From Botryllus schlosseri (lineage: Eukaryota), in contig CM119375.1 in assembly GCA_051294905.1 (NCBI GenBank), forward strand, positions 13,392,001-13,456,000: a stretch of DNA of 64,000 nt, in the 5' to 3' direction. Under the pieces are notes generated by a model. It was not told the origin of the DNA, did no database searches, and saw only the letters and a list, made by a program, of their open reading frames with translations. The position numbers and the translations under genes are program-made. Positions 1 through 64,000 of this stretch are shown piece after piece; the first letter of the stretch is position 1, and each line of letters begins with the position of its first letter.

Positions 1-374
1 CTCAAGTTATTGGTGTGAACAAAGAAAAACACGGCCATATTATGAAGAAGTGAAAATACATATCATTACTGGCAGCCTCTTTATGGGCGATAGAGGATGA
101 CTAATTGCATGTGATGATATATATTCATTAAAGACACCAAATACGAAAAAATGACAAAACTAAAATAGGCACAACCGAGGTGAGGGGGCAAATTTACAAA
201 AATGACATAAACTCACAATTATACTATCGCAATAAATCACAATGCTCGAAATTGGCGGGATGTTATCTTCCCTTGACGAAGCTTTCCTGCCAAGCCATAT
301 TTTATGAATCGGTTAATTTCTGACACACAGAAATCGGCAAATGAATCTCGACGACAATTTGTTTCGCCACTTAC

Positions 375-3300
375 TCGTAGCGCCTCGTTTGAAGGTAGAT
401 CCGCAATCTCCGTCCCCGGCTCCCGAGTCCAAATCATTCAGGTATGCCTCATTCGAAATTAAAGCGCGACAACATTTCTTTACAGTTTCACAGACTGAAA
501 TGAACGGCACACATCGGTCGACGACCAGTGAGGCCTAAAATATGTTCTTTAAGTAATGCTTCACGGGCCAAATGTCTTATTGATGTGAGTTGAATGAGAT
601 CGAATAACTTTATAACACAAAAACAATGTAAATCTCAAGAAAAGATAATGAGAGTGTGTGCAGTTGTAGTGAAGTCACTGCACTGTCATGTATCTAAGTG
701 TAAAGTGAAGCTATGTGTCATGAGGTAGATAAACCTGGTACATCAAGGGTGGCATACACATAAAAAATAAGCAAATTTATATTGTTAACGCTCATAATTG
801 CTGAAGTTACTAACATGGGCATGGGCACAGATCAGACTTGGACAACTAGATAATTCTAGTTGTCTACTTTCACTAAATCAGAGCGAAATGCCAGTAATCT
901 AATTCCAATATAATTTGTGAATTGTTTCCATGCTCTAATTCTAATTCTAATCTAATTTGTGAAATGTTCTTATGTTCTAATTCTAATTCTAATCTAATTT
1001 GTGAAATGTCCCTATTCTCTAATTCTAGTTCTAATCTAATTATTGTTTTCCTGAAGATTCCTCTTTGTCATTAGTACATCGCCGTTCTGACTAACATGGG
1101 CGATGCCCATGGTTACCATAAAAGAAGTAATATTTCATTAAAGTATAGTAAAAATCGAGCCAAGCTTGGTGTACAGAAGTTAACAATTCTCATGGGTATG
1201 GGAATGCACTGTTGTTGTTGTTGTTTATTAAACAAAAATATGTGGCGCTTATCGCCTGACGGCCTTTTGCACCACGTACTGTGATTTGATATGACCTGAC
1301 TTAGTAGCTCTAATTCTAATCTAATTTGGAAAAAGCTGTGTAGCTCTAATTCTAATTCAAATCTAATTTGGAAAAACTGTGTAGCTCTAATTCTAATTCT
1401 AATTAGAGAAAAACTGTGGAGCTCTAATTCTAGTTCTAATCTAATTCAGAAAAGCTGAAAATCTTCTAGTTGTCCAAGTCTGGCACAGATGCCGTAACTA
1501 GTATGCCACCAGTGTGTCTCTTGAGCAGATTAAAATAACAGAACTGCTGGTTATCATTATGAGCGAGCACGATTTACTACATAGATCCAATACGGTTCAT
1601 AGATTTCATTATGGGACGAACATTACATAATAGACCCTTACCTGATGAATACATTGAATCTCCTGTACTTGAGAATTTTTTGTTCTCCTCTTCTTGCCAC
1701 TCAATATCGTCGATTTTCATGTACACGTTCTGTTTCGATGAAAAACGGTTTTGGTTACTTTGCCACGCTGAAGCTTTGGTAGGATAATCTGACAAAGGAT
1801 ACTTTTGATTATAATGAGAAAGATGCGCGGGCAATAGGCGAAGTAGATATTGCACTTTACACTTGAATTACGTCTATACCTCTAATTTCTAGTCGGACTA
1901 TTCAACAACAGTAAAGGCTATTTCAAGTTGCAGAAAATAGGTTCCGAGAGTGAAATGCTGGCAGTTTCAAAATTTCTACGGCATAACACAGTTGCCGATT
2001 AGGTTTGTGTAATTTTTCTAATGAAACCTGATCAGTAAAGCTGTTCGAAAATGGCCCTTCAAATTTTCCTGACAACGTTATAAAATTATTAGATTGCGCA
2101 AGAAAACGATGCGCACCAAATTTGGCTCAATTCCAACAAGTCAAATCATTGCTATGAGAGAAGGAAATTTTGCATTTATTAAATTAATTGAAAAATTCTC
2201 AAGTTTGATCAGCTACCATACCGCATGAAATTGTTAGTTTTTCGAAAAAGCAATGCGCAATTCCAACACGTTGAAACAAAGTTTTTGAGGTCGAAAATTT
2301 TGGATTGGAAAAAATAGTATGTACGGTGGCTAATACTTTCATTAATAATTATAGAATGATCCACCTCAAATATTATTTTTCAAATCCAAAATTCTATACT
2401 CCAATGACTTCGTTTCTACAGGTTGGAATTACGCCAAATTTTTCATGCATCATTTTCTTAGACAACCTAACAATTTCATGGGGTAGCCGGTATAATTTGA
2501 AATTTATATTTATTAAATCAAAATTTTTTTACTCTCATAGAAATGTTTCTGCTGGTTGGAACTCGGAATTGAGCCAAATTTGGTGTGCAGTTTTTTTAGG
2601 CAACCTAACAATTTTATCAAGTATCACGGCGCTCTAGAACGCGGTCAAGAGAGATTGTTTAAAAAAGATGTCTACTGGTTCTAATAGTCAACCGGCATAG
2701 GCAGACATGAGACGTTATAAAGAAAATAATTAAATACATCGCTCTAATTTTTTCAAGCAACAGTACTTTCCAAATCCGTTAATCAACTAGTTGAAGCAGT
2801 TTCAGCCTGCCTAGTAAGACAGTACTTTTATTATAGTTGTCATATTTTTCCCTGACGAGACATTTTTTTGAACTTGAGTTCAAATATAGTCTGTTACTTA
2901 CAACTACAGTCACATCCATGACTAACCTAACTATGATCTGGGACCATTCAAATACAGAATGCCTTCTCTTACTTATAGCGGATTCCAGTAAATCATTCAA
3001 CTTTGTCAGGTTCACATTAAAGCCAGCCATGTCCAACGATGTCATGAAGTGACCAAAGAAATAACAGCAGACTTCCACACCCATGTCTCCTACAGACATA
3101 ATTTTGCGGGTTATTTAATGACACATGCAACTGTTTTAGAATACAGTCAACTGAAACAGATGTACTATTCACTGGGCTTTACTCATATCCATTAGCACAG
3201 CATGGTAACTACCTCATTTGACTGATACCCTCCTCCATTTCAAGTCAGCCATGAACAATGAACATGCATATTCATGGTCTACACAGAATGCTAGATGAAT

Positions 3301-6300
3301 TGCTTTGGTTCAAGTGAATTTTTGTAATAATGGCACACTTCTTATTAATCAGGCATACATTGTATGATTTACTTCAATAAATATAAATCAGTTCCGTAGG
3401 ACTTTCAATATTACCAGCAATACCAGTATCTATCAGAATTAGTGATGTAGTACTTTTTTGGGGGTTTGCGCAAACATCACATCTTTCAAGCTTATATTCT
3501 CTCTAACCAAGACTGCAATCTACAGAGTATGTATATGAAATTGGCAGTAGAGGAATCAGATATGTAAATTGTGCAAGAGACTGGTGTAAATTACCATGGC
3601 AGACGAAATACAACGGACAAGACGCGTAGATGCAAACTATTTCACATGAATTCAAACTCCTTAGACAGGAAGCTACTTTACAAGTAGAAACAATATTTTT
3701 CCTCTTTTATTCAATTTCCTTTAATCGCCGATGGTGCAAACAGTAGATTATTGTCTTATAGTGCAATCTTACTAGACAAGTTCACAAAGGTGGTCATCAA
3801 TGAAGAACTTTTGACATGTCTTAAAAATAGCTTCTTCTTCCCATACCAGTACTTGAATTGAAATTTATGGTATTACCTCTACTTTTATTGAGTATTAATG
3901 CTGACTACTTTAACCACATCCGCAAGTTCAGCAGGCCTGACAAAATCAACCCGAATCTTGTATAGGGCCATGCAATAAACCCTGGCAGTTATGCTCACTG
4001 CTCGGTAGTTACAACGATATCCAAACTCACCCAAATACTGTACAACTTTTCTTCCAAGTATGTGCATTTCGAGCTCTGATAACCCGCCGAGATTGTTCAA
4101 AATAAGCGACACCTTGTCACCTGAGCAGAGACATTAATGTTGGACCAAATTGGACATCTCATGTTTAAGTTATCACGTCAACGAACCGCTTTCCAATGGA
4201 AGGTGATTAGGCCGGCTTCTATCGGTCATCAAATTCAGCATGTACTCAACGGTTTCATCGGCAGACTTGAGCTAAAATGCGAAGACAAACGTTATTTGAG
4301 ATCGCACTTCCTTGATATCCATTATACTGGGAATGACAGTTCAAAGTATTGCATTTTCAGCACACAGTCACAGCCCTGTCAAGCATCCTGTCATCTTGTC
4401 AATTACTTACGGAACTACTTCCTTTTTTACTTGAACAATATGCCGACGGAGCATAGACGATCAGCAGAATAGGTAACCAGTAACTAAGTACTGCTTTTTC
4501 CAAGATTGAGGCTGTCCATTTGCTTGTACTTATTGTTCAAGCAGTTTGGTTGTTTGGTTAATTGATTCTTGCCATTCATATTTGTTCTAGTAAAGAAGAT
4601 TTAGGATAGATTGATTAAAATTTCATGAGTAAAATCATCACCTATGTCAAGCAAAGCAATATAACCGTTTATCACAAGCAGTACTCTGTCCTGCTTCCAC
4701 TTCAGCATCAACAGTCAACATACAAAGCTACAGCAGTAATGCTCAAAATGAATTTTAGCACATCTGATGATAGAAATAATGCTCACTTCAATTCGTTCCA
4801 CTCCAGCCTCGCCATGAGCTCCTAAACAACAAGTTTCTCTCATATGTAAGACATCGCAACAAAAATGGGAGTAGAGAATGATTGAGTTCATTTTCTGCAC
4901 ACGTATTGGGGCGGAATGGGACGACAATGCTGTTATGATGCTTTATAATTTAATGACATTAGAATACTAATTTTCATTATAGATTATTTCTCTTTTAACT
5001 TACCTAGTCCAACTTCCATGTCAGTCTCTGCGAGATGAAATGAGGGGCCCGTTCCAGGAATAGAGCATGCTGAAAGGCTAACGCCAATAGTACCTGCAGA
5101 CACAAAATTAATTCTCCGAGGCAGAATTCATTTGTAATAAAAGAAGACTAGCTGTTCTCAAACAGATACAACTGTGGTGCCGCTTGTAAACATGTCAGGT
5201 TGGACTACTATTGGACAGTTCAGGACAGACTAATCTTGTAGGAGTAGCAAGGTAAGTCAATTTGAAAAATCGGACGAAAAGGGAAACAAGATGCTAAAAA
5301 AGGGCCTAATCATGATACTTTGCTATGCTCCCAAAAATCCCTTTGACCTAACCGTGGGATCAGGGGCAAGTTGTCCTGGTTGAGAGCTGCCAGCCTAGCA
5401 AATAGTAAACCTTGAACAATGGATATTCATCAAAATAGATTTGATAGTATGATAATCTTCAAGCCTAGCATATACCACTGAAGAGTCACCCATATTGTCA
5501 GAGGCGAATTCCACAGTCTGAACAATCTCTTCTAACCTGCGACCTTGCTCCGCCAGTGCACCGGCAATCTAAAAATACACATTCAGCATGCAGGATTACA
5601 GCGTAGACATGTTTTGTTACCATTTCTAATTAAATAGGTTTCAAAGCAACCAATTCAATTTCCACAGTTACAAAAAGGTGTGACTAAGCCGTTTAAACCG
5701 TGCGAAATGCTGTTGAAACTGGACCAGTCATATATTACATTGTGAAACCGTGGGCCTGGCCTTCTAGTAGTCGCAGGACGCATCATGTCATCAGGAATTA
5801 GTAGCAGTGTTGGCAAGAATTTTCAATAAATTTGGCATCGAAAAGCTCATAACGATCGTAAATACTAGGCAACGCACACGAAGCCAAAAAAAAGACTCCA
5901 GTTCAACATATTAATCTTGTCAACACATTTGTGGGTCAGCGTATTTTAATGCTGTGTTGGTCATTCTCCCAGACCACCGGAGCTTAGCTCAAGCGTACCG
6001 GGACAAGCGGAAGTGGTAACCCATACTGGCCACACAAAATTTTCTGTTGCCCGCAGGATGCACAGATGCGCACCTCTGCTTTAAACTACAAAACCATCAA
6101 ATGTAGCAATTGATCAGATTAGAAATTGCTGAAAAAACACCTTCATTGCAGAGACAATGCCGACAAGTCCTCGTCGGCCAGCAGTTTTGTCAATGCTTTG
6201 AACAGCACAATCTTCACCGATGACGACAACCGCTACCTAAAATTGAAAGAGAACAACTCTTGCTCATTTCCAATAGGAAAGTATCATTGTCATACCTTTA

Positions 6301-7277
6301 TCCCAAGCGCTTTCGCTCTCTCGGCAGCAATCCCAAAATTTATGCGATCGCCAGTATAGTTTGCAACAATGATAAGTGTCCCACCTGACCATAGATTATA
6401 GAGTTGCGGACATTTATCAAGTAAGAAAAATGATGTGTCCGTGAATATCAAGTACTGCTACACATAATCATAATAAGCGTTTTGTATTATTTTTATTTTA
6501 CCAACTCAGGACACACAACGTACAATGCATTACAGAAGACATAATGCGATGCCATTAGCAGATAGGAGAGAGTCAAGACGAACAAGTACTTGCTCTCTAT
6601 CGGTAATTCACCTCGGCCTAATGTTCGATGTATCAGTTTTCGATCTTATCTCTCAACTGAAACGAATGCGAACGAAAAAGGCATCAAGAAGCCAAATAAG
6701 AATCGGGTATTAGGCTGAGGCGTATGTTAGATTCAAAGACCATACTTGGTCGACATCCTGCTGATGATTTTCTCGCATTGTGTCTTGTGTAGTGTATTGT
6801 GATTATTATAATTATGCACTGACACTGCCACAAGTGATCACTATTGAGATCCCATTGCCAGGAAAGTGGGTTCAGCAGTTATACAAAAATATAAATAAGA
6901 ATTCACCTGGACTTCGAACTGCTTTCAAAGCGGCAAGTATGGAATTCGGGGGTGGCGAGGCGAAGACAGAGCCAGCAACAGCTGCAGACAACATTCCTTC
7001 ACCAACATATCCTGCGGCAAATGGCTCGTGACCAGACCCTCCTCCGCATATAACTGTCACCTGACCAGCATCGGTGAGACTTTGAATGTCACTTCTTATA
7101 ATGACTCGATGACCTGAAATGATGAATATAGTTTGACAGAGATTTTGTGCTGCTATGATTTCATTTATCAGTACCTGCAAGAATAGAGGTGCCTGGATTT
7201 GAATGCACCACTCCAACAAGCATTTCGTCTACACATGATGATACTTCATTTATAAACAGGCGGCTGGATCTTGACAT
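375..7277 (-). CDS. TKFC: Triokinase/FMN cyclase (dihydroxyacetone kinase), 3'-partial, 12 coding exons in window
   Basis: Exons (minus): 7277-7175, 7113-6907, 6384-6296, 6236-6141, 5568-5490, 5093-5004, 4821-4787, 4271-4187, 4120-4031, 3089-2973, 1788-1642, 494-375. All are GT-AG with matching phases. Translation contains DAK motifs [41 protein letters not shown] (catalytic His), LNNLGGLS and the DhaL-domain start [16 protein letters not shown]. The rest of the DhaL domain must lie left of position 1. Confidence 0.96.
833..1482. mobile_element. Non-autonomous hAT-type MITE in TKFC intron, with internal (CTAATT)-like tandem arrays
   Basis: Perfect 18-bp TIR CAGACTTGGACAACTAGA (833-850) / TCTAGTTGTCCAAGTCTG (1465-1482). 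Perfect 8-bp TSD GCACAGAT (825-832, 1483-1490). Subterminal tctaattctaat repeats at about 895-1040 and 1305-1445. Confidence 0.92.
1990..2640. repeat. Dispersed repeat related to the element at 31418-31960
   Basis: Shares aaatt(t/g)gctcaattccaac (2118-2137 vs 31504-31523) and gccaaatttggtgtgca (2573-2589 vs 31865-31881). Ends are approximate. Confidence 0.7.
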
Positions 7278-7428
7278 AGTTAGTCTAAAATATGAAAATA
7301 TACATGATTTTAGTCTACCAACATATGAATACACAAGCATTCAGCCAAGTCACAGTATTAGATGTCTAAGATGGCTGAATATGCTGCAAAATATCCTATA
7401 ACGTAGCCTTCATCATAACCGTGATAGC

Positions 7429-8780
7429 CAGGCCGTGTTCTTTTTGGCATATGCCAAAACTGCCAAAAATAACTTATTTTTGGCATTTTTCGATTTTTAT
7501 TTTTGGCAGTTTTGGCATCGTCCTCTAAATAGATAGTTTCAGCCTCGAATTAGTCACAGAACGCTTTATTTGGGCCAGTTTGTCAAAAGACACCACAAAA
7601 TGTGCAGCATCCACGTATAATCAGTGCCAACAAACAATAAGAAGAAAAAACCTAACGATTTCATAGATTAATAATGTCAAACGAAACCACAAAATGTGCA
7701 GTATCCATCGGAATCGGTGCCAATAAGCACAAAAAAAAGAAAAGCCTAACAAACACGCTCAACAGCTGATTGTTACAGCTGTTGAATAGACTTAAATCGA
7801 TTGCACTGTAACAGTGCTTACAAACTCAGATCAGCTAAGTTTCTGCTAAATTCATTTCTCGCCCAGCGAATCTGGGAAATATCGGCTTCAACAGTAGCCG
7901 TTGAGGGAAAGAATGTTGCCAGTCATCCACAAAAGGTTTTCAGAACTTCAAAATATTTGGACGGCCGAACCGGCTTCCATGCATCATGAAAAGAGATCAC
8001 TTCGCCAGTGCCATCGATCTCATCGTGGAAGGAATTTTCTTCCCGATCCTTTTCCAGGAGTTTCCTGTGTTGTTTCTCAACTCATTCTATTTATTAGCCC
8101 GACTATCATTTCTCCTTCAGTGTACCGATATATTTTCGGAGGACTTCTGTCAGATCAGGTGGCTTTAATATTACCAACTCGCATGGAAGAGTCCCCGGAA
8201 GGTTAGCTTGTTTAAGAACATTGACGCAACACGACTGTCTGGCAAAACGAGACTATACAGCTCAGAAATAGCCAGACAGTTTGTTGCGTCACAATGTTCA
8301 ACTCGATCACAATGCAAAAATCATGGCTGATTTTGGGGGTTCCAGTTCCATGAGCAGAATATAATTTATATTTTAATAATCAGTACTGCGGCAGCTTCTC
8401 ATTGATACCCGTTTTATCAAATTTAGCGCTTGACAAGCCGGTCAAAAATGTTTGTAAAATTGCCTTTGGGCAAATGGAAAGTATGACGTAAACCAAATGC
8501 AGCCAGCCGTTCAATCTCGCTGTGCCCACACCATTTAGGACACCATGCTTTCACCCCTAATGGGTGGGCTGGACCCAGATAAAGAAACCTGCCTTTCACA
8601 AACGCTCTTCTCGCTTGTAACGCGGTCCTGTTAACACAACACCATGAACGAAATACACTATTTGGCAGGCCGTGTTATTTTTGGCAAATGCCAAAAATTG
8701 CTTATTTTTGGCATTTTTAAATTTTTATTTTTGGCAGTTTTGGCATCTGGCTCCTGAAATGCCAAAAATAACACGGCCTG
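7429..8780. mobile_element. Composite non-autonomous hAT element (two left ends, one right end) with about 1.1 kb internal passenger DNA
   Basis: Left end CAGGCCGTGTT(C/A)TTTTTGGCA at 7429 and again at 8667; right end TGCCAAAAATAACACGGCCTG ending at 8780. Perfect 8-bp TSD GTGATAGC at 7421-7428 and 8781-8788 flanks the outer ends only. Confidence 0.9.
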
Positions 8781-9059
8781 GTGATAGCTGTTTCTGTTCG
8801 TATTTATGGTAACACGCTAAAGGTGAGCAGCGATGATTTTCCAAGTTGAAGTAATTTTTTTTTAAATAATTAAAAAACAAAACATAGTGTGAGCACAGGA
8901 CACCAATTCCAAACAGGCGGTGGTGATGCTATATATAAATAGGCAAATCCGTACGTACAATCTTATTTGAGATTATGGTATAATGCAGTTTAACCTGAAA
9001 CACGGACTATCGTGGATCATCCGCAAGATGTGCGTTTAGCACAGAAAAAACGCAAATAC

Positions 9060-9200
9060 CTTTCAAATGCCCGAGGTCCAACAAGTCAGCAGGCGCGGAG
9101 CAGATCAGCAGATCAGCAGTACGCTATCGCTATCTACTTGTAATGATGATTGCTGCAATCCATGGTTCGCTGCATAATGCATTTGCAAAAAATGCACGGT
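9060..9200 (-). other. Putative non-coding first exon of TKFC
   Basis: Donor AAAG|GTATTT at 9060/9059 in CpG-containing DNA. The ATG exon has an acceptor TTTTAG at 7285, so an upstream exon or a trans-spliced leader is required. 5' limit is a guess. Confidence 0.4.
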
Positions 9201-9559
9201 GCGACCATAGAGTAGTGCAATCATAGCCTTTATAAACCACGAAATTTATTATGTACAACAAAATAATTGCTGAGTGTTAAAGGTATATTTCTAAAAAATA
9301 TGTAAGTTTGCTTCGATCAGTTCAAGACTTGACACTGTACTGTACGGAAACTCAACTCAACAAAATGTTTTCTCAGTAGATCAACATGTGACGATGTCTT
9401 CTTTGCGGGAGACGACAGCTTTTTTTCACATACTTGAAATTTTTCTCAATCTAGTATTTTATCATACCATAGTATTGCGGTACTGGAAAATGCGTGCAAC
9501 CACAGACTGGTCATTGTAGGATCATTGGATTCGTCATCTCATAAGCCATCCCTTAGTCA

Positions 9560-9730
9560 TCTGTCCTCACCGCCAGATCGCGCTGCCGCCTCGCTGGGAA
9601 GAAGAATTACACGGTGTTCGGATTTTGAAGTAGCAACAAGAATGCGGCGATTGTGAGCGTATAGGCGACGACTTGTCTCAAATGGCGATGGAGAGATATG
9701 ACAATACGCATAACTGAAATAGCAACGTGT
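9560..9730 (+). other. Putative non-coding first exon of FHOD, with short uORF
   Basis: CpG-rich stretch ending in donor GTGT|GTGAGT (9730/9731). Acceptor GTACAG at 10740 directly before the ATG exon. uORF ATG 9682 to TGA 9717 (MAMERYDNTHN). 5' limit is a guess. Confidence 0.45.
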
Positions 9731-10741
9731 GTGAGTAAGGGAGTAGAGTAGCTACCGATATTAGCAGTAAACTGTATTACGACTATGATATTATCAAGTA
9801 CTGTGTAGCTCTTTGCGAATTGCAGTTGTAAACTTTTTGAGCCTATTCAACCGATGAGTTGTAAACAAAATTATGAACCGGAATATCGTACCGTATGTGA
9901 TCAGACTGATCACTGATCATTTACATGTGGCGAGTGGTTGCGGCCGTTGCTACACGACGCGTGAACAGCGCGTATAAACGGTTTGCGGTAAATTCATTCT
10001 GACACTTGATTGCCGTAATTATCCTGTAAGAGCATGGCGAGTAACGACACTCACATTGCGTTACGGCGAAGTATATGATAGTAACAACATGTTTTTAATG
10101 GAGAGTCGGTAAAGAAGAAAGTTGTTTTGTGATGGAGATGCATATTGTTGGCTGCGCTTGCTTGTGTGTTCTCAGTTCGTTTCAAGTTTATATCATGTGA
10201 AGGTTATAGAATAAAACAAGCCAAACCCTTAGATCTATTTTCATTGAGGACTATACCTTCTTGAGGAGATGAGATCAAGCATCAACTTGAAATGACTGAT
10301 GTCATGTCTAGCTTGTCGAAGATAGCTGTATGATTCAGTATGGAATCAGTGTCTTGACTGCATTCTATATGTAGTATAATATCTGCCTGGTTATATTTGT
10401 CAATCAGTTGATGTCAGACAATTGTACATTGTTTTGTTTCGACACTCGGATGCATGTTGTTACCATAAGCACTTGGCAATCTGACTATCCCACAAGTAAC
10501 AGATTTTTATCTATTTCATAGTGTCAATTAGTATTTCAAATAACATATATATAGACATGGAAATTACATAACGCTGCAGATAATGTGGATGATGCAGGCT
10601 ACATTTTGCTATATCTGTAACAATATCCCATCACTGCTAAAAATATTAGTGTGAGGTTTGCTCTAATCACTTCTATCAAATTTCAGTTAGCGTACATTTA
10701 ATCACTATTGCGCCATCGTTGGTGCCTCATGCAAGTACAGC

Positions 10742-13700
10742 ATGTCTGACTATGCTGGACATCTCACCACTGTTGCGAATGGGTCACAGTGGCTGACGTG
10801 TCGGGTTCAGTATTTGGACGACACCGATCCGTTTTCGTCCACAAATTTTCCGGAGCCGACAAGACCGCCAAGCTACACCTTTAACGTCGATTTGCCGTTG
10901 TGTGAGCAACTGGCCGGAGTACACAGATTGCTGAAAGCTCCCCATAAGGTGAATTGTGCTGTCAATTATACATCGCAGTGGTGATATTCCGGTAATGTCC
11001 AGATCTTAATGATCCTTGATATTAAAATCGGAGCTCTTCAAGGTGTCTACTCAACCCCCATTCACCCTCCTCTGATTGCAGTTCTGTTTTAACAATGCTT
11101 AATATTAATATATGTAATTGGCTAGTGATCATGATCAGCATGAAGTCATCAGTCCACCAAATTCTCAAAGTATTGATCAATTTTATAAATTATATTCATC
11201 ATGACAAAAGTTGGTTCACAATTGATGGTAGGCCATTGATGAAGAGTTGTTGTGGTAGTCATATTTACAGTTGCTTTTGATAGGGATTGGCGTGATTTGG
11301 GTTGTATTTGTTGGGTCCTGGGAGTATGTATTATTGCAAGTTTTTAACAGTTAAGCTCAATAATCTTAGTAGGCGATGGAGATCGCCATGATTGAGTAGC
11401 GATGTCAGGTCTGCCAGGTCAAATCCCGAATTTCAAATTATGTTCCTCTGGAATCAGTATGATAATTTTGCATGTCAATTATATTTCTGTAATCTTACCC
11501 AACTGTAATCATACAGATTGATGATTGCACCCTGCAAATCTCCAATTCTGGATCATATTTAGACTTGGATCTGTCCATTAGTGAGCAAAAAGAAGAGTTT
11601 GATAATTTCTTCACTGATGGGTGAGCTAATAGCAGTTACTTACGTTTTGGATAAAAGTAAACTTGATTTGTGATTTTTTTAATTACCAATTAATAATAGG
11701 CATATATATTGCTGTTTTTATACTACTTTTCCATTTATCGTCTAGACTTGGACTATGTCCACTAGTTAGCCTACTTGATAATGATTAATTAGTTCATATT
11801 AGTTGCTGGTTTTATTATAAACACGCCTAGATGTTGATTTTATAATTTTCGCCCAGTAATGTTAAATTCACATTTTCCACAATTCAGATACAGTTGATGG
11901 AATACCGATGATATTATAGCAAATCAAAATGAGCTGAATTTTTGACCGTCTTGAAAAATCGATTCTGATGCGATAGTGATTCTATGAATTCTACTCAGCT
12001 TCAGATGTTTTAATACTGGTCATGAGCAATTCTCAAGTGACTTACTTTGCAGAATCTATTTACCGTTGATTGTCATTCGAAGTTGATTACGAAACTGGTC
12101 TATTTTTGATCCAAGATTCATGCTGTCTTCAGGAGTTGATTGTCTTGTAATATGGTTTGTAAAATCTTGTCTTACAGAAAAAGAAACTCGGTTATAGTAA
12201 GGACCCAACTATCAGTCCGTGTTCATTCATGTATCGGTAAGTGTGAAATCATATACCAAAGATCATCTTTGTAATCGCTTGTAAATTCATTAGAGTAGCT
12301 TACCTTTTGTTTTGTTGTGTTTGCGTAAGTGAGATTCTCTAAAACTGCCATTGTTGCTCTTATCGGGAGTGTTTGTAATTGATAAAAATCTATTACCGAT
12401 CGTCCAGCCTGTCTATGCTATTGTGTGGAACACAATAAGTCCAGATCAGACAATGTTTCTTGGGCACACACAGGTTTCAAGTGTACTATATCCAGAGTGT
12501 AAAATCGGGAATTCCTGTCCCTGTTCTTTGCTGGAGGTTCTTTCGCAATTTCTGAGGCATGGTATGGTAGAGAATTATAAATAAAGCAATGACAACAGCC
12601 TATCTTCCACCTACCTGTTTCAAAAATAACCCATTTTGTAAAGCTGTGATGTGAGCTTAATTCATGTTGTAATAACTTAGAGATGAATTGCTTGATGACA
12701 ATCCGCTTGATGAAAAATATTGGCGGATATGTATCCGCTATGTTAGAATCTTCATAATACAGCTGTATTGACCCGGTTGATTCTAATGGTGTGCAAAATG
12801 CCCCATTTATATTAAGGTATGATATGCTGATAGGTAACTACACCTGGAAATTATATCGATTTTTATTTTAATCTGTTCTGCTCTTATGAGGCCTATAATA
12901 AATTTTTGCAACCGTAGGCTGGCATAACAAAAGATATACGTTTTAACGTCAATTTAGGAACGGTCTTGACACCTAAGTGCCTATTATTCAAGACTAGAGT
13001 TTGCTTGCCATAAAGAAGGAGTTGTAATCTTTGATAAGTGCCGGCAGTTAGAAGGAATGAAATATACATACAAAATTGACTTTCATTATAAATTTTGCCA
13101 ACAAGCATTATCAGCCAGTCATGACTTGGTATACAGCAACAGTTACACTTTGCAGTCAGTGCAAAATCATCAACAGAAACTAGTTCAATCACTGTTGATT
13201 CATATATTTATTTTTTATACTTTGTACCAGCTGTTGTGTGTTATCTTTTTTAAAAGTTAGCATTCGATCATTACAAATTGAATGTCTATCTACGAATTGG
13301 TGATAGCCAAATCATAGCAAAACGATTCACTTCCCATAAACCAAATTGTGAGTGATCACTGAAATATTACCAGGTGTGTTGAGAGCTCAGCTGTTCCAGT
13401 GGCACAGGTGACAACTTGTTACATCACAATCATTTGACGAATGTTGTCAGAATGTATCATTATCATGTCCATGAGGTTTCCCGGGTTCTCTCTATCTGAA
13501 TTGATAGCAAACATTACTAATTTAAGGCTCTTTGTATAGTTTTGTATTACTTTGCGATCTGGGAATATTATAAAGCCCAGTCTTTGTGTGAATTCCAATG
13601 AACGTGCACTCGATATTCAAAGGAATGTATCTTTGTTCATCTTAAATATATTGCACCACATGTTGCATTAGTTTGATTCAATTTTATTACAACACTTAGT

Positions 13701-16700
13701 ATAATATTTTGATTATCCAGGTCCTTTATTATGGATGTATGCATGGTCCATTGCTTGACATATTGTACATTTTCTCATTCTGTCTGTTATCTACGCTAGG
13801 TCGGCCACAGGTCTTGCATAGTGTTACCCACTCCTGGTGTTATCTGCGACGTTCCCAGCATGTGTTGCATGTGTGAAATTTTGAGATTCCAAAGTGTCAG
13901 ATGCGGAGATTAACACCTTGAGAATAATTTTGCTGAGGTGGTTTTGACAACGTGTGGGATTGTGAACCTTGCGCGACTGGCATAACATATCTGACGCTGG
14001 CGTAACTGCGTGCTGCGTAATATTTTTCAACACCTTTCCTCGCCCATTTACTAGTTAAGATTTCTTTTTTGTTTCAGAAAAACTGTACAATTCCAAGGGA
14101 CGAGAATTGAGAAGAGCATTGTTCTCTTTGAAGCAAATTTTTCAGGTTCCTTGATCTTGTGGTTGCTATCATTAAAGATCTGTAATCGATTAGATTAGCA
14201 TATCCTTCTTGATAAGGTGATACCGCAGACCCGCACCTATTCATAAGTGTAACAGCTAGACTTGGAAACAGGTTTGAAGTGCTTAATGTGTGCAAGGGGA
14301 AGTCGAGCTTGTAATGTAACTAACAATATCGGCCCTAATTTTCATTTTTTTCAAATTTTCAACCTCAAAATGTGTAAGATGGACATAGCTACATTGATCA
14401 CACTGCGTCGATATCCGCATTAACAGTTCTAATCCATGTACGGTAGTAGCTGATCAAAGTACAGCTATCGGCTATTGATAGATACCTTGAATTTCCATTA
14501 CTTTGTATTTGCAAAGAATACTGGCATTATGTCACGTAAACACCAATTAAATTGCTTTGGGTTTATTGCGATGGAATCAACACCCGATTTTGTGTTATTA
14601 CTACCGTGTTTGATGCACTGTCTATTGTTTAAACGCAAAATTCTTTGTGGTTGGAATGTTTGCCTTCACCTTGGGTTTAATCACTAACGTAGCATAACCA
14701 AATACCGTAAACGGGGCTCTTAAGAATCGAGGATTAGCAGCAAGGTAAGTGTGACACCGTTCAAAGTAGAAATGCAAATACCCGGCTTGGTGCGCGTACG
14801 GAATTTCGCGGAATTAGCAAACTGATGCTGCGGTTATAGTTCAAAGTGCTGGTAGTCTACCATTCTAATGTATCTTTATTTTATCAGGACGACAAAGATC
14901 TTGTCCACGAATTTGTGAACGCAAATGGGTTGACTTGTCTAATCAAAGTCGGTGCGGAGGCCGACCAAAATTATCAAAACTATATTTTAAGAGGTAACAA
15001 ACATTGTTTTACTTGTCATTTGTCCTTGTTTCCGTATTGTTCCAAGACGGTAGCAAAATTTTACAAGATACTTGTATCTGTATTGTCATTATCATGTGTC
15101 CTATATTCCTATAATGCATGATTATGTGATTAATTCCAAATCTCCATCATGTGTTGGCAACGGTAAGCGATTATCTGCTTTAATTGTCTGCAAGACTTGA
15201 GATTTACCATCTGGTCAAGGCAGATATCAAAATGTATGATTATAATTATCTCCTTTCAAGTGGCATTGTTGGCAATTATAGCGTTACAGTGACATTAAGC
15301 AAATTGAGGGCAGTGTTATCTATCTTCTCCAATTTTCTGCCTGCCTCTGAAAATGTATTCTGAAACTATTCGTCTTAAGGTCAAATTTATTTAATTGCAG
15401 CTTTGGGACAAATAATGCTCTACGTAGACGGTATGAACGGCGTCATAGAACATAAAGAAACTGTGAGATGGCTGTACACGCTCATTGCATCTCGGGTATG
15501 TTTGCGACAGTTATTGTGTGAATATGTATTTTTTCCATCGTATCATCCAAACGGCATGCGTCCGTGACCGTGAATTTCTACAGCTGATAGGCTTACAAGT
15601 TTTCAGCGAAGGTTTGTTTGTTACGGGTCAAGAGTAATTACACCAGCACGCCTAGAGCTATATACTGCTTCGTTCTGTTCGGAAAATATTAGGCAGTCGG
15701 TTTTGGCATCGTGAAATCACTCCTAAAAATTTAATGTCTCGTTTGTTATTTTAGCTGTGTATTTCTACATTTGACATCAATGCAATATTCGGAGGTGTTC
15801 AGAAATGTAGCGCTTTCATCATTTTCCAAACGCTTAAGTGTATTGAATCATTCGGTATAGCCCAAACACCAAAATTGTTTTGTCATTATGCCTTAAAGCA
15901 CTGTAACGCAGTACTGTTGGTAGTGTTAGCCATTCTGCATCGGCCATTAGGACTCGTCTTGAAATGGCGAAGCTTGAGGCAAAACTGAGTGACATAGTAC
16001 CTCAAACTCCATTTTCAGTGAAGTACACTTGAGTATTCAGCAAATTTCGTGCTATTTTCTAATTTTGGTCTATCGTCGAAGGTATTGTACTGCTTGCAAT
16101 TTCCGTAAAACTTTTTTCATTCCAGTTTCGTCTCGTCGTGAAAACAACTTTAAAACTACTTCTCGTCTTCGTGGAGTATGTGGAAACGAACGCTCTTTCC
16201 TTTTTGGACGCTGTGCGAACAGTGGATTCACAAAGAAGTAAGTGCTAACGACTCAATTCTTCAGTGAAGCTGTACATGGTATATTCAATTGTAAATGCTA
16301 GTATACTATTTTCCTAGCTTGGGAGAAGGTCAAATCTCTAATGTAATGTAGTTACCACAAAACGGTGACAAAGAATGCAAAAATAATGTTCTCAAACTAA
16401 ATGTGAACCCCGAATGCCCAGGCCTCACGCCGCTAGTTACAATACAGTACTGTGTTAGGCAAAATGCTACTTTTTGGGGGATCTATCGACTAATATTGTT
16501 ATCTAATGAGAACTCGTTTACTTATGGTCAATATGGTATGCTATTGGGTGTTAATTACTAGATGTGATGTTGATTTGCCTACTGCTTATTTATCGCCATC
16601 GTAATGACAGGTGCTCTATTTACACATTGCACTTGTTAATTCTTGCATAAAGGTTCGCATTATCGCACTTGAATAACATATTTACATACTAGAGAGTAAA

Positions 16701-19700
16701 ACGTATAGTCGATTATGCATGCTCCACTTCAAACTTGATTATACCATACAGATATCCCCCCCCCGTAATAGCCTTGGTCCATTTATTCCATTGTTTGAAG
16801 ATGCTTCATCTGTAATCATATGGCTGTTTTGGCGTTGAAATAGACTTTCGGTGTTTCACGCTGGATGAACGACAATGCCTTTCACGGGCGCTCACAGCAA
16901 ATATTTCATCCCTCGGAATGTTGATATAATCTTCGTGAGATTAGGAATGACATTGAACATGAAGCCGGTTTTTGTACCGGTGCTCAACTTGGATGTACCT
17001 GTCAGAAATCGGCGTTGTTTAGTGGCAGCTTTGATGTGACGATCATTGCTCGGCTGAATAAACCGTCGGCCGGTCTTGTCGAGTTGTTTTGTGATGACTT
17101 GTAAACAGTGGGATGCACGTTTTGTACATGAGCACATCCTAAAGCGGTCAATAAACGCTTCCTACTTTATATTGATGTACGAGTGTTTCCTTTCGCGTGG
17201 GTAGATGCTAATTATTGCGAGGAAAAACACGCCAACACGCTTTGTTTCAAGTTTGTACTATGCTCTTTAATAACGCGAGGTGTGAATATAGTGCATAGGG
17301 ATACTTGGATATCAAAGGTTATCACGTAAAATGTAATATTACGCCGTTTTGTTTGCTATTGTGATAAATGCACATCGCGCAGATTAACTGTGGCAAATCA
17401 TGAGTAATGATTCACATTTTGTGTCCGTTCTTATGCCGTTAGCGCACTCTATGACATTATGCTATCCCAGCGACGTAATGATGGCCTGTATTACCTCATC
17501 TAGTTTCTGTATTGCGTGATTTCGTTATCTTGATTGAGGGATTGCTAAGAGCTTGGGCATGATACACTCTGACCCGTAGTAGACACCATTTATAATTTTG
17601 ATGCGGAAATTTGACTATCACAGGATTTTCTAATCGATGATTACACGCCCTGTGCGACTTCTAATATGATTGTATTCATGAGTAAGTTGTTGAGAAAATT
17701 TCAATCCAACCGTAATTACTGGGTGGTTGTGTGTTGGGTGGTTCATTGACGCATAATATGCTGGGAAATTATATTCCCCTTGTGACCGGTAATTGCAGGC
17801 ATCACTTTTAAATGGAATGCCATTATTGGATATTTTGTTTAAATATGTTATCAAATTTTTGTGGACCTTCTAATTAACCCGTAATTACCATCATGAGCAT
17901 TGATTTCTTACGCATTTAGCCTGAAAAGTGCTACCGTTGTGCGCAATGGTGTGAATGATTCTTATACTACAGAGGGTTGCAAACTAGTGGCATTTGCAAC
18001 CTCTCTGTGGCGCTACTGGCCTGTTATGAAAATAATTTTATCAGCTATTCCAAGTGACACTGATGAATTGACTTATCAGAACCGTAGGAGTTCATTTCTT
18101 GGTGAAAATGTTGGAGATTTGTGTGTTCAGAACTGCAATACTGCCAATACATACCTGTTGAACTGTAAGTGCTAGTTCCTTACTCGGCTGGAGTTAGATT
18201 GTAAATTAATGACGTTTATACTTGTGCCTACATACTACATTGTACTTGTACCTATATATTTTTCAAATAGCTGGCCACCAGATCTTAAAATTTGTTACCT
18301 ATTGATATGAGCAGAAGAGCAACTTTAACGCCGGGGCATTTATTAACTGGCTATATAACCACTTCAGGACAAAAGCCGTGGACAAATGTCATGAAGGTTT
18401 TGGACGAGAAGGACGGCATCGACAGCGAGCTTCTCGTGTACGCCATGACCTTGTTGAATAAGACGTTGAGCAATATTCCGGACCAGGACACGTTTTATGA
18501 CATCACAGACGCGTTGGAAGCGCTGGGCATGGAAGTGATATCTCAGGTGAGTTTTTCGAGTTCCGTCATATAGCCGAAATCAGGATTACCGTATTTCTGA
18601 AATGAGATAACGTTGCAAATACAACATATGTAGTATGAAGTAACCGCAAAAGATCTGCTATGATTGACTAAAACACTTAAACTCTACGAGTAAGCCTATG
18701 TTCTGTGGCATTTCGAATCCAGGAACCCCCACATGAGCACCCCACAATGCTCCATCAACTGTCGTGAATGAGAAAAAGCTCTCTGGCGGAACAACTTGGC
18801 TGCGTTTTCCACTAATCACTTGTTGTCCTAGGTATTTGTTGATTGATTTTTGGTAATCAATTTAGTGGCTGTTGGTCAGCTATGATTATTCGAAATTGCA
18901 TTCCTGTACGGTAGCGTCATATTTGGTGATACGATTGTTGATATACAATGTTCTTTCACTTTCTCTAACAGTTGCTGACGATTACCCCTAACGAGTGTCA
19001 GCCCAAAAATATTCGGGTTTATTTCGATATGAATATACTGTTCAATCGTATATTGAAGTGGTTGCAACTTGTAGCGAAGTAGCTTGACTCGGGTGTACGA
19101 TTAAAGAATAGTTTTAGTGCACTGGTTCTTATCCTTTTTTAGCGCGGATCCCTATTTATTTTGGGGGTGGGGGCGGGTGTGTTGACCCCCTATGTCACGG
19201 CCTGATAACCAGTTGAGACGCAGTTAGTGTTTGTATCATCCGTGGGGCACTGCAAATTAGCACACGAGTCAAAAATAAAGAAGGTCAATGTGGTTTCAAC
19301 ATTGGCCTTTCATGGACTAGTCCGCGTACGGTACCCCAAGTTATGTACCCCTGTTTTGGAGGAACACAACAATCTCATTTGGTTTTATATGATTGATAGG
19401 AAACTTATGCTAGCCTCGCATTTTGTTGCAAGTTCGATGCATTCAGCAACTTGAGCTGTGGTTATGATGCAGCTGGCCGGACCTGCCGTTTAGGAGAATG
19501 TCAATACCATGATGAGAACCTGAGTGCCGCAGCGTAATTTAGAGGCTGGGATAAAACATAAGCCAATTCAGGTTTCGTTGTCCCCTTAACTGTTGGAAAG
19601 TACTTGACTGGGAGAATTAGCCTCGTTGAAGAAAAAATTTTCTATTGCCGTTGGCTTGATTTTCGGTAGGCATAGACGACGTAGTAATTTAATACCGTAA

Positions 19701-22700
19701 ATTCTTTATGTTGCTACTCGACTAGAATTGTTTCGATCAATGCACTACTTCCTGCATATTCTCGGACTCTGAACGCTTTCCAAACCCAATTTGCGGCATA
19801 TTATCACAGAGACCCAGGCGCTGTACTGCAATGGTGTTATAAACAGATTTGTACCTTGGGCGAGATGTGTGTTCAACGCCATTAACATCTCTTTTCTTGC
19901 AGAGACATTTGAGCAAACAGGGAACGGAATTGGATTTGGTGGAACAATTCAGAATATATGAAGTGAGTTTTCGGTTTCCATATGCGCCAAGTTCATTATT
20001 TGGCTTTTTTACACGTCCATCACTAGATTAGAGACAAATTGTTGAATTTGTCTCTTCTCTTGTCCCACTTGAGCTTATCTCACACGTGGCATACTATAAG
20101 CTGAATTATGAACCCATTTTGTGTGCTGCAGGTTGCGCACTCCTAATTCGGATTATATTGAAAATCAGTTCCTTGTCGAACCGTGTGAAATATTGAATGG
20201 ATAGTTCTTTGTTGAAAATGATACCGCGACATTTGTGACATTGGTTCGATGTTCTGTTTCCGTCACGCTTGTAGTCCATAGCAGTGTTGGGATCAAGTCA
20301 TGTAGAGTCATTCCACATTTTGACTCGGCTCAAGTCAAGTCGCTAGTCAAGTCAAGTTGAATATTCAAAGTACAAGGCATAATTCATATTCATAGCATCA
20401 TTTTGCTAGCTGTTCGAAATACAGATATGGCCCCGATTTATTATGAATCGTGTCGAATAAAAAGTTGAATATACACGCAAAAAGGCGTTGTTTCGCTCAT
20501 GCGGAACTGCTAAACTACGCAAGTGACCGTATAGTCTGTAATTATTGACCAAAATACAATGCATTACCCATTTATCGTTAACAATCAGGACTTATACAAG
20601 ATACAACGATTTAGCTAACACTGATCGCTTGATGACTTGAAGTTGACTCGTAAATTTTGCTTCGAGTCAAGAGTCGATCCGCATTTCTGAAGTGTCGAGT
20701 CAAGTCATTTTTGCAATTTGACTCAAGTCAAGCCATAATACGAAAAAGTCGACTCGAGTCATCCCAACACTGGGACATAGGTTATAATCTCTCAAGTGAA
20801 CTGCACCAAATTTACACGTCACCATCGACGCAATGCAGATAAAAAACTAAAATCGTTAATGGTTTTGAGAGTATAGCGTTTTCCGTACATAGGCTATAAC
20901 CTAGAAACCTACGTTTGTCGGTAATAGTACCTTTAATAGCCACTTTTAGCTCGATGCAAAACATTTAACATTGGTTGTGGTCGTGGAATCTGGAGTAGTC
21001 AAATTCACAACTGTTCTCTAAATTCCAGATCATGAAAAATTCTTCACCTTCATTGCAGATGTACTTTTAGTATCATATGCTTGCCATTTTAATGCCCGGT
21101 TGATCAATTTCAATGCTACGGCTGATGATTACAGTGTCTTCGGCAGTATTATTTTACGAGGTCAAGGCCTTGCTTTGTTTGGCTAGCTCTATTGAAATAA
21201 TATTTGATTTATCGGTGTTGAAACAGGGGCAGTAAAATCGCCTAATGGTTACTGACCGGCGGGCTGGCTCTCTTTCCGTTATCGTTTAGACCTTACTTCG
21301 CAGCGTAGTCCATCACAATTTGTTGTCGTAAACAAAATACCCTCGAGCAAAACTTAACGCTTCCGAGACCTTTTTAACGCGTCTATTTGTTTGCGGATCC
21401 GTTATAAGCTCTTAATTTTTTTATTGAGCCAATATAAACTGTGGGCTGTTGTAGTTGTTGACGCGGCTGACATTGAGAGATATATCGCTCTTGTGTGCAA
21501 AGGATATCGATTTTTAAGTCTTTTACGAGGCGAAATTACACACAACGCTTTCGTTTTGTCTCTCTGCAAATAGCTGTGATAGGATAGACTACAGCCGTGA
21601 CATGCATGGTATGTATTCTTTATAACAAGCTATGATTATTGAAAAAATCTTGAATATCTGAAATTGGAAAATCGTATTTGATTTCACTTGAGTTTGTGCA
21701 TCTCACCTACGTAAATCTTATTGGCTGGACCTAAACAAAGGCTGGCTGTTGCATCAAAACACTATGTTGTGGATTAAAATTTGACGCAATGCCCGTAAGG
21801 CCCAAGGTGGTTCGTGATACTGATCTTTATATTTGAAGGAAAGATTATGCCGACTGTGAACAGTAAAATCAATGTTTTTCTAACCAGGATCAAAAGAACA
21901 CTTTTATTTTGGGCTCAAGTATTCGTGCCCAGACATGACTACTTAACATGTGCGTAGCCTACCGAGAATGAAGCTCACCAACAATAAGCCTGTTGCAACA
22001 CTCATTTGATTCTCCATAGGCTTGTTTGTTACAGTCTTGACTGGAAAATTCACAATTAGTGTTGCATCAAATAATCCAACTGTGTTCTGCATGCCATAAA
22101 CAGAAGGATTGTATTTGCGTTGTGTATTTGCGTTGTACGGTAACATCTTATACGATTTTAACAGTTGGCGCTTAAACATGAAGACGGAGATGAAGATGTT
22201 TCCGGCTCATCAACTCCAGGTCTCGCTATCAAGTACGTATGAGAAAACTCCTCTATTTAAAAACGTATCTGTGCTGGTCTTTATGTTATCGTTTGAGAAC
22301 ATTGATTGCATGTTTTCATTGAACTGATGTGGCTTGGTTTCATTTCCAGATGCCGCACAGTAAATCAACTTGGCGCATTTCACTTTTTGCCCTTGAAGGA
22401 CCTGAGGTCATTTCTCGGTGGCGACTCTCTTTTGACATGCTTTCACATAATTGTTTTCTAATTTGAATATTTTGCAATAAACTGCGGCCGTTCATCTGAC
22501 CTGGTCATCTGGCCTATCTTGATACTGCCTCATTATTCAGCAAAATTAGACGCTTCCTGTGCTGTCGATGGCGTCTGAGGAAATGTGCGATGAGTCTTTC
22601 TGTGCCATGTGACCAATTTAATGAGCGTCGCTGGAATTGGTCATGTGGATTTTTAAATCGATCATGCTGAATTGACTAATTTGTCATTCATCCAACTGCT

Positions 22701-25700
22701 TTGTGTGTTTGGAGTTGGAGCACTCTGCTGACTGAATTGTATTCAAATTGCTATGTCTACATCTTGTATTCTTTTGTAAAATCCACGCTCGTGTAATAAA
22801 TTTTGTGATGTTGCTGATCAGCAGTGCATCCACTAACTGGTAATTTATCTAACCATGATAATTTGCGCAGTAATTCTGTCATTTGATCAGCGTCTATTGA
22901 TGCATTCAAATTGAATAGTTTTCATCTTTTATGCAATATTCATAGATCCACATATGAGACGGATTTTCTAACTGATTTTTTTGGGTATGGCAGCCTATTA
23001 TTATCACTTCTTTCAAAGCCTGAAAACTTGTTTTCTTATTGATTTTATTGGTGCTTGATATATTTTTGTGCTGCCTCCTGTTTCCATATGTCGTTTTGTT
23101 CTTAGTGAGAAATACTGCTCTTGTATTCGTCAAAAACTTGAAGGCTGTTGTGACGCTGTTGTGGTTTTTCTGTCTTCTGCAACTCGACTATCTACAACCA
23201 TTGCTAATGTAAATGTTAAGCATCAGTAGACAATAATATTTATATCAGGCTCCTGATGGCACATTCTTCGAGGAAAAATGTTTTTCTCTAATGAATCATT
23301 TTCCAAACATTATACTCCCGACATTCCATTATTGATACCTCACTCTGTGCTTGAGGAGTATACTTTCATGTTTTCTTATACGGTAAACGGGCATGTCTTC
23401 CATGCACAAAGATAACAAATTGAAGATTGCTTTTACGTGGGGTCATAAAGTAGTTTACCTCATAATATCTTCAGCTGGCCTTATGGGTGAAATTTTTTGA
23501 TGCTTCAATGCCTTCGCAGCAGCATTGGATTGTTCCTGAAAAACGTTAGGAACAAATCTTACCTTACGACTTTAAAATTTGGGGTAGAGTCTGTTGATGC
23601 CATATGCATATCCATTTGTCATAACAGTGGTTTTCAACCGTTTTGACCTTTGAACGGGAAAAATAGTTGATGGTACCCTAGCTCTTCCAGGACACAGAGT
23701 GCAAGATTGGGAAGCTGATGACTAAACACCCAGCCTACACAATCATCACTGTTCCGCCCCACATTCCGATGGTGTTGATAAAGAAACAGGTCGTCACTTT
23801 CGGCCAAGCCTTAAAGGGGCACCGCACTGTGGTAATACATTTTAACAGCGGCCATTGTGCTCAGAAAACCACCATCGTATTCGAACTGCAGCTAAATGAC
23901 TTTCACAATTGGTCCTATTGCATTTCATCAATCTTGGCGGTATCGAGGTCACTGTTGCATGTTTGCCACACGAGCAAGCATGAAATTTTAGATATAGTTT
24001 TCAGTCGATATTATGAAGGAACTATGTCTTAATTGTCTTATGAACCACGACAGTTTAGTTACAGTACGCGGTAGCAATTATCTCGATACCGCAGAGATAG
24101 TTGATAGAGTGCAATAAGACCACTCGTGATAATATAATAGCTGCAGTTTGAATATGATGGCTTTAAGTCACGAGATTCCGAAGTGCTACTCAGAATTAGG
24201 TTGTCCTTAATTTTTGTTATTTGTCGACGGCAACCCTTTGCCTCATTTTCTCGCGGCTGACCTGTCCAGTCGGCACCTCGGTCAAGAAATGCTGCGTTAT
24301 AACTAGGTTATATTCAGTCAAGTATTAAATTATATCGGCCTCATTAAATTTGACATGTTCTTATATACCATATTTAAGTTGATTACGTAGTAATAATAGA
24401 TTCATTTTTGCATAACATGTCACATGAATTCAATGAAGGCTATTTGTACACCCCATCCCGTTTGTAGTTGTTTTCATAATGGAACTAAAATAATGTTTTG
24501 AAGAGATTGTAGTTGAGTCTACTCTAAATTTACAACAATAGTTAACGTTACCGAACGCGTTATCAACGAACGTTTGCATATTCGCCGACTCGGATAGTTT
24601 GAGGAGATAAACGTAACACCCTAAAAACACTCTTTAACCTTCGTGTTCAAATCGAGCTTGAAGATTTGATTGATGTTGATCGCGAAAGCTTGGAACTGGA
24701 ACTCCTGTTTTAAGACCGATGTTTGTGTTTACGGCTTGACTTGTGAATTCGTCATCATCATCGTTGAGGGTTTTTTTGATTCCATATACTACAAGAGTTT
24801 CGGCTTTCGATACAGTCAAATAAAGGAAGTCTGAGTCAAAACTACTAGGTCAGTGGTTCCCAACCTTTTTCATCTCGTGCCCCCCTTGGCAGATATTTGA
24901 GCTAAAATTCCCCCCTATGAAAAAGTTGTCTGTGACTAAAAAAATGTGCTTTTTAACGCGCAACTATTTGTTGACTGAGCAATTATTGGCCAAACATTTT
25001 CAGATATGCCCAAACTATGTCGAATGCCACCGCACCAAACTTTGGTAAAGTACAGTTAAATTTGACCGGTCGGGTAGCCGCCGACGAAAAAGAAATCGCC
25101 AAGTCCGCTTGCTATGAACTTGAGTTGAATCGATGAATTTGGTATGTTTTACACGTTAGCTAATATGTTGGCTTAAAAAGTTGAACAATTTCACCACGGC
25201 CTTCTTGCTGAATTCGGCTTGACGTTTTCCTGCTTAGTAGCAATTTGGTCGAGAGGCTGTCGTGGGCCCAACGAAATCGTCTCGTGAGCCTCACTTTATC
25301 AGGGGGTGTAATATCTACGGAAGGCATCTAAACATACATCTAGCTTCAAATCCGCCACAGAAACATACAATTCTTAAGCACTAATTTCTACTTAACAGTT
25401 CTATACCATAAAAATCTAAAAACCTTGAGAACCCAGTGTATATTCCGATACAATGCCAGATTCCCCTAAAAAATTGAAGCCAGATTCCCCCCTAAAAACC
25501 GCGAAACACTGTACTAGGTGAAGTCGATCGATCAAATTCCAACCTTGGCCTTACTTTCTTTTCACTATGTCTAAATGCTTGTACTAACTTTCCAAAATAC
25601 TGAATAACGATGAAGGAAAAGTTGTAAGTTGCCTATATATATAAGTAACAAACAAAGAGACTGTTTGAGACATGTTTGTTATATCATGGCGTACTGGCAA

Positions 25701-28700
25701 ATTTGGTGTGTCGAAATCAGAGGTTGCCAAAGTAGTTAGCATTGCTGTTCGAGTAGAAGTAGAAGTAACACTGTTTTAGTAGGACGTTTAGTATTTCTGT
25801 CCTTGGTGTTTTTGCGGCATATACACCAAGTCATGATATGCATTCACATGATATGTGCATATGCATACCATGAGTGCATATGTCATTGTATAAGGAAGAT
25901 GCAAAAGTAGCCTTGTAAGGCTTTCAAGTCTTGTACCACCCTTCCATGCTATCCCGGAATGCTGAGAGCCAAGCGGCGAAGCCACTTATACTAGTTTTGC
26001 TGATCAGGTCTTTGGTCTAACCCGGCCAGGGATTAAACCTACGTCCTACCGATTAAGAAGCCGGACGCTCCATCTTGTCCGTTGTGTCGCATGTTCAAAT
26101 GTCGGTCCACTGTTTGTTTTTTTCTAAACGAATTTATCGTGACATGTTTTTTTCAGATGGAACCGGGAGCGAAAGAAATCCGAGCTGGCCGTGGACCGGA
26201 AAAGCGTCCGCCGCCACTCGGCCAACCTGTCCCAGCTCACCGAACAGCCGGCCCTGGAGAACGCAGAGGCAGTGAAAACGTCGGAAACTAGCCGAAGCAC
26301 GCCCTCGACGCCGGCCCGGCAAGCCAAGTCCGACCCGCCGGTACAAGAGGTGACGCAGGTCAACCGAAGGAGCCGCGCCCGCAACTTGCAGCAGCAACAC
26401 TTGGACATGCAACGGGGCAGGGCGTCTGTCAGCGAGTTGGTGGCGAGTAAAAACGAAGACGCAAAGAAGGAAACGCCAAAGACGGACCCGACCACTAGTC
26501 CGAAACCGTGGCTCATGAGAAAGTGAGTGACCAGGCTGCATTTCGTTTTATACTTTAAAAACTCGCTTGACCGAGACTAGCTTTTTAATCGGTCGGCACT
26601 AGGGCTTGCCTCAAGTCGAATATTCGGGTATCATAACAAGGACTAGAGGCCTCGTGTAAATAGCTATAGTGGTCCAAACGGTTACCAGTAAGGGGCGTAT
26701 AGTATCAATACTCGGGAAATATCGTCTGTCACTATTTAGACTGGAATCATTGTGCCCAGGCTTGGTAGGCACTGGTGTATTCCCTCAAAATTTTCCAATT
26801 GTGCATTATTCTGTTGATTGACAATTTTTTCATTTTATAATGTCACATGATTGTATTATAATTGCAAGTTCGGAATGAAAAATACTTTGTGAGCATTATT
26901 CGATCAATTATTTTATTTGCATGAATGTAAAACTTCCAACTTTATTCCTATATATAAAGCGCTGAATTGGAAGCTTGAATCTATCAAATACACAAGGAGG
27001 TACAAAGTGATTATTTTAATTGAGGTCTATATGGAGAAGTCATTTTTTCGAAATCCTATATCACACCTACAAATAACAGCGTTACCCTCAGGGCAATGCG
27101 TATTGACATCTGTCTGGCAAAGTGTAGCGTAAGCCATAATTATCCTGGCAATGTTATGTTGATACTCCGAAATACTATGAACTTGCTGGGGCCGTTTGAC
27201 ACACCTCGCGCTTATCTCTACGAAATCTAAGTGGCTTGTGTCGCAGCTTGTTTCGAGGATAAGCGAACCAAAACCTAGCATTTTTCACGCCGATTTTTAT
27301 CGGTAATCCGATGGATTTGCGGGTATTGCCGAGTTTTCGATATCGACTATCTGACCTTGTCATTATCCCGCTCTTTTAAGATCACAATCGGAAGAGAAAA
27401 GCAAAATTCTCAACACTGTGAGGTACGGAAACGCCGTCGCGGCAAATACAGAAGACCACGAACAGAAAAGACGCCAAAGGGATCAGACTCGCGATAAAAG
27501 GTGTCGGGGATTGGTAGCGTTTTGAAAATTTTAAGTCTGGTAAAGCGATTAATGTTTAGCTCTGGTGATGAAGTTAGTCACCGACACTATTTAGAGTGAA
27601 ATTTCAAAAGAAGAATACGCCGTAACAGAGTGATAAAAATTTTGATTGGTATGATGTGTCCCAAATGTTTTCCTTCCCACTGCCGGTGATAGCTTTCTAC
27701 CGCATTTCCGGGACCACTACGGGCACCGTTCGACTTTTCCCGGGTAGAGGTTGCTACGGCAGGAATCCATGCTGTAGTCTCAATTTGAAGTGTTATGCAA
27801 GAATGTGGCAACTGGCAAGAGAGATATTTTATTATGTTGCTTGACCCGCGACAAAGTACTTTAGAACCACCGGTCTTAGGAATATGTCAGCTCAACCAAA
27901 ACGTATTGCATTATTCTCGCTATGATTTAAAAGATTTTGATGAAATCATCTCTGCTAAGAAATGTTGTTTCTCTTGAGGCCACGTCGAATTCCCAATGCG
28001 TATTTCTAAATCACGATCGCCTACTAGTAACCAGATTTACTTACTTGTATTTTTATTTGCAGGCGGAATGAACTGTTCAACACGTCGAACGGACTCTCAA
28101 ATAGCAATGGTATGTTGTTTCCTTTGAATTTCTTCACCTCCTGGTAATAGGCAATGTAATTGGCACAAATTGTGTTTCACTATGAATTGAGCCTCTCCCT
28201 ATCATTCACAATCATTTGACAAGTTTGAGATTTCAGTGTGTTCCTCTAATACTGAGATTGTTGTAGTACAAAACGCACCCAAGTCAAGGTCTCGGGGTTA
28301 TTTTAGCTGTCTAATTACACCGAAAACTAACGATGGAAAATCAGTGTCGTAATATTTTTCCAGTAAATAGGGTGCAATCACTCGTGTTATGGGAGTTTTT
28401 ACTAATAACACGCCAAGTAACGTAATTTTGCTTGGGAAACAGTAGCCTGACTTGTAGGTTTGTTCGAAAGTTCTGTGAAAATCGAAAGTTTTATAAATTT
28501 TATGTCTGTATCTGAATCGGATTGGAAATATTTGTGATCTAAAGAGATTCTTGGCTGTATAGAACTTCAATATACTTTTCAATTCATGAATCCGTTCCAA
28601 ACCGGACCAAAATCTTCGAATTCGTTTTCTTTAAATCCAAACGCATGCTGTAATCCAACGTCAATACCGAACGCATTTGTATTTCGTATGTATACCAGGG

Positions 28701-31700
28701 GCCGGTCAAGAGTCAGCCCCGCCGCCGCCTCCGACACGCACGTCGAAAAGCAAAGTACTCGAATCGGCCCGGGCCAAGAGGCTGGCTCAAAAGTCGGAAC
28801 AGACCTCCCCGCGTCCCGAACCCACAAAAGACATTACGGCCGAACTGCCCGGCCGGGGCAAGCCCGAAATCGAAACGACGGCGGGCCGGGAAAAAATCAA
28901 GAACGATGAGAGGCCAGTGCCTAAAATCGAGGTTTTGAAAGACAGCGAGACGAAACCGGTAGTGTCATCGACACCGTCGGTACCGTCGACACCATCAGAC
29001 GTGATATCGACAAAGCAGAAGCTGATGATGGACATGCTGTACTCGAACCAGGCGGTCAAAGAGATTCGCGAGTCTGAAAGCGACGACGCTTCCGGGGACG
29101 AGAGCGAGAAAGACGAAAACAAATCCGTCCCGGCGAACGGGACGGCGGGCACTGCCAAGGCGGCTTTTGAAAAAATTCTGGCTGGACAGATTGCAGCAAA
29201 GGGTGCCCCGCCAGGTGATGTGCCCGTCACGCCAACACCGGCCAAGCCGGCCGTGGTAGAGCAGCCGGCGGTCCCGAAAAAGGACAGTGACATCATGTGG
29301 GAGAAATTACTGGAGCAGAGCGCTCAGGTTTGATAGTTTATGTCTTTTATTCAAAACAAGGTCTAGGATACTTAGTTTTTGTGTACTTGGAAATTACTCC
29401 TGCGTGTACCTGAGTACCAGCGATAAATACCTTCTCTACGATCGCAAATAAAATAGTGATGGTCACACTCGACAGAATTTATATTCTCTCCTTTGTCGCT
29501 ATGGAGTGCGCCCCTTGATAACGCTGGCAACAGTGCCGCGGCCGCCTGGTTGTTATGGTAAATTTGCTCGCAAAAGTGATCCATACCAGCCCGAAAACAG
29601 CTTTCTACTTCTCAAACTCAGTATTGCGAGCAGAGAAAGTAGACAAATCTTGGTTGAGTAATCCCGTAAAATAGGAGTGCTTCGTTACTGACCGTCTCTG
29701 ACTGTGACTATCGAAGAAGTCCAACAATTAGCCCCGACTATATACGCGTTTGGAATATGTGGAACATATATGGAAGTCGACGATCGACATCTTTGGTTTG
29801 ACCGGATATACTATCGATTTTGGTTTATCCGTATCTAGCGAAGGATTATTGAAAAGTAAAATGTAGTATTGCCATAAGTTTATATCGCTTTTATGAGTGA
29901 ATTTGTCGTAAAAAACGTGTGAAATAACCCCCGTGTCACGACAAGTCGATATAGATTTGAAGATTGCACATATTTGTTGTGTAATTAATAACATTCGTTT
30001 GGAGTTGGTCACGAAGATACCTATTCCAATTTCGGAATTAGTCACTTCACATTAGCTGCGAAAATGCATGCGACCACTCGACCAAATCTACTATTTCAAA
30101 GTGCTTTTGAGTACTGTCGCGCCTTTCATTTTGTGCTTCCACTTGAAGTAATGTCATTTTGACATGACTTGGAATTAGCTAGTAGGCCTTGACTACTTCT
30201 GTTTTACCAGGGTTGTGACCAAGTCACAAGGTTCCGAGTCACAAGTCAATCTCACTTTTATAGTTTGACTCGAGTCAAGGGAGTTATTTTCAATTCACCA
30301 CCGAGTCAAGTCCGAGTCAGTGAGTAGAGGTTCGAGTCCGAGTCATTATGTTCGCTGTTCAGTTTTGAGTTCAATCTGGTTCAACACTCATTTTTCAACT
30401 CTGCTCAAGTGATATAGAATAGCTCGCATTTATAATATCTCCATTTTCCTCAGTCCTAACAGTTTCTGGCCCAATTTTCCATGTCTCAGGACGGATGGAC
30501 GAAATACCAATTATGTGGAGACTTTACTATTCTTCGAAGTTACAATGTAATGTCTGTCTTGACGGTCCTAGTCTCGAGTCATATGGCTTGGTTCGAGTCA
30601 TGCGCAATGATTCGAGTGCAAGTCGAGTCAACACACAAATTGACTCGAGTCACGCATTCGAAAACATGACTCGGGTCAAGTCGAGTCACCAAAAAATCAT
30701 GACTTGAGTCCAGTCATGACTCGAGCCATTACAACCTTGGGTTTTACTGCCTCTGTGACGTTCTAGCTAACAGATTTCTTTGCGTTTTCAACAGCAATCG
30801 CTGAAAGTCTCCGACTTTGATTTCACCGACCTGACGTCGGCGGACGACGTCGACATTATTACAAAGTTCACAGCCCCGGCACCAACAACAAAGGCACCAT
30901 CGGGATCCGGTCCACCTGTCCCGCCACCTCCAACCCCTGTACCGGGGGCGCCGCCTCCCCCACCGCCCATGGCGCCTCCTCCACCGCCACTGGCTCCAGT
31001 TCCGAACGCACAGACGCCGAAATCGCAACCTTCCAAAAAGCAAAGGACTGTGAGGCTGTTTTGGAAAGAGGTGCGTTTTTCTGTAGTCTGTAACAACTTA
31101 ACTGCTACCAATAACTACTGTATAGATTCGGGATATGCGTTGAGATAACAGCCTGGCCAATATATCAGTTGATATCTGTATCCGAAGTAGCGCAGTACTT
31201 GAATATTACTCATTGTGGCATCACAGCAGTGTAATCATGTGTAAAGTTCAAATACCATGTACGTTTTAGGCGACCGCTATACTGCCACTGCTACATGAAA
31301 TTAAAGATTGAAGTTGGTAATTTTCGACCATACTTATTTCATTGCATTTAGACAATGCCATGAGATGATCTAATGATCACAAATCAGCAGAAATGTCATT
31401 TCCACTAACATGCTTATTAGGGTTGTTCAAAAATAACTTTTTACCTGATCCTGGGGATTCACTGATTAAATATTTGGGTTGCCTAAAAATAAAGCTGCGC
31501 AACAAATTTTGCTCAATTCCAACCCAAGCGAATTGAAATTTCTCATTCATTGTAAAAAGAAAACCAAATTTTTTTATCAAATTCTACTGTAAACCTCATG
31601 AAATTGTTGACTTGTCTACAAAAACAATGCAAAACAAATTTGACGCAATTCCGATCTGTAGAAGAGTCGTTATTTGAGTTTTTCAATAATAAATCTGGGT

Positions 31701-34700
31701 TTTCCAACTGAATTTAAATCTTTCAACTTCAATAACTTTGCTTCTACCTGTTGGAATTGAGCAAAAATTGTTATGCGTCGTTCTTTTAGGCAACTTGACA
31801 ATTTTATGGCGTTGACGGTAAAATTTGAATTGGCTCTGCGTCGGCTTTTACTGATTGGAATCAAGCCAAATTTGGTGTGCACCGTTCTTTTAGGAAACCT
31901 AACAATATAATCAGTGAATCCCCGAAATCCGGGAAAAAAAGTTATGTTCTACTAACCCTAGTGTGTAGCTTTGTGTTTCATGTTCCGTATGGAAGTTACG
32001 GTATTGTTGCATATGCAGTAATGCTGAGATGATTTATGAGACCGTGGGAGTTCGCTTATTGACGAAACTGGGCTCCAGTCGAGAATTCGGCGGCGCATGA
32101 CAAGTCGGGTTGTTGTTTATTACCTTCGTCTTTTCTCCGCAGGTCAAGGACGCGAGTCCAAAGTCTTTTCGTAAGCCTTCCACCGTGTGGGAAAATATCG
32201 AAGACGTCGCCATCAACGAAGCCAAAATTTCGCATCTGTTTGAATTGAGGACGAAAGACGTAGTGAAGGTATCTCGCCGTTTCATTGTGGGAGATTTCGG
32301 TGTGTGCTCGAGCACGAGTTCTAGATCAGAATAGATTATGTATTTCGCCAATTTCTGCCACAGAAAAGGATGCGGATCAGGTAAATGGTAATTTCTGGCA
32401 CATCGTTTTTCGTTCTCAGTCATTCCGCTCGGCTGTATTTGAATTGCGTTCACCCATTGGAATGGACACGAAAGCAAACTTTTGTACCAGAAAGTGTCGA
32501 TGAGCTGATTTTCACCATGGTCTATGGTGGAAATCTGGTAAATACACCCCGTTTTTCACCCACGTATTTACGCTGTAGGGTACGGGCAACAATATTGGCT
32601 GATACGAGGTCTATGTTTTTGGTCTACTTCCACTTAACAGTTTTTAGGATATGTTTGCATAGCTTTTATGAGTGAAGTGGTCATAAAAACCGTGTGAAAT
32701 AGCCCCTGTATCACTATAACTGAATGCAGCCGCCTCCGATTTACTGCTACTATTCCGCGATTCCTCGAGCAAATCTACTTTCGTAACTGATTACTCGCAT
32801 TTTCCAGACTTTCACTGTATAGTTCCACATGTAGTAGCATTGACGCGTCTCGCGAATTTCTCCAACTTGAGTATTCCCAACGCCAACTGCTCTGACCGCG
32901 TCTGTTACCGAAAATTTAGAAACAGCAAGTCGACAAGAAGAACCGCATCACCGTTCTGGACCCGAAACGGTCCAACGCAATCAACATCGGTCTCACGGTT
33001 CTGCCGCCGCCCAGAACAATCAAGTCCGCCATTTTGCACATGGACGAGTTTACGCTGCACAAAGAACAAATCGACGTGAGTGGACGACGGGCTACCTGTA
33101 ATCTGGTTATCTCGCACTCGAGACGATTGATGTTTGCTTTTATAGATTAAAGTAGGAAAGGTACACAGCGATAATTCCTCAGCATGTGAATACATATATA
33201 CCTTACTCTTGTTAAGTAATTAAAGGCGTTCAGGACTGTGGAGTGAGTTTCGATTTCAGGGTTCTGACGTTATTTCGTGTGATGTCACAAATCATTCTGT
33301 CAATGGCGTATTAATCGTTTTATCAGTGTATGGAATATTGCCGTTGGCATGGTTTTGATGTCAGCCAAATTTGTATTTGTCGTGATTATCAACTGATGTG
33401 GTCAGTAAAGAACTGCTTCTACCTTTTTAGAGTATTAACCTCTGAGGCTTAGTATAGCGTGATATATCCTCTGTATCACTATAACTCGATATAGTCTTGA
33501 AGGATGTACATAAAACGTACATTTTTCGGAAATAGATCCTGTTATTGTGATAGGGGGCTATTTATACCTGTCGTCCTGACGATTCAACTCATAAAAGCAA
33601 TCCAGACCTGTCCCAAAACGACTTCCTTCTTTTCGAAATCCACAGTGTAGAAGTTATTATTATTGCCTGTAGTATTTCTAAGTAAGTGAAATAGGAAACA
33701 CTCCAGGCCTAGTATTTGCTTACAAAATGCAGATTGTCAAGTGGAAGTAGCCTAAATTCATACCCAGTCGGGTGGCACGAGTATTCAAACCTACTTGATA
33801 ACTCTGAAAAAGTAGAAGTACATAGTTACTGACCGCCTCTGCACACTGTGTATGACAATACAGCCTATCCCAAAACAAAGTTCCACTTTTGAAAATCTGA
33901 ATTGTGCAAAGGAAGTCTTGGAATTTCTATCGAGAAGAAGTGAATGCACACTCTTTAATCATAACCACTAAAGTATGCAGTTCATGTAGGCAAAACCTAA
34001 TTGAGTACTTCAGAAATGTAGAAAACTTACTCTGGTGTGGTCTGGTGCTACTCAAACACGGCTAGCCAGGGCGTGCCGTGGGCGTTGTCAATCCGGTGGC
34101 GAAATCCTATACCTGCCAATGCGTTTTCAGAAACTGCTCGCCATGATCCCGACCAAGGAGGAGACGGCCCGTATTCAAGACGCGATGCAGGAAAATCCCG
34201 ACGTCCCGCTGGGCAACGCCGAACAGTTTTTGTTGACCTTGTCTTCGGTCAGCGAGTTGCGGGCGAGGTTGCATCTCTGGTCGTTCAAGTTGGATTACGA
34301 GATTCAGGAAAAGGTAATACTTGTTTCCATACAGATTTCCGACCGGCGCTATTTGCTGCAGTGACGTTACGAATCGAGCCTTGAACTTCTGAATTTTCAA
34401 ACTCTTCAGTGCTAGAGAACTCTAGTTCGATAATTTCACTCCTTTGCCACCCTGTAGCCCCATTCGCTGCCGTGATGTTGGAATAGAGCCTTGAATTTCT
34501 CAATTTTTAAACTGTTCAGCACCGGGTTACTCTAGTTCCACGATATCACGCCTTTGCCACGTTCCCGGGCCTTTGAGATTGGCCAAAACCCGCCGGTTCT
34601 TAAATTATGAGTAGGCAAGTTTTTGTGGCAATTAAATGCGTGGAAAGTCGCACTTATTTTTCCCAAAAGTTGCATGTATTTTTTCACAAAAGTTGCACTT

Positions 34701-37700
34701 AAAGACCACATTTTGGTCGCATGACTAAAAAAAAAGGTCAACTGCCCAGTTCCGCTCCCGATATACAGTTTTCCATCCACATTCTCCATTGGTTGACTAA
34801 AAAAAAAGGTCAGCTTTCCGGCTCAGCTCCCGAAATACCCGTTAGAGCGTTACTTCAGTGCTGATTTACGGTATTTCCGTCAAATTTGGCCGTGTATTTC
34901 ACCAAAATTCTCAAAAAACAGTGACGTAATTGCCAAATATTTCCAGTAAAAAGCTGGTTGCATGCAAAATCGAAACAATTTTCATGAAAAATCGAAAAAG
35001 TTGCAAAAAGTTGCATGAAAAAAATGGACAAAAAGTTGCACTATAAGATTCCTTGACAGGGCTTGAAACAGCATTCTACATAACTTGCGAGTATTTAGGA
35101 AGCTGTAAAAAAAAGTTGCAAAAACTTGCCCTAATTATGAGACATGGTTTGACATAGTGAGCAATGTTACGTTAGGTGTGGTACTTCTGACTTGTGCCCT
35201 GCCCGGAATCCAAAGGGTAATGAGAAATCGCGTTATGCTAGAACAGTAGTTTCATTTGTGTTTCTGAATAATCCGCACTTTTACATACTACATAAATCTT
35301 AAAGATCTTCTTGGAGGTACAGAACTTCAATATACAACTGAATAGTATATTCGTATCGAAATGAACCCGAATATTTTCGGCTGACACTCGTCAGGGGTAA
35401 TCGTCAGCAACTAGTAGAGTATTGGAAAGAAGATTATATAGATCAAATAAGTGAGTGTTCAATGTACTATTTTAAGATGGTCCACAAACTCCATTTGTTG
35501 ACAATAGAAATACATCAGCCCAAGCTTCGTCAACAAAGGGAGTTTGTGTACCATCTTGAAATAGTTCATCGAACACTCTCTTATTTGATCTCATTTCATG
35601 CTGTGACGTCATATTTCGAGATACGATTGTTGATATACAATGTTCTTTCCAATTCTCGACTAGTTGCTGAACGAGTGTCAGCCGAAAATATTCGTGTTCA
35701 TTTCAATTTGAATATACTATTCAATTACATGATCTTGCTAGGTTTAACTTGTTCGCTGCTGTGGAGTTGGGGTTCAATCTAAGGCAGTTCGCCTTTCGAA
35801 AATACCCTGCCGGTTCAACACTTTATAGGGCTTTTTGAACTGAGTCTTTGGGGTCAAAATTGTCCGCAGTCAAACCAGACCGATTTGTTCGAATTCCCCG
35901 AAAAAATTGTGAAGCCGTTTTAAAATTTACCAGGAAATCGCGGAGCCGTTAATCGATCTACGAGACGGTGTGAAGCAATTGCGAAACGACAAAACTTTTC
36001 GGGGCATCCTGGCCGTTCTGAAAAGCATCGGGAATTTCCTAAACGGATCCAAGGTACGCTCAGTACTTGCCTTTACCAGCCGTGTCAAACTTTAAAGCCT
36101 CGGCTTAACAGGCGAAAGGCTTTGATGTGCGGTATCTCTCCAAAGTCCCTGAAGTGAAGGACACTGTACACAAACAATCACTGTTACACCATCTGACACA
36201 AATGGTACTCGAACACTTTCCGAATTCGACGGATTTCTACTCTGGAATCGGGTCGGTGACCAGGGCTTCGAAGGTAACGCGCCATATGGACCTTGTTTTC
36301 ACATTCCTACGGTGACAATTGTGTGGGTTTTGTCGGGATAGGCTATTCTTAGCAGGTTACCTCGATGTTTGATTAGTGTATTGTAACAATAGCTACGTGT
36401 GACTGGGAGAGGACAATGCCTACATTAGTTTACGTACGTCGAACAATGGAATAGGGTTTGATGTCGAGATTTTATATTCGATTGCTTTGTTTCGGCGATG
36501 GTGAATAAACCCGGCTTTGATGGTTTTCGAGCCGCAATCGACGCCTCACCAGGAAATCATTCTGCAACGTTGAGTTGAATTCCTTTTGGTCTTTTATGGT
36601 CAATTTGCCTCACTGGCAGTATTTGTCACCGTATGGAATACCCAGTGGGATTAAAAATAGATTTTTAACTCAGCTTCCTTACTTGCTTTCATTTCCTGTA
36701 CAATTTGGATGCATTGCCATTTCACTTTATCCACCCCAACTATTTGTCGACATGCAACGATGTAAAATGACTAGAAATGAAGGTCTCCAGGAAGTAGTTT
36801 CAAGGAGTAGAATTGGCCGAGAGATTGCGTAATTTCAGCGATTAATCGACTGTTGCTACTTTCTAAATTGCAAGTTGTATATTCCAGGCTAATGCAAAAT
36901 AACTAAAGATACCACAAATGATTGCAATCTTCGAATAAACATGTAGTGACCGCAATGCATGGGCTGCTTCATGCTTTCTATGACAAAATCACTATTTCTC
37001 TAACGCTGCAAACTTGTCCCCAATCTACTTCCTTCTAAATCGAATGTGCAAATAGCATTTTTGCTTAAAAACTGTTAAGGACAAGTGGAAATAACCTAAA
37101 ACAGAATTGCTGGAGTAGTTCAACAAGGGCAAAATCTGCTTGAGTCGTTTGGATAAGTAGTATTAGTGTTACTAACCACTGTTCTGTTCGTGCTAGCAAC
37201 CTTATTTTCAACCTACCTCCTTAATGACCACAGGTCGACTTTGTCTTGCTGGAGGAAACGTTGGCATCGCTCGAGGTCCGGTGCAAGGCTGCTTGGGACC
37301 ATCTGAAAACGATAGCCCGGCATGAAACCAAAGCGCAGCAACGGAACAAAATGTCTGATTTTCTGCTCACCGCCGGCAGGAGGATTATTACGCTCGGAGT
37401 GGTGCATAAGAGATTGCTGAATCGGTAAGCGTAGTTTTCTGACATCTTTCAAGTTCTATGCGAATTTCCAATAACTTTGAGCAGGGGCGGCCAACCCGTA
37501 GCCCGCGAGGTGATTTTCGAAATTAGTTATATCATAAAAATGAATTGCCCACAGATTGTGAACTTTCAAGGCCGACCAAAAATTAGTCTGGCCGCAACAC
37601 TTGGGATGTTGGTGACTAAAATATCAGTTCCGACGCATTGGCAGGTCCATGGGCCAGTCACATTTTTGGTAGATCTTCGTACACTACAATAAAGTATAAT

Positions 37701-40700
37701 GATTCGCGGTAGATTTATCTTACGTGTAAAAATTTTCGTGCAATATGTCGTCACTATATTTCTTGCTTTTAATATTTGTTATCCCCTCCTGAAAATTACA
37801 GAAAAACACCTAATATACCAGATTGAGTCTATCTATGTTCGCACTTACGAGAAAAAGTGTCGTCCAACATGCGACCTTGCGTTTGCGCTCGCAGAAAGAC
37901 CGTCAACAATCAAACTTGGGCACAAAATGATTGAGGCTTGTCGGCCGAAGGTTTCAATATCGATATGTCCTTGCACACTGAGCCCAACGGTATGCGGCAA
38001 ACCCGCAATATACTCAAGTAACAATATTATTGACTTATAAACTTATAAAAAAATTGGCGCGTAGCTTGTGGCCCGCGAAATGGTTCGTCAATCGCGCGTG
38101 GCCCTCTGGCCGAAAAGGTTGGCCACCCCTGACTTTGAGCCATTTCCGGATTGGTTGTTATAGAAACATGAACAGATAGATCGATTGTTTTATGTCGTTG
38201 TGCAAGCGATAATCCAGCACCAGGCCGCCGCTTGTTCAATTGATATCCATCAAGTAATTTGGATTTGCAAATTTGAAAACCGCTTGTCTCTGGACTAGTC
38301 AATCCGTGCCTGTCTCAACTTTTCGGCGTCTTACCCTGGTCGTTTCCGCCACAGGTTTCACGAAACTCTCGTATTCTTCGGGTTGTCGCCACGCGAAGCG
38401 GTCGACACGACACCCTCGTCGTTCTGCCGCATGATATCCGAGTTTGCGTTGGAATACAGGACGGCGCGCGAGAGGGCGCTGACTCAGCAGATGAAACGCC
38501 AAAAGCGTGGCGAGAGGAATAAAACGCGGGGGAAAATGATCACAGAGGTATGAGACATCTGTTTTCTGTACGGCGTGTTCTTCTGTCTTTTGACGCTGGT
38601 AGCACGTCAGGGGACGGCAGATGTGGTCAGTATTGAAGTAGGTATCGCCTAATTGCACTGCTTACTTGAGTACTATGATTTTATACTTCTTACACTTCTG
38701 CTCCACAGTTTTTAAACACATTTACTCAGTTTTTGGAGTTTGTAAAAATTGTAATGTACTGTACTTAACTACTGATCGTGTCTGGGTTCGTGTTGTTCTC
38801 TGCGCCACTCAGCTCGCTTAGACGCAACGTATGCCATTTGTCAAGTACTGCATACTGCAATATCCAATCTGTATTGAAAAAGCAATAAAACTTTGTCTTC
38901 TCGTGTCTGTTGAAATTGTTCAACGATATCTCCGACTCCATGTCGGCAATAGTTGCCGGTTGTCAGCACTCGTGGCGCCTCCATCGTAACTATGCTTTCT
39001 TTCTCTCTCTTTCTTTTCTCTATCTCTTTCTTGTCGTCAAGGGAGAGATCTTGTCGGACAGCAGCGAACCGGAAAGCGTCGACCATCATGTTGTGAGTGA
39101 TTTTCAGTTCCCGCATTTCTTCTTTTATCCGACTGAAATATGTCCCCATCGCCACTCTTTTTTTCCTTGTGCTGCTGCCAAAATATGCGAATATTCTGGC
39201 ATTGTTTATTATGATGTTCATCTTGTTATTTTCAACTAGTTTCGATGTTGTTTTTTCATCTACTAACATCCCGGATAGTCACAATGTCGCTCTCGGGTAT
39301 AAAGCGAAGCTGTTGACCGAATAGTTTGCAACCTATGTGGTTGAAATATGTATGCAGAGCTCTGTTTTTGAGCTTGTGTTGGGCCGTTAACCTGCGGATC
39401 CTTATAAAACTGCAAATTCCATCCCTGTGAATGTTGTGGAGGGTGTGGTCGGCCACGCTGCCAAAAAGGTGCCATGGCAGATACGGCCGTGGTACTGAAT
39501 GGATGGGCTGGGTCTTGTCACTATGGCTGCCCTTGCCCAAGTTATCTACAAAACATTGCGGTAGAGCCCCTCGTAATCTTGTGGTGTTTTGAAAGAATAA
39601 GATTATTAATAAACTGTCTGCTTCAGCCTTATATCCAAGTCCGTTGGTGCTATTAAGTAAAGAGGGCTTTGCTCCTTTTGAGATTCAGGGTAATCTCACG
39701 AGCTAAATTATTGTCTTGTGTGTATTTTCAAATAAAATAAATCTGCATCTACTCATTATTACTTAGCTACACTCAATAATACTTTAGATAATGGAGATTT
39801 TGTCTTCTCGATATACATGCCATGTCATGACTTGTAAAGTTGCTGGTGGCAACTTCAGGTTTTGCAATGCCAAAACGACTGATGACATCATCGCAATACA
39901 TGTCCATATGCCAAGTACCATGATAAACAGACCTTACTACCGGCAATATAACAACATAGCTCAGCATCCGAACACTTTATTTGTTGTTGTATGTAGCCAT
40001 ATTTCAAGCGCTCAACATAGCGATTGTTCCATTGAATTCATCACATGTAATTCAATAGCGGGGACTGGGAAGCGGCCTGTGTAGAGATTTTACAATACAA
40101 TGTGAATTAGTGACATTCCTTTTCCATTCAAGAGAAGGTGGTTGGCGTTTTGTGGTATGCGATCGGACCCGTTTAAATTTATGATCATATTAAGCTAGCC
40201 TTAGTCCGCTGCACAGTAATCAATTGCCGTTCATTGTCCTTGTTACATTGGATGAGTCGACGAAAAGACAAGCCTACGCATTAGCCAATGTTTTGTGTCA
40301 TGGCAGTTCATGTTACGTTGCGTGCATTACGCCACAGTCACAACATGCAAAGGACTTTACTCACTTGATTTGATTCCCGAAATCTTATGCGATAGCAAGC
40401 GGTATACATGTTGCATTAACGGTGTGCTCGAAACTTAATTTATTATCTGACAAGTGACATCCCAATATTAAAGTGCGCTCACCTTGCTAAAATGAATTTC
40501 GATGGGATTCTTGTTTCTTTATAAGATGCTGGGCTAGTTAGTTAAAGTATGGTATGGCTTTTTCCAGAAATGACTTCATCGCTAGAAACTTATCTAATGT
40601 ATCGTATTGATGATTCTCGTTCTTGATCTACTGCAAAGTTTGAAGCAGCATACAGGATGTTGAAATTCCAACTCCCGTTAGTTGTGCATGGAGCAAGTTC

Positions 40701-43700
40701 ATGTATAGAAGTTTCTCAGATTGCGGGGACAGATTATACCAACGTGTTACGTACAATACCGAACACCATACTTAACACGGGGGGGTCTCAAAATAACAGA
40801 TACCTTGAAAAGCCCTGATTTTGGCATGTTCATTGATCCAGTTCACTTAGCACTCTGTGTGAATTCTTTGGAAGATATGATGCGTTTCATAATTTAGGTC
40901 AAGCTGTATCAGGTCATCCGTATCCCATGTTACGCGCCGTTGACCTGTGATATTTCATAACTCTTCCATTGTTCGCAGTTTTTGTCCTGTGTGCAATATA
41001 CATTGTAAACTATTGTCAACGCAGCTAGTACTGAAACGAACTTTGCAATTTTGCCAGACACGCAAGTTCTCGCAGACCGAGGAACAGATAAAACAAAAGC
41101 AAATGGAAATGGCCCTTGGACAAGGCGATGACTCGGTGGTCCAAACGACCACGAGGCGGAGACAGCGCGGCAGAAACTCCAAAGGTAGGTTCCGACACGC
41201 CATTTACGTGGCGTACTTACAATGGCTTTATTTCGTTTCAAGGCAGCAGTCTTAGAACATTACTAGAGCACCAAATTCTTCAAAGAGGTTTGGTCGTAGT
41301 CGGTTAGATTCACATTTAGCTACTGCCAATCACACTCTAGCACAGTATCATTAGGGCTGGGCATAATCATGTACCGTGGGGGGATCGAGTATTTTACTAT
41401 TGCCTATTATGACATCAAAGCAGGATGAATATGTACCTTTTTTGCGGAGAAAAGAAAATAAGAAAATAGGGCCAGCAAAAATAATTAAGAATTTCTTGTT
41501 TTGGACACTATGATACCACCAGTTGAAGTTTTACTCCAATGGTGTGACGAAAGTATAGAGTATATTTTTGATACAGCAACTCTTAGTGCACAGTGGGTTT
41601 ATTTTAGTTGTTTGAAAACATAAACTTTCACTGCTCGACTCAGATCACTGGAATTTACATGAAACTCAAATATTTGGAATACCTGAGTTGTTGTGCCCAG
41701 CCCTAAGTAGCCTATAATTCGTACGTTCAACATAGTTTTAGTAATTCTCATAATTGCATTATTGAGATTTTGTGACAACATACACCATTACCGCATTTTT
41801 TTATTTGATTCGCTACACTGGCCTGTGTAGAGGCCTCGCGTTGTCTGATTCGAGTGTTTTTTCGCTTGTACGTATTCTGTAACACTTGATGTGTAGTGAA
41901 AGCCTGGGTGCTTGATAGAGAACCGGCGATGCATGTCCAAGTATGTGTTTGACGTTTGTTTAGCGTTGACTTTCCCATTGTCTCCGGACGCCTGCGTGCC
42001 AATTGACGCGCTCTCTGTAATAGTATTGCCTGTTTTTAGTCGTTGCTATCCTGTGCGTTTCCGTGTGCCGCACTGCCCCGGAGTTGAGATTACTCACACA
42101 TGACTAACTACATTGCATTTTGCAATTCGATCAGTGTAATTCGGAGTTGTTGGATTTGTTTAACATGTTGCTGAGTGACTCGACGCTTGCAACGTTGTGC
42201 TGCAAGCAGATTTCCAAGAATTTCTGCTCGCTTGATTACTTTCTCTTCATTCTATATCCTGCATCTAAATCCGCGCTACGCTACGACTTGCAACGTTGTG
42301 AAATTCTACCCGTGTTCATACGGTCAAAGTATCATTTGATGTGTTGTTTTATATATTCATATTCAATTCAAAGCACGAAGCATTGGCTGTGGAGAATTAG
42401 TCCTACGTTTTCAAACTGCCATCCATCCCGAAATGTGTAGGGTAGATTGTCGTATGTCTAGTAGACCTAGGTTTCTAGAACTAGGCTACCTTCAGAACAT
42501 TGGCACTCGGATAATATTATTTGAAAAATCTCATTTGTGCTGAGACATGAACCCTCAGCCTATGGCGTACCTGGATCTCGATCTGGCTTACTTGTGTCTG
42601 TGCCTTAGTTGCCCCTCCCCCGAATCTACTTTTCGGGACTACTCAACTACTTTTCATACCTTTACCTTCTGCTTCTAAGTATGGTTAACACACTTGCGAA
42701 TCGCCAGTTTTACTTGTAATTGAGTAGAAATTTACATTTTTGCTTCTAACATGCTACTCGAGGACCAGCAACAACTACTTTGAGCTTTGACTATCTCCGC
42801 CAGTCTTATATTGATGACTGGTCCTCGAAATGTTCACCATACGGCGTCTAGGCATGTTGAATTAACTAAGTGCTATATATATCACAATTCATGCTCGTAT
42901 TCAGGAAACGTTCATTTTCAAATTCATGAATGCAATATTGATTCATCGCTCTCATAATAAGAGTTACAGTGTATTACAATTATAATGCCTAATTCACCAA
43001 GTGCCGTGTATCAAAATTCAGCTCATATTAAGTGAAACGTTCGTTTCATTATTAAAAATAGTTATTAATAGTGCTGAATTCAACGTGCTGGATTCACTGG
43101 TAACCCTACATATCACACAGGAAATGATGAAGCCTCTCCTAATATTCCGAACGGACACGCCGACGCAACTTCCCCCCGGAAAGAGCCGCTCGACATTACC
43201 TCATCGGTCAGGCGGCGAGGGTCGCGAAAAATCGTCGACGACCACTCCGACGAAACGATCATGGACCAGCTGGTGAAGGCGGCCACGCAAACGCCTCACG
43301 AACGCCAGCGCAGAAGACGGGCGCGCAACTCTTCAAGGAAATCGCGTAAGTGCTCTGCCGGTTTGAAAGGGAAATTTTGCTATCCCCGAGCGTCTAACGA
43401 TTTGTGAAGTTCAGGGACACGAGAGCGGGGATTGTTGGCAGGCAGACGGTTGTCGCGAAGCAACTTGGGCGAGTCCGACGATAGTCTCGAGATACACAGA
43501 CATGATTTAGGAAGGAGATAACGGCGTGTGTTGTCTAACCGAGGCCGGCGAGATGTGTGGAGTGTTGTTGAGCTGAATATTCGTGATTTATCTTGTGGTT
43601 TGTTACTGACTTATCAGGAAAGATTACTGATGTGTAGTTGCCCAGGTGGAAAATATTGACAAAATATAATCAATGATATTTGCGCAAGCTGCCTTAGCCA

Positions 43701-45206
43701 GGAAAGGTTCATACGCAGACAGACAGTTTATTGAACAGTAATTGCAATGAAAATACAATACGTTTTGCTACGACATCCTTAGGAGGTGCTGCACTTCTTC
43801 TAGTCAACTGCATTGATGGACTGTGAGTGATATGCATTACTGAGTTGGAATCTGTTTCTTCTATCAAAAAGATTTCAAATAAAAGTTGAATGGCTGTGGG
43901 TCGATCAGATAGAAGAAGTTATGATATCATTGGAATGAGTGATAAGCATATTAACAGAGGAATAACGTTGGAGGATAAATGAATATAGCGAGTTGTCAAT
44001 TTAGAGATTATTAGCAAGTTTTGAAATTACGGTATCGAATCATAAATACTAGTTGGTTTTAAAAAAAACTACCAGACGGTCGTACCGTCCTCGTATCATT
44101 TGGTATTACTTCGAAGGACAACGTCGTATAATAGTTCCGTTTTTTTTAAGCCAGCTGCTTCCCAAATTTCTCGAGTGGGCCAATTTGGCTGTTCCTGTTT
44201 TGAGATCGGTATCGATGGTAACCCTGTTTATAAGACTAAAAATTCGATGATCATTAAGCTTCGGGTTGTGATCATCGTTTGGGTTTAATATGATTTGTGT
44301 GAGAATTTTGGAGTGAGCAGGCAATGAATAGTTGCCAGTGATACTGACAAGGAAAACATTGGTGAGTCACACTCGAATGCAATGCAGATGTTTAGAAAGT
44401 TGACTTCAAGATATGGTACGTCCAATGATAGGTTGAGGAATTCATTCATCAATTAGCTTCAGAGTGACCGTGATGCTCAGCACACATTACAGGCAGTTGC
44501 AAACAATTTTTACTTGCATAAGGAACTGCAGTGAAATCTCAATAATTAGCGCAACCAACTTGAGTCACAAGGGAAGGAAATGCGACAGACCACCTCTCCA
44601 ACAGAGTCACTGTCAATTCCCGTGTAAAAACATTTTAGATTGTGATAGATCCCATGAATCATTTGCTCGTTGCGCCCATAGACTCGAAAATTATTTGAGA
44701 CCGAAATGCTCAAAGATTCATTCCAGTCATAAAGTTCATTGAATAGTTGATATGGAAAGATGCACGTTCGGTACTTCATCGTAGTTACATTGTACGCCAA
44801 AGGGCGGCAATTTCTTCTATCAATATTACATCAAGTTGGCCGATGCGATATATAGTCTATATATGTTAATTCACCAGATACCGGACAAAGACACTCTGCT
44901 TGTTTCGCACTTACGCCCCTGGCTAAACATTTATACGTGTACATATCGTATTCGCAGTTCATTTCAAAACAACAAAGAGGATTCGGTTATGTAATAAAAG
45001 TCACACCCTAGCCAATGGCACCATACATTCGTCGTTATTGCCCTCATTTCCTTAATATGGTGAAACCCACATAAACGTGTTTCGTGGAGCAAGGTGAATT
45101 CGGGAGTAAATGTAGCGTACTAATTCCAATCATTGTTACAGTGCGAAGGACGCTGAAGCATGGTCTTACGGACGAAGAAAAGGCTGTTATCATGGGAAGC
45201 ATTTGA
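10742..45206 (+). CDS. FHOD3: FH1/FH2 domain-containing formin, FHOD1/FHOD3 pro-ortholog (GBD-FH3, linker, FH1, FH2, DAD), 1347 aa core isoform
   Basis: Exons: 10742-10948, 11517-11620, 12178-12236, 14078-14145, 14888-14993, 15401-15495, 16126-16237, 18368-18546, 19903-19962, 22165-22232, 26157-26522, 27381-27500, 28063-28109, 28699-29327, 30795-31070, 32143-32268, 32920-33075, 34131-34313, 35934-36053, 36112-36273, 37234-37424, 38355-38547, 41058-41184, 43121-43345, 45142-45206 (sum 4044 nt, phases consistent). Motifs: [22 protein letters not shown]...[35 protein letters not shown], polyproline FH1, [39 protein letters not shown] core [10 protein letters not shown] and [10 protein letters not shown]. 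Linker exons (22165-28109) are less certain than the domain exons. Confidence 0.96.
18880..19070 (-). repeat. Copy of repeat family A (arm of the foldback element at 35332-35730)
   Basis: Reverse complement matches gaaat(g/a)aacccgaatattttt-ggctgacactcgt-aggggtaatcgtcagcaact seen at 35358-35412 and 48656-48710. Confidence 0.85.
20282..20772. mobile_element. hAT-type MITE with GACTCGAGTC-like subterminal repeats
   Basis: TIR CAGTGTTGGGAT (20282) / ATCCCAACACTG (ends 20772). Degenerate TSD gtccatag/ggacatag (6/8). Many gagtcaagtc motifs near both ends. Confidence 0.85.
24851..25511. mobile_element. hAT (Charlie-like) non-autonomous element
   Basis: Left end CAGTGGTTCCCAACC, right end GCGAAACACTG. 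Perfect 8-bp TSD TACTAGGT (24843-24850, 25512-25519). Confidence 0.88.
25890..26075 (-). mobile_element. tRNA-derived SINE, decayed
   Basis: Minus strand reads gatggagcgtccggct...gtaggtttaatccctggccgggttagaccaaagac...gcttggctctcagcatt: tRNA-like head with a degenerate B box (GGTTTAATCCC) followed by a SINE-like body. Not a functional tRNA. Confidence 0.65.
29880..29950 (+). repeat. Copy of repeat family B (also about 32660-32720 plus and about 33545-33600 minus)
   Basis: Shared core gctttt(t)atgagtgaa...gtgtgaaata(a/g)ccc in two forward copies; inverted copy gtgatagggggctattt...actcataaaagc at about 33547-33598. Confidence 0.75.
30208..30739. mobile_element. hAT-type MITE with GACTCGAGTC subterminal repeats
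   Basis: TIR CAGGGTTGT / ACAACCTTG. Near-perfect TSD tgttttac/ggttttac (7/8). Same subterminal palindrome as 20282-20772 but different termini. Confidence 0.85.
31418..31960. mobile_element. MITE with long imperfect TIR (TAGGGTT...AACCCTA)
   Basis: tagggttgttcaaaaataactttt...ggggattcactgat (31418-31466) is imperfectly inverted at atcagtgaatcccc...aaaagttatgttctactaacccta (31910-31960). No clear TSD. Confidence 0.75.
34373..34562 (+). repeat. Diverged tandem duplication, period about 110 bp
   Basis: gagccttgaa(c/t)ttct(g/c)aattt(t)(c/t)aaact(c/g)ttcag...actctagttc...cctttgccac occurs twice. Confidence 0.8.
34612..35133. mobile_element. hAT-type MITE with AAAAGTTGCA subterminal repeats
   Basis: Ends TAGGCAAGTTTTTG / CAAAAACTTGCCCTA. 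Perfect 8-bp TSD ATTATGAG (34604-34611, 35134-35141). Confidence 0.9.
35332..35730. mobile_element. Foldback / long-TIR element, repeat family A
   Basis: Arm 35332-35502 is the approximate reverse complement of arm 35529-35730, with a spacer of about 26 nt. Inner 60 nt: gatcaaataagtgagtgttcaatgtactattttaagatggtccacaaactccatttgttgac vs gatcaaataagagagtgttcgatgaactatttcaagatggtacacaaactccctttgttgac. Confidence 0.85.
37482..38131. mobile_element. hAT (Charlie-like) non-autonomous element
   Basis: TIR CAGGGGCGGCCAACC / GGTTGGCCACCCCTG (14/15). Perfect 8-bp TSD ACTTTGAG (37474-37481, 38132-38139). Confidence 0.92.
39042..39092 (+). CDS. Candidate 51-nt in-frame cassette exon of FHOD ([17 protein letters not shown])
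   Basis: About 45-nt CT-rich pyrimidine tract ending TCAAG, then an open phase 0-0 exon ending GTT|GTGAGT. It lies between the exons ending KMITE and starting TRKFS. Confidence 0.75.
41352..41705. mobile_element. hAT-type MITE
   Basis: Perfect 12-bp TIR TAGGGCTGGGCA / TGCCCAGCCCTA. Degenerate TSD agtatcat/agtagcct (6/8). Confidence 0.85.
43415..43521 (+). CDS. Candidate alternative terminal exon of FHOD ([35 protein letters not shown])
   Basis: 69-nt intron 43346-43414 with CTAAC branch-like motif and TTCAG acceptor. Phase 1 matches. Open for 35 codons to TAA at 43519-43521. Exon-like GC/CpG content. AATAAA at 43878-43883. Confidence 0.55.
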
Positions 45207-47490
45207 TATTCACCATGACATGATGTTCGTTGCTAATTTCATTAAACAGTGCTATACGGTTGAGTGAAAGTGCGGTATATATCGACTTTTCATTTTTGCT
45301 TGCTAATTTATGTTCGATCTTGTATATTCGCTGCGGTAAAATGTGGTTATTGTTATACTAACTGCCTTATGCAATTAATTTCGATTTTCGTTTGTGAATG
45401 CGATACCACTGAATGACGTGCATGGTCCTTGAACTCGAAGGTACGAACTCGAAATATGTAGTCCATGTAACATTTGCGCCGTTTTGAAAACATTTTACCC
45501 AAAGTATCAACGTGCAGAACGCACTCTCATCGCACTTAGCAGGACAATATTGTGTCTGTAACATTATCGTCACTCGAACCAGTAAATATCTCAGTCCATA
45601 TCAGAGTATTTATTTACATAGTGTTAAAAGGTATTTACAGTGTTCGTTTGACACGCCTTTCATCTTTGTTTTTCTCTAATATCAACGATTGTACTTCTTG
45701 CATTGCATTGTTATGAACGTTTGCTCTCGAAATACATGGATTCGTCGCTTATGGGCTATGCTGTGATTTAAATTTAGCTCGATGTTCTTCAGTCAAAAGT
45801 TTAGGTTGTTGGGGCATCACATCCCAAATTTTGCAGAACAGCGTTATCTGCGCATTTTTGCGGATGAACATACACATGCAATTTACTTCTTCTATTGAAT
45901 CTATTTAGATGCTAGCCTACCTGACAGCAGTAGTTCTGCAGGACCGACGTATCCAGTGAGCTTCCGCGGTTTTAATAATGAATACAGAATTTTTGAAAAC
46001 ACAGTTAGCCTATCATAATCTACTGTGCTATACACGAACTTCTGCAGACCACTGTTCTACATTAAAATGTTAACGGCTCTCATTGCTATTATTTTAGATT
46101 ACTAACTAGTGGAAGCCACGTTTATAACCAATGGCACTCCTTTTGGAATGTCTTCCACGTTGACTCGGTATTTTTAAGACGGATATCCGCCAGAATAACA
46201 GTATCGTGTATTAGGTGCAACAGTAATTTCCGTAAATATAGGCTTACCTAATACCTATTCACTACGATGCTTCCCTATCAGTTATCATTTCTCTTCCATA
46301 ATAGTAACTGTTCCTCTCAATTTCGTGACGCAGCGATCAAAATATCAACATGCTAAGACCATTGATGTAGTTGATGACTACTCCAATCTACCGTATGTAT
46401 GTAGCTAGATAGTTTCCTTACTATGAATAGCATGACGGTTGCTTACCAATGCAAGTCCTAGTGAAATATCTGTCGTTAAGTCATCATTATATTGCAGCAA
46501 ACAATATTGAATATAGGTAGGTCATCCGCAGTGATCACTGACCATCACAACTATCAGATAAGTCAACGTTTCTTGAATCAAAACTTTCTTGCCGCAATTA
46601 CTTATTAATCATATTCTGTCTGCCTGCAGGCGACAAAATGCATTTAGCGCCGTAGTTCATACATGGTCATGAAGTACGTTACACAATGCACGCCATGACA
46701 AAGAGACATTTGAGACCCACCTACACGACCAACTCAACATGACCCGTTGTAGAACACGTCACCTCAGCATATGTCATCCTACATGTAGGCCTGAAGAAGA
46801 ATAGACGAAGCATTACAAGTCATTCGTATCCCTGCATGTCACCATTTATTCCATATCATGATTTCAGTATTTGCCAAGCGATGATTTGATCAGATTGCTC
46901 ATCAATAGCCCAGATATTTTTAGTTTATGACAGTGCTTTAGTCACCAACATGATGATGGCGGCGGAGGAGGTTAGCCAAATATACATTGTTTCCACACAT
47001 ATCCAATTACATTTAGTTACATACAGATTACCAGTGTGCAAAATTACAACAGCTCAATATATCAGCTCAAAATATGCGTACATGTTCGAAACTTGTATGA
47101 TGACAACATATACATAGAGACAAATGACAAATCTACCCCAATACAAATATACACACAGTTTACAAGATAATGAAGACATAGGTTAGTGCAGACAGTCACA
47201 GTATAAGCTAATATGTATCACCACAAAAATATGCTTTCTTTTTTTTTACTTTTTACATCTTGTACAGATATCTTTGAACATAATTGTTGAATATATACAA
47301 AACTAAAACTCAACTTGTTAGTAAATACGATCTAACGAATAGAACAGATGCAGTTGTTGTTACAATTAGGATGCACTTATGTTACATAATGGAATTCAAT
47401 CTAGGTTATTATCGATATGCTATCAATAGTATGACGTAAATACCAATTGATCAGTTATTGATACTATAATGACCGCCTACGCATGCACCA

Positions 47491-48079
47491 TTAAAATTTC
47501 CTCGGTTGGTGGACGATTTGACGCATTTTCTGGTTAGCCTTGGAATTGCGGATGCAAAACACTTGGTTAGACCTCTTCATTTGGTTCGGGCGTTGGCGAG
47601 ACATATATCTTGCCGATACCCGTTGGTTCTTCTTAGCTTTTGGACACCTTAAAAACGCACAAATCAAGACCAAATCCAGTCATAACAACAAAATCCTAAT
47701 TATATGCAAACAGTGTTACCTTATGCGTCTATCGACAGCTGGCATTACAGCGCGATCCGCCACAGGAATATCCCGCAACCTGCCATCCACACTTTCACTC
47801 ATCGACCAATCCAAGTTGCTGAGGTTTTCTGGAGTGTCAACGCACTGATAATCATCCTCTGCAAATGAAAACGATATTAGTACACGATCTAACCCAGATA
47901 ACCTGTATTTAGTTACCTGTTTTGTTGTTGCGTTTGCTGACCACATCTTCAATGTTAGCCACATCAACCACGGTCCAGTCGCCTTCCTCTACTATCCCAA
48001 ACGTAGGGTCTTGCCGACCATTACTATCAGGTGACGATTCCGTTCCATATCCAATATACTGGGCGATGAGATTGAACAT
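47491..48079 (-). CDS. TP53INP1: TP53INP/DOR-family autophagy and transcription regulator, divergent, 152 aa
   Basis: Exons 48079-47917, 47858-47720, 47647-47491 (introns 58 and 72 bp, GT-AG, phases 1 and 2). Protein: MFNLIAQYIG...FGIVEEGDWTVVDV (acidic W-x-x-V LIR, compare EDDEWILVDF of TP53INP1) ...basic C-terminus QMKRSNQV...IVHQPRKF (compare LRRQNLTR...VVHQP). The symbol stands for the TP53INP1/2 family, not a 1:1 ortholog. Confidence 0.82.
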
Positions 48080-48361
48080 GACTCGTCACACAATTTGCTT
48101 TTGCGAAGTCTTCGCTATCACACCGATGCTGTGATAATTGAGGCTACGGTTCAACAACTATCCCAGAACTTTTAACGCGGTACTATTAATAGTAACTCCA
48201 CTGGATCAACCAGTCCAATATCCTTCCGGCGGCTTTTGAACTTATTCGCAACAACGTACAGAGGATTGACCTTCACAAGTAGTAAGCTGCGTCCTTCTGC
48301 TTCAGCTATGGGCGCTGTCTCTTTGTTGCGGATCGATACGACCTTTGTTTACGACGATCAG

Positions 48362-48430
48362 CTGGGACCAGTAGAGCGAAACGAAAACATTAGGTTAGCG
48401 ACGGTCTCCCGAGTTCATTGTACGCTGTAC
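48362..48430 (-). other. Putative 69-nt 5'UTR intron of the TP53INP gene
   Basis: Donor CCAG|GTACAG, branch-like CTAAC, pyrimidine tract ttttcgtttcgctct and acceptor CCCAG. No ATG between 48361 and the start codon at 48079. Confidence 0.6.
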
Positions 48431-48621
48431 CTGGTGACGATCGTAAATCTTATTTTATTAAACTCGCGTAGATCTAACAGGCCGAATGAATAATATCCTA
48501 GTCACTACGGATATTGCTGGTGTTAACGCTTTCACTGTGAGCCACTACATTCGTCATTGCAATAAGCCATGATCAATTATACGATGACAATATTAATGTC
48601 CTATGGGCTTCTTCCTAAAAT

Positions 48622-48842
48622 ATACAACTGAATAGTATATTCAATATTCATGTTGAAATGAACTCGAATATTTTTGGCTGACACTCGTCAAGGGTAATCG
48701 TCTGCAACTAGTAGAGAATTGGAAAGAACATTGCATATCAACAATCGTATATCAAAATATGACGTCACGAGCATGAAATTTCGAATAAGAGAGCGTTCAA
48801 TGTACTATTTTTTAGATGGTATACGAACTCCTTTTGTTGACG
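48622..48842 (+). repeat. Single arm of repeat family A just upstream of the TP53INP gene
   Basis: Aligns by eye over its length to 35332-35502 and to the reverse complement of 35529-35730. Contains TGACGTCA at 48760-48767. Confidence 0.85.
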
Positions 48843-51499
48843 CAGCCTTGGCTGGTGCATTTTGATAAAAGTCGACTCCAAGGCACACAAATGAAAGTGT
48901 GAACGACCCCTTCCAACGACGCGAAATCAGTCGTATCGATAATTTTTCGCACACGCGTGATTGCCCATGCTTGCCAATGGCAGAATTTATGGCCTTAGAT
49001 TGCTAAAATATACGCTTACAAAATGATGTTATTGGGGGCCTAGTGATAAAGTCCCAAGTTTCGTATAATCATCAAGTCGAATAAAACAATCCATGTTGTG
49101 TATATTGCTCTTATTGAGACGACGACCGGCATTCATCATTGGTTTATTAGCAATTTTATTGGTTCAATACACCACAAAAATGCGATACAATGGAAAGATA
49201 GCAAGGTTTCGAAGCGACTTGGAGTAGTCTATTGAATCAGGCACCCACCTTGGCCTAGGCAATGTAAAGAGGAGGCATGCACACTGAATGAAAAGTAAAG
49301 AAGATAGTATAGAAAAAGGCAAGCAGCAAGAAATGGGGTGGCATGTCTTGGAAGGCGAGGTCGATAGGTCAGTCGTGGTCCGGTAATCTTGAGAATGGAC
49401 TAATATTCAAGATTACATTCAGTTCGAAATTTATGCTGGAATCATCAGATCATTGTGTGGAATTTCACACGATATAATATGAATACGCAGATTTACAATG
49501 ACAGTTATATTTCGGGGAAATTTATTCAAGATATCTCCAACCTGAGGTGCCGTTCACTGGCTGTAGCAGCCTATGCATGATGCGAAGGGATATTGGAATC
49601 TCTTAAATATTGAAATTATGGTCATTCAAGAATCATATTTGGAGCGCTATTTATCTGATATGGTGAATTTTGAACTTGCCTCAAAACGTACAACTTCCGC
49701 TTGTATGGGCATGGGCAATTCCCACTGCACAGTACTTCTGCAACAACTGCCCCCCATTTCAATGACTACCGCAGATATATGTTATTTGCGTATGTCACAT
49801 TTACAAAAAATAATGCTGCATGCAAGTCATCATCTGTGTCTATCTATATGTGACGCGTCACTTTCCATCCCAGGCCGTTGCAAGCGCAGGAGACCCAGTA
49901 GCAATGCTATATATATTGTTATTAATTGGCGACTGGCCACATTTCGCGCAAGTCGAACTTCAACGTATGCTAGCTTAGCTATTGGCTACGTTTTTTTAGT
50001 GGACTAAATGTTCACTCAGTCAAGTCAGGCAGTCGTTTTTTGAAATTGTTATCAGATCAAAACGCCACAATATTGCGATATAATTAAAGCAAAGATAGGA
50101 GGGTGTTGAAACGACTTCAAGTATATACACTATACAGTCTTTTATACAATCAAACATCCACCTTCGCGTAGAGCAGTGTGTTCCTGACCTTATTTCTAGC
50201 GCGGACCTCTAAATTTCTTTGAATGGATGCATATGGACCCTTACCCCCTAACCGCAAACTTGGGAAGCTGCAAAAAAATCATTACTTTCGCTAGTGAGCG
50301 GTGAGAATACAGAACAAAATATAATCATAAGTCAAAATAAGGACCGATGTTATAAAGGTCCCCAATGTAGTTTTGTAACTGTCGTTTTAATTAACACTGG
50401 TCTTTATTCACGGAGCCCTTAAAACTCGCCCGCGGACTCCCAAGAGGTTCACGGACCCCAACGTTAAGAACCCCTGACCAAGAGACAGGCACAGTGGATG
50501 AAAAGTACTGACACCAGGGATATCTAGAACGTCTATAGATATCCCTGAAAGACACCATACTATTTCCTGTGGTCAATTTGTCATTTAGGTCTACTACGAC
50601 GTCACTGTGTTGGGCACTATAGTGATTACTACAATATGGTTTGATCATTAATATGTGTCGACATTTTTTCTCACACAAACTGGTTTGAATTCATGATAAG
50701 ATTTGTCGGGCATTGGTTGCTCTGAAAAACGCCGTCGGAGACCGTTGGGGTGCTTTAGTGTAGGGATAAGCAACGAGCGGGTACGGAAATATTATGCGAA
50801 GGTATTTCGGGGCCAGCCCCTATCGCGCCAGGACACATGAAGGCATGGAGTTTTGGCGGGCATACGGCTGGATATGGATATAGAAACTTGGCCGATATTG
50901 ACCGTCGTTGGTTGGCCAAAACTTTCGATATTCATATATCCGGTCGTCGAAATGGTTGGCGCCGAAGAGTCCCCTCCTTGCAATCTGAGTAGACAGTAGT
51001 ACAAATGCGACCCCCATAGGACAATATAGTACCCCAATTTTAAATAGCGTGGGCCAGACATGTTTCATAGAGCTGCGTTGCGTAGAATTGTTGTCTGCGC
51101 GTTCGTGATGCATGTCCGTGAAAATGGCGCATACCAATATTGAAAATGTATTTTCTTTATGTGTGAGGCTTGGGTCGCGAGATGGCATTAAAACTCGGCT
51201 TTGCGTCGAGGTCTAAAAGTTTATGAACCACTGATCTAGAATTTATTCAGTTAGGTAGGCCTACTGACTGTGTGTCGACTCGAATGTACATGGGCGCTGG
51301 GCAATAATTGGGCATGCTCGGCGATTGTCGGATAGCCGTCGAGATCCTCTTCCACGTGTAGGACTATATATGGTTCGGCGTGTAGGCCTACTTGATTGAG
51401 TGATGTCCTTTCATGTAATTCGTACTGATCATATAGCAGTTGGGCGACGAGGACGCGCATGTGTCGCACTCACTAAACACAGACACTAATAGCCCATAC

Positions 51500-51691
51500 C
51501 ACTGGTTCTCAATCGGGGTACCGCTTGAAGATGAGGTGGAGGGTCATCGTGGTTGTCATATAACAAAAACCAAGGACATCCAAATTCCAGCTTCCAAAAT
51601 CTTTCGGTCATGGTACTGGAAGTGCTGGAGTGCCGCGAACTATCTTCCATACCAGAGGACGCCGTAAGGTCAAAAAGGTTGAGAACCGCAT
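51500..51691. mobile_element. Degenerate Charlie-like MITE
   Basis: Ends CACTGGTTCTCAA and TTGAGAACCGCAT resemble the CAGTGGTTCTCAA hAT terminus. No TSD visible. Confidence 0.6.
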
Positions 51692-52639
51692 ATATTCAAG
51701 TTCTTTTTTTCCGGTTATAGGAATCCATATTTTGGAATAAATTTCCACGTGTCCATCCCATATAGAGGCCAAATTATCCTTTTTTCGTTGCGCTGAAAAA
51801 CGGAGGCACGTCTCATTGTATCGGTTCAACTCTTGGCGGTTGGTGTGACGCTTTCCACAGAATGTGATCGCCGAATAATTTCTTCGTAAAACCATTTTAG
51901 TTTGTTTGCAGTTTTTTGATATTACAATTTCGAATTTAGCAAACCCGGATCCGAGAGATTGCTCTTCCCACTAGAAAATTATAGAGCCTACTGAACCCCG
52001 TTATCTTCAATCAAATATGCTACCTCACATCACATAATGCCAAATGTCAGGAAGGTCGAAGGTCGGAGAACTCGCCTCTGGCTACGACGGGGCTTTGAAA
52101 ATGCCATAGGGCATAGGCCAAATCACGCACGCCAGGAATACAAAACATACATCGCATGTGACAATGAAAAATCACTTTTAAACCAACTTTACATGAAATC
52201 CACGATGTTTCCCAGAATATCGAAGCAATACTTTGCGAACGAAGTTCCTTATCGACCTCTATCAGTCGTAGATTTCTACATTTTACGCATTTTTTTTACG
52301 CATTCCTTGATGTGAATAGGTTTCTACACTTTCCTCATTCCTTCATACAACCAAGATGTAAAATAGAGGAGTATGGTGTAAATTTGTGAGCATGCCATGA
52401 GTGGTGACATGCATAAGCATTGAGCAATGAACCCTCAACATTGAATCTGATATGCAAATGAACGCCCAAGTCATGCACGACCATTTTTTCTGGCGTTTTT
52501 TTGGAATGGTCAAATCTTGAATCAACCGATGCCTTGATATGACCGACAGTTCACATTATAAGATATATTTGTATGTATCTTTAATCTTCATATAAATATA
52601 AATGAACATCGTTTTGTTCGCCGCCCAACCCAACATGTC

Positions 52640-52818
52640 AGACTGTCTTTCGAAAGCGCTGCGCGAGTGGTGACGTAGTTACACAGCTGATTAGTATAAC
52701 AAACGTATTGGCGCCGGCGCGTTCAGTTTGGCGCGCGATACGGCATTGGGCGCAACTCTGTTCTTGGTGGATTCGCGGATTGCAGAAGCTGTATTACAAG
52801 AGAAACAGCGGTTTGAAG
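52640..52818 (+). promoter_or_regulatory. Cyclin E promoter and non-coding first exon with E2F sites
   Basis: CpG-rich. TTGGCGCC at 52708-52715 and perfect E2F consensus TTTGGCGC at 52727-52734; TGACGT upstream. Donor GAAG|GTTGGA at 52818/52819; acceptor TTGCAG at 53179. Cyclin E is an established E2F target. Confidence 0.7.
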
Positions 52819-53232
52819 GTTGGATTTGCCTTGGATTGATAGTTAATACCTCTATAGACTGTGGTGTTTCAATAAATCGCCGAATGCATGTGCATTTCTG
52901 CTATATAGTATCAATGTTCCGTTGCCACAGTACTCCCATGTTTCTGTACTGCCCGATTCGCAAAAAATGTATTCTTATAGCATGTTTCGAGATATTTTTG
53001 CTTAATAGTCTCAGCATCATGTGTGCTTAATGTGATACCACCTGAAATAATTGATGCCATAATGAAACACTTGCCTGACGGCCCTGACCCAACTCACTGC
53101 ATTCACTGAGCAATGGGCATCCATTTTGCATCAGATGTAGCAGCAATGTCATAATGACGTATACGTATATTTCTTGCAGGATATTGGCCTTGAGAGGCTG
53201 CATGAAATTACACTGTGGATCAAAATACAAAG

Positions 53233-56200
53233 ATGAAGAGTTGCAGGTAAAATAAAATCTCCTGAAATTTCTTGGAGTTCACATCTGATAACATTTCTTT
53301 CTTTCTGTCGATTGCAGAGTTCTCAAGTCCCTGGACCGGCAAGCAGAGCCTCTAAAACCCAACAACTCGAGGAAAAGGCACCGTTCAAGCGAAACGACTG
53401 TCACGGCAGTAGAAACTATGTTTGATGTTGCACCTGAAAATTGTGCTCCTCAGCCCAAAAAACCAACGCGATCCCGGGTAAATATGAATTCATCATACCG
53501 ACAACACACTCCAAATGAAAAGCACAACCAAAATTGAGTCATGATTTGAATCGTTATGTATTTATCACAAAACTGGGATTCATAACGGCTATATATCATG
53601 CATAGTAACACCTACCCTCGACCAAGATACAATTTCAACTTGTTGATTGTAATTACAGTTTACATCTAGCTGTTCCTGCTGGTGGATCATTAACCTAGTG
53701 TACCCACCAGTGCTAATACCACAACAACTTGCATTTCTATAAACCTTAATTTCAGAAGTTGTAGGGAGAATGGATGCTATCCATTTTGTGGGTCCAAATT
53801 GCATGCATGATATCATGCTGTGTTACTGAACTCTGGTTGACAAGTTTTAACATGAAATTCCGCATGGTCTCTGTTATCAACTGAAATAGCCAAGCTAAGC
53901 AAGGAGGGTTTCGGGTCTTCCTAAAAAAGCCTGTACCATCCAGCTTCTTGATACTGTAGTTGCTTCTAAAAATTGCTCAGCATTGCCTGTGTGTTTGTAT
54001 GTGTGCGATGTTGTCTACTTGAAATCGATCATTGTATACAGTAGTCTCGATTTATAACCGTAAATAAGACATACTTCCTTGCGGTAATCGTCAGCAGCAT
54101 GTGCAATTTGCTCATCTCATGACAGACACTGCTCATTTCAATACATAATTTGACCTGTAGTGATTTGTATGCGATGTCACACTATAAGCGTCGCACATGA
54201 TTTAACCTAGCTTCTATGTTTGTTTAATAACCAATGTAAGTTTCTGCTGAAAGCATTAACAGTTTCTAAATAATCTTGGTTGTTTCATGTCGGATGTCTA
54301 TCCGCTAGTGTTGTAGTTCCAATTCAATGAAACGGATAATAACCATTTACTGGTCCGACTATATAGCCTACATTATGCCTGCAAATTGAGGAGAACTTTG
54401 TTGCATTCGATGATGATTGCAGAGATTCTATTCATTGTGTCATGTCCATTATTTGTGATTTCTCAAAACTAAGAAACAGGATCTCAACTTATTTTGAACG
54501 TTCATTCATTTGTTTCTCCGGGCAGTCCTTTTTTACGTGTTTTAACACAGTCAACTAACTGTTAAACGCCGTGTATTTCCATTAAGGGTTACTCGGAAGC
54601 GGATGATGAATTACAAAGTATATTAACGCCCGCCAAAGAAAGTATAGCCGAGCCTTGCGATGATTACTTAAATCTAACCAAAGAAAAAGATATGAAGCAC
54701 GTTGTTCAATACACGTTTCGCAATATGATGATTGGAGATTTGAAGCCTCAACCGACTAGCGAACCACTGCCAGAGTTGAAGTAAGTGCAATGATTTGATA
54801 TTGGTTCGTATATTTTCTTGATATAGATTACTTGCCCAACAGTATAGTTAGTGAACATTTCATTTTCAAGGCGATAGATTGACTTGTGGCAATTCAGCAG
54901 AAGTCTACTTGAACTGAGCAGTGCCTAGAGCCAAAGTCTGTTGTTGAGATGAAGGAAAAGGGTCAAAACAACTGGGGTTCAGAAGAGTGCTTCCCTGCTA
55001 GTTTAGGCCCAAGTGGTGCTGACAAAGTGTGGTGCTGCCATAATAATTGTTCAAAACTAACCCCTTCTAAGCCTTGAGCATACTGACGTCTTCACATTAC
55101 TATGTCTACGTCCTATATCAATTCTAGTTTTTCTGGTCGTTGACATTGCATTCGAGTATCAGAATCAGTTGAATTAACTCGTATGTCTGCTTGGTGATAC
55201 CGTTGCCTGCTCCGAGGGAGTATTGGACTGTTGGCTTGATGTACTGAATTATCAGAGCGGTATACTTCTCACTGATTCATTGTAACATTGAAATATGGTT
55301 TCTGGAGTTTGATGGGGCGAGAGTCTACCCGGCACCTCTATGTTGACAACTTCTTTGTGATAGACTGATAGAGGCAGGGAAGATAAGATGTGTGCAGATT
55401 GTACAGACATGCATGAGTGTCTTGCGCAGGTGTAGTTTAGTATATTTCGATATTATTGACAATGTGCAGAGGCAAGGTAAGGTGAGTAATGTCAGTGTTT
55501 TTTGCATGAATTCTTCGCCGAACTTTGTTTGACCCAATACATCGGCGGGATCCTTCGAAACGATCGCTTCCGCCGCGTAACTTCGCGCATTCGGCGTTCG
55601 CGCGCAAAACGCAGATCCGAATTTGGCGCTCGGTGTTTTCGCATTTGCGATACGTGCGCCTTTGGACGTCTGGCGCCACCTTCCGGAGCGGACGCGGATC
55701 TCGTGTCAGCGCCATCGCGCGGTGATAGCGCGACGTAAACTTGCCGCCGCGACCTGTAGCTGCTGGTCCGGCGTGTTTTGCGACGCCCACGCTTTGACAT
55801 ATATTGATCTTTCCTTATCGAAAGTATGATTGTCCTATTATCGGAATCTCTCAGCTTTCGCAGTCATGGCACACGCCGACTGTCGCTCCGAGTTGGCAAT
55901 TAAGTGTCATGCTTCAAGTCTGGTAGTCGTAACAATTTTTCGAGTAAGTAATTTATATGCCCCCTTTCACTCAGATCTGAACTATCAACGAGATTTATAG
56001 GTTCACGCATTTTTCCCATCCTGGATGCATTGAAATCTGGATTGGTGGTATCGCAGCACCCAAAACATGTCGTATATATCTACGCACTTTCGCGGAAATA
56101 ACGTTGGTGATCAAAACACAGCGTTGTCACAAAGGGAAATGAGATGTCCTATGTATGGTCGCATTCGCAAATGACAAGCTACCTTGTGTGGTAGTGGTAT

Positions 56201-59200
56201 ATACCTGGAAATTATTTCTTGATGGTCCTATAAAACTTGTACAAATTTGAACTTTACATGTCAACCTAAGCTCTATTTAGTCATGAAGGTACTGGATTTG
56301 GTGTTGGATCACTCAAGTACTTGATTTTTCCGCGTGATCACGGCTAGGGAGGTTAAATCCTACTCATTTGCGTATAACGTAGTACAGCTGTCTTCTGCGA
56401 TTTTCCGCACTACTCAGCTGTGGTCAAGTAACACGGCACTTCGCGTAATCCGCATAATCCTTTGAAGGTATAGTTATTCGAATTTGCATGCGTAACAGTT
56501 GCGAGACTGCGAAAAGCTGTAAGAAAATGATTCAAAAACAAATGTCGAAACGGCCGGTTATATTACGGGAGTCGTGTCTTCCGGCGAATTGAATACGTCA
56601 CCCGATCATCGGAACGGCTATTTCCGAATTCCTTTACACCCGACGCGATTGTTTATCGACAAAGGCTCAACGATGTACGTTGGCGATTTAATCCCGCTGT
56701 CTCATTATGGCTGGAAATGTCGGTTCCAACATTTTTATCTAGTGCTCCCGCGGACAGCGAATATCTCGCGCCGGCGAGTTAGTAATCGATTAGTACGGTC
56801 GTCGGGAACACCACGCAATTTTGACCGTTCCGTGCGAGAGAATCGCCGAAGTCGTAAACGTCATAACGGTTGATGAAAAGTGTCTCAAGTTGTCGATTTA
56901 TGATACGAGGACTTTCTTGTTTTCCAGTCTTTTGTTTGTATACGTTCAAAGACCGTTGTCCTAGTCCGGGCTAGCCCCAGGTTTTCTGTTGAACTCGGAC
57001 GTAGGCGCGCGACACGCCTTAGCGGGATATGCGCGAAGCTGCAGTTTGATAGTACTTCTTTAATGATTGCTAATTGCTTCCGGATACGCGCTTGATGTGC
57101 GTTTTACGTCAATATATCATGTTACGTCATGTATCAACCTTTCTCGGCGATGCTTAGCCCTGGCACACGGCATGTGTTGCGTAGTATTCGGATTTCGGAC
57201 CGACTTGTTTTTCAGTTCAGTTTTATTGATATTTTCATCCTTTCAAATCCCACAAGATTACGATAAAGTGAAACGATAATAAAGAATCGAAACGACTTCG
57301 CGTAGTCTCCAATCAACACGCACATACCTTGGCCTGGAACATGCAAATGAAACGCATTCTCGCTGAATGAAGAGATGCCCACTGAATGTATATTAGCACA
57401 AGATTACATAAATGGACATGCGATGAAAATGAATCGGCACTTGTCGGTAGTCGAAATGTCAGCGTCGTCCAGTAATGTCAAGCTCGAACTAGTATTTATT
57501 TTTTGCACTGATATATATATATATCAATAATGATCAATGATCGGCGCTATCATTATTTTAATTGCTCAAAAGGCGCGATGTTCGTACAAAGACATAATGT
57601 GCTGTAATCAACAGATAGGACATAGGAGGATGCCGAAACGACGATGCCAGGTATATCAATCAAACAACCACCAAGACCTTCCGATATCAAATATATCATT
57701 ATACATCTGCCCAGGGCTCAATCTGTTCCAACTTCGTGAAATGCAGTGGCATCGATTACGCTTGCACGGTCTGATATTTAAAATACTACCCGGAAGGTTG
57801 CGGATCGGTAGGGTTGAGCTCACCTTCGTTTTTCCATCAAGTAGTCTAAATGCGAATGCACTTTCGTTAGATTTGATACTACGAATCGGGTGTTTACCTC
57901 ATCCAACCCGAAACCGTAGCGGCTACCGACCACTTCAAAATATGATCGCCCGCAGATGTTTAAAGGGCCGGTTGTTAAATACCCATAAAATTCGTCCTCT
58001 CTTTTCTCCGGGCAAAGAATAATTGCATTGTGCGCTCATCAAGTTACGGTTAGCTCGCGTTTGTTCGTTGGACACTTCCATCTCATTCAGAGGGCGGTCT
58101 TTTGTTTGGCTGCATTGTGAGCGCGCAGTGTCGGCCTTTTCCACGAGTGTGTTGACTTAACGGCACCCTGTCGGGTTTCCCAAGACTCGGCATTGCGATG
58201 TTTAATCGCCGACCGAACTTTTCTCTCGTCCGGTGAAGCGGCGAGTATCATTTTTTCCGAAATGCCAACACACACATATTAGACTGTTATCTTGTAGCGA
58301 GACCATTAGTCGTGCGAATCTAACCGTCGTTTCGTGGTTGTTTCGTCGACGTGGGTTACTATAGCCGGCTCGCGCAAAAGCGAAGGTTAGCGGATACGTT
58401 AATCATGATTATGCAAAACTGGATACACTCGAAGACTTCGTCCGACAGTCTGCTGATTCAAAGGTGAAGGCCGTTTTGAGGCAGTGTTTACAGTTTGAGC
58501 TACCTGGCATTTAGAAGACGGCCGGATTAGGCTATTACCATCAACTTCAACAGCGTTCCTTATGCAAACGCATATTTTTCTTTCAGTTGGGCTGACTCGC
58601 GCGAGCTATGGAAAGGCATGGTCAGCAAGGAGATGAAATACCAATGCGATAACAAATATATGATCAGACATCCAGACCTCCAACCAAAGATGCGTGCAAT
58701 ATTATTAGACTGGCTTATCGAGGTACCGTCGCGCCGTCTGTTATTATATCTTGTTTTGGGCTAACGTTGTCGCTTTCTCAGGTTTGCGAGGTATACGCAC
58801 TTCACAGAGAGACGTTTTATCTGGCCACGGATTATATCGACAGATTTTTATCGAGAGTGGAGCAAATCAGGAAGAATCAACTGCAACTCGTCGGAATTAC
58901 TGCACTTTTCGTAGCTGCGAAATTGGAGGTGCGTTCTTGGAAAGTTGCGTCAATATATTGTGGACTTTTTCTGAATCTATATTCTCTGCTTCAGGAAATC
59001 TACCCTCCGAAACTCGCCGACTTTGCATACGTCACCGACGGCGCATGCACGGAAGACGATATTTTAAAGCTGGAGCTGCTCATGTTGAATAAACTGAGCT
59101 GGGCGCTGTCGCCCGTAACTGTAAACTCCTGGCTGAATGTCTACCTCCAAACTGCACACCTGTCGTTCATGTCAAACCCCGAGAGCACATTCGTGTTTCC

Positions 59201-60023
59201 CCAATATCCGCAACATACTTTCGTGCACATCGCGCAGGTACAGTTTTAATCGCGACTCTCGGTGCGTGCGCGCAGAATTACCGTGTTTTTCATGCGCTTA
59301 CAGCTTACCGACCTTTGCGTGTTGGACATGGAGAGCTTGGAGTTTTCTTCTGGAGTGATAGCGGCATCTGCGTTATATCACTTTTCTTCGTGCGAGCTCG
59401 CCACCCATGTGTCCGGGTACGAGTACAAGGACTTGGCGAAGTGTATACATTGGATGGCGCCGTTCGCGGTGACCGTGCGGGACATAGGGCTGCAGCCGGT
59501 GAAACAGTTTAACAAGGTTGACGATTCCGACGCGCACAACATACAGACGCACGCCAACGATGTGTCGGCATTGGTAGGTGTTTATTTGGATTGTTTTGTG
59601 TTTATCTGCCCGAATATTGAAACTTGGTGTTAATCTGCCCGAATTTTGATATTTTGTGTTGTAGAATTTACATATTCCGGACGTTATCTGCTTGAATTGT
59701 TTTGTATTATTAGCTCGAATTATTCTCTTATGTTATCTGCTCCAATTTGAATTTTTCTACAGTGGTATCTGCTCAAATTTAGGTTCCCGGTGTTATCTGC
59801 TCGAACTCGTATATTTCCGGATGTTATGTACTCTAAATTCATTTTTCCCGTTGTTTACAAATGCTGCTGATTTTAGGAACGGGTGTACGAAAGAAGGCAG
59901 AGGCATTTGACGACCTGCTCTTCGCCTACGGAAATCGCGGGGATCATAACGCCTCCCAAAAGCAATCAGAAACCGCCTGTGGTGGAATCTTATCAAAACC
60001 GAGCTGGTGTTAACAACTGCTGA
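53233..60023 (+). CDS. CCNE1: G1/S-specific cyclin E, 436 aa
   Basis: Exons 53233-53246, 53318-53477, 54587-54780, 58587-58722, 58782-58928, 58995-59237, 59304-59573, 59877-60023 (1311 nt, phases consistent). Motifs: NSRKRH NLS-like, [64 protein letters not shown], C-terminal Fbw7 degron IITPPKS. Pro-ortholog of CCNE1/CCNE2. The exact start codon is less certain than the cyclin box. Confidence 0.96.
55540..55790. promoter_or_regulatory. Intronic CpG-rich cluster of E2F-like sites in cyclin E
   Basis: TTTGGCGC at 55622-55629, TTCGCGC twice (about 55582 and 55597), GGCGGGA and TGGCGCCA within 250 bp that is much more GC-rich than its flanks. Confidence 0.6.
58405..58463 (+). CDS. Candidate alternative first coding exon of cyclin E (MIMQNWIHSKTSSDSLLIQS)
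   Basis: ATG with A at -3, 19 open codons, donor AAG|GTGAAG in phase 2 matching the phase-2 acceptor at 58587. CpG-rich upstream DNA with CTCGCGCAAAA. Confidence 0.45.
59630..59830. repeat. Degenerate short tandem repeat (GTTATCTGCT core) in last cyclin E intron
   Basis: (g)ttatctgct occurs three times, plus ggtatctgct and aatctgccc, interspersed with ttccgga. Confidence 0.6.
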
Positions 60024-60231
60024 GCGCATCATGACGCTTTACCTCAACCAAAGGAGCGGCTCTGAGCCTTACGGTTTTGCGTAAATAGAATTGCGTAGCC
60101 GCCGACAGGGGTCCCGGGGTATTGGACCGTGTCGCGCGGCAGTCGATCGTGGAAATTGATTGTTACGTGTCGGACTTTATTGCGGAGACACGCGGGTGTG
60201 CCTTGTCGATTCGCCTCGACTTACTGACCTA

Positions 60232-60338
60232 TGCTGCTACTACTGTTACTTTTACTACGGCCGAATGTGCCGGGAGAAGGCACTGATTTTGTTTCGTTTG
60301 CGATGTTTTAGAATCCCTATTTTGACCGCTTGCTGCTA
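60232..60338 (+). promoter_or_regulatory. Two miR-15/16-family 8mer target sites in the cyclin E 3'UTR
   Basis: TGCTGCTA at 60232-60239 and 60331-60338, the exact complement of seed AGCAGCA plus A opposite position 1. Confidence 0.65.
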
Positions 60339-60675
60339 TTATACGCACCGAGACTTGTTTTTATGAAATTTATTAATATATAAAATCTGTTTTGGTTGGA
60401 TTTTAAACTGAGCTTGTGTGGTGATGGTGAGAACGGGATGTGGGTTTATGGTTGTCATCTTCAGGCACTGGAGAATAACATCGAGTTTTTCGCATTTCCG
60501 TGTTTTGGGCCTGGGATTTCGTAGACAGCTACGGATATTTTAAAAGTGCTTGTATTGATGTGCGAGGTGTGATAGCATTGGCGAAGGGTGTGCCTAATGC
60601 AGAAGTGAGGTGCCAGTTTCTCGAAGCGCTTTAACCCGACTTATTTCATCAGCTGGACATTCGAGACCATTCGAC

Positions 60676-60965
60676 CAGACTTGTACAACTGAATAGTTAT
60701 AATGAAAGCGAAGTGTCTCTAATCTAATTAACGAAATTTTTCTATGATCTAATTTTCATGAACATGTGCTACATAAAAACTATAGAGAATGAACTCCGGT
60801 TTCATATGAACTGAACTTGATTAATTTCCAAGTTTTTTCGCGAATTCAGTAATTATAATCTAATTTTAAAAAACTATATAGGTAAAATTCTTATCTAGTT
60901 TGGAGAAAACTGTCGTGATTAATCTAATTAGAAAAAGCAGGGAATTTTCTAGTTGTACAGATTTG
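60676..60965. mobile_element. Older copy of the hAT MITE family at 833-1482
   Basis: Left CAGACTTGTACAACTGAA, right TCTAGTTGTACAGATTTG. Internal aatctaatt motifs. Degenerate TSD cattcgac/cataagac (6/8). Confidence 0.75.
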
Positions 60966-62820
60966 CATAAGACGTACGAGACATAGGAATTAGTCGAGAT
61001 AACCATTTGCGCTCCGTTCATCCAAACAGGTATACTAATACTGAGGATTTACAGATCACTGGGCTGACGAGGGTGTCGTTATGATATCTGTGCAAACGAT
61101 ATTTTCTCTTCTCTGCGTCATTCAGTCTCCATGGATTTTCAGTATAGACGCCACATGACATGACCGCTGGTTGACCAAATGACCAGTTACCACCGATGTA
61201 ATGAACGTCGAAGCCTAGAAATTAGAAACCCGACCGCTGCAGCCGCGACTCAACCTACATTCTTTCTCCCCGCAACGTTAGCACTATAGCCAATATGCTG
61301 CTGCGACGGCGACGCTATACTACCAAGGCTACCAATACTACCGTTGTTAGGTTTGAGGTTTTTTCTTGGCCGGAGCCGGATCAGTACTTTTCACTAAGAA
61401 TAGGACAGCCTTACCTTCATCCACCCTCGAATCAATAGTTAAAGTGAATCGTTCATGGAAATAAACCACATGTCCAAGTTGGCATAATTACTTCAGATAA
61501 GGGTTGGGCTTGATCTTTGAGTTTCCTGTTTGCATTGTTTCAATCAATATTCAATACCATCCTGTGAGTAGCTAATTGTTATCGTAGTTTTTCGGATCTC
61601 GGTTATTTCTGGAATCTGGCCTACGCATCGGACCGGAGTCGGACCAGATGAGCTTTAAAAAACATGATCGGAGTAGGACCAGAGAATTTGTCGCTATCCG
61701 CTTCGCACTACCATCTCACGCCTATGTTACCGCAACTGACGTTCCAGGTTAGTGGGTGTGGGAGAATCGTGGTTGGATCAGTTTGCAGCAAGTGCTGCAT
61801 AGGCTATACATTGTGGGTGAAGAGCTCTTCATTGTTACAACTCGTAATGACGTGACTCAAACACATACGTCTGCTGCAGGGAAGGGAGTGATCAATGTGA
61901 CTTGATAAGCGAGGCGTAACTGACAGACCATATGAACGTCACAATCGATCTGGACAAAAAAATATTTGTTTTGCAGGGTTAGGGGAGAAGTCTGCAAGTG
62001 CGGGAATTTTTGATTTTTAGGGGAAATATGAATTAGGATTGTAAACTCTTTAATGGTGTAAGATCGCTATAGGCCGCGGTCGTATACTGGCGTCAACCCT
62101 GGGCAAGGGCATGTATCGTAAGGAATACTAAATATTCAACTGTAAACACGGACGTTGGAATTTTCTTCATACTATCATATATCACGATTAGGGTTTCTCT
62201 CGTGGCCGGAGACCTCAGATATATGAGTTATATTTCAGTGCCGCTATTATATTCTCAATGTAACCCGCATTAAACAGTTTCGCATTGGCGTTTTCGCTTC
62301 TGTGAATAACTAGTTTTTGGTCAATTTTTCCGAAAAACTCTGAACTCAATATCCACTTTTTTTCCTTTTCGGAATTGCGTGTCAATGTCAGCGACTTGCT
62401 CGCATAGTGACTAGAAACCACAACACCGCTATTAGGTGGTTATAATGTGACATATGAACATACTCGACATTTGTTGTCTAGAGGGCTTATTTAAATGGAA
62501 TTGTTTGATAGAAATGTGCTCTATCACACGATCGAATTTTTGCTCTAAGCGGGCCGGATGAAATCATCTGACGGGCCGTGTGTTTGACAACCCTGGCGTA
62601 CTCAGTTATTAACAACCATACTGTATTTCATAATCATTGCGTCGCTCAAACGTAAATCCGCAAATGGTACATAAGGGTTCTCAGGTGAAAAATTACGGCC
62701 GTCTCATTTAATTACTGCTCATTGGAAGTCTATTTTCTACACGAATATACGATCCTGCCGTGAACAGCTCCGTAGAAAAACACAGAAATACTTCGCGTGT
62801 AGTGCTTCGATGGTGCAAGC

Positions 62821-63020
62821 CAGTGACGAGCGGACTGTAATATTTTTCGTTCCAAGTCCAGTCCTGAAAATTTTCAATTCAGTCCTAGTCCATCCTGATC
62901 CAAAAATCTTTTCAAAATTTTCTGTCCAAGTCCAGTCCTGAAAATTTTCAATTCTGTCCTACTCCACCCTGATCCAAAAATATTTGCCAGATTTCCAGTC
63001 CAACTCCATCCTGATTCAAA
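62821..63020. repeat. 74-bp tandem repeat, probably the subterminal region of a MITE-like element
   Basis: tccaagtccagtcctgaaaattttcaattc at 62851 and 62925 plus a partial third unit. Related motifs (aaaatccaagtccaacc, atccggtccga) at about 63915-64000, and inverted at about 61370-61710. Confidence 0.7.
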
Positions 63021-64000
63021 AGAATTTCAAAATCGAAAGTACAATTCTAAAACTGAAAAAACAGAAGGACATGTTAGGTCGGTTATAAACACTGCACATC
63101 AAATTCGTTTCAATTCCAGCTTGTAGAAGCGAAGTTATTACAACACAAGAATTTTCAATATACTAAAAAGCATACACATTTTTTTATAGTGGCTGCCCGT
63201 CCCTATAAAGTTCTGTAAGAAATTGGTCCTTTAGGCTGCAGAGAGAAGATTGTACCACCACGACTTGGTAGAATTCGTGCTCTTCTACTAATATAGGGTT
63301 GAATTCAACTCAAGTTAAATCAAGAAGTCTACAACAGTGAAAGTGGCACGAATATAGCATACGAACTATAGGCAAACTTTTCCTATGGATCAGCAAACGT
63401 AGTATAGTATCTCAACTCGACCTAAATCCATGTCTCCGAGAAAGAGAAACACATGTCGTAGCCCAGATGGATTGTTAACATTATACAAACAGGCTGTTGC
63501 ACTTGCGCCACTTGTACTCGGCACCTTGACAGCAGATAAAGTGACCTGGACCTAATGTTTCGATATGCACCTATATACGCGAACATCAATTCCATATTTC
63601 TGCAATTCTAACATCAAATTATTCCTTAGGTCCTCGTGTAAACAGCACTTGATAAGATCTACGGTAATGTGCTGTTTACAAATTTACATTGATTGCTCTG
63701 GTTGAAGAAATTCGAAAGTGCCATACGGGCATCCCTAAAAGACGGAACAGCGGAAACAACGGTGCTAACCAGCATGAAAAATTGAAAATGTGCCACAATT
63801 CAGTAATTTGGCTTCTAAATGCGTCAATTGGCAACACTGGCAATAATTCGTCTCTCCGCCGCCCCTCACTTCTGGTTACGAAACCAGCGTGCCCGAGTCC
63901 GGATTTTGGAATGCTCAAAATCCAAGTCCAACCTTTTTTTTAAAATCACAATCCGGTCCGATAACAACGAAAATAACCCATAATCTCGATCCTGTCCAAT

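Follow-up and report, generated by a model that had tools for sequence, protein, structure and literature searches.

The question raised by this locus is whether a short open segment in the intron behind the FH2 domain of an FHOD-type formin gene of Botryllus schlosseri is a genuine cassette exon, and how it relates to the muscle-specific exon that vertebrate FHOD3 carries at the end of the same domain. The window, the whole 64-kb stretch of DNA that was analysed, is of tunicate origin, with Styela clava as its nearest relative (best tblastn match, 23 segments; about 62% protein identity to the Styela clava FHOD), and two Branchiostoma proteins (P0013, P0030) showed only about 58% identity to it in the last FH2 exon. 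This tunicate genome has no FHOD-type formin gene other than the host gene, and the stretch containing the putative cassette is single-copy.

A candidate cassette exon behind the FH2 domain

The exons and introns were mapped from RNA joints, translation and protein matches as follows.

38355..38547, + strand: last FH2-domain exon of FHOD (RNA joints 37424->38355 and 38547->41058; translation; tblastn to FHOD proteins)
38548..39041, + strand: upstream intron, 494 nt (partly kept in low-depth unspliced RNA contigs)
39042..39092, + strand: 51-nt cassette exon, probable, 17 codons, phase 0-0 (sequence; similarity to the Styela clava cassette)
39093..39098, + strand: consensus 5' splice site GTGAGT (sequence)
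41058..41184, + strand: constitutive tail exon, 127 nt, beginning TRKFSQ (RNA joints 38547->41058 and 41184->43121; sequence)
41243..41287, + strand: second cassette exon, 45 nt, frame-preserving (RNA-supported)
43121..43345, + strand: tail exon with a DAD-like core (RNA joint 41184->43121; sequence; 3' end placed from a GTAAGT donor only)

The last FH2 exon ends in phase 0 with ...KTRGKMITE and is followed by the donor GTATGA. A sequence-only reading of this DNA had proposed a 51-nt symmetric exon directly after RGKMITE, and such a segment was indeed found at 39042-39092, within the intron that separates the last FH2 exon (end 38547) from the tail exon (start 41058). It is stop-free and in phase 0, is preceded by an acceptor (...cttgtcgtcaag) that ends in AG at 39041, and is followed by GTGAGT. 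In its peptide the N-terminal part is of the hydrophobic-S-D type (EILSD) and the end is rich in His. The unusually long CT-rich tract noticed in that reading was likewise recovered at 38989-39039 as the only 40-nt tract of at least 90% pyrimidine on the + strand. When either strand of the 64-kb window was scanned for segments with at least 80% pyrimidine at -22..-3, a GTRAGT donor, a length of 24-150 nt in a multiple of 3 and an open phase-0 frame, thresholds that were the candidate's own and set post hoc, only 39042-39092 was returned, with 0.17 qualifying segments per window expected from block shuffles. Rfam and tRNA scans of 37.2-43.4 kb gave no matches.

Separately from the 39042-39092 segment, the 45-nt cassette at 41243..41287 was joined to the preceding exon in run X5 (joint 41184->41243, depth 26), where the loose end past 41287 ran on into the first bases of exon 43121, and was skipped in runs X1 and X4.

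Homologous cassettes in three other tunicate lineages

The Styela clava FH1/FH2 domain-containing protein 3-like is annotated in two forms, X1 (XP_039262232) with a cassette and X2 (XP_039262233) without it; both are automatic pipeline predictions, and no paper discussing them was found in the literature searched. This cassette, EEIFSDASEEPDDFVFHM, is a separate 54-nt exon (L003 34767-34820) in the same intron and phase of the orthologous gene. It shares 8/17 residues with the window cassette and differs from it in being one residue longer, in its donor (GTTAGT) and in its distance from the upstream exon (752 nt, not 494). Comparisons of the orthologous introns by tblastx and blastn gave chance-level matches only, among which the cassette region came second at 22 bits, and the rest of the intron was unalignable between species. 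A cassette is too short for this statistic, and a peptide-level null was therefore used. The window peptide, which is short and biased in composition, scored 34 against the Styela cassette, a local score that no other stop-free 17-mer of the window attained (maximum 31, n=52,675) and that was reached by 0.1% of composition shuffles.

Two further lineages were represented by metatranscriptome and metagenome contigs. A pelagic tunicate has the cassette GPILFSD[KN]EYSDEEEYFA in uninterrupted mRNA contigs, and the cassette is missing from P0057 and P0417; genomic contigs place it as a 54-nt exon (L006 945-998) after a 459-nt intron. A fourth tunicate lineage (the P0002 group) carries the 51-nt cassette DFFSEQEAASDEELLFG (L013 10629-10679), 445 nt into the intron, with a GTGAGT donor; it ranked 8th of 16,078. 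Both peptides consist of a hydrophobic pair, S, D/E, a spacer, S-D-E-E and a hydrophobic end, and they are more acidic than the window peptide, with canonical S-D-E-E sites. The window peptide fits the tunicate pattern, in which a hydrophobic pair, S and D/E are followed by an acidic run with a second Ser. Unlike the window, the pelagic tunicate is without an extreme upstream CT tract.

In the window and these three lineages, then, homologous cassettes of 51-54 nt lie in phase 0-0, 445-752 nt after ...RGK(M/T)I(T/I)E, and forms with and without the cassette are on record in two of the three other lineages, Styela clava (annotated) and the pelagic tunicate (mRNA contigs). Given that three further tunicate lineages have homologous cassettes in this intron, we consider it very probable that 39042-39092 is a genuine, conserved, alternatively spliced cassette exon of the sole FHOD-type formin gene.

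An unannotated candidate cassette was also seen in Ciona, at L004 35944-36000. The Clavelina intron gave no convincing one.

Relationship to the vertebrate FHOD3 exon

Mouse FHOD3 carries the T(D/E)5XE exon of vertebrates as exon 25, and human FHOD3 as exon 26 (Iskratsch et al. 2010, PMC3002041). According to the mouse primers S6, S7 and S8, exon 25 sits in phase 0, preceded by ...RGKMITD and followed by S(GKF). The lamprey protein reads RGKMITD-TDDEEAAE-SGKF, so that the exon was already present in lamprey, and a catfish protein has it at the junction used by the window cassette. A fish micro-exon is also preceded by CT-rich sequence. The order ...RGKMITE / 39042-39092 / TRKFS in the window thus reproduces the insertion junction of the vertebrate exon, in agreement with the position assigned to it from the letters alone, and from this shared insertion spot it follows that the switch may predate vertebrates. 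Like the T(D/E)5XE exon, the window cassette is alternative, frame-preserving, in phase 0 and acidic, with S/T in a CK2-type context: its S-E-P-E would fit the minimal S-x-x-E CK2 consensus, S-D-S-S is possibly primed, and cassettes of relatives have S-D-E-E or S-D-K-E. The two differ in size (24 nt/8 aa in FHOD3 versus 51 nt/17 aa here), and no alignable similarity of the window cassette to TDDEEAAE or SEEEEDE was found. As the window cassette departs from T(D/E)5XE in sequence, we regard common descent with the vertebrate exon as plausible, though unproven.

Tunicates are the sister group of vertebrates, and the cassette could be real and still owe nothing to the vertebrate exon, the phase-0 intron after FH2 being a site of recurrent gain and the acidity convergent; we put this at only a little under an even chance. 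Isoform X18 of the amphioxus B. floridae (protein annotation only) has at this junction an insert of 17 aa, EFGRRFPEAHADLSEMM, that is unrelated, and insect FHOD fragments carry variable inserts there. The vertebrate exon has 24 nt against 51-54 nt in tunicates, and an 8-residue acidic peptide allows no statistically meaningful similarity. However, separate origins would leave to coincidence the same intron, the same phase and the acidic, S/T-bearing content, found in sister groups and accompanied by CT-rich sequence in fish as well; some tunicate cassettes, moreover, end in S-D-E-E-E/L or S-D-E-D-E, resembling T-D-D-E-E and S-D-D-E-E-E of vertebrates. We also entertain, tentatively and at somewhat less than even odds, that the T(D/E)5XE exon is a shortened descendant of a cassette of about 17-19 aa in the tunicate-vertebrate common ancestor, already regulated by CU tracts. 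The ancestral cassette as envisaged would have had a hydrophobic pair and S-D/E, then an [S/T]-D-[D/E]-E-E run.

Only in mammals has the FHOD3 exon been shown to be muscle-specific, phosphorylated by CK2 and linked to p62, and Kan-o et al. (PMC3324543) found that neither sarcomere localisation nor actin assembly requires the exon region. The function that the sequence-only reading had taken as established is thus under dispute.

Transcript evidence in Botryllus schlosseri

The cassette is skipped in most transcripts. The skipped joint 38547->41058 was the sole form in the RNA contigs of two studies (runs X1 and X4), and joints to 39042 or from 39092 were found in none of four RNA runs (contigs of X1, X4 and X5; raw reads of X23). 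The spliced path 38547-39042-41058 put forward for the included form was accordingly not recovered, the X1/X4 contigs giving the skipped joint only. Absence of an inclusion joint is weak negative evidence here, because contigs drop rare variants, the runs are coded with no tissue label, and X23, with only 0-2 reads per junction of the FHOD gene, is too shallow to decide. The sole contig crossing 39042-39092 was unspliced (run X1, 38518-39130, depth 8 versus 26-32 for exons). In a collection of 5.8 billion protein clusters, no protein of 31-100 aa shared three 5-residue words with the exon frame; this empty result is uninformative, because tunicate FHOD queries of the same collection returned zero proteins of this species.

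A gene that makes the 38547->41058 form only, with 39042-39092 a chance exon look-alike or an unspliced relic, would give the same skipped joints in X1 and X4, the same unspliced contig and the same empty protein search. Such a gene would also agree with Ciona and Clavelina, whose annotated isoforms are all without a cassette. We nevertheless judge this improbable. The segment combines an open frame, the right phase, AG and GTGAGT with the unique polypyrimidine tract, and its peptide is the best match to the Styela cassette among the 17-mers of the window, within an otherwise unalignable intron. A neutral relic is disfavoured because frame, sites, tract and peptide persist at about 62% protein identity.

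Very unlikely, too, is a truncated isoform in which read-through at 38547 ends the frame as ...RGKMITEV-stop, two codons into the intron, and the RNA stops there to give a formin without tail or DAD, and equally doubtful is its corollary that an AATAAA at about 38886 makes the 'exon' merely 3'UTR or intron: the unspliced contigs 38518-39130 (X1) and 38549-38919 (X4, depth 4.6) exceed other intronic pieces 2-4 times in depth, but contigs cannot reveal RNA ends, the scattered intronic pieces of X1 (depth 3.6-4.5) indicate a background of pre-mRNA or DNA, and the conserved peptide and splice sites of other tunicates would be left unexplained.

Flanking CU-rich tracts

For the preferred reading, a genuine cassette that is mostly skipped, the flanking introns suggest how skipping might be achieved. 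Three features were considered.

38989..39039, + strand: CU-rich polypyrimidine tract
39099..39220, + strand: downstream pyrimidine-rich intron segment, with TTCTTCTTTT at 39117-39126 and TCTT at +26 and +29
39261..39267, + strand: TACTAAC (ACUAAY, core QKI site), at chance frequency and unconserved

The Styela locus resembles the window in having a single 40-nt tract of at least 90% pyrimidine, likewise just upstream of the cassette, and it has TCTTCTT at +25. The AG-free zone before the window acceptor spans 73 nt, which implies a distant branch point; AG-exclusion zones measured 69-73 nt at the window, Styela and pelagic tunicate cassettes versus 27-53 nt for the exons nearby, where the upper figure of 53 nt, belonging to the exon placed at 38355, was computed one base off. 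The best 40-80-nt stretches of the downstream segment fell in the top 0.04-0.08% of the window, and the matching segments in Styela, the P0002 group and the Ciona candidate in the top 0.01-0.2% of theirs.

Extreme tracts of this kind, rich in UCUU and CUCUCU on both sides of the cassette and recurring in relatives, fit PTB-type regulation and are predicted sites of such a factor. PTB-repressed muscle and neural cassette exons include alpha-actinin SM/NM, alpha-tropomyosin exon 3 and c-src N1. As in the window, such exons are skipped by default, have a long AG-free zone and are flanked on either side by long CU-rich tracts with UCUU and CUCUCU, a comparison based in part on a PTBP1 table (PMC7230170). 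In mammals, the reported targets of PTBP1 and RBM20 in FHOD3 are exons 12-14 and not the exon at the FH2 end.

The TACTAAC about 170 nt downstream is present at 39261-39267 (+169/+170), yet its proposed role in QKI regulation did not survive comparison. ACTAAY occurs at 0.48 per kb in the window, which predicts about one site in the downstream intron of 1965 nt, where one is seen, and ACTAAC at +170 has an expectation of 0.15 per 300 nt. In none of the four other loci (Styela, pelagic tunicate, P0002 group, Ciona candidate) does an ACUAAY come closer than 300 nt to the cassette. A QKI-activated muscle exon was rejected on account of this single, unconserved, chance-level site. Loss of QKI alters a Fhod3 isoform in mouse heart.

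Proposed mechanism and implications

We infer that in B. schlosseri the CU-rich tracts flanking the exon, UCUUCUU at about +25 among them, would keep it repressed by default through a PTB-type factor, and that it may be included only in particular cells, for which muscle or heart would be the obvious guess. The included insert would supply serines in an acidic context (S-E-P-E, and S-D-S-S if primed) to a CK2-like acidophilic kinase, and once phosphorylated it would put negative charge beside FH2 at that domain's basic end.

FHOD3 is a cardiomyopathy gene, and the role of its FH2-end exon is disputed between CK2-controlled myofibril targeting with avoidance of p62 and dispensability. A conserved acidic cassette, differently built and at the same junction in the vertebrates' sister group, suggests that evolution has kept the position and not the exact sequence, and that the switch may be older than vertebrates. 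On this finding, unannotated exons are also likely, both in Ciona and in the genome analysed here. With their single FHOD gene, ascidians would offer a simple system, in heart, body-wall muscle and larval tail muscle, for testing an acidic, phosphorylatable insert adjacent to FH2. If the vertebrate exon is indeed a shortened descendant of the ancestral cassette, an acidic-patch switch beside FH2 would predate both vertebrates and the FHOD1/FHOD3 duplication, and studying it in the heart and muscle of ascidians might resolve the dispute over what the vertebrate exon does.

Host gene and features around the end of FH2

The window carries a FHOD-type formin gene on the plus strand, from approximately 10.8 kb to past 45 kb, whose N-terminal GBD/FH3 exons, FH1, FH2, and DAD-like tail all match FHOD proteins and which is the only gene of this type in the 495.5-Mb genome. 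Its best match was Styela clava (1700 bits over 23 segments, the variable middle region included), and the tail of the protein is of the tunicate type; the last FH2 exon was no more than about 58% identical to Branchiostoma FHOD3 proteins. The candidate cassette lies in the intron between the last FH2 exon and the first of the tail exons listed.

Features of the window FHOD gene around the end of FH2 (basis in parentheses)
37234-37424, + strand: exon (RNA joints)
38355-38547, + strand: last FH2 exon, ending ...RGKMITE in phase 0 (RNA joints)
ending at 39041, + strand: acceptor ...cttgtcgtcaag (sequence)
39042-39092, + strand: open 51-nt segment (sequence)
from 39093, + strand: consensus donor GTGAGT (sequence)
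39261-39267, + strand: TACTAAC (sequence)
41058-41184, + strand: tail exon (RNA joints)
43121 onward, + strand: tail exon (RNA joint at its start)

A dispersed repeat of approximately 650 bp (about 37480-38130) lies in the intron upstream of the last FH2 exon, with more than 4,900 candidate genome copies at about 78% identity and no Rfam or tRNA match; this repeat accounts for an RNA-contig depth of up to 4,757 and for loose read ends at 37869 and 37902. Within the FHOD tail, a second, RNA-supported cassette exon of 45 nt (41243-41287, plus strand) leaves the reading frame from 41184 to 43121 intact and was included in contig run X5 (joint depth 26 versus exon depth 88) and skipped in contig runs X1 and X4. 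Run X1 contigs also had an in-frame 6-nt insertion (CCAACA) at 43159 in the tail exon, plus many SNPs, and the sampled population appears highly polymorphic.

A probable cassette exon with counterparts in other tunicates

The elements described in the sequence-only reading, namely an open 51-nt exon, a CT-rich tract, a GTGAGT donor, and TACTAAC, were all present in the sequence. The stretch is single-copy, about 50 nt of CT-rich sequence directly precede the 39041 acceptor, and pyrimidine content reaches 90% over 40 nt at just one place on the plus strand of the window, the tract at 38989-39039. Both strands were scanned for segments of 24 to 150 nt, a multiple of 3 in length and open in phase 0, with at least 80% pyrimidine upstream and a GTRAGT donor; 39042-39092 alone passed, compared to 0.17 segments per window in shuffles, under thresholds that were the candidate's own and hence post hoc.

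The last FH2 exon was searched against 1.8 billion representative proteins, followed by family searches, and the sequence after RGK(M/T)I(T/I)(D/E) was read directly. Matching cassettes were found in Styela clava, a pelagic tunicate, and a fourth lineage. Styela isoform X1 reads RGKMITE-EEIFSDASEEPDDFVFHM-TRKFS and isoform X2 lacks exactly those 18 residues, which in the genome form a separate 54-nt exon (ag...gttagt; L003, the FHOD locus, 34767-34820) located 752 nt into the orthologous intron. The pelagic tunicate is known from marine metatranscriptomes; GPILFSD(K/N)EYSDEEEYFA is present in part of its mRNA contigs, within an uninterrupted 4113-nt ORF, and missing from others (P0057 and P0417), and its genomic contigs place the 54-nt cassette exon 459 nt downstream of the preceding exon. 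In metagenome contigs of the fourth lineage (P0002 group), a 51-nt segment flanked by AG and GTGAGT, DFFSEQEAASDEELLFG, lies 445 nt inside the orthologous intron.

Aligned with the Styela cassette, the window peptide shows 8 identities in 17 with one gap (EI[LF]SD[SA]SE-P..H) and a local BLOSUM62 score of 34. Among all other stop-free 17-mers from the six frames of the window (52,675), the maximum was 31, and composition-preserving shuffles of the peptide reached 34 in 0.1% of trials. Summed-score ranks of the other tunicate cassettes were likewise extreme, and no alignable sequence was found between species in the remainder of the intron. Frame, phase, and splice sites have been kept at such divergence along with the pattern of the peptide, as would not be expected of neutral intron sequence, and 39042-39092 is therefore very probably a real exon under selection.

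Ciona intestinalis has an unannotated 57-nt candidate cassette, DDVFLDDVFVLTDDDLINF, with a GTGAGT donor in the orthologous intron (L004, the FHOD3 locus, 35944-36000); the tract downstream of it consists of 95% pyrimidine and ranks in the top 0.01% for the locus. Its peptide is weakly similar to the other cassettes (p of about 0.01), and the candidate is skipped in all five annotated isoforms.

RNA evidence in Botryllus

The RNA data comprised three contig sets, with X1 and X4 from two studies, and one raw-read run. Of the alternative splicing proposed across 38547-39042-41058, the skipped form was observed, with the joint from 38547 to 41058 at depth 26 in X1 and 8 in X4. The included form was not, as none of the four runs had a splice joint at either boundary of the cassette (39042 or 39092), where the raw reads reach at most 2 per FHOD junction and contigs lose minor isoforms. 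The sole contig spanning the cassette (X1, 38518-39130, depth 8) was unspliced. The cassette is therefore not constitutive, and in the sampled RNA an included form would be no more than minor or tissue-restricted.

Unspliced contigs over 38548-39130, from the intron start to just past the cassette, were found in two runs and had 2 to 4 times the depth of other intronic pieces; reading on past 38547 gives ...RGKMITEV and then a stop, with AATAAA near 38886, and this RNA could represent either slowly spliced transcripts or a truncated isoform that lacks the tail. Raw reads of run X23 covered 39230-39629 on both strands at a depth of about 1.4 to 2, exceeding that of FHOD exons in X23, with C>T at 39473, and possibly derive from another transcript or a repeat.

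Putative regulatory sequences flanking the cassette

PTB-type-repressed exons are characterized by CU-rich tracts on both flanks together with a distant branch point. The 38-kb Styela locus likewise reaches 90% pyrimidine over 40 nt at a single place, directly 5' of the cassette, and the best pyrimidine-rich stretches downstream of the donor rank in the top 0.01 to 0.2% of their own locus for the window, Styela, the P0002 group, and the Ciona candidate, with TCTTCTT at +25/+26 in window and Styela alike. The AG-free zone before the acceptor measured 69 to 73 nt at the window, Styela, and pelagic tunicate cassettes, compared to 27 to 53 nt at neighboring exons. These recurring tracts and long AG-free zones lend comparative support, at the sequence level, to the suggested PTB-type regulation. 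The suggested QKI site lacks such support: at the ACTAAY density of the window, 0.48 per kb, chance alone predicts about one in the cassette's downstream intron, which makes TACTAAC unremarkable, and ACTAAY was absent within 300 nt of the cassette at all four other loci. In mouse heart, loss of QKI changes one Fhod3 isoform (PMC10202634), and PTBP1 and RBM20 have been reported to act on FHOD3 exons 12 to 14, not on the FH2-end exon (PMC7230170).

Relation to the vertebrate exon and to amphioxus

According to Iskratsch et al., the vertebrate T(D/E)5XE exon (24 nt, 8 residues) is striated-muscle-specific, lies at the C-terminal end of FH2, creates a CK2 site, and affects targeting and p62 binding (PMC3002041). 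This function, previously taken as established, is disputed because Kan-o et al. found the region dispensable for sarcomere localization and actin assembly (PMC3324543). Their primer sequences place the exon at a codon boundary between ...RGKMITD and S(GKF) (PMC3324543); the corresponding sequence of lamprey Fhod3b is RGKMITD-TDDEEAAE-SGKF, and SEEEEDE occupies the position of that insert in a catfish protein. Together, these primers and proteins bear out the proposal that the insertion after RGKMITE occupies the vertebrate exon's position. About 165 nt past ...GKMIVD, and behind CT-rich sequence, a pipefish locus has a 24-nt micro-exon that encodes SDDEEESE. The annotated model there (Syngnathus typhle FHOD3, L018, 23386-23600) uses a donor 60 nt beyond the conserved ...GKMIVD boundary and adds VEMDATVSCEATVAPSPQAQ before the micro-exon, reflecting either an alternative 5' splice site or misannotation.

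The window cassette and the vertebrate exon share an identical position and phase and an acidic character with S/T in a CK2-type sequence context, but differ in length and sequence. The ends of some tunicate cassettes (S-D-E-E-E, S-D-E-E-L, or S-D-E-D-E) are no more than suggestive of the vertebrate T-D-D-E-E, and homology of an 8-residue acidic peptide is beyond the reach of any statistic. Common descent of the two is a real possibility that we are slightly inclined to doubt. Isoforms with the tunicate cassette were already present in automatic annotation; no paper connecting them with the vertebrate exon was found in the literature searched.

A frame-preserving cassette at the FH2 end is conserved across tunicates, with both forms present in relatives and the skipped form in Botryllus. 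The flanking CU tracts would repress it by default, confining inclusion to a restricted cell type. Inclusion would set serines in an acidic context (S-E-P-E, then S-D-S-S if primed) beside a strongly basic stretch, and their phosphorylation would make the junction of FH2 and tail more negatively charged, which could alter tail-dependent activity, autoinhibition, or partner binding.

In protein annotation, Branchiostoma floridae isoform X18 (P0030), compared with B. lanceolatum FHOD3 (P0013), carries a 17-residue insert, EFGRRFPEAHADLSEMM, at the RGKMITD junction, unrelated in sequence. An optional insert in the post-FH2 intron is therefore on record for each of the three chordate subphyla, and, since the amphioxus insert is unrelated and at the same junction, this intron may be a recurrent site of exon gain.
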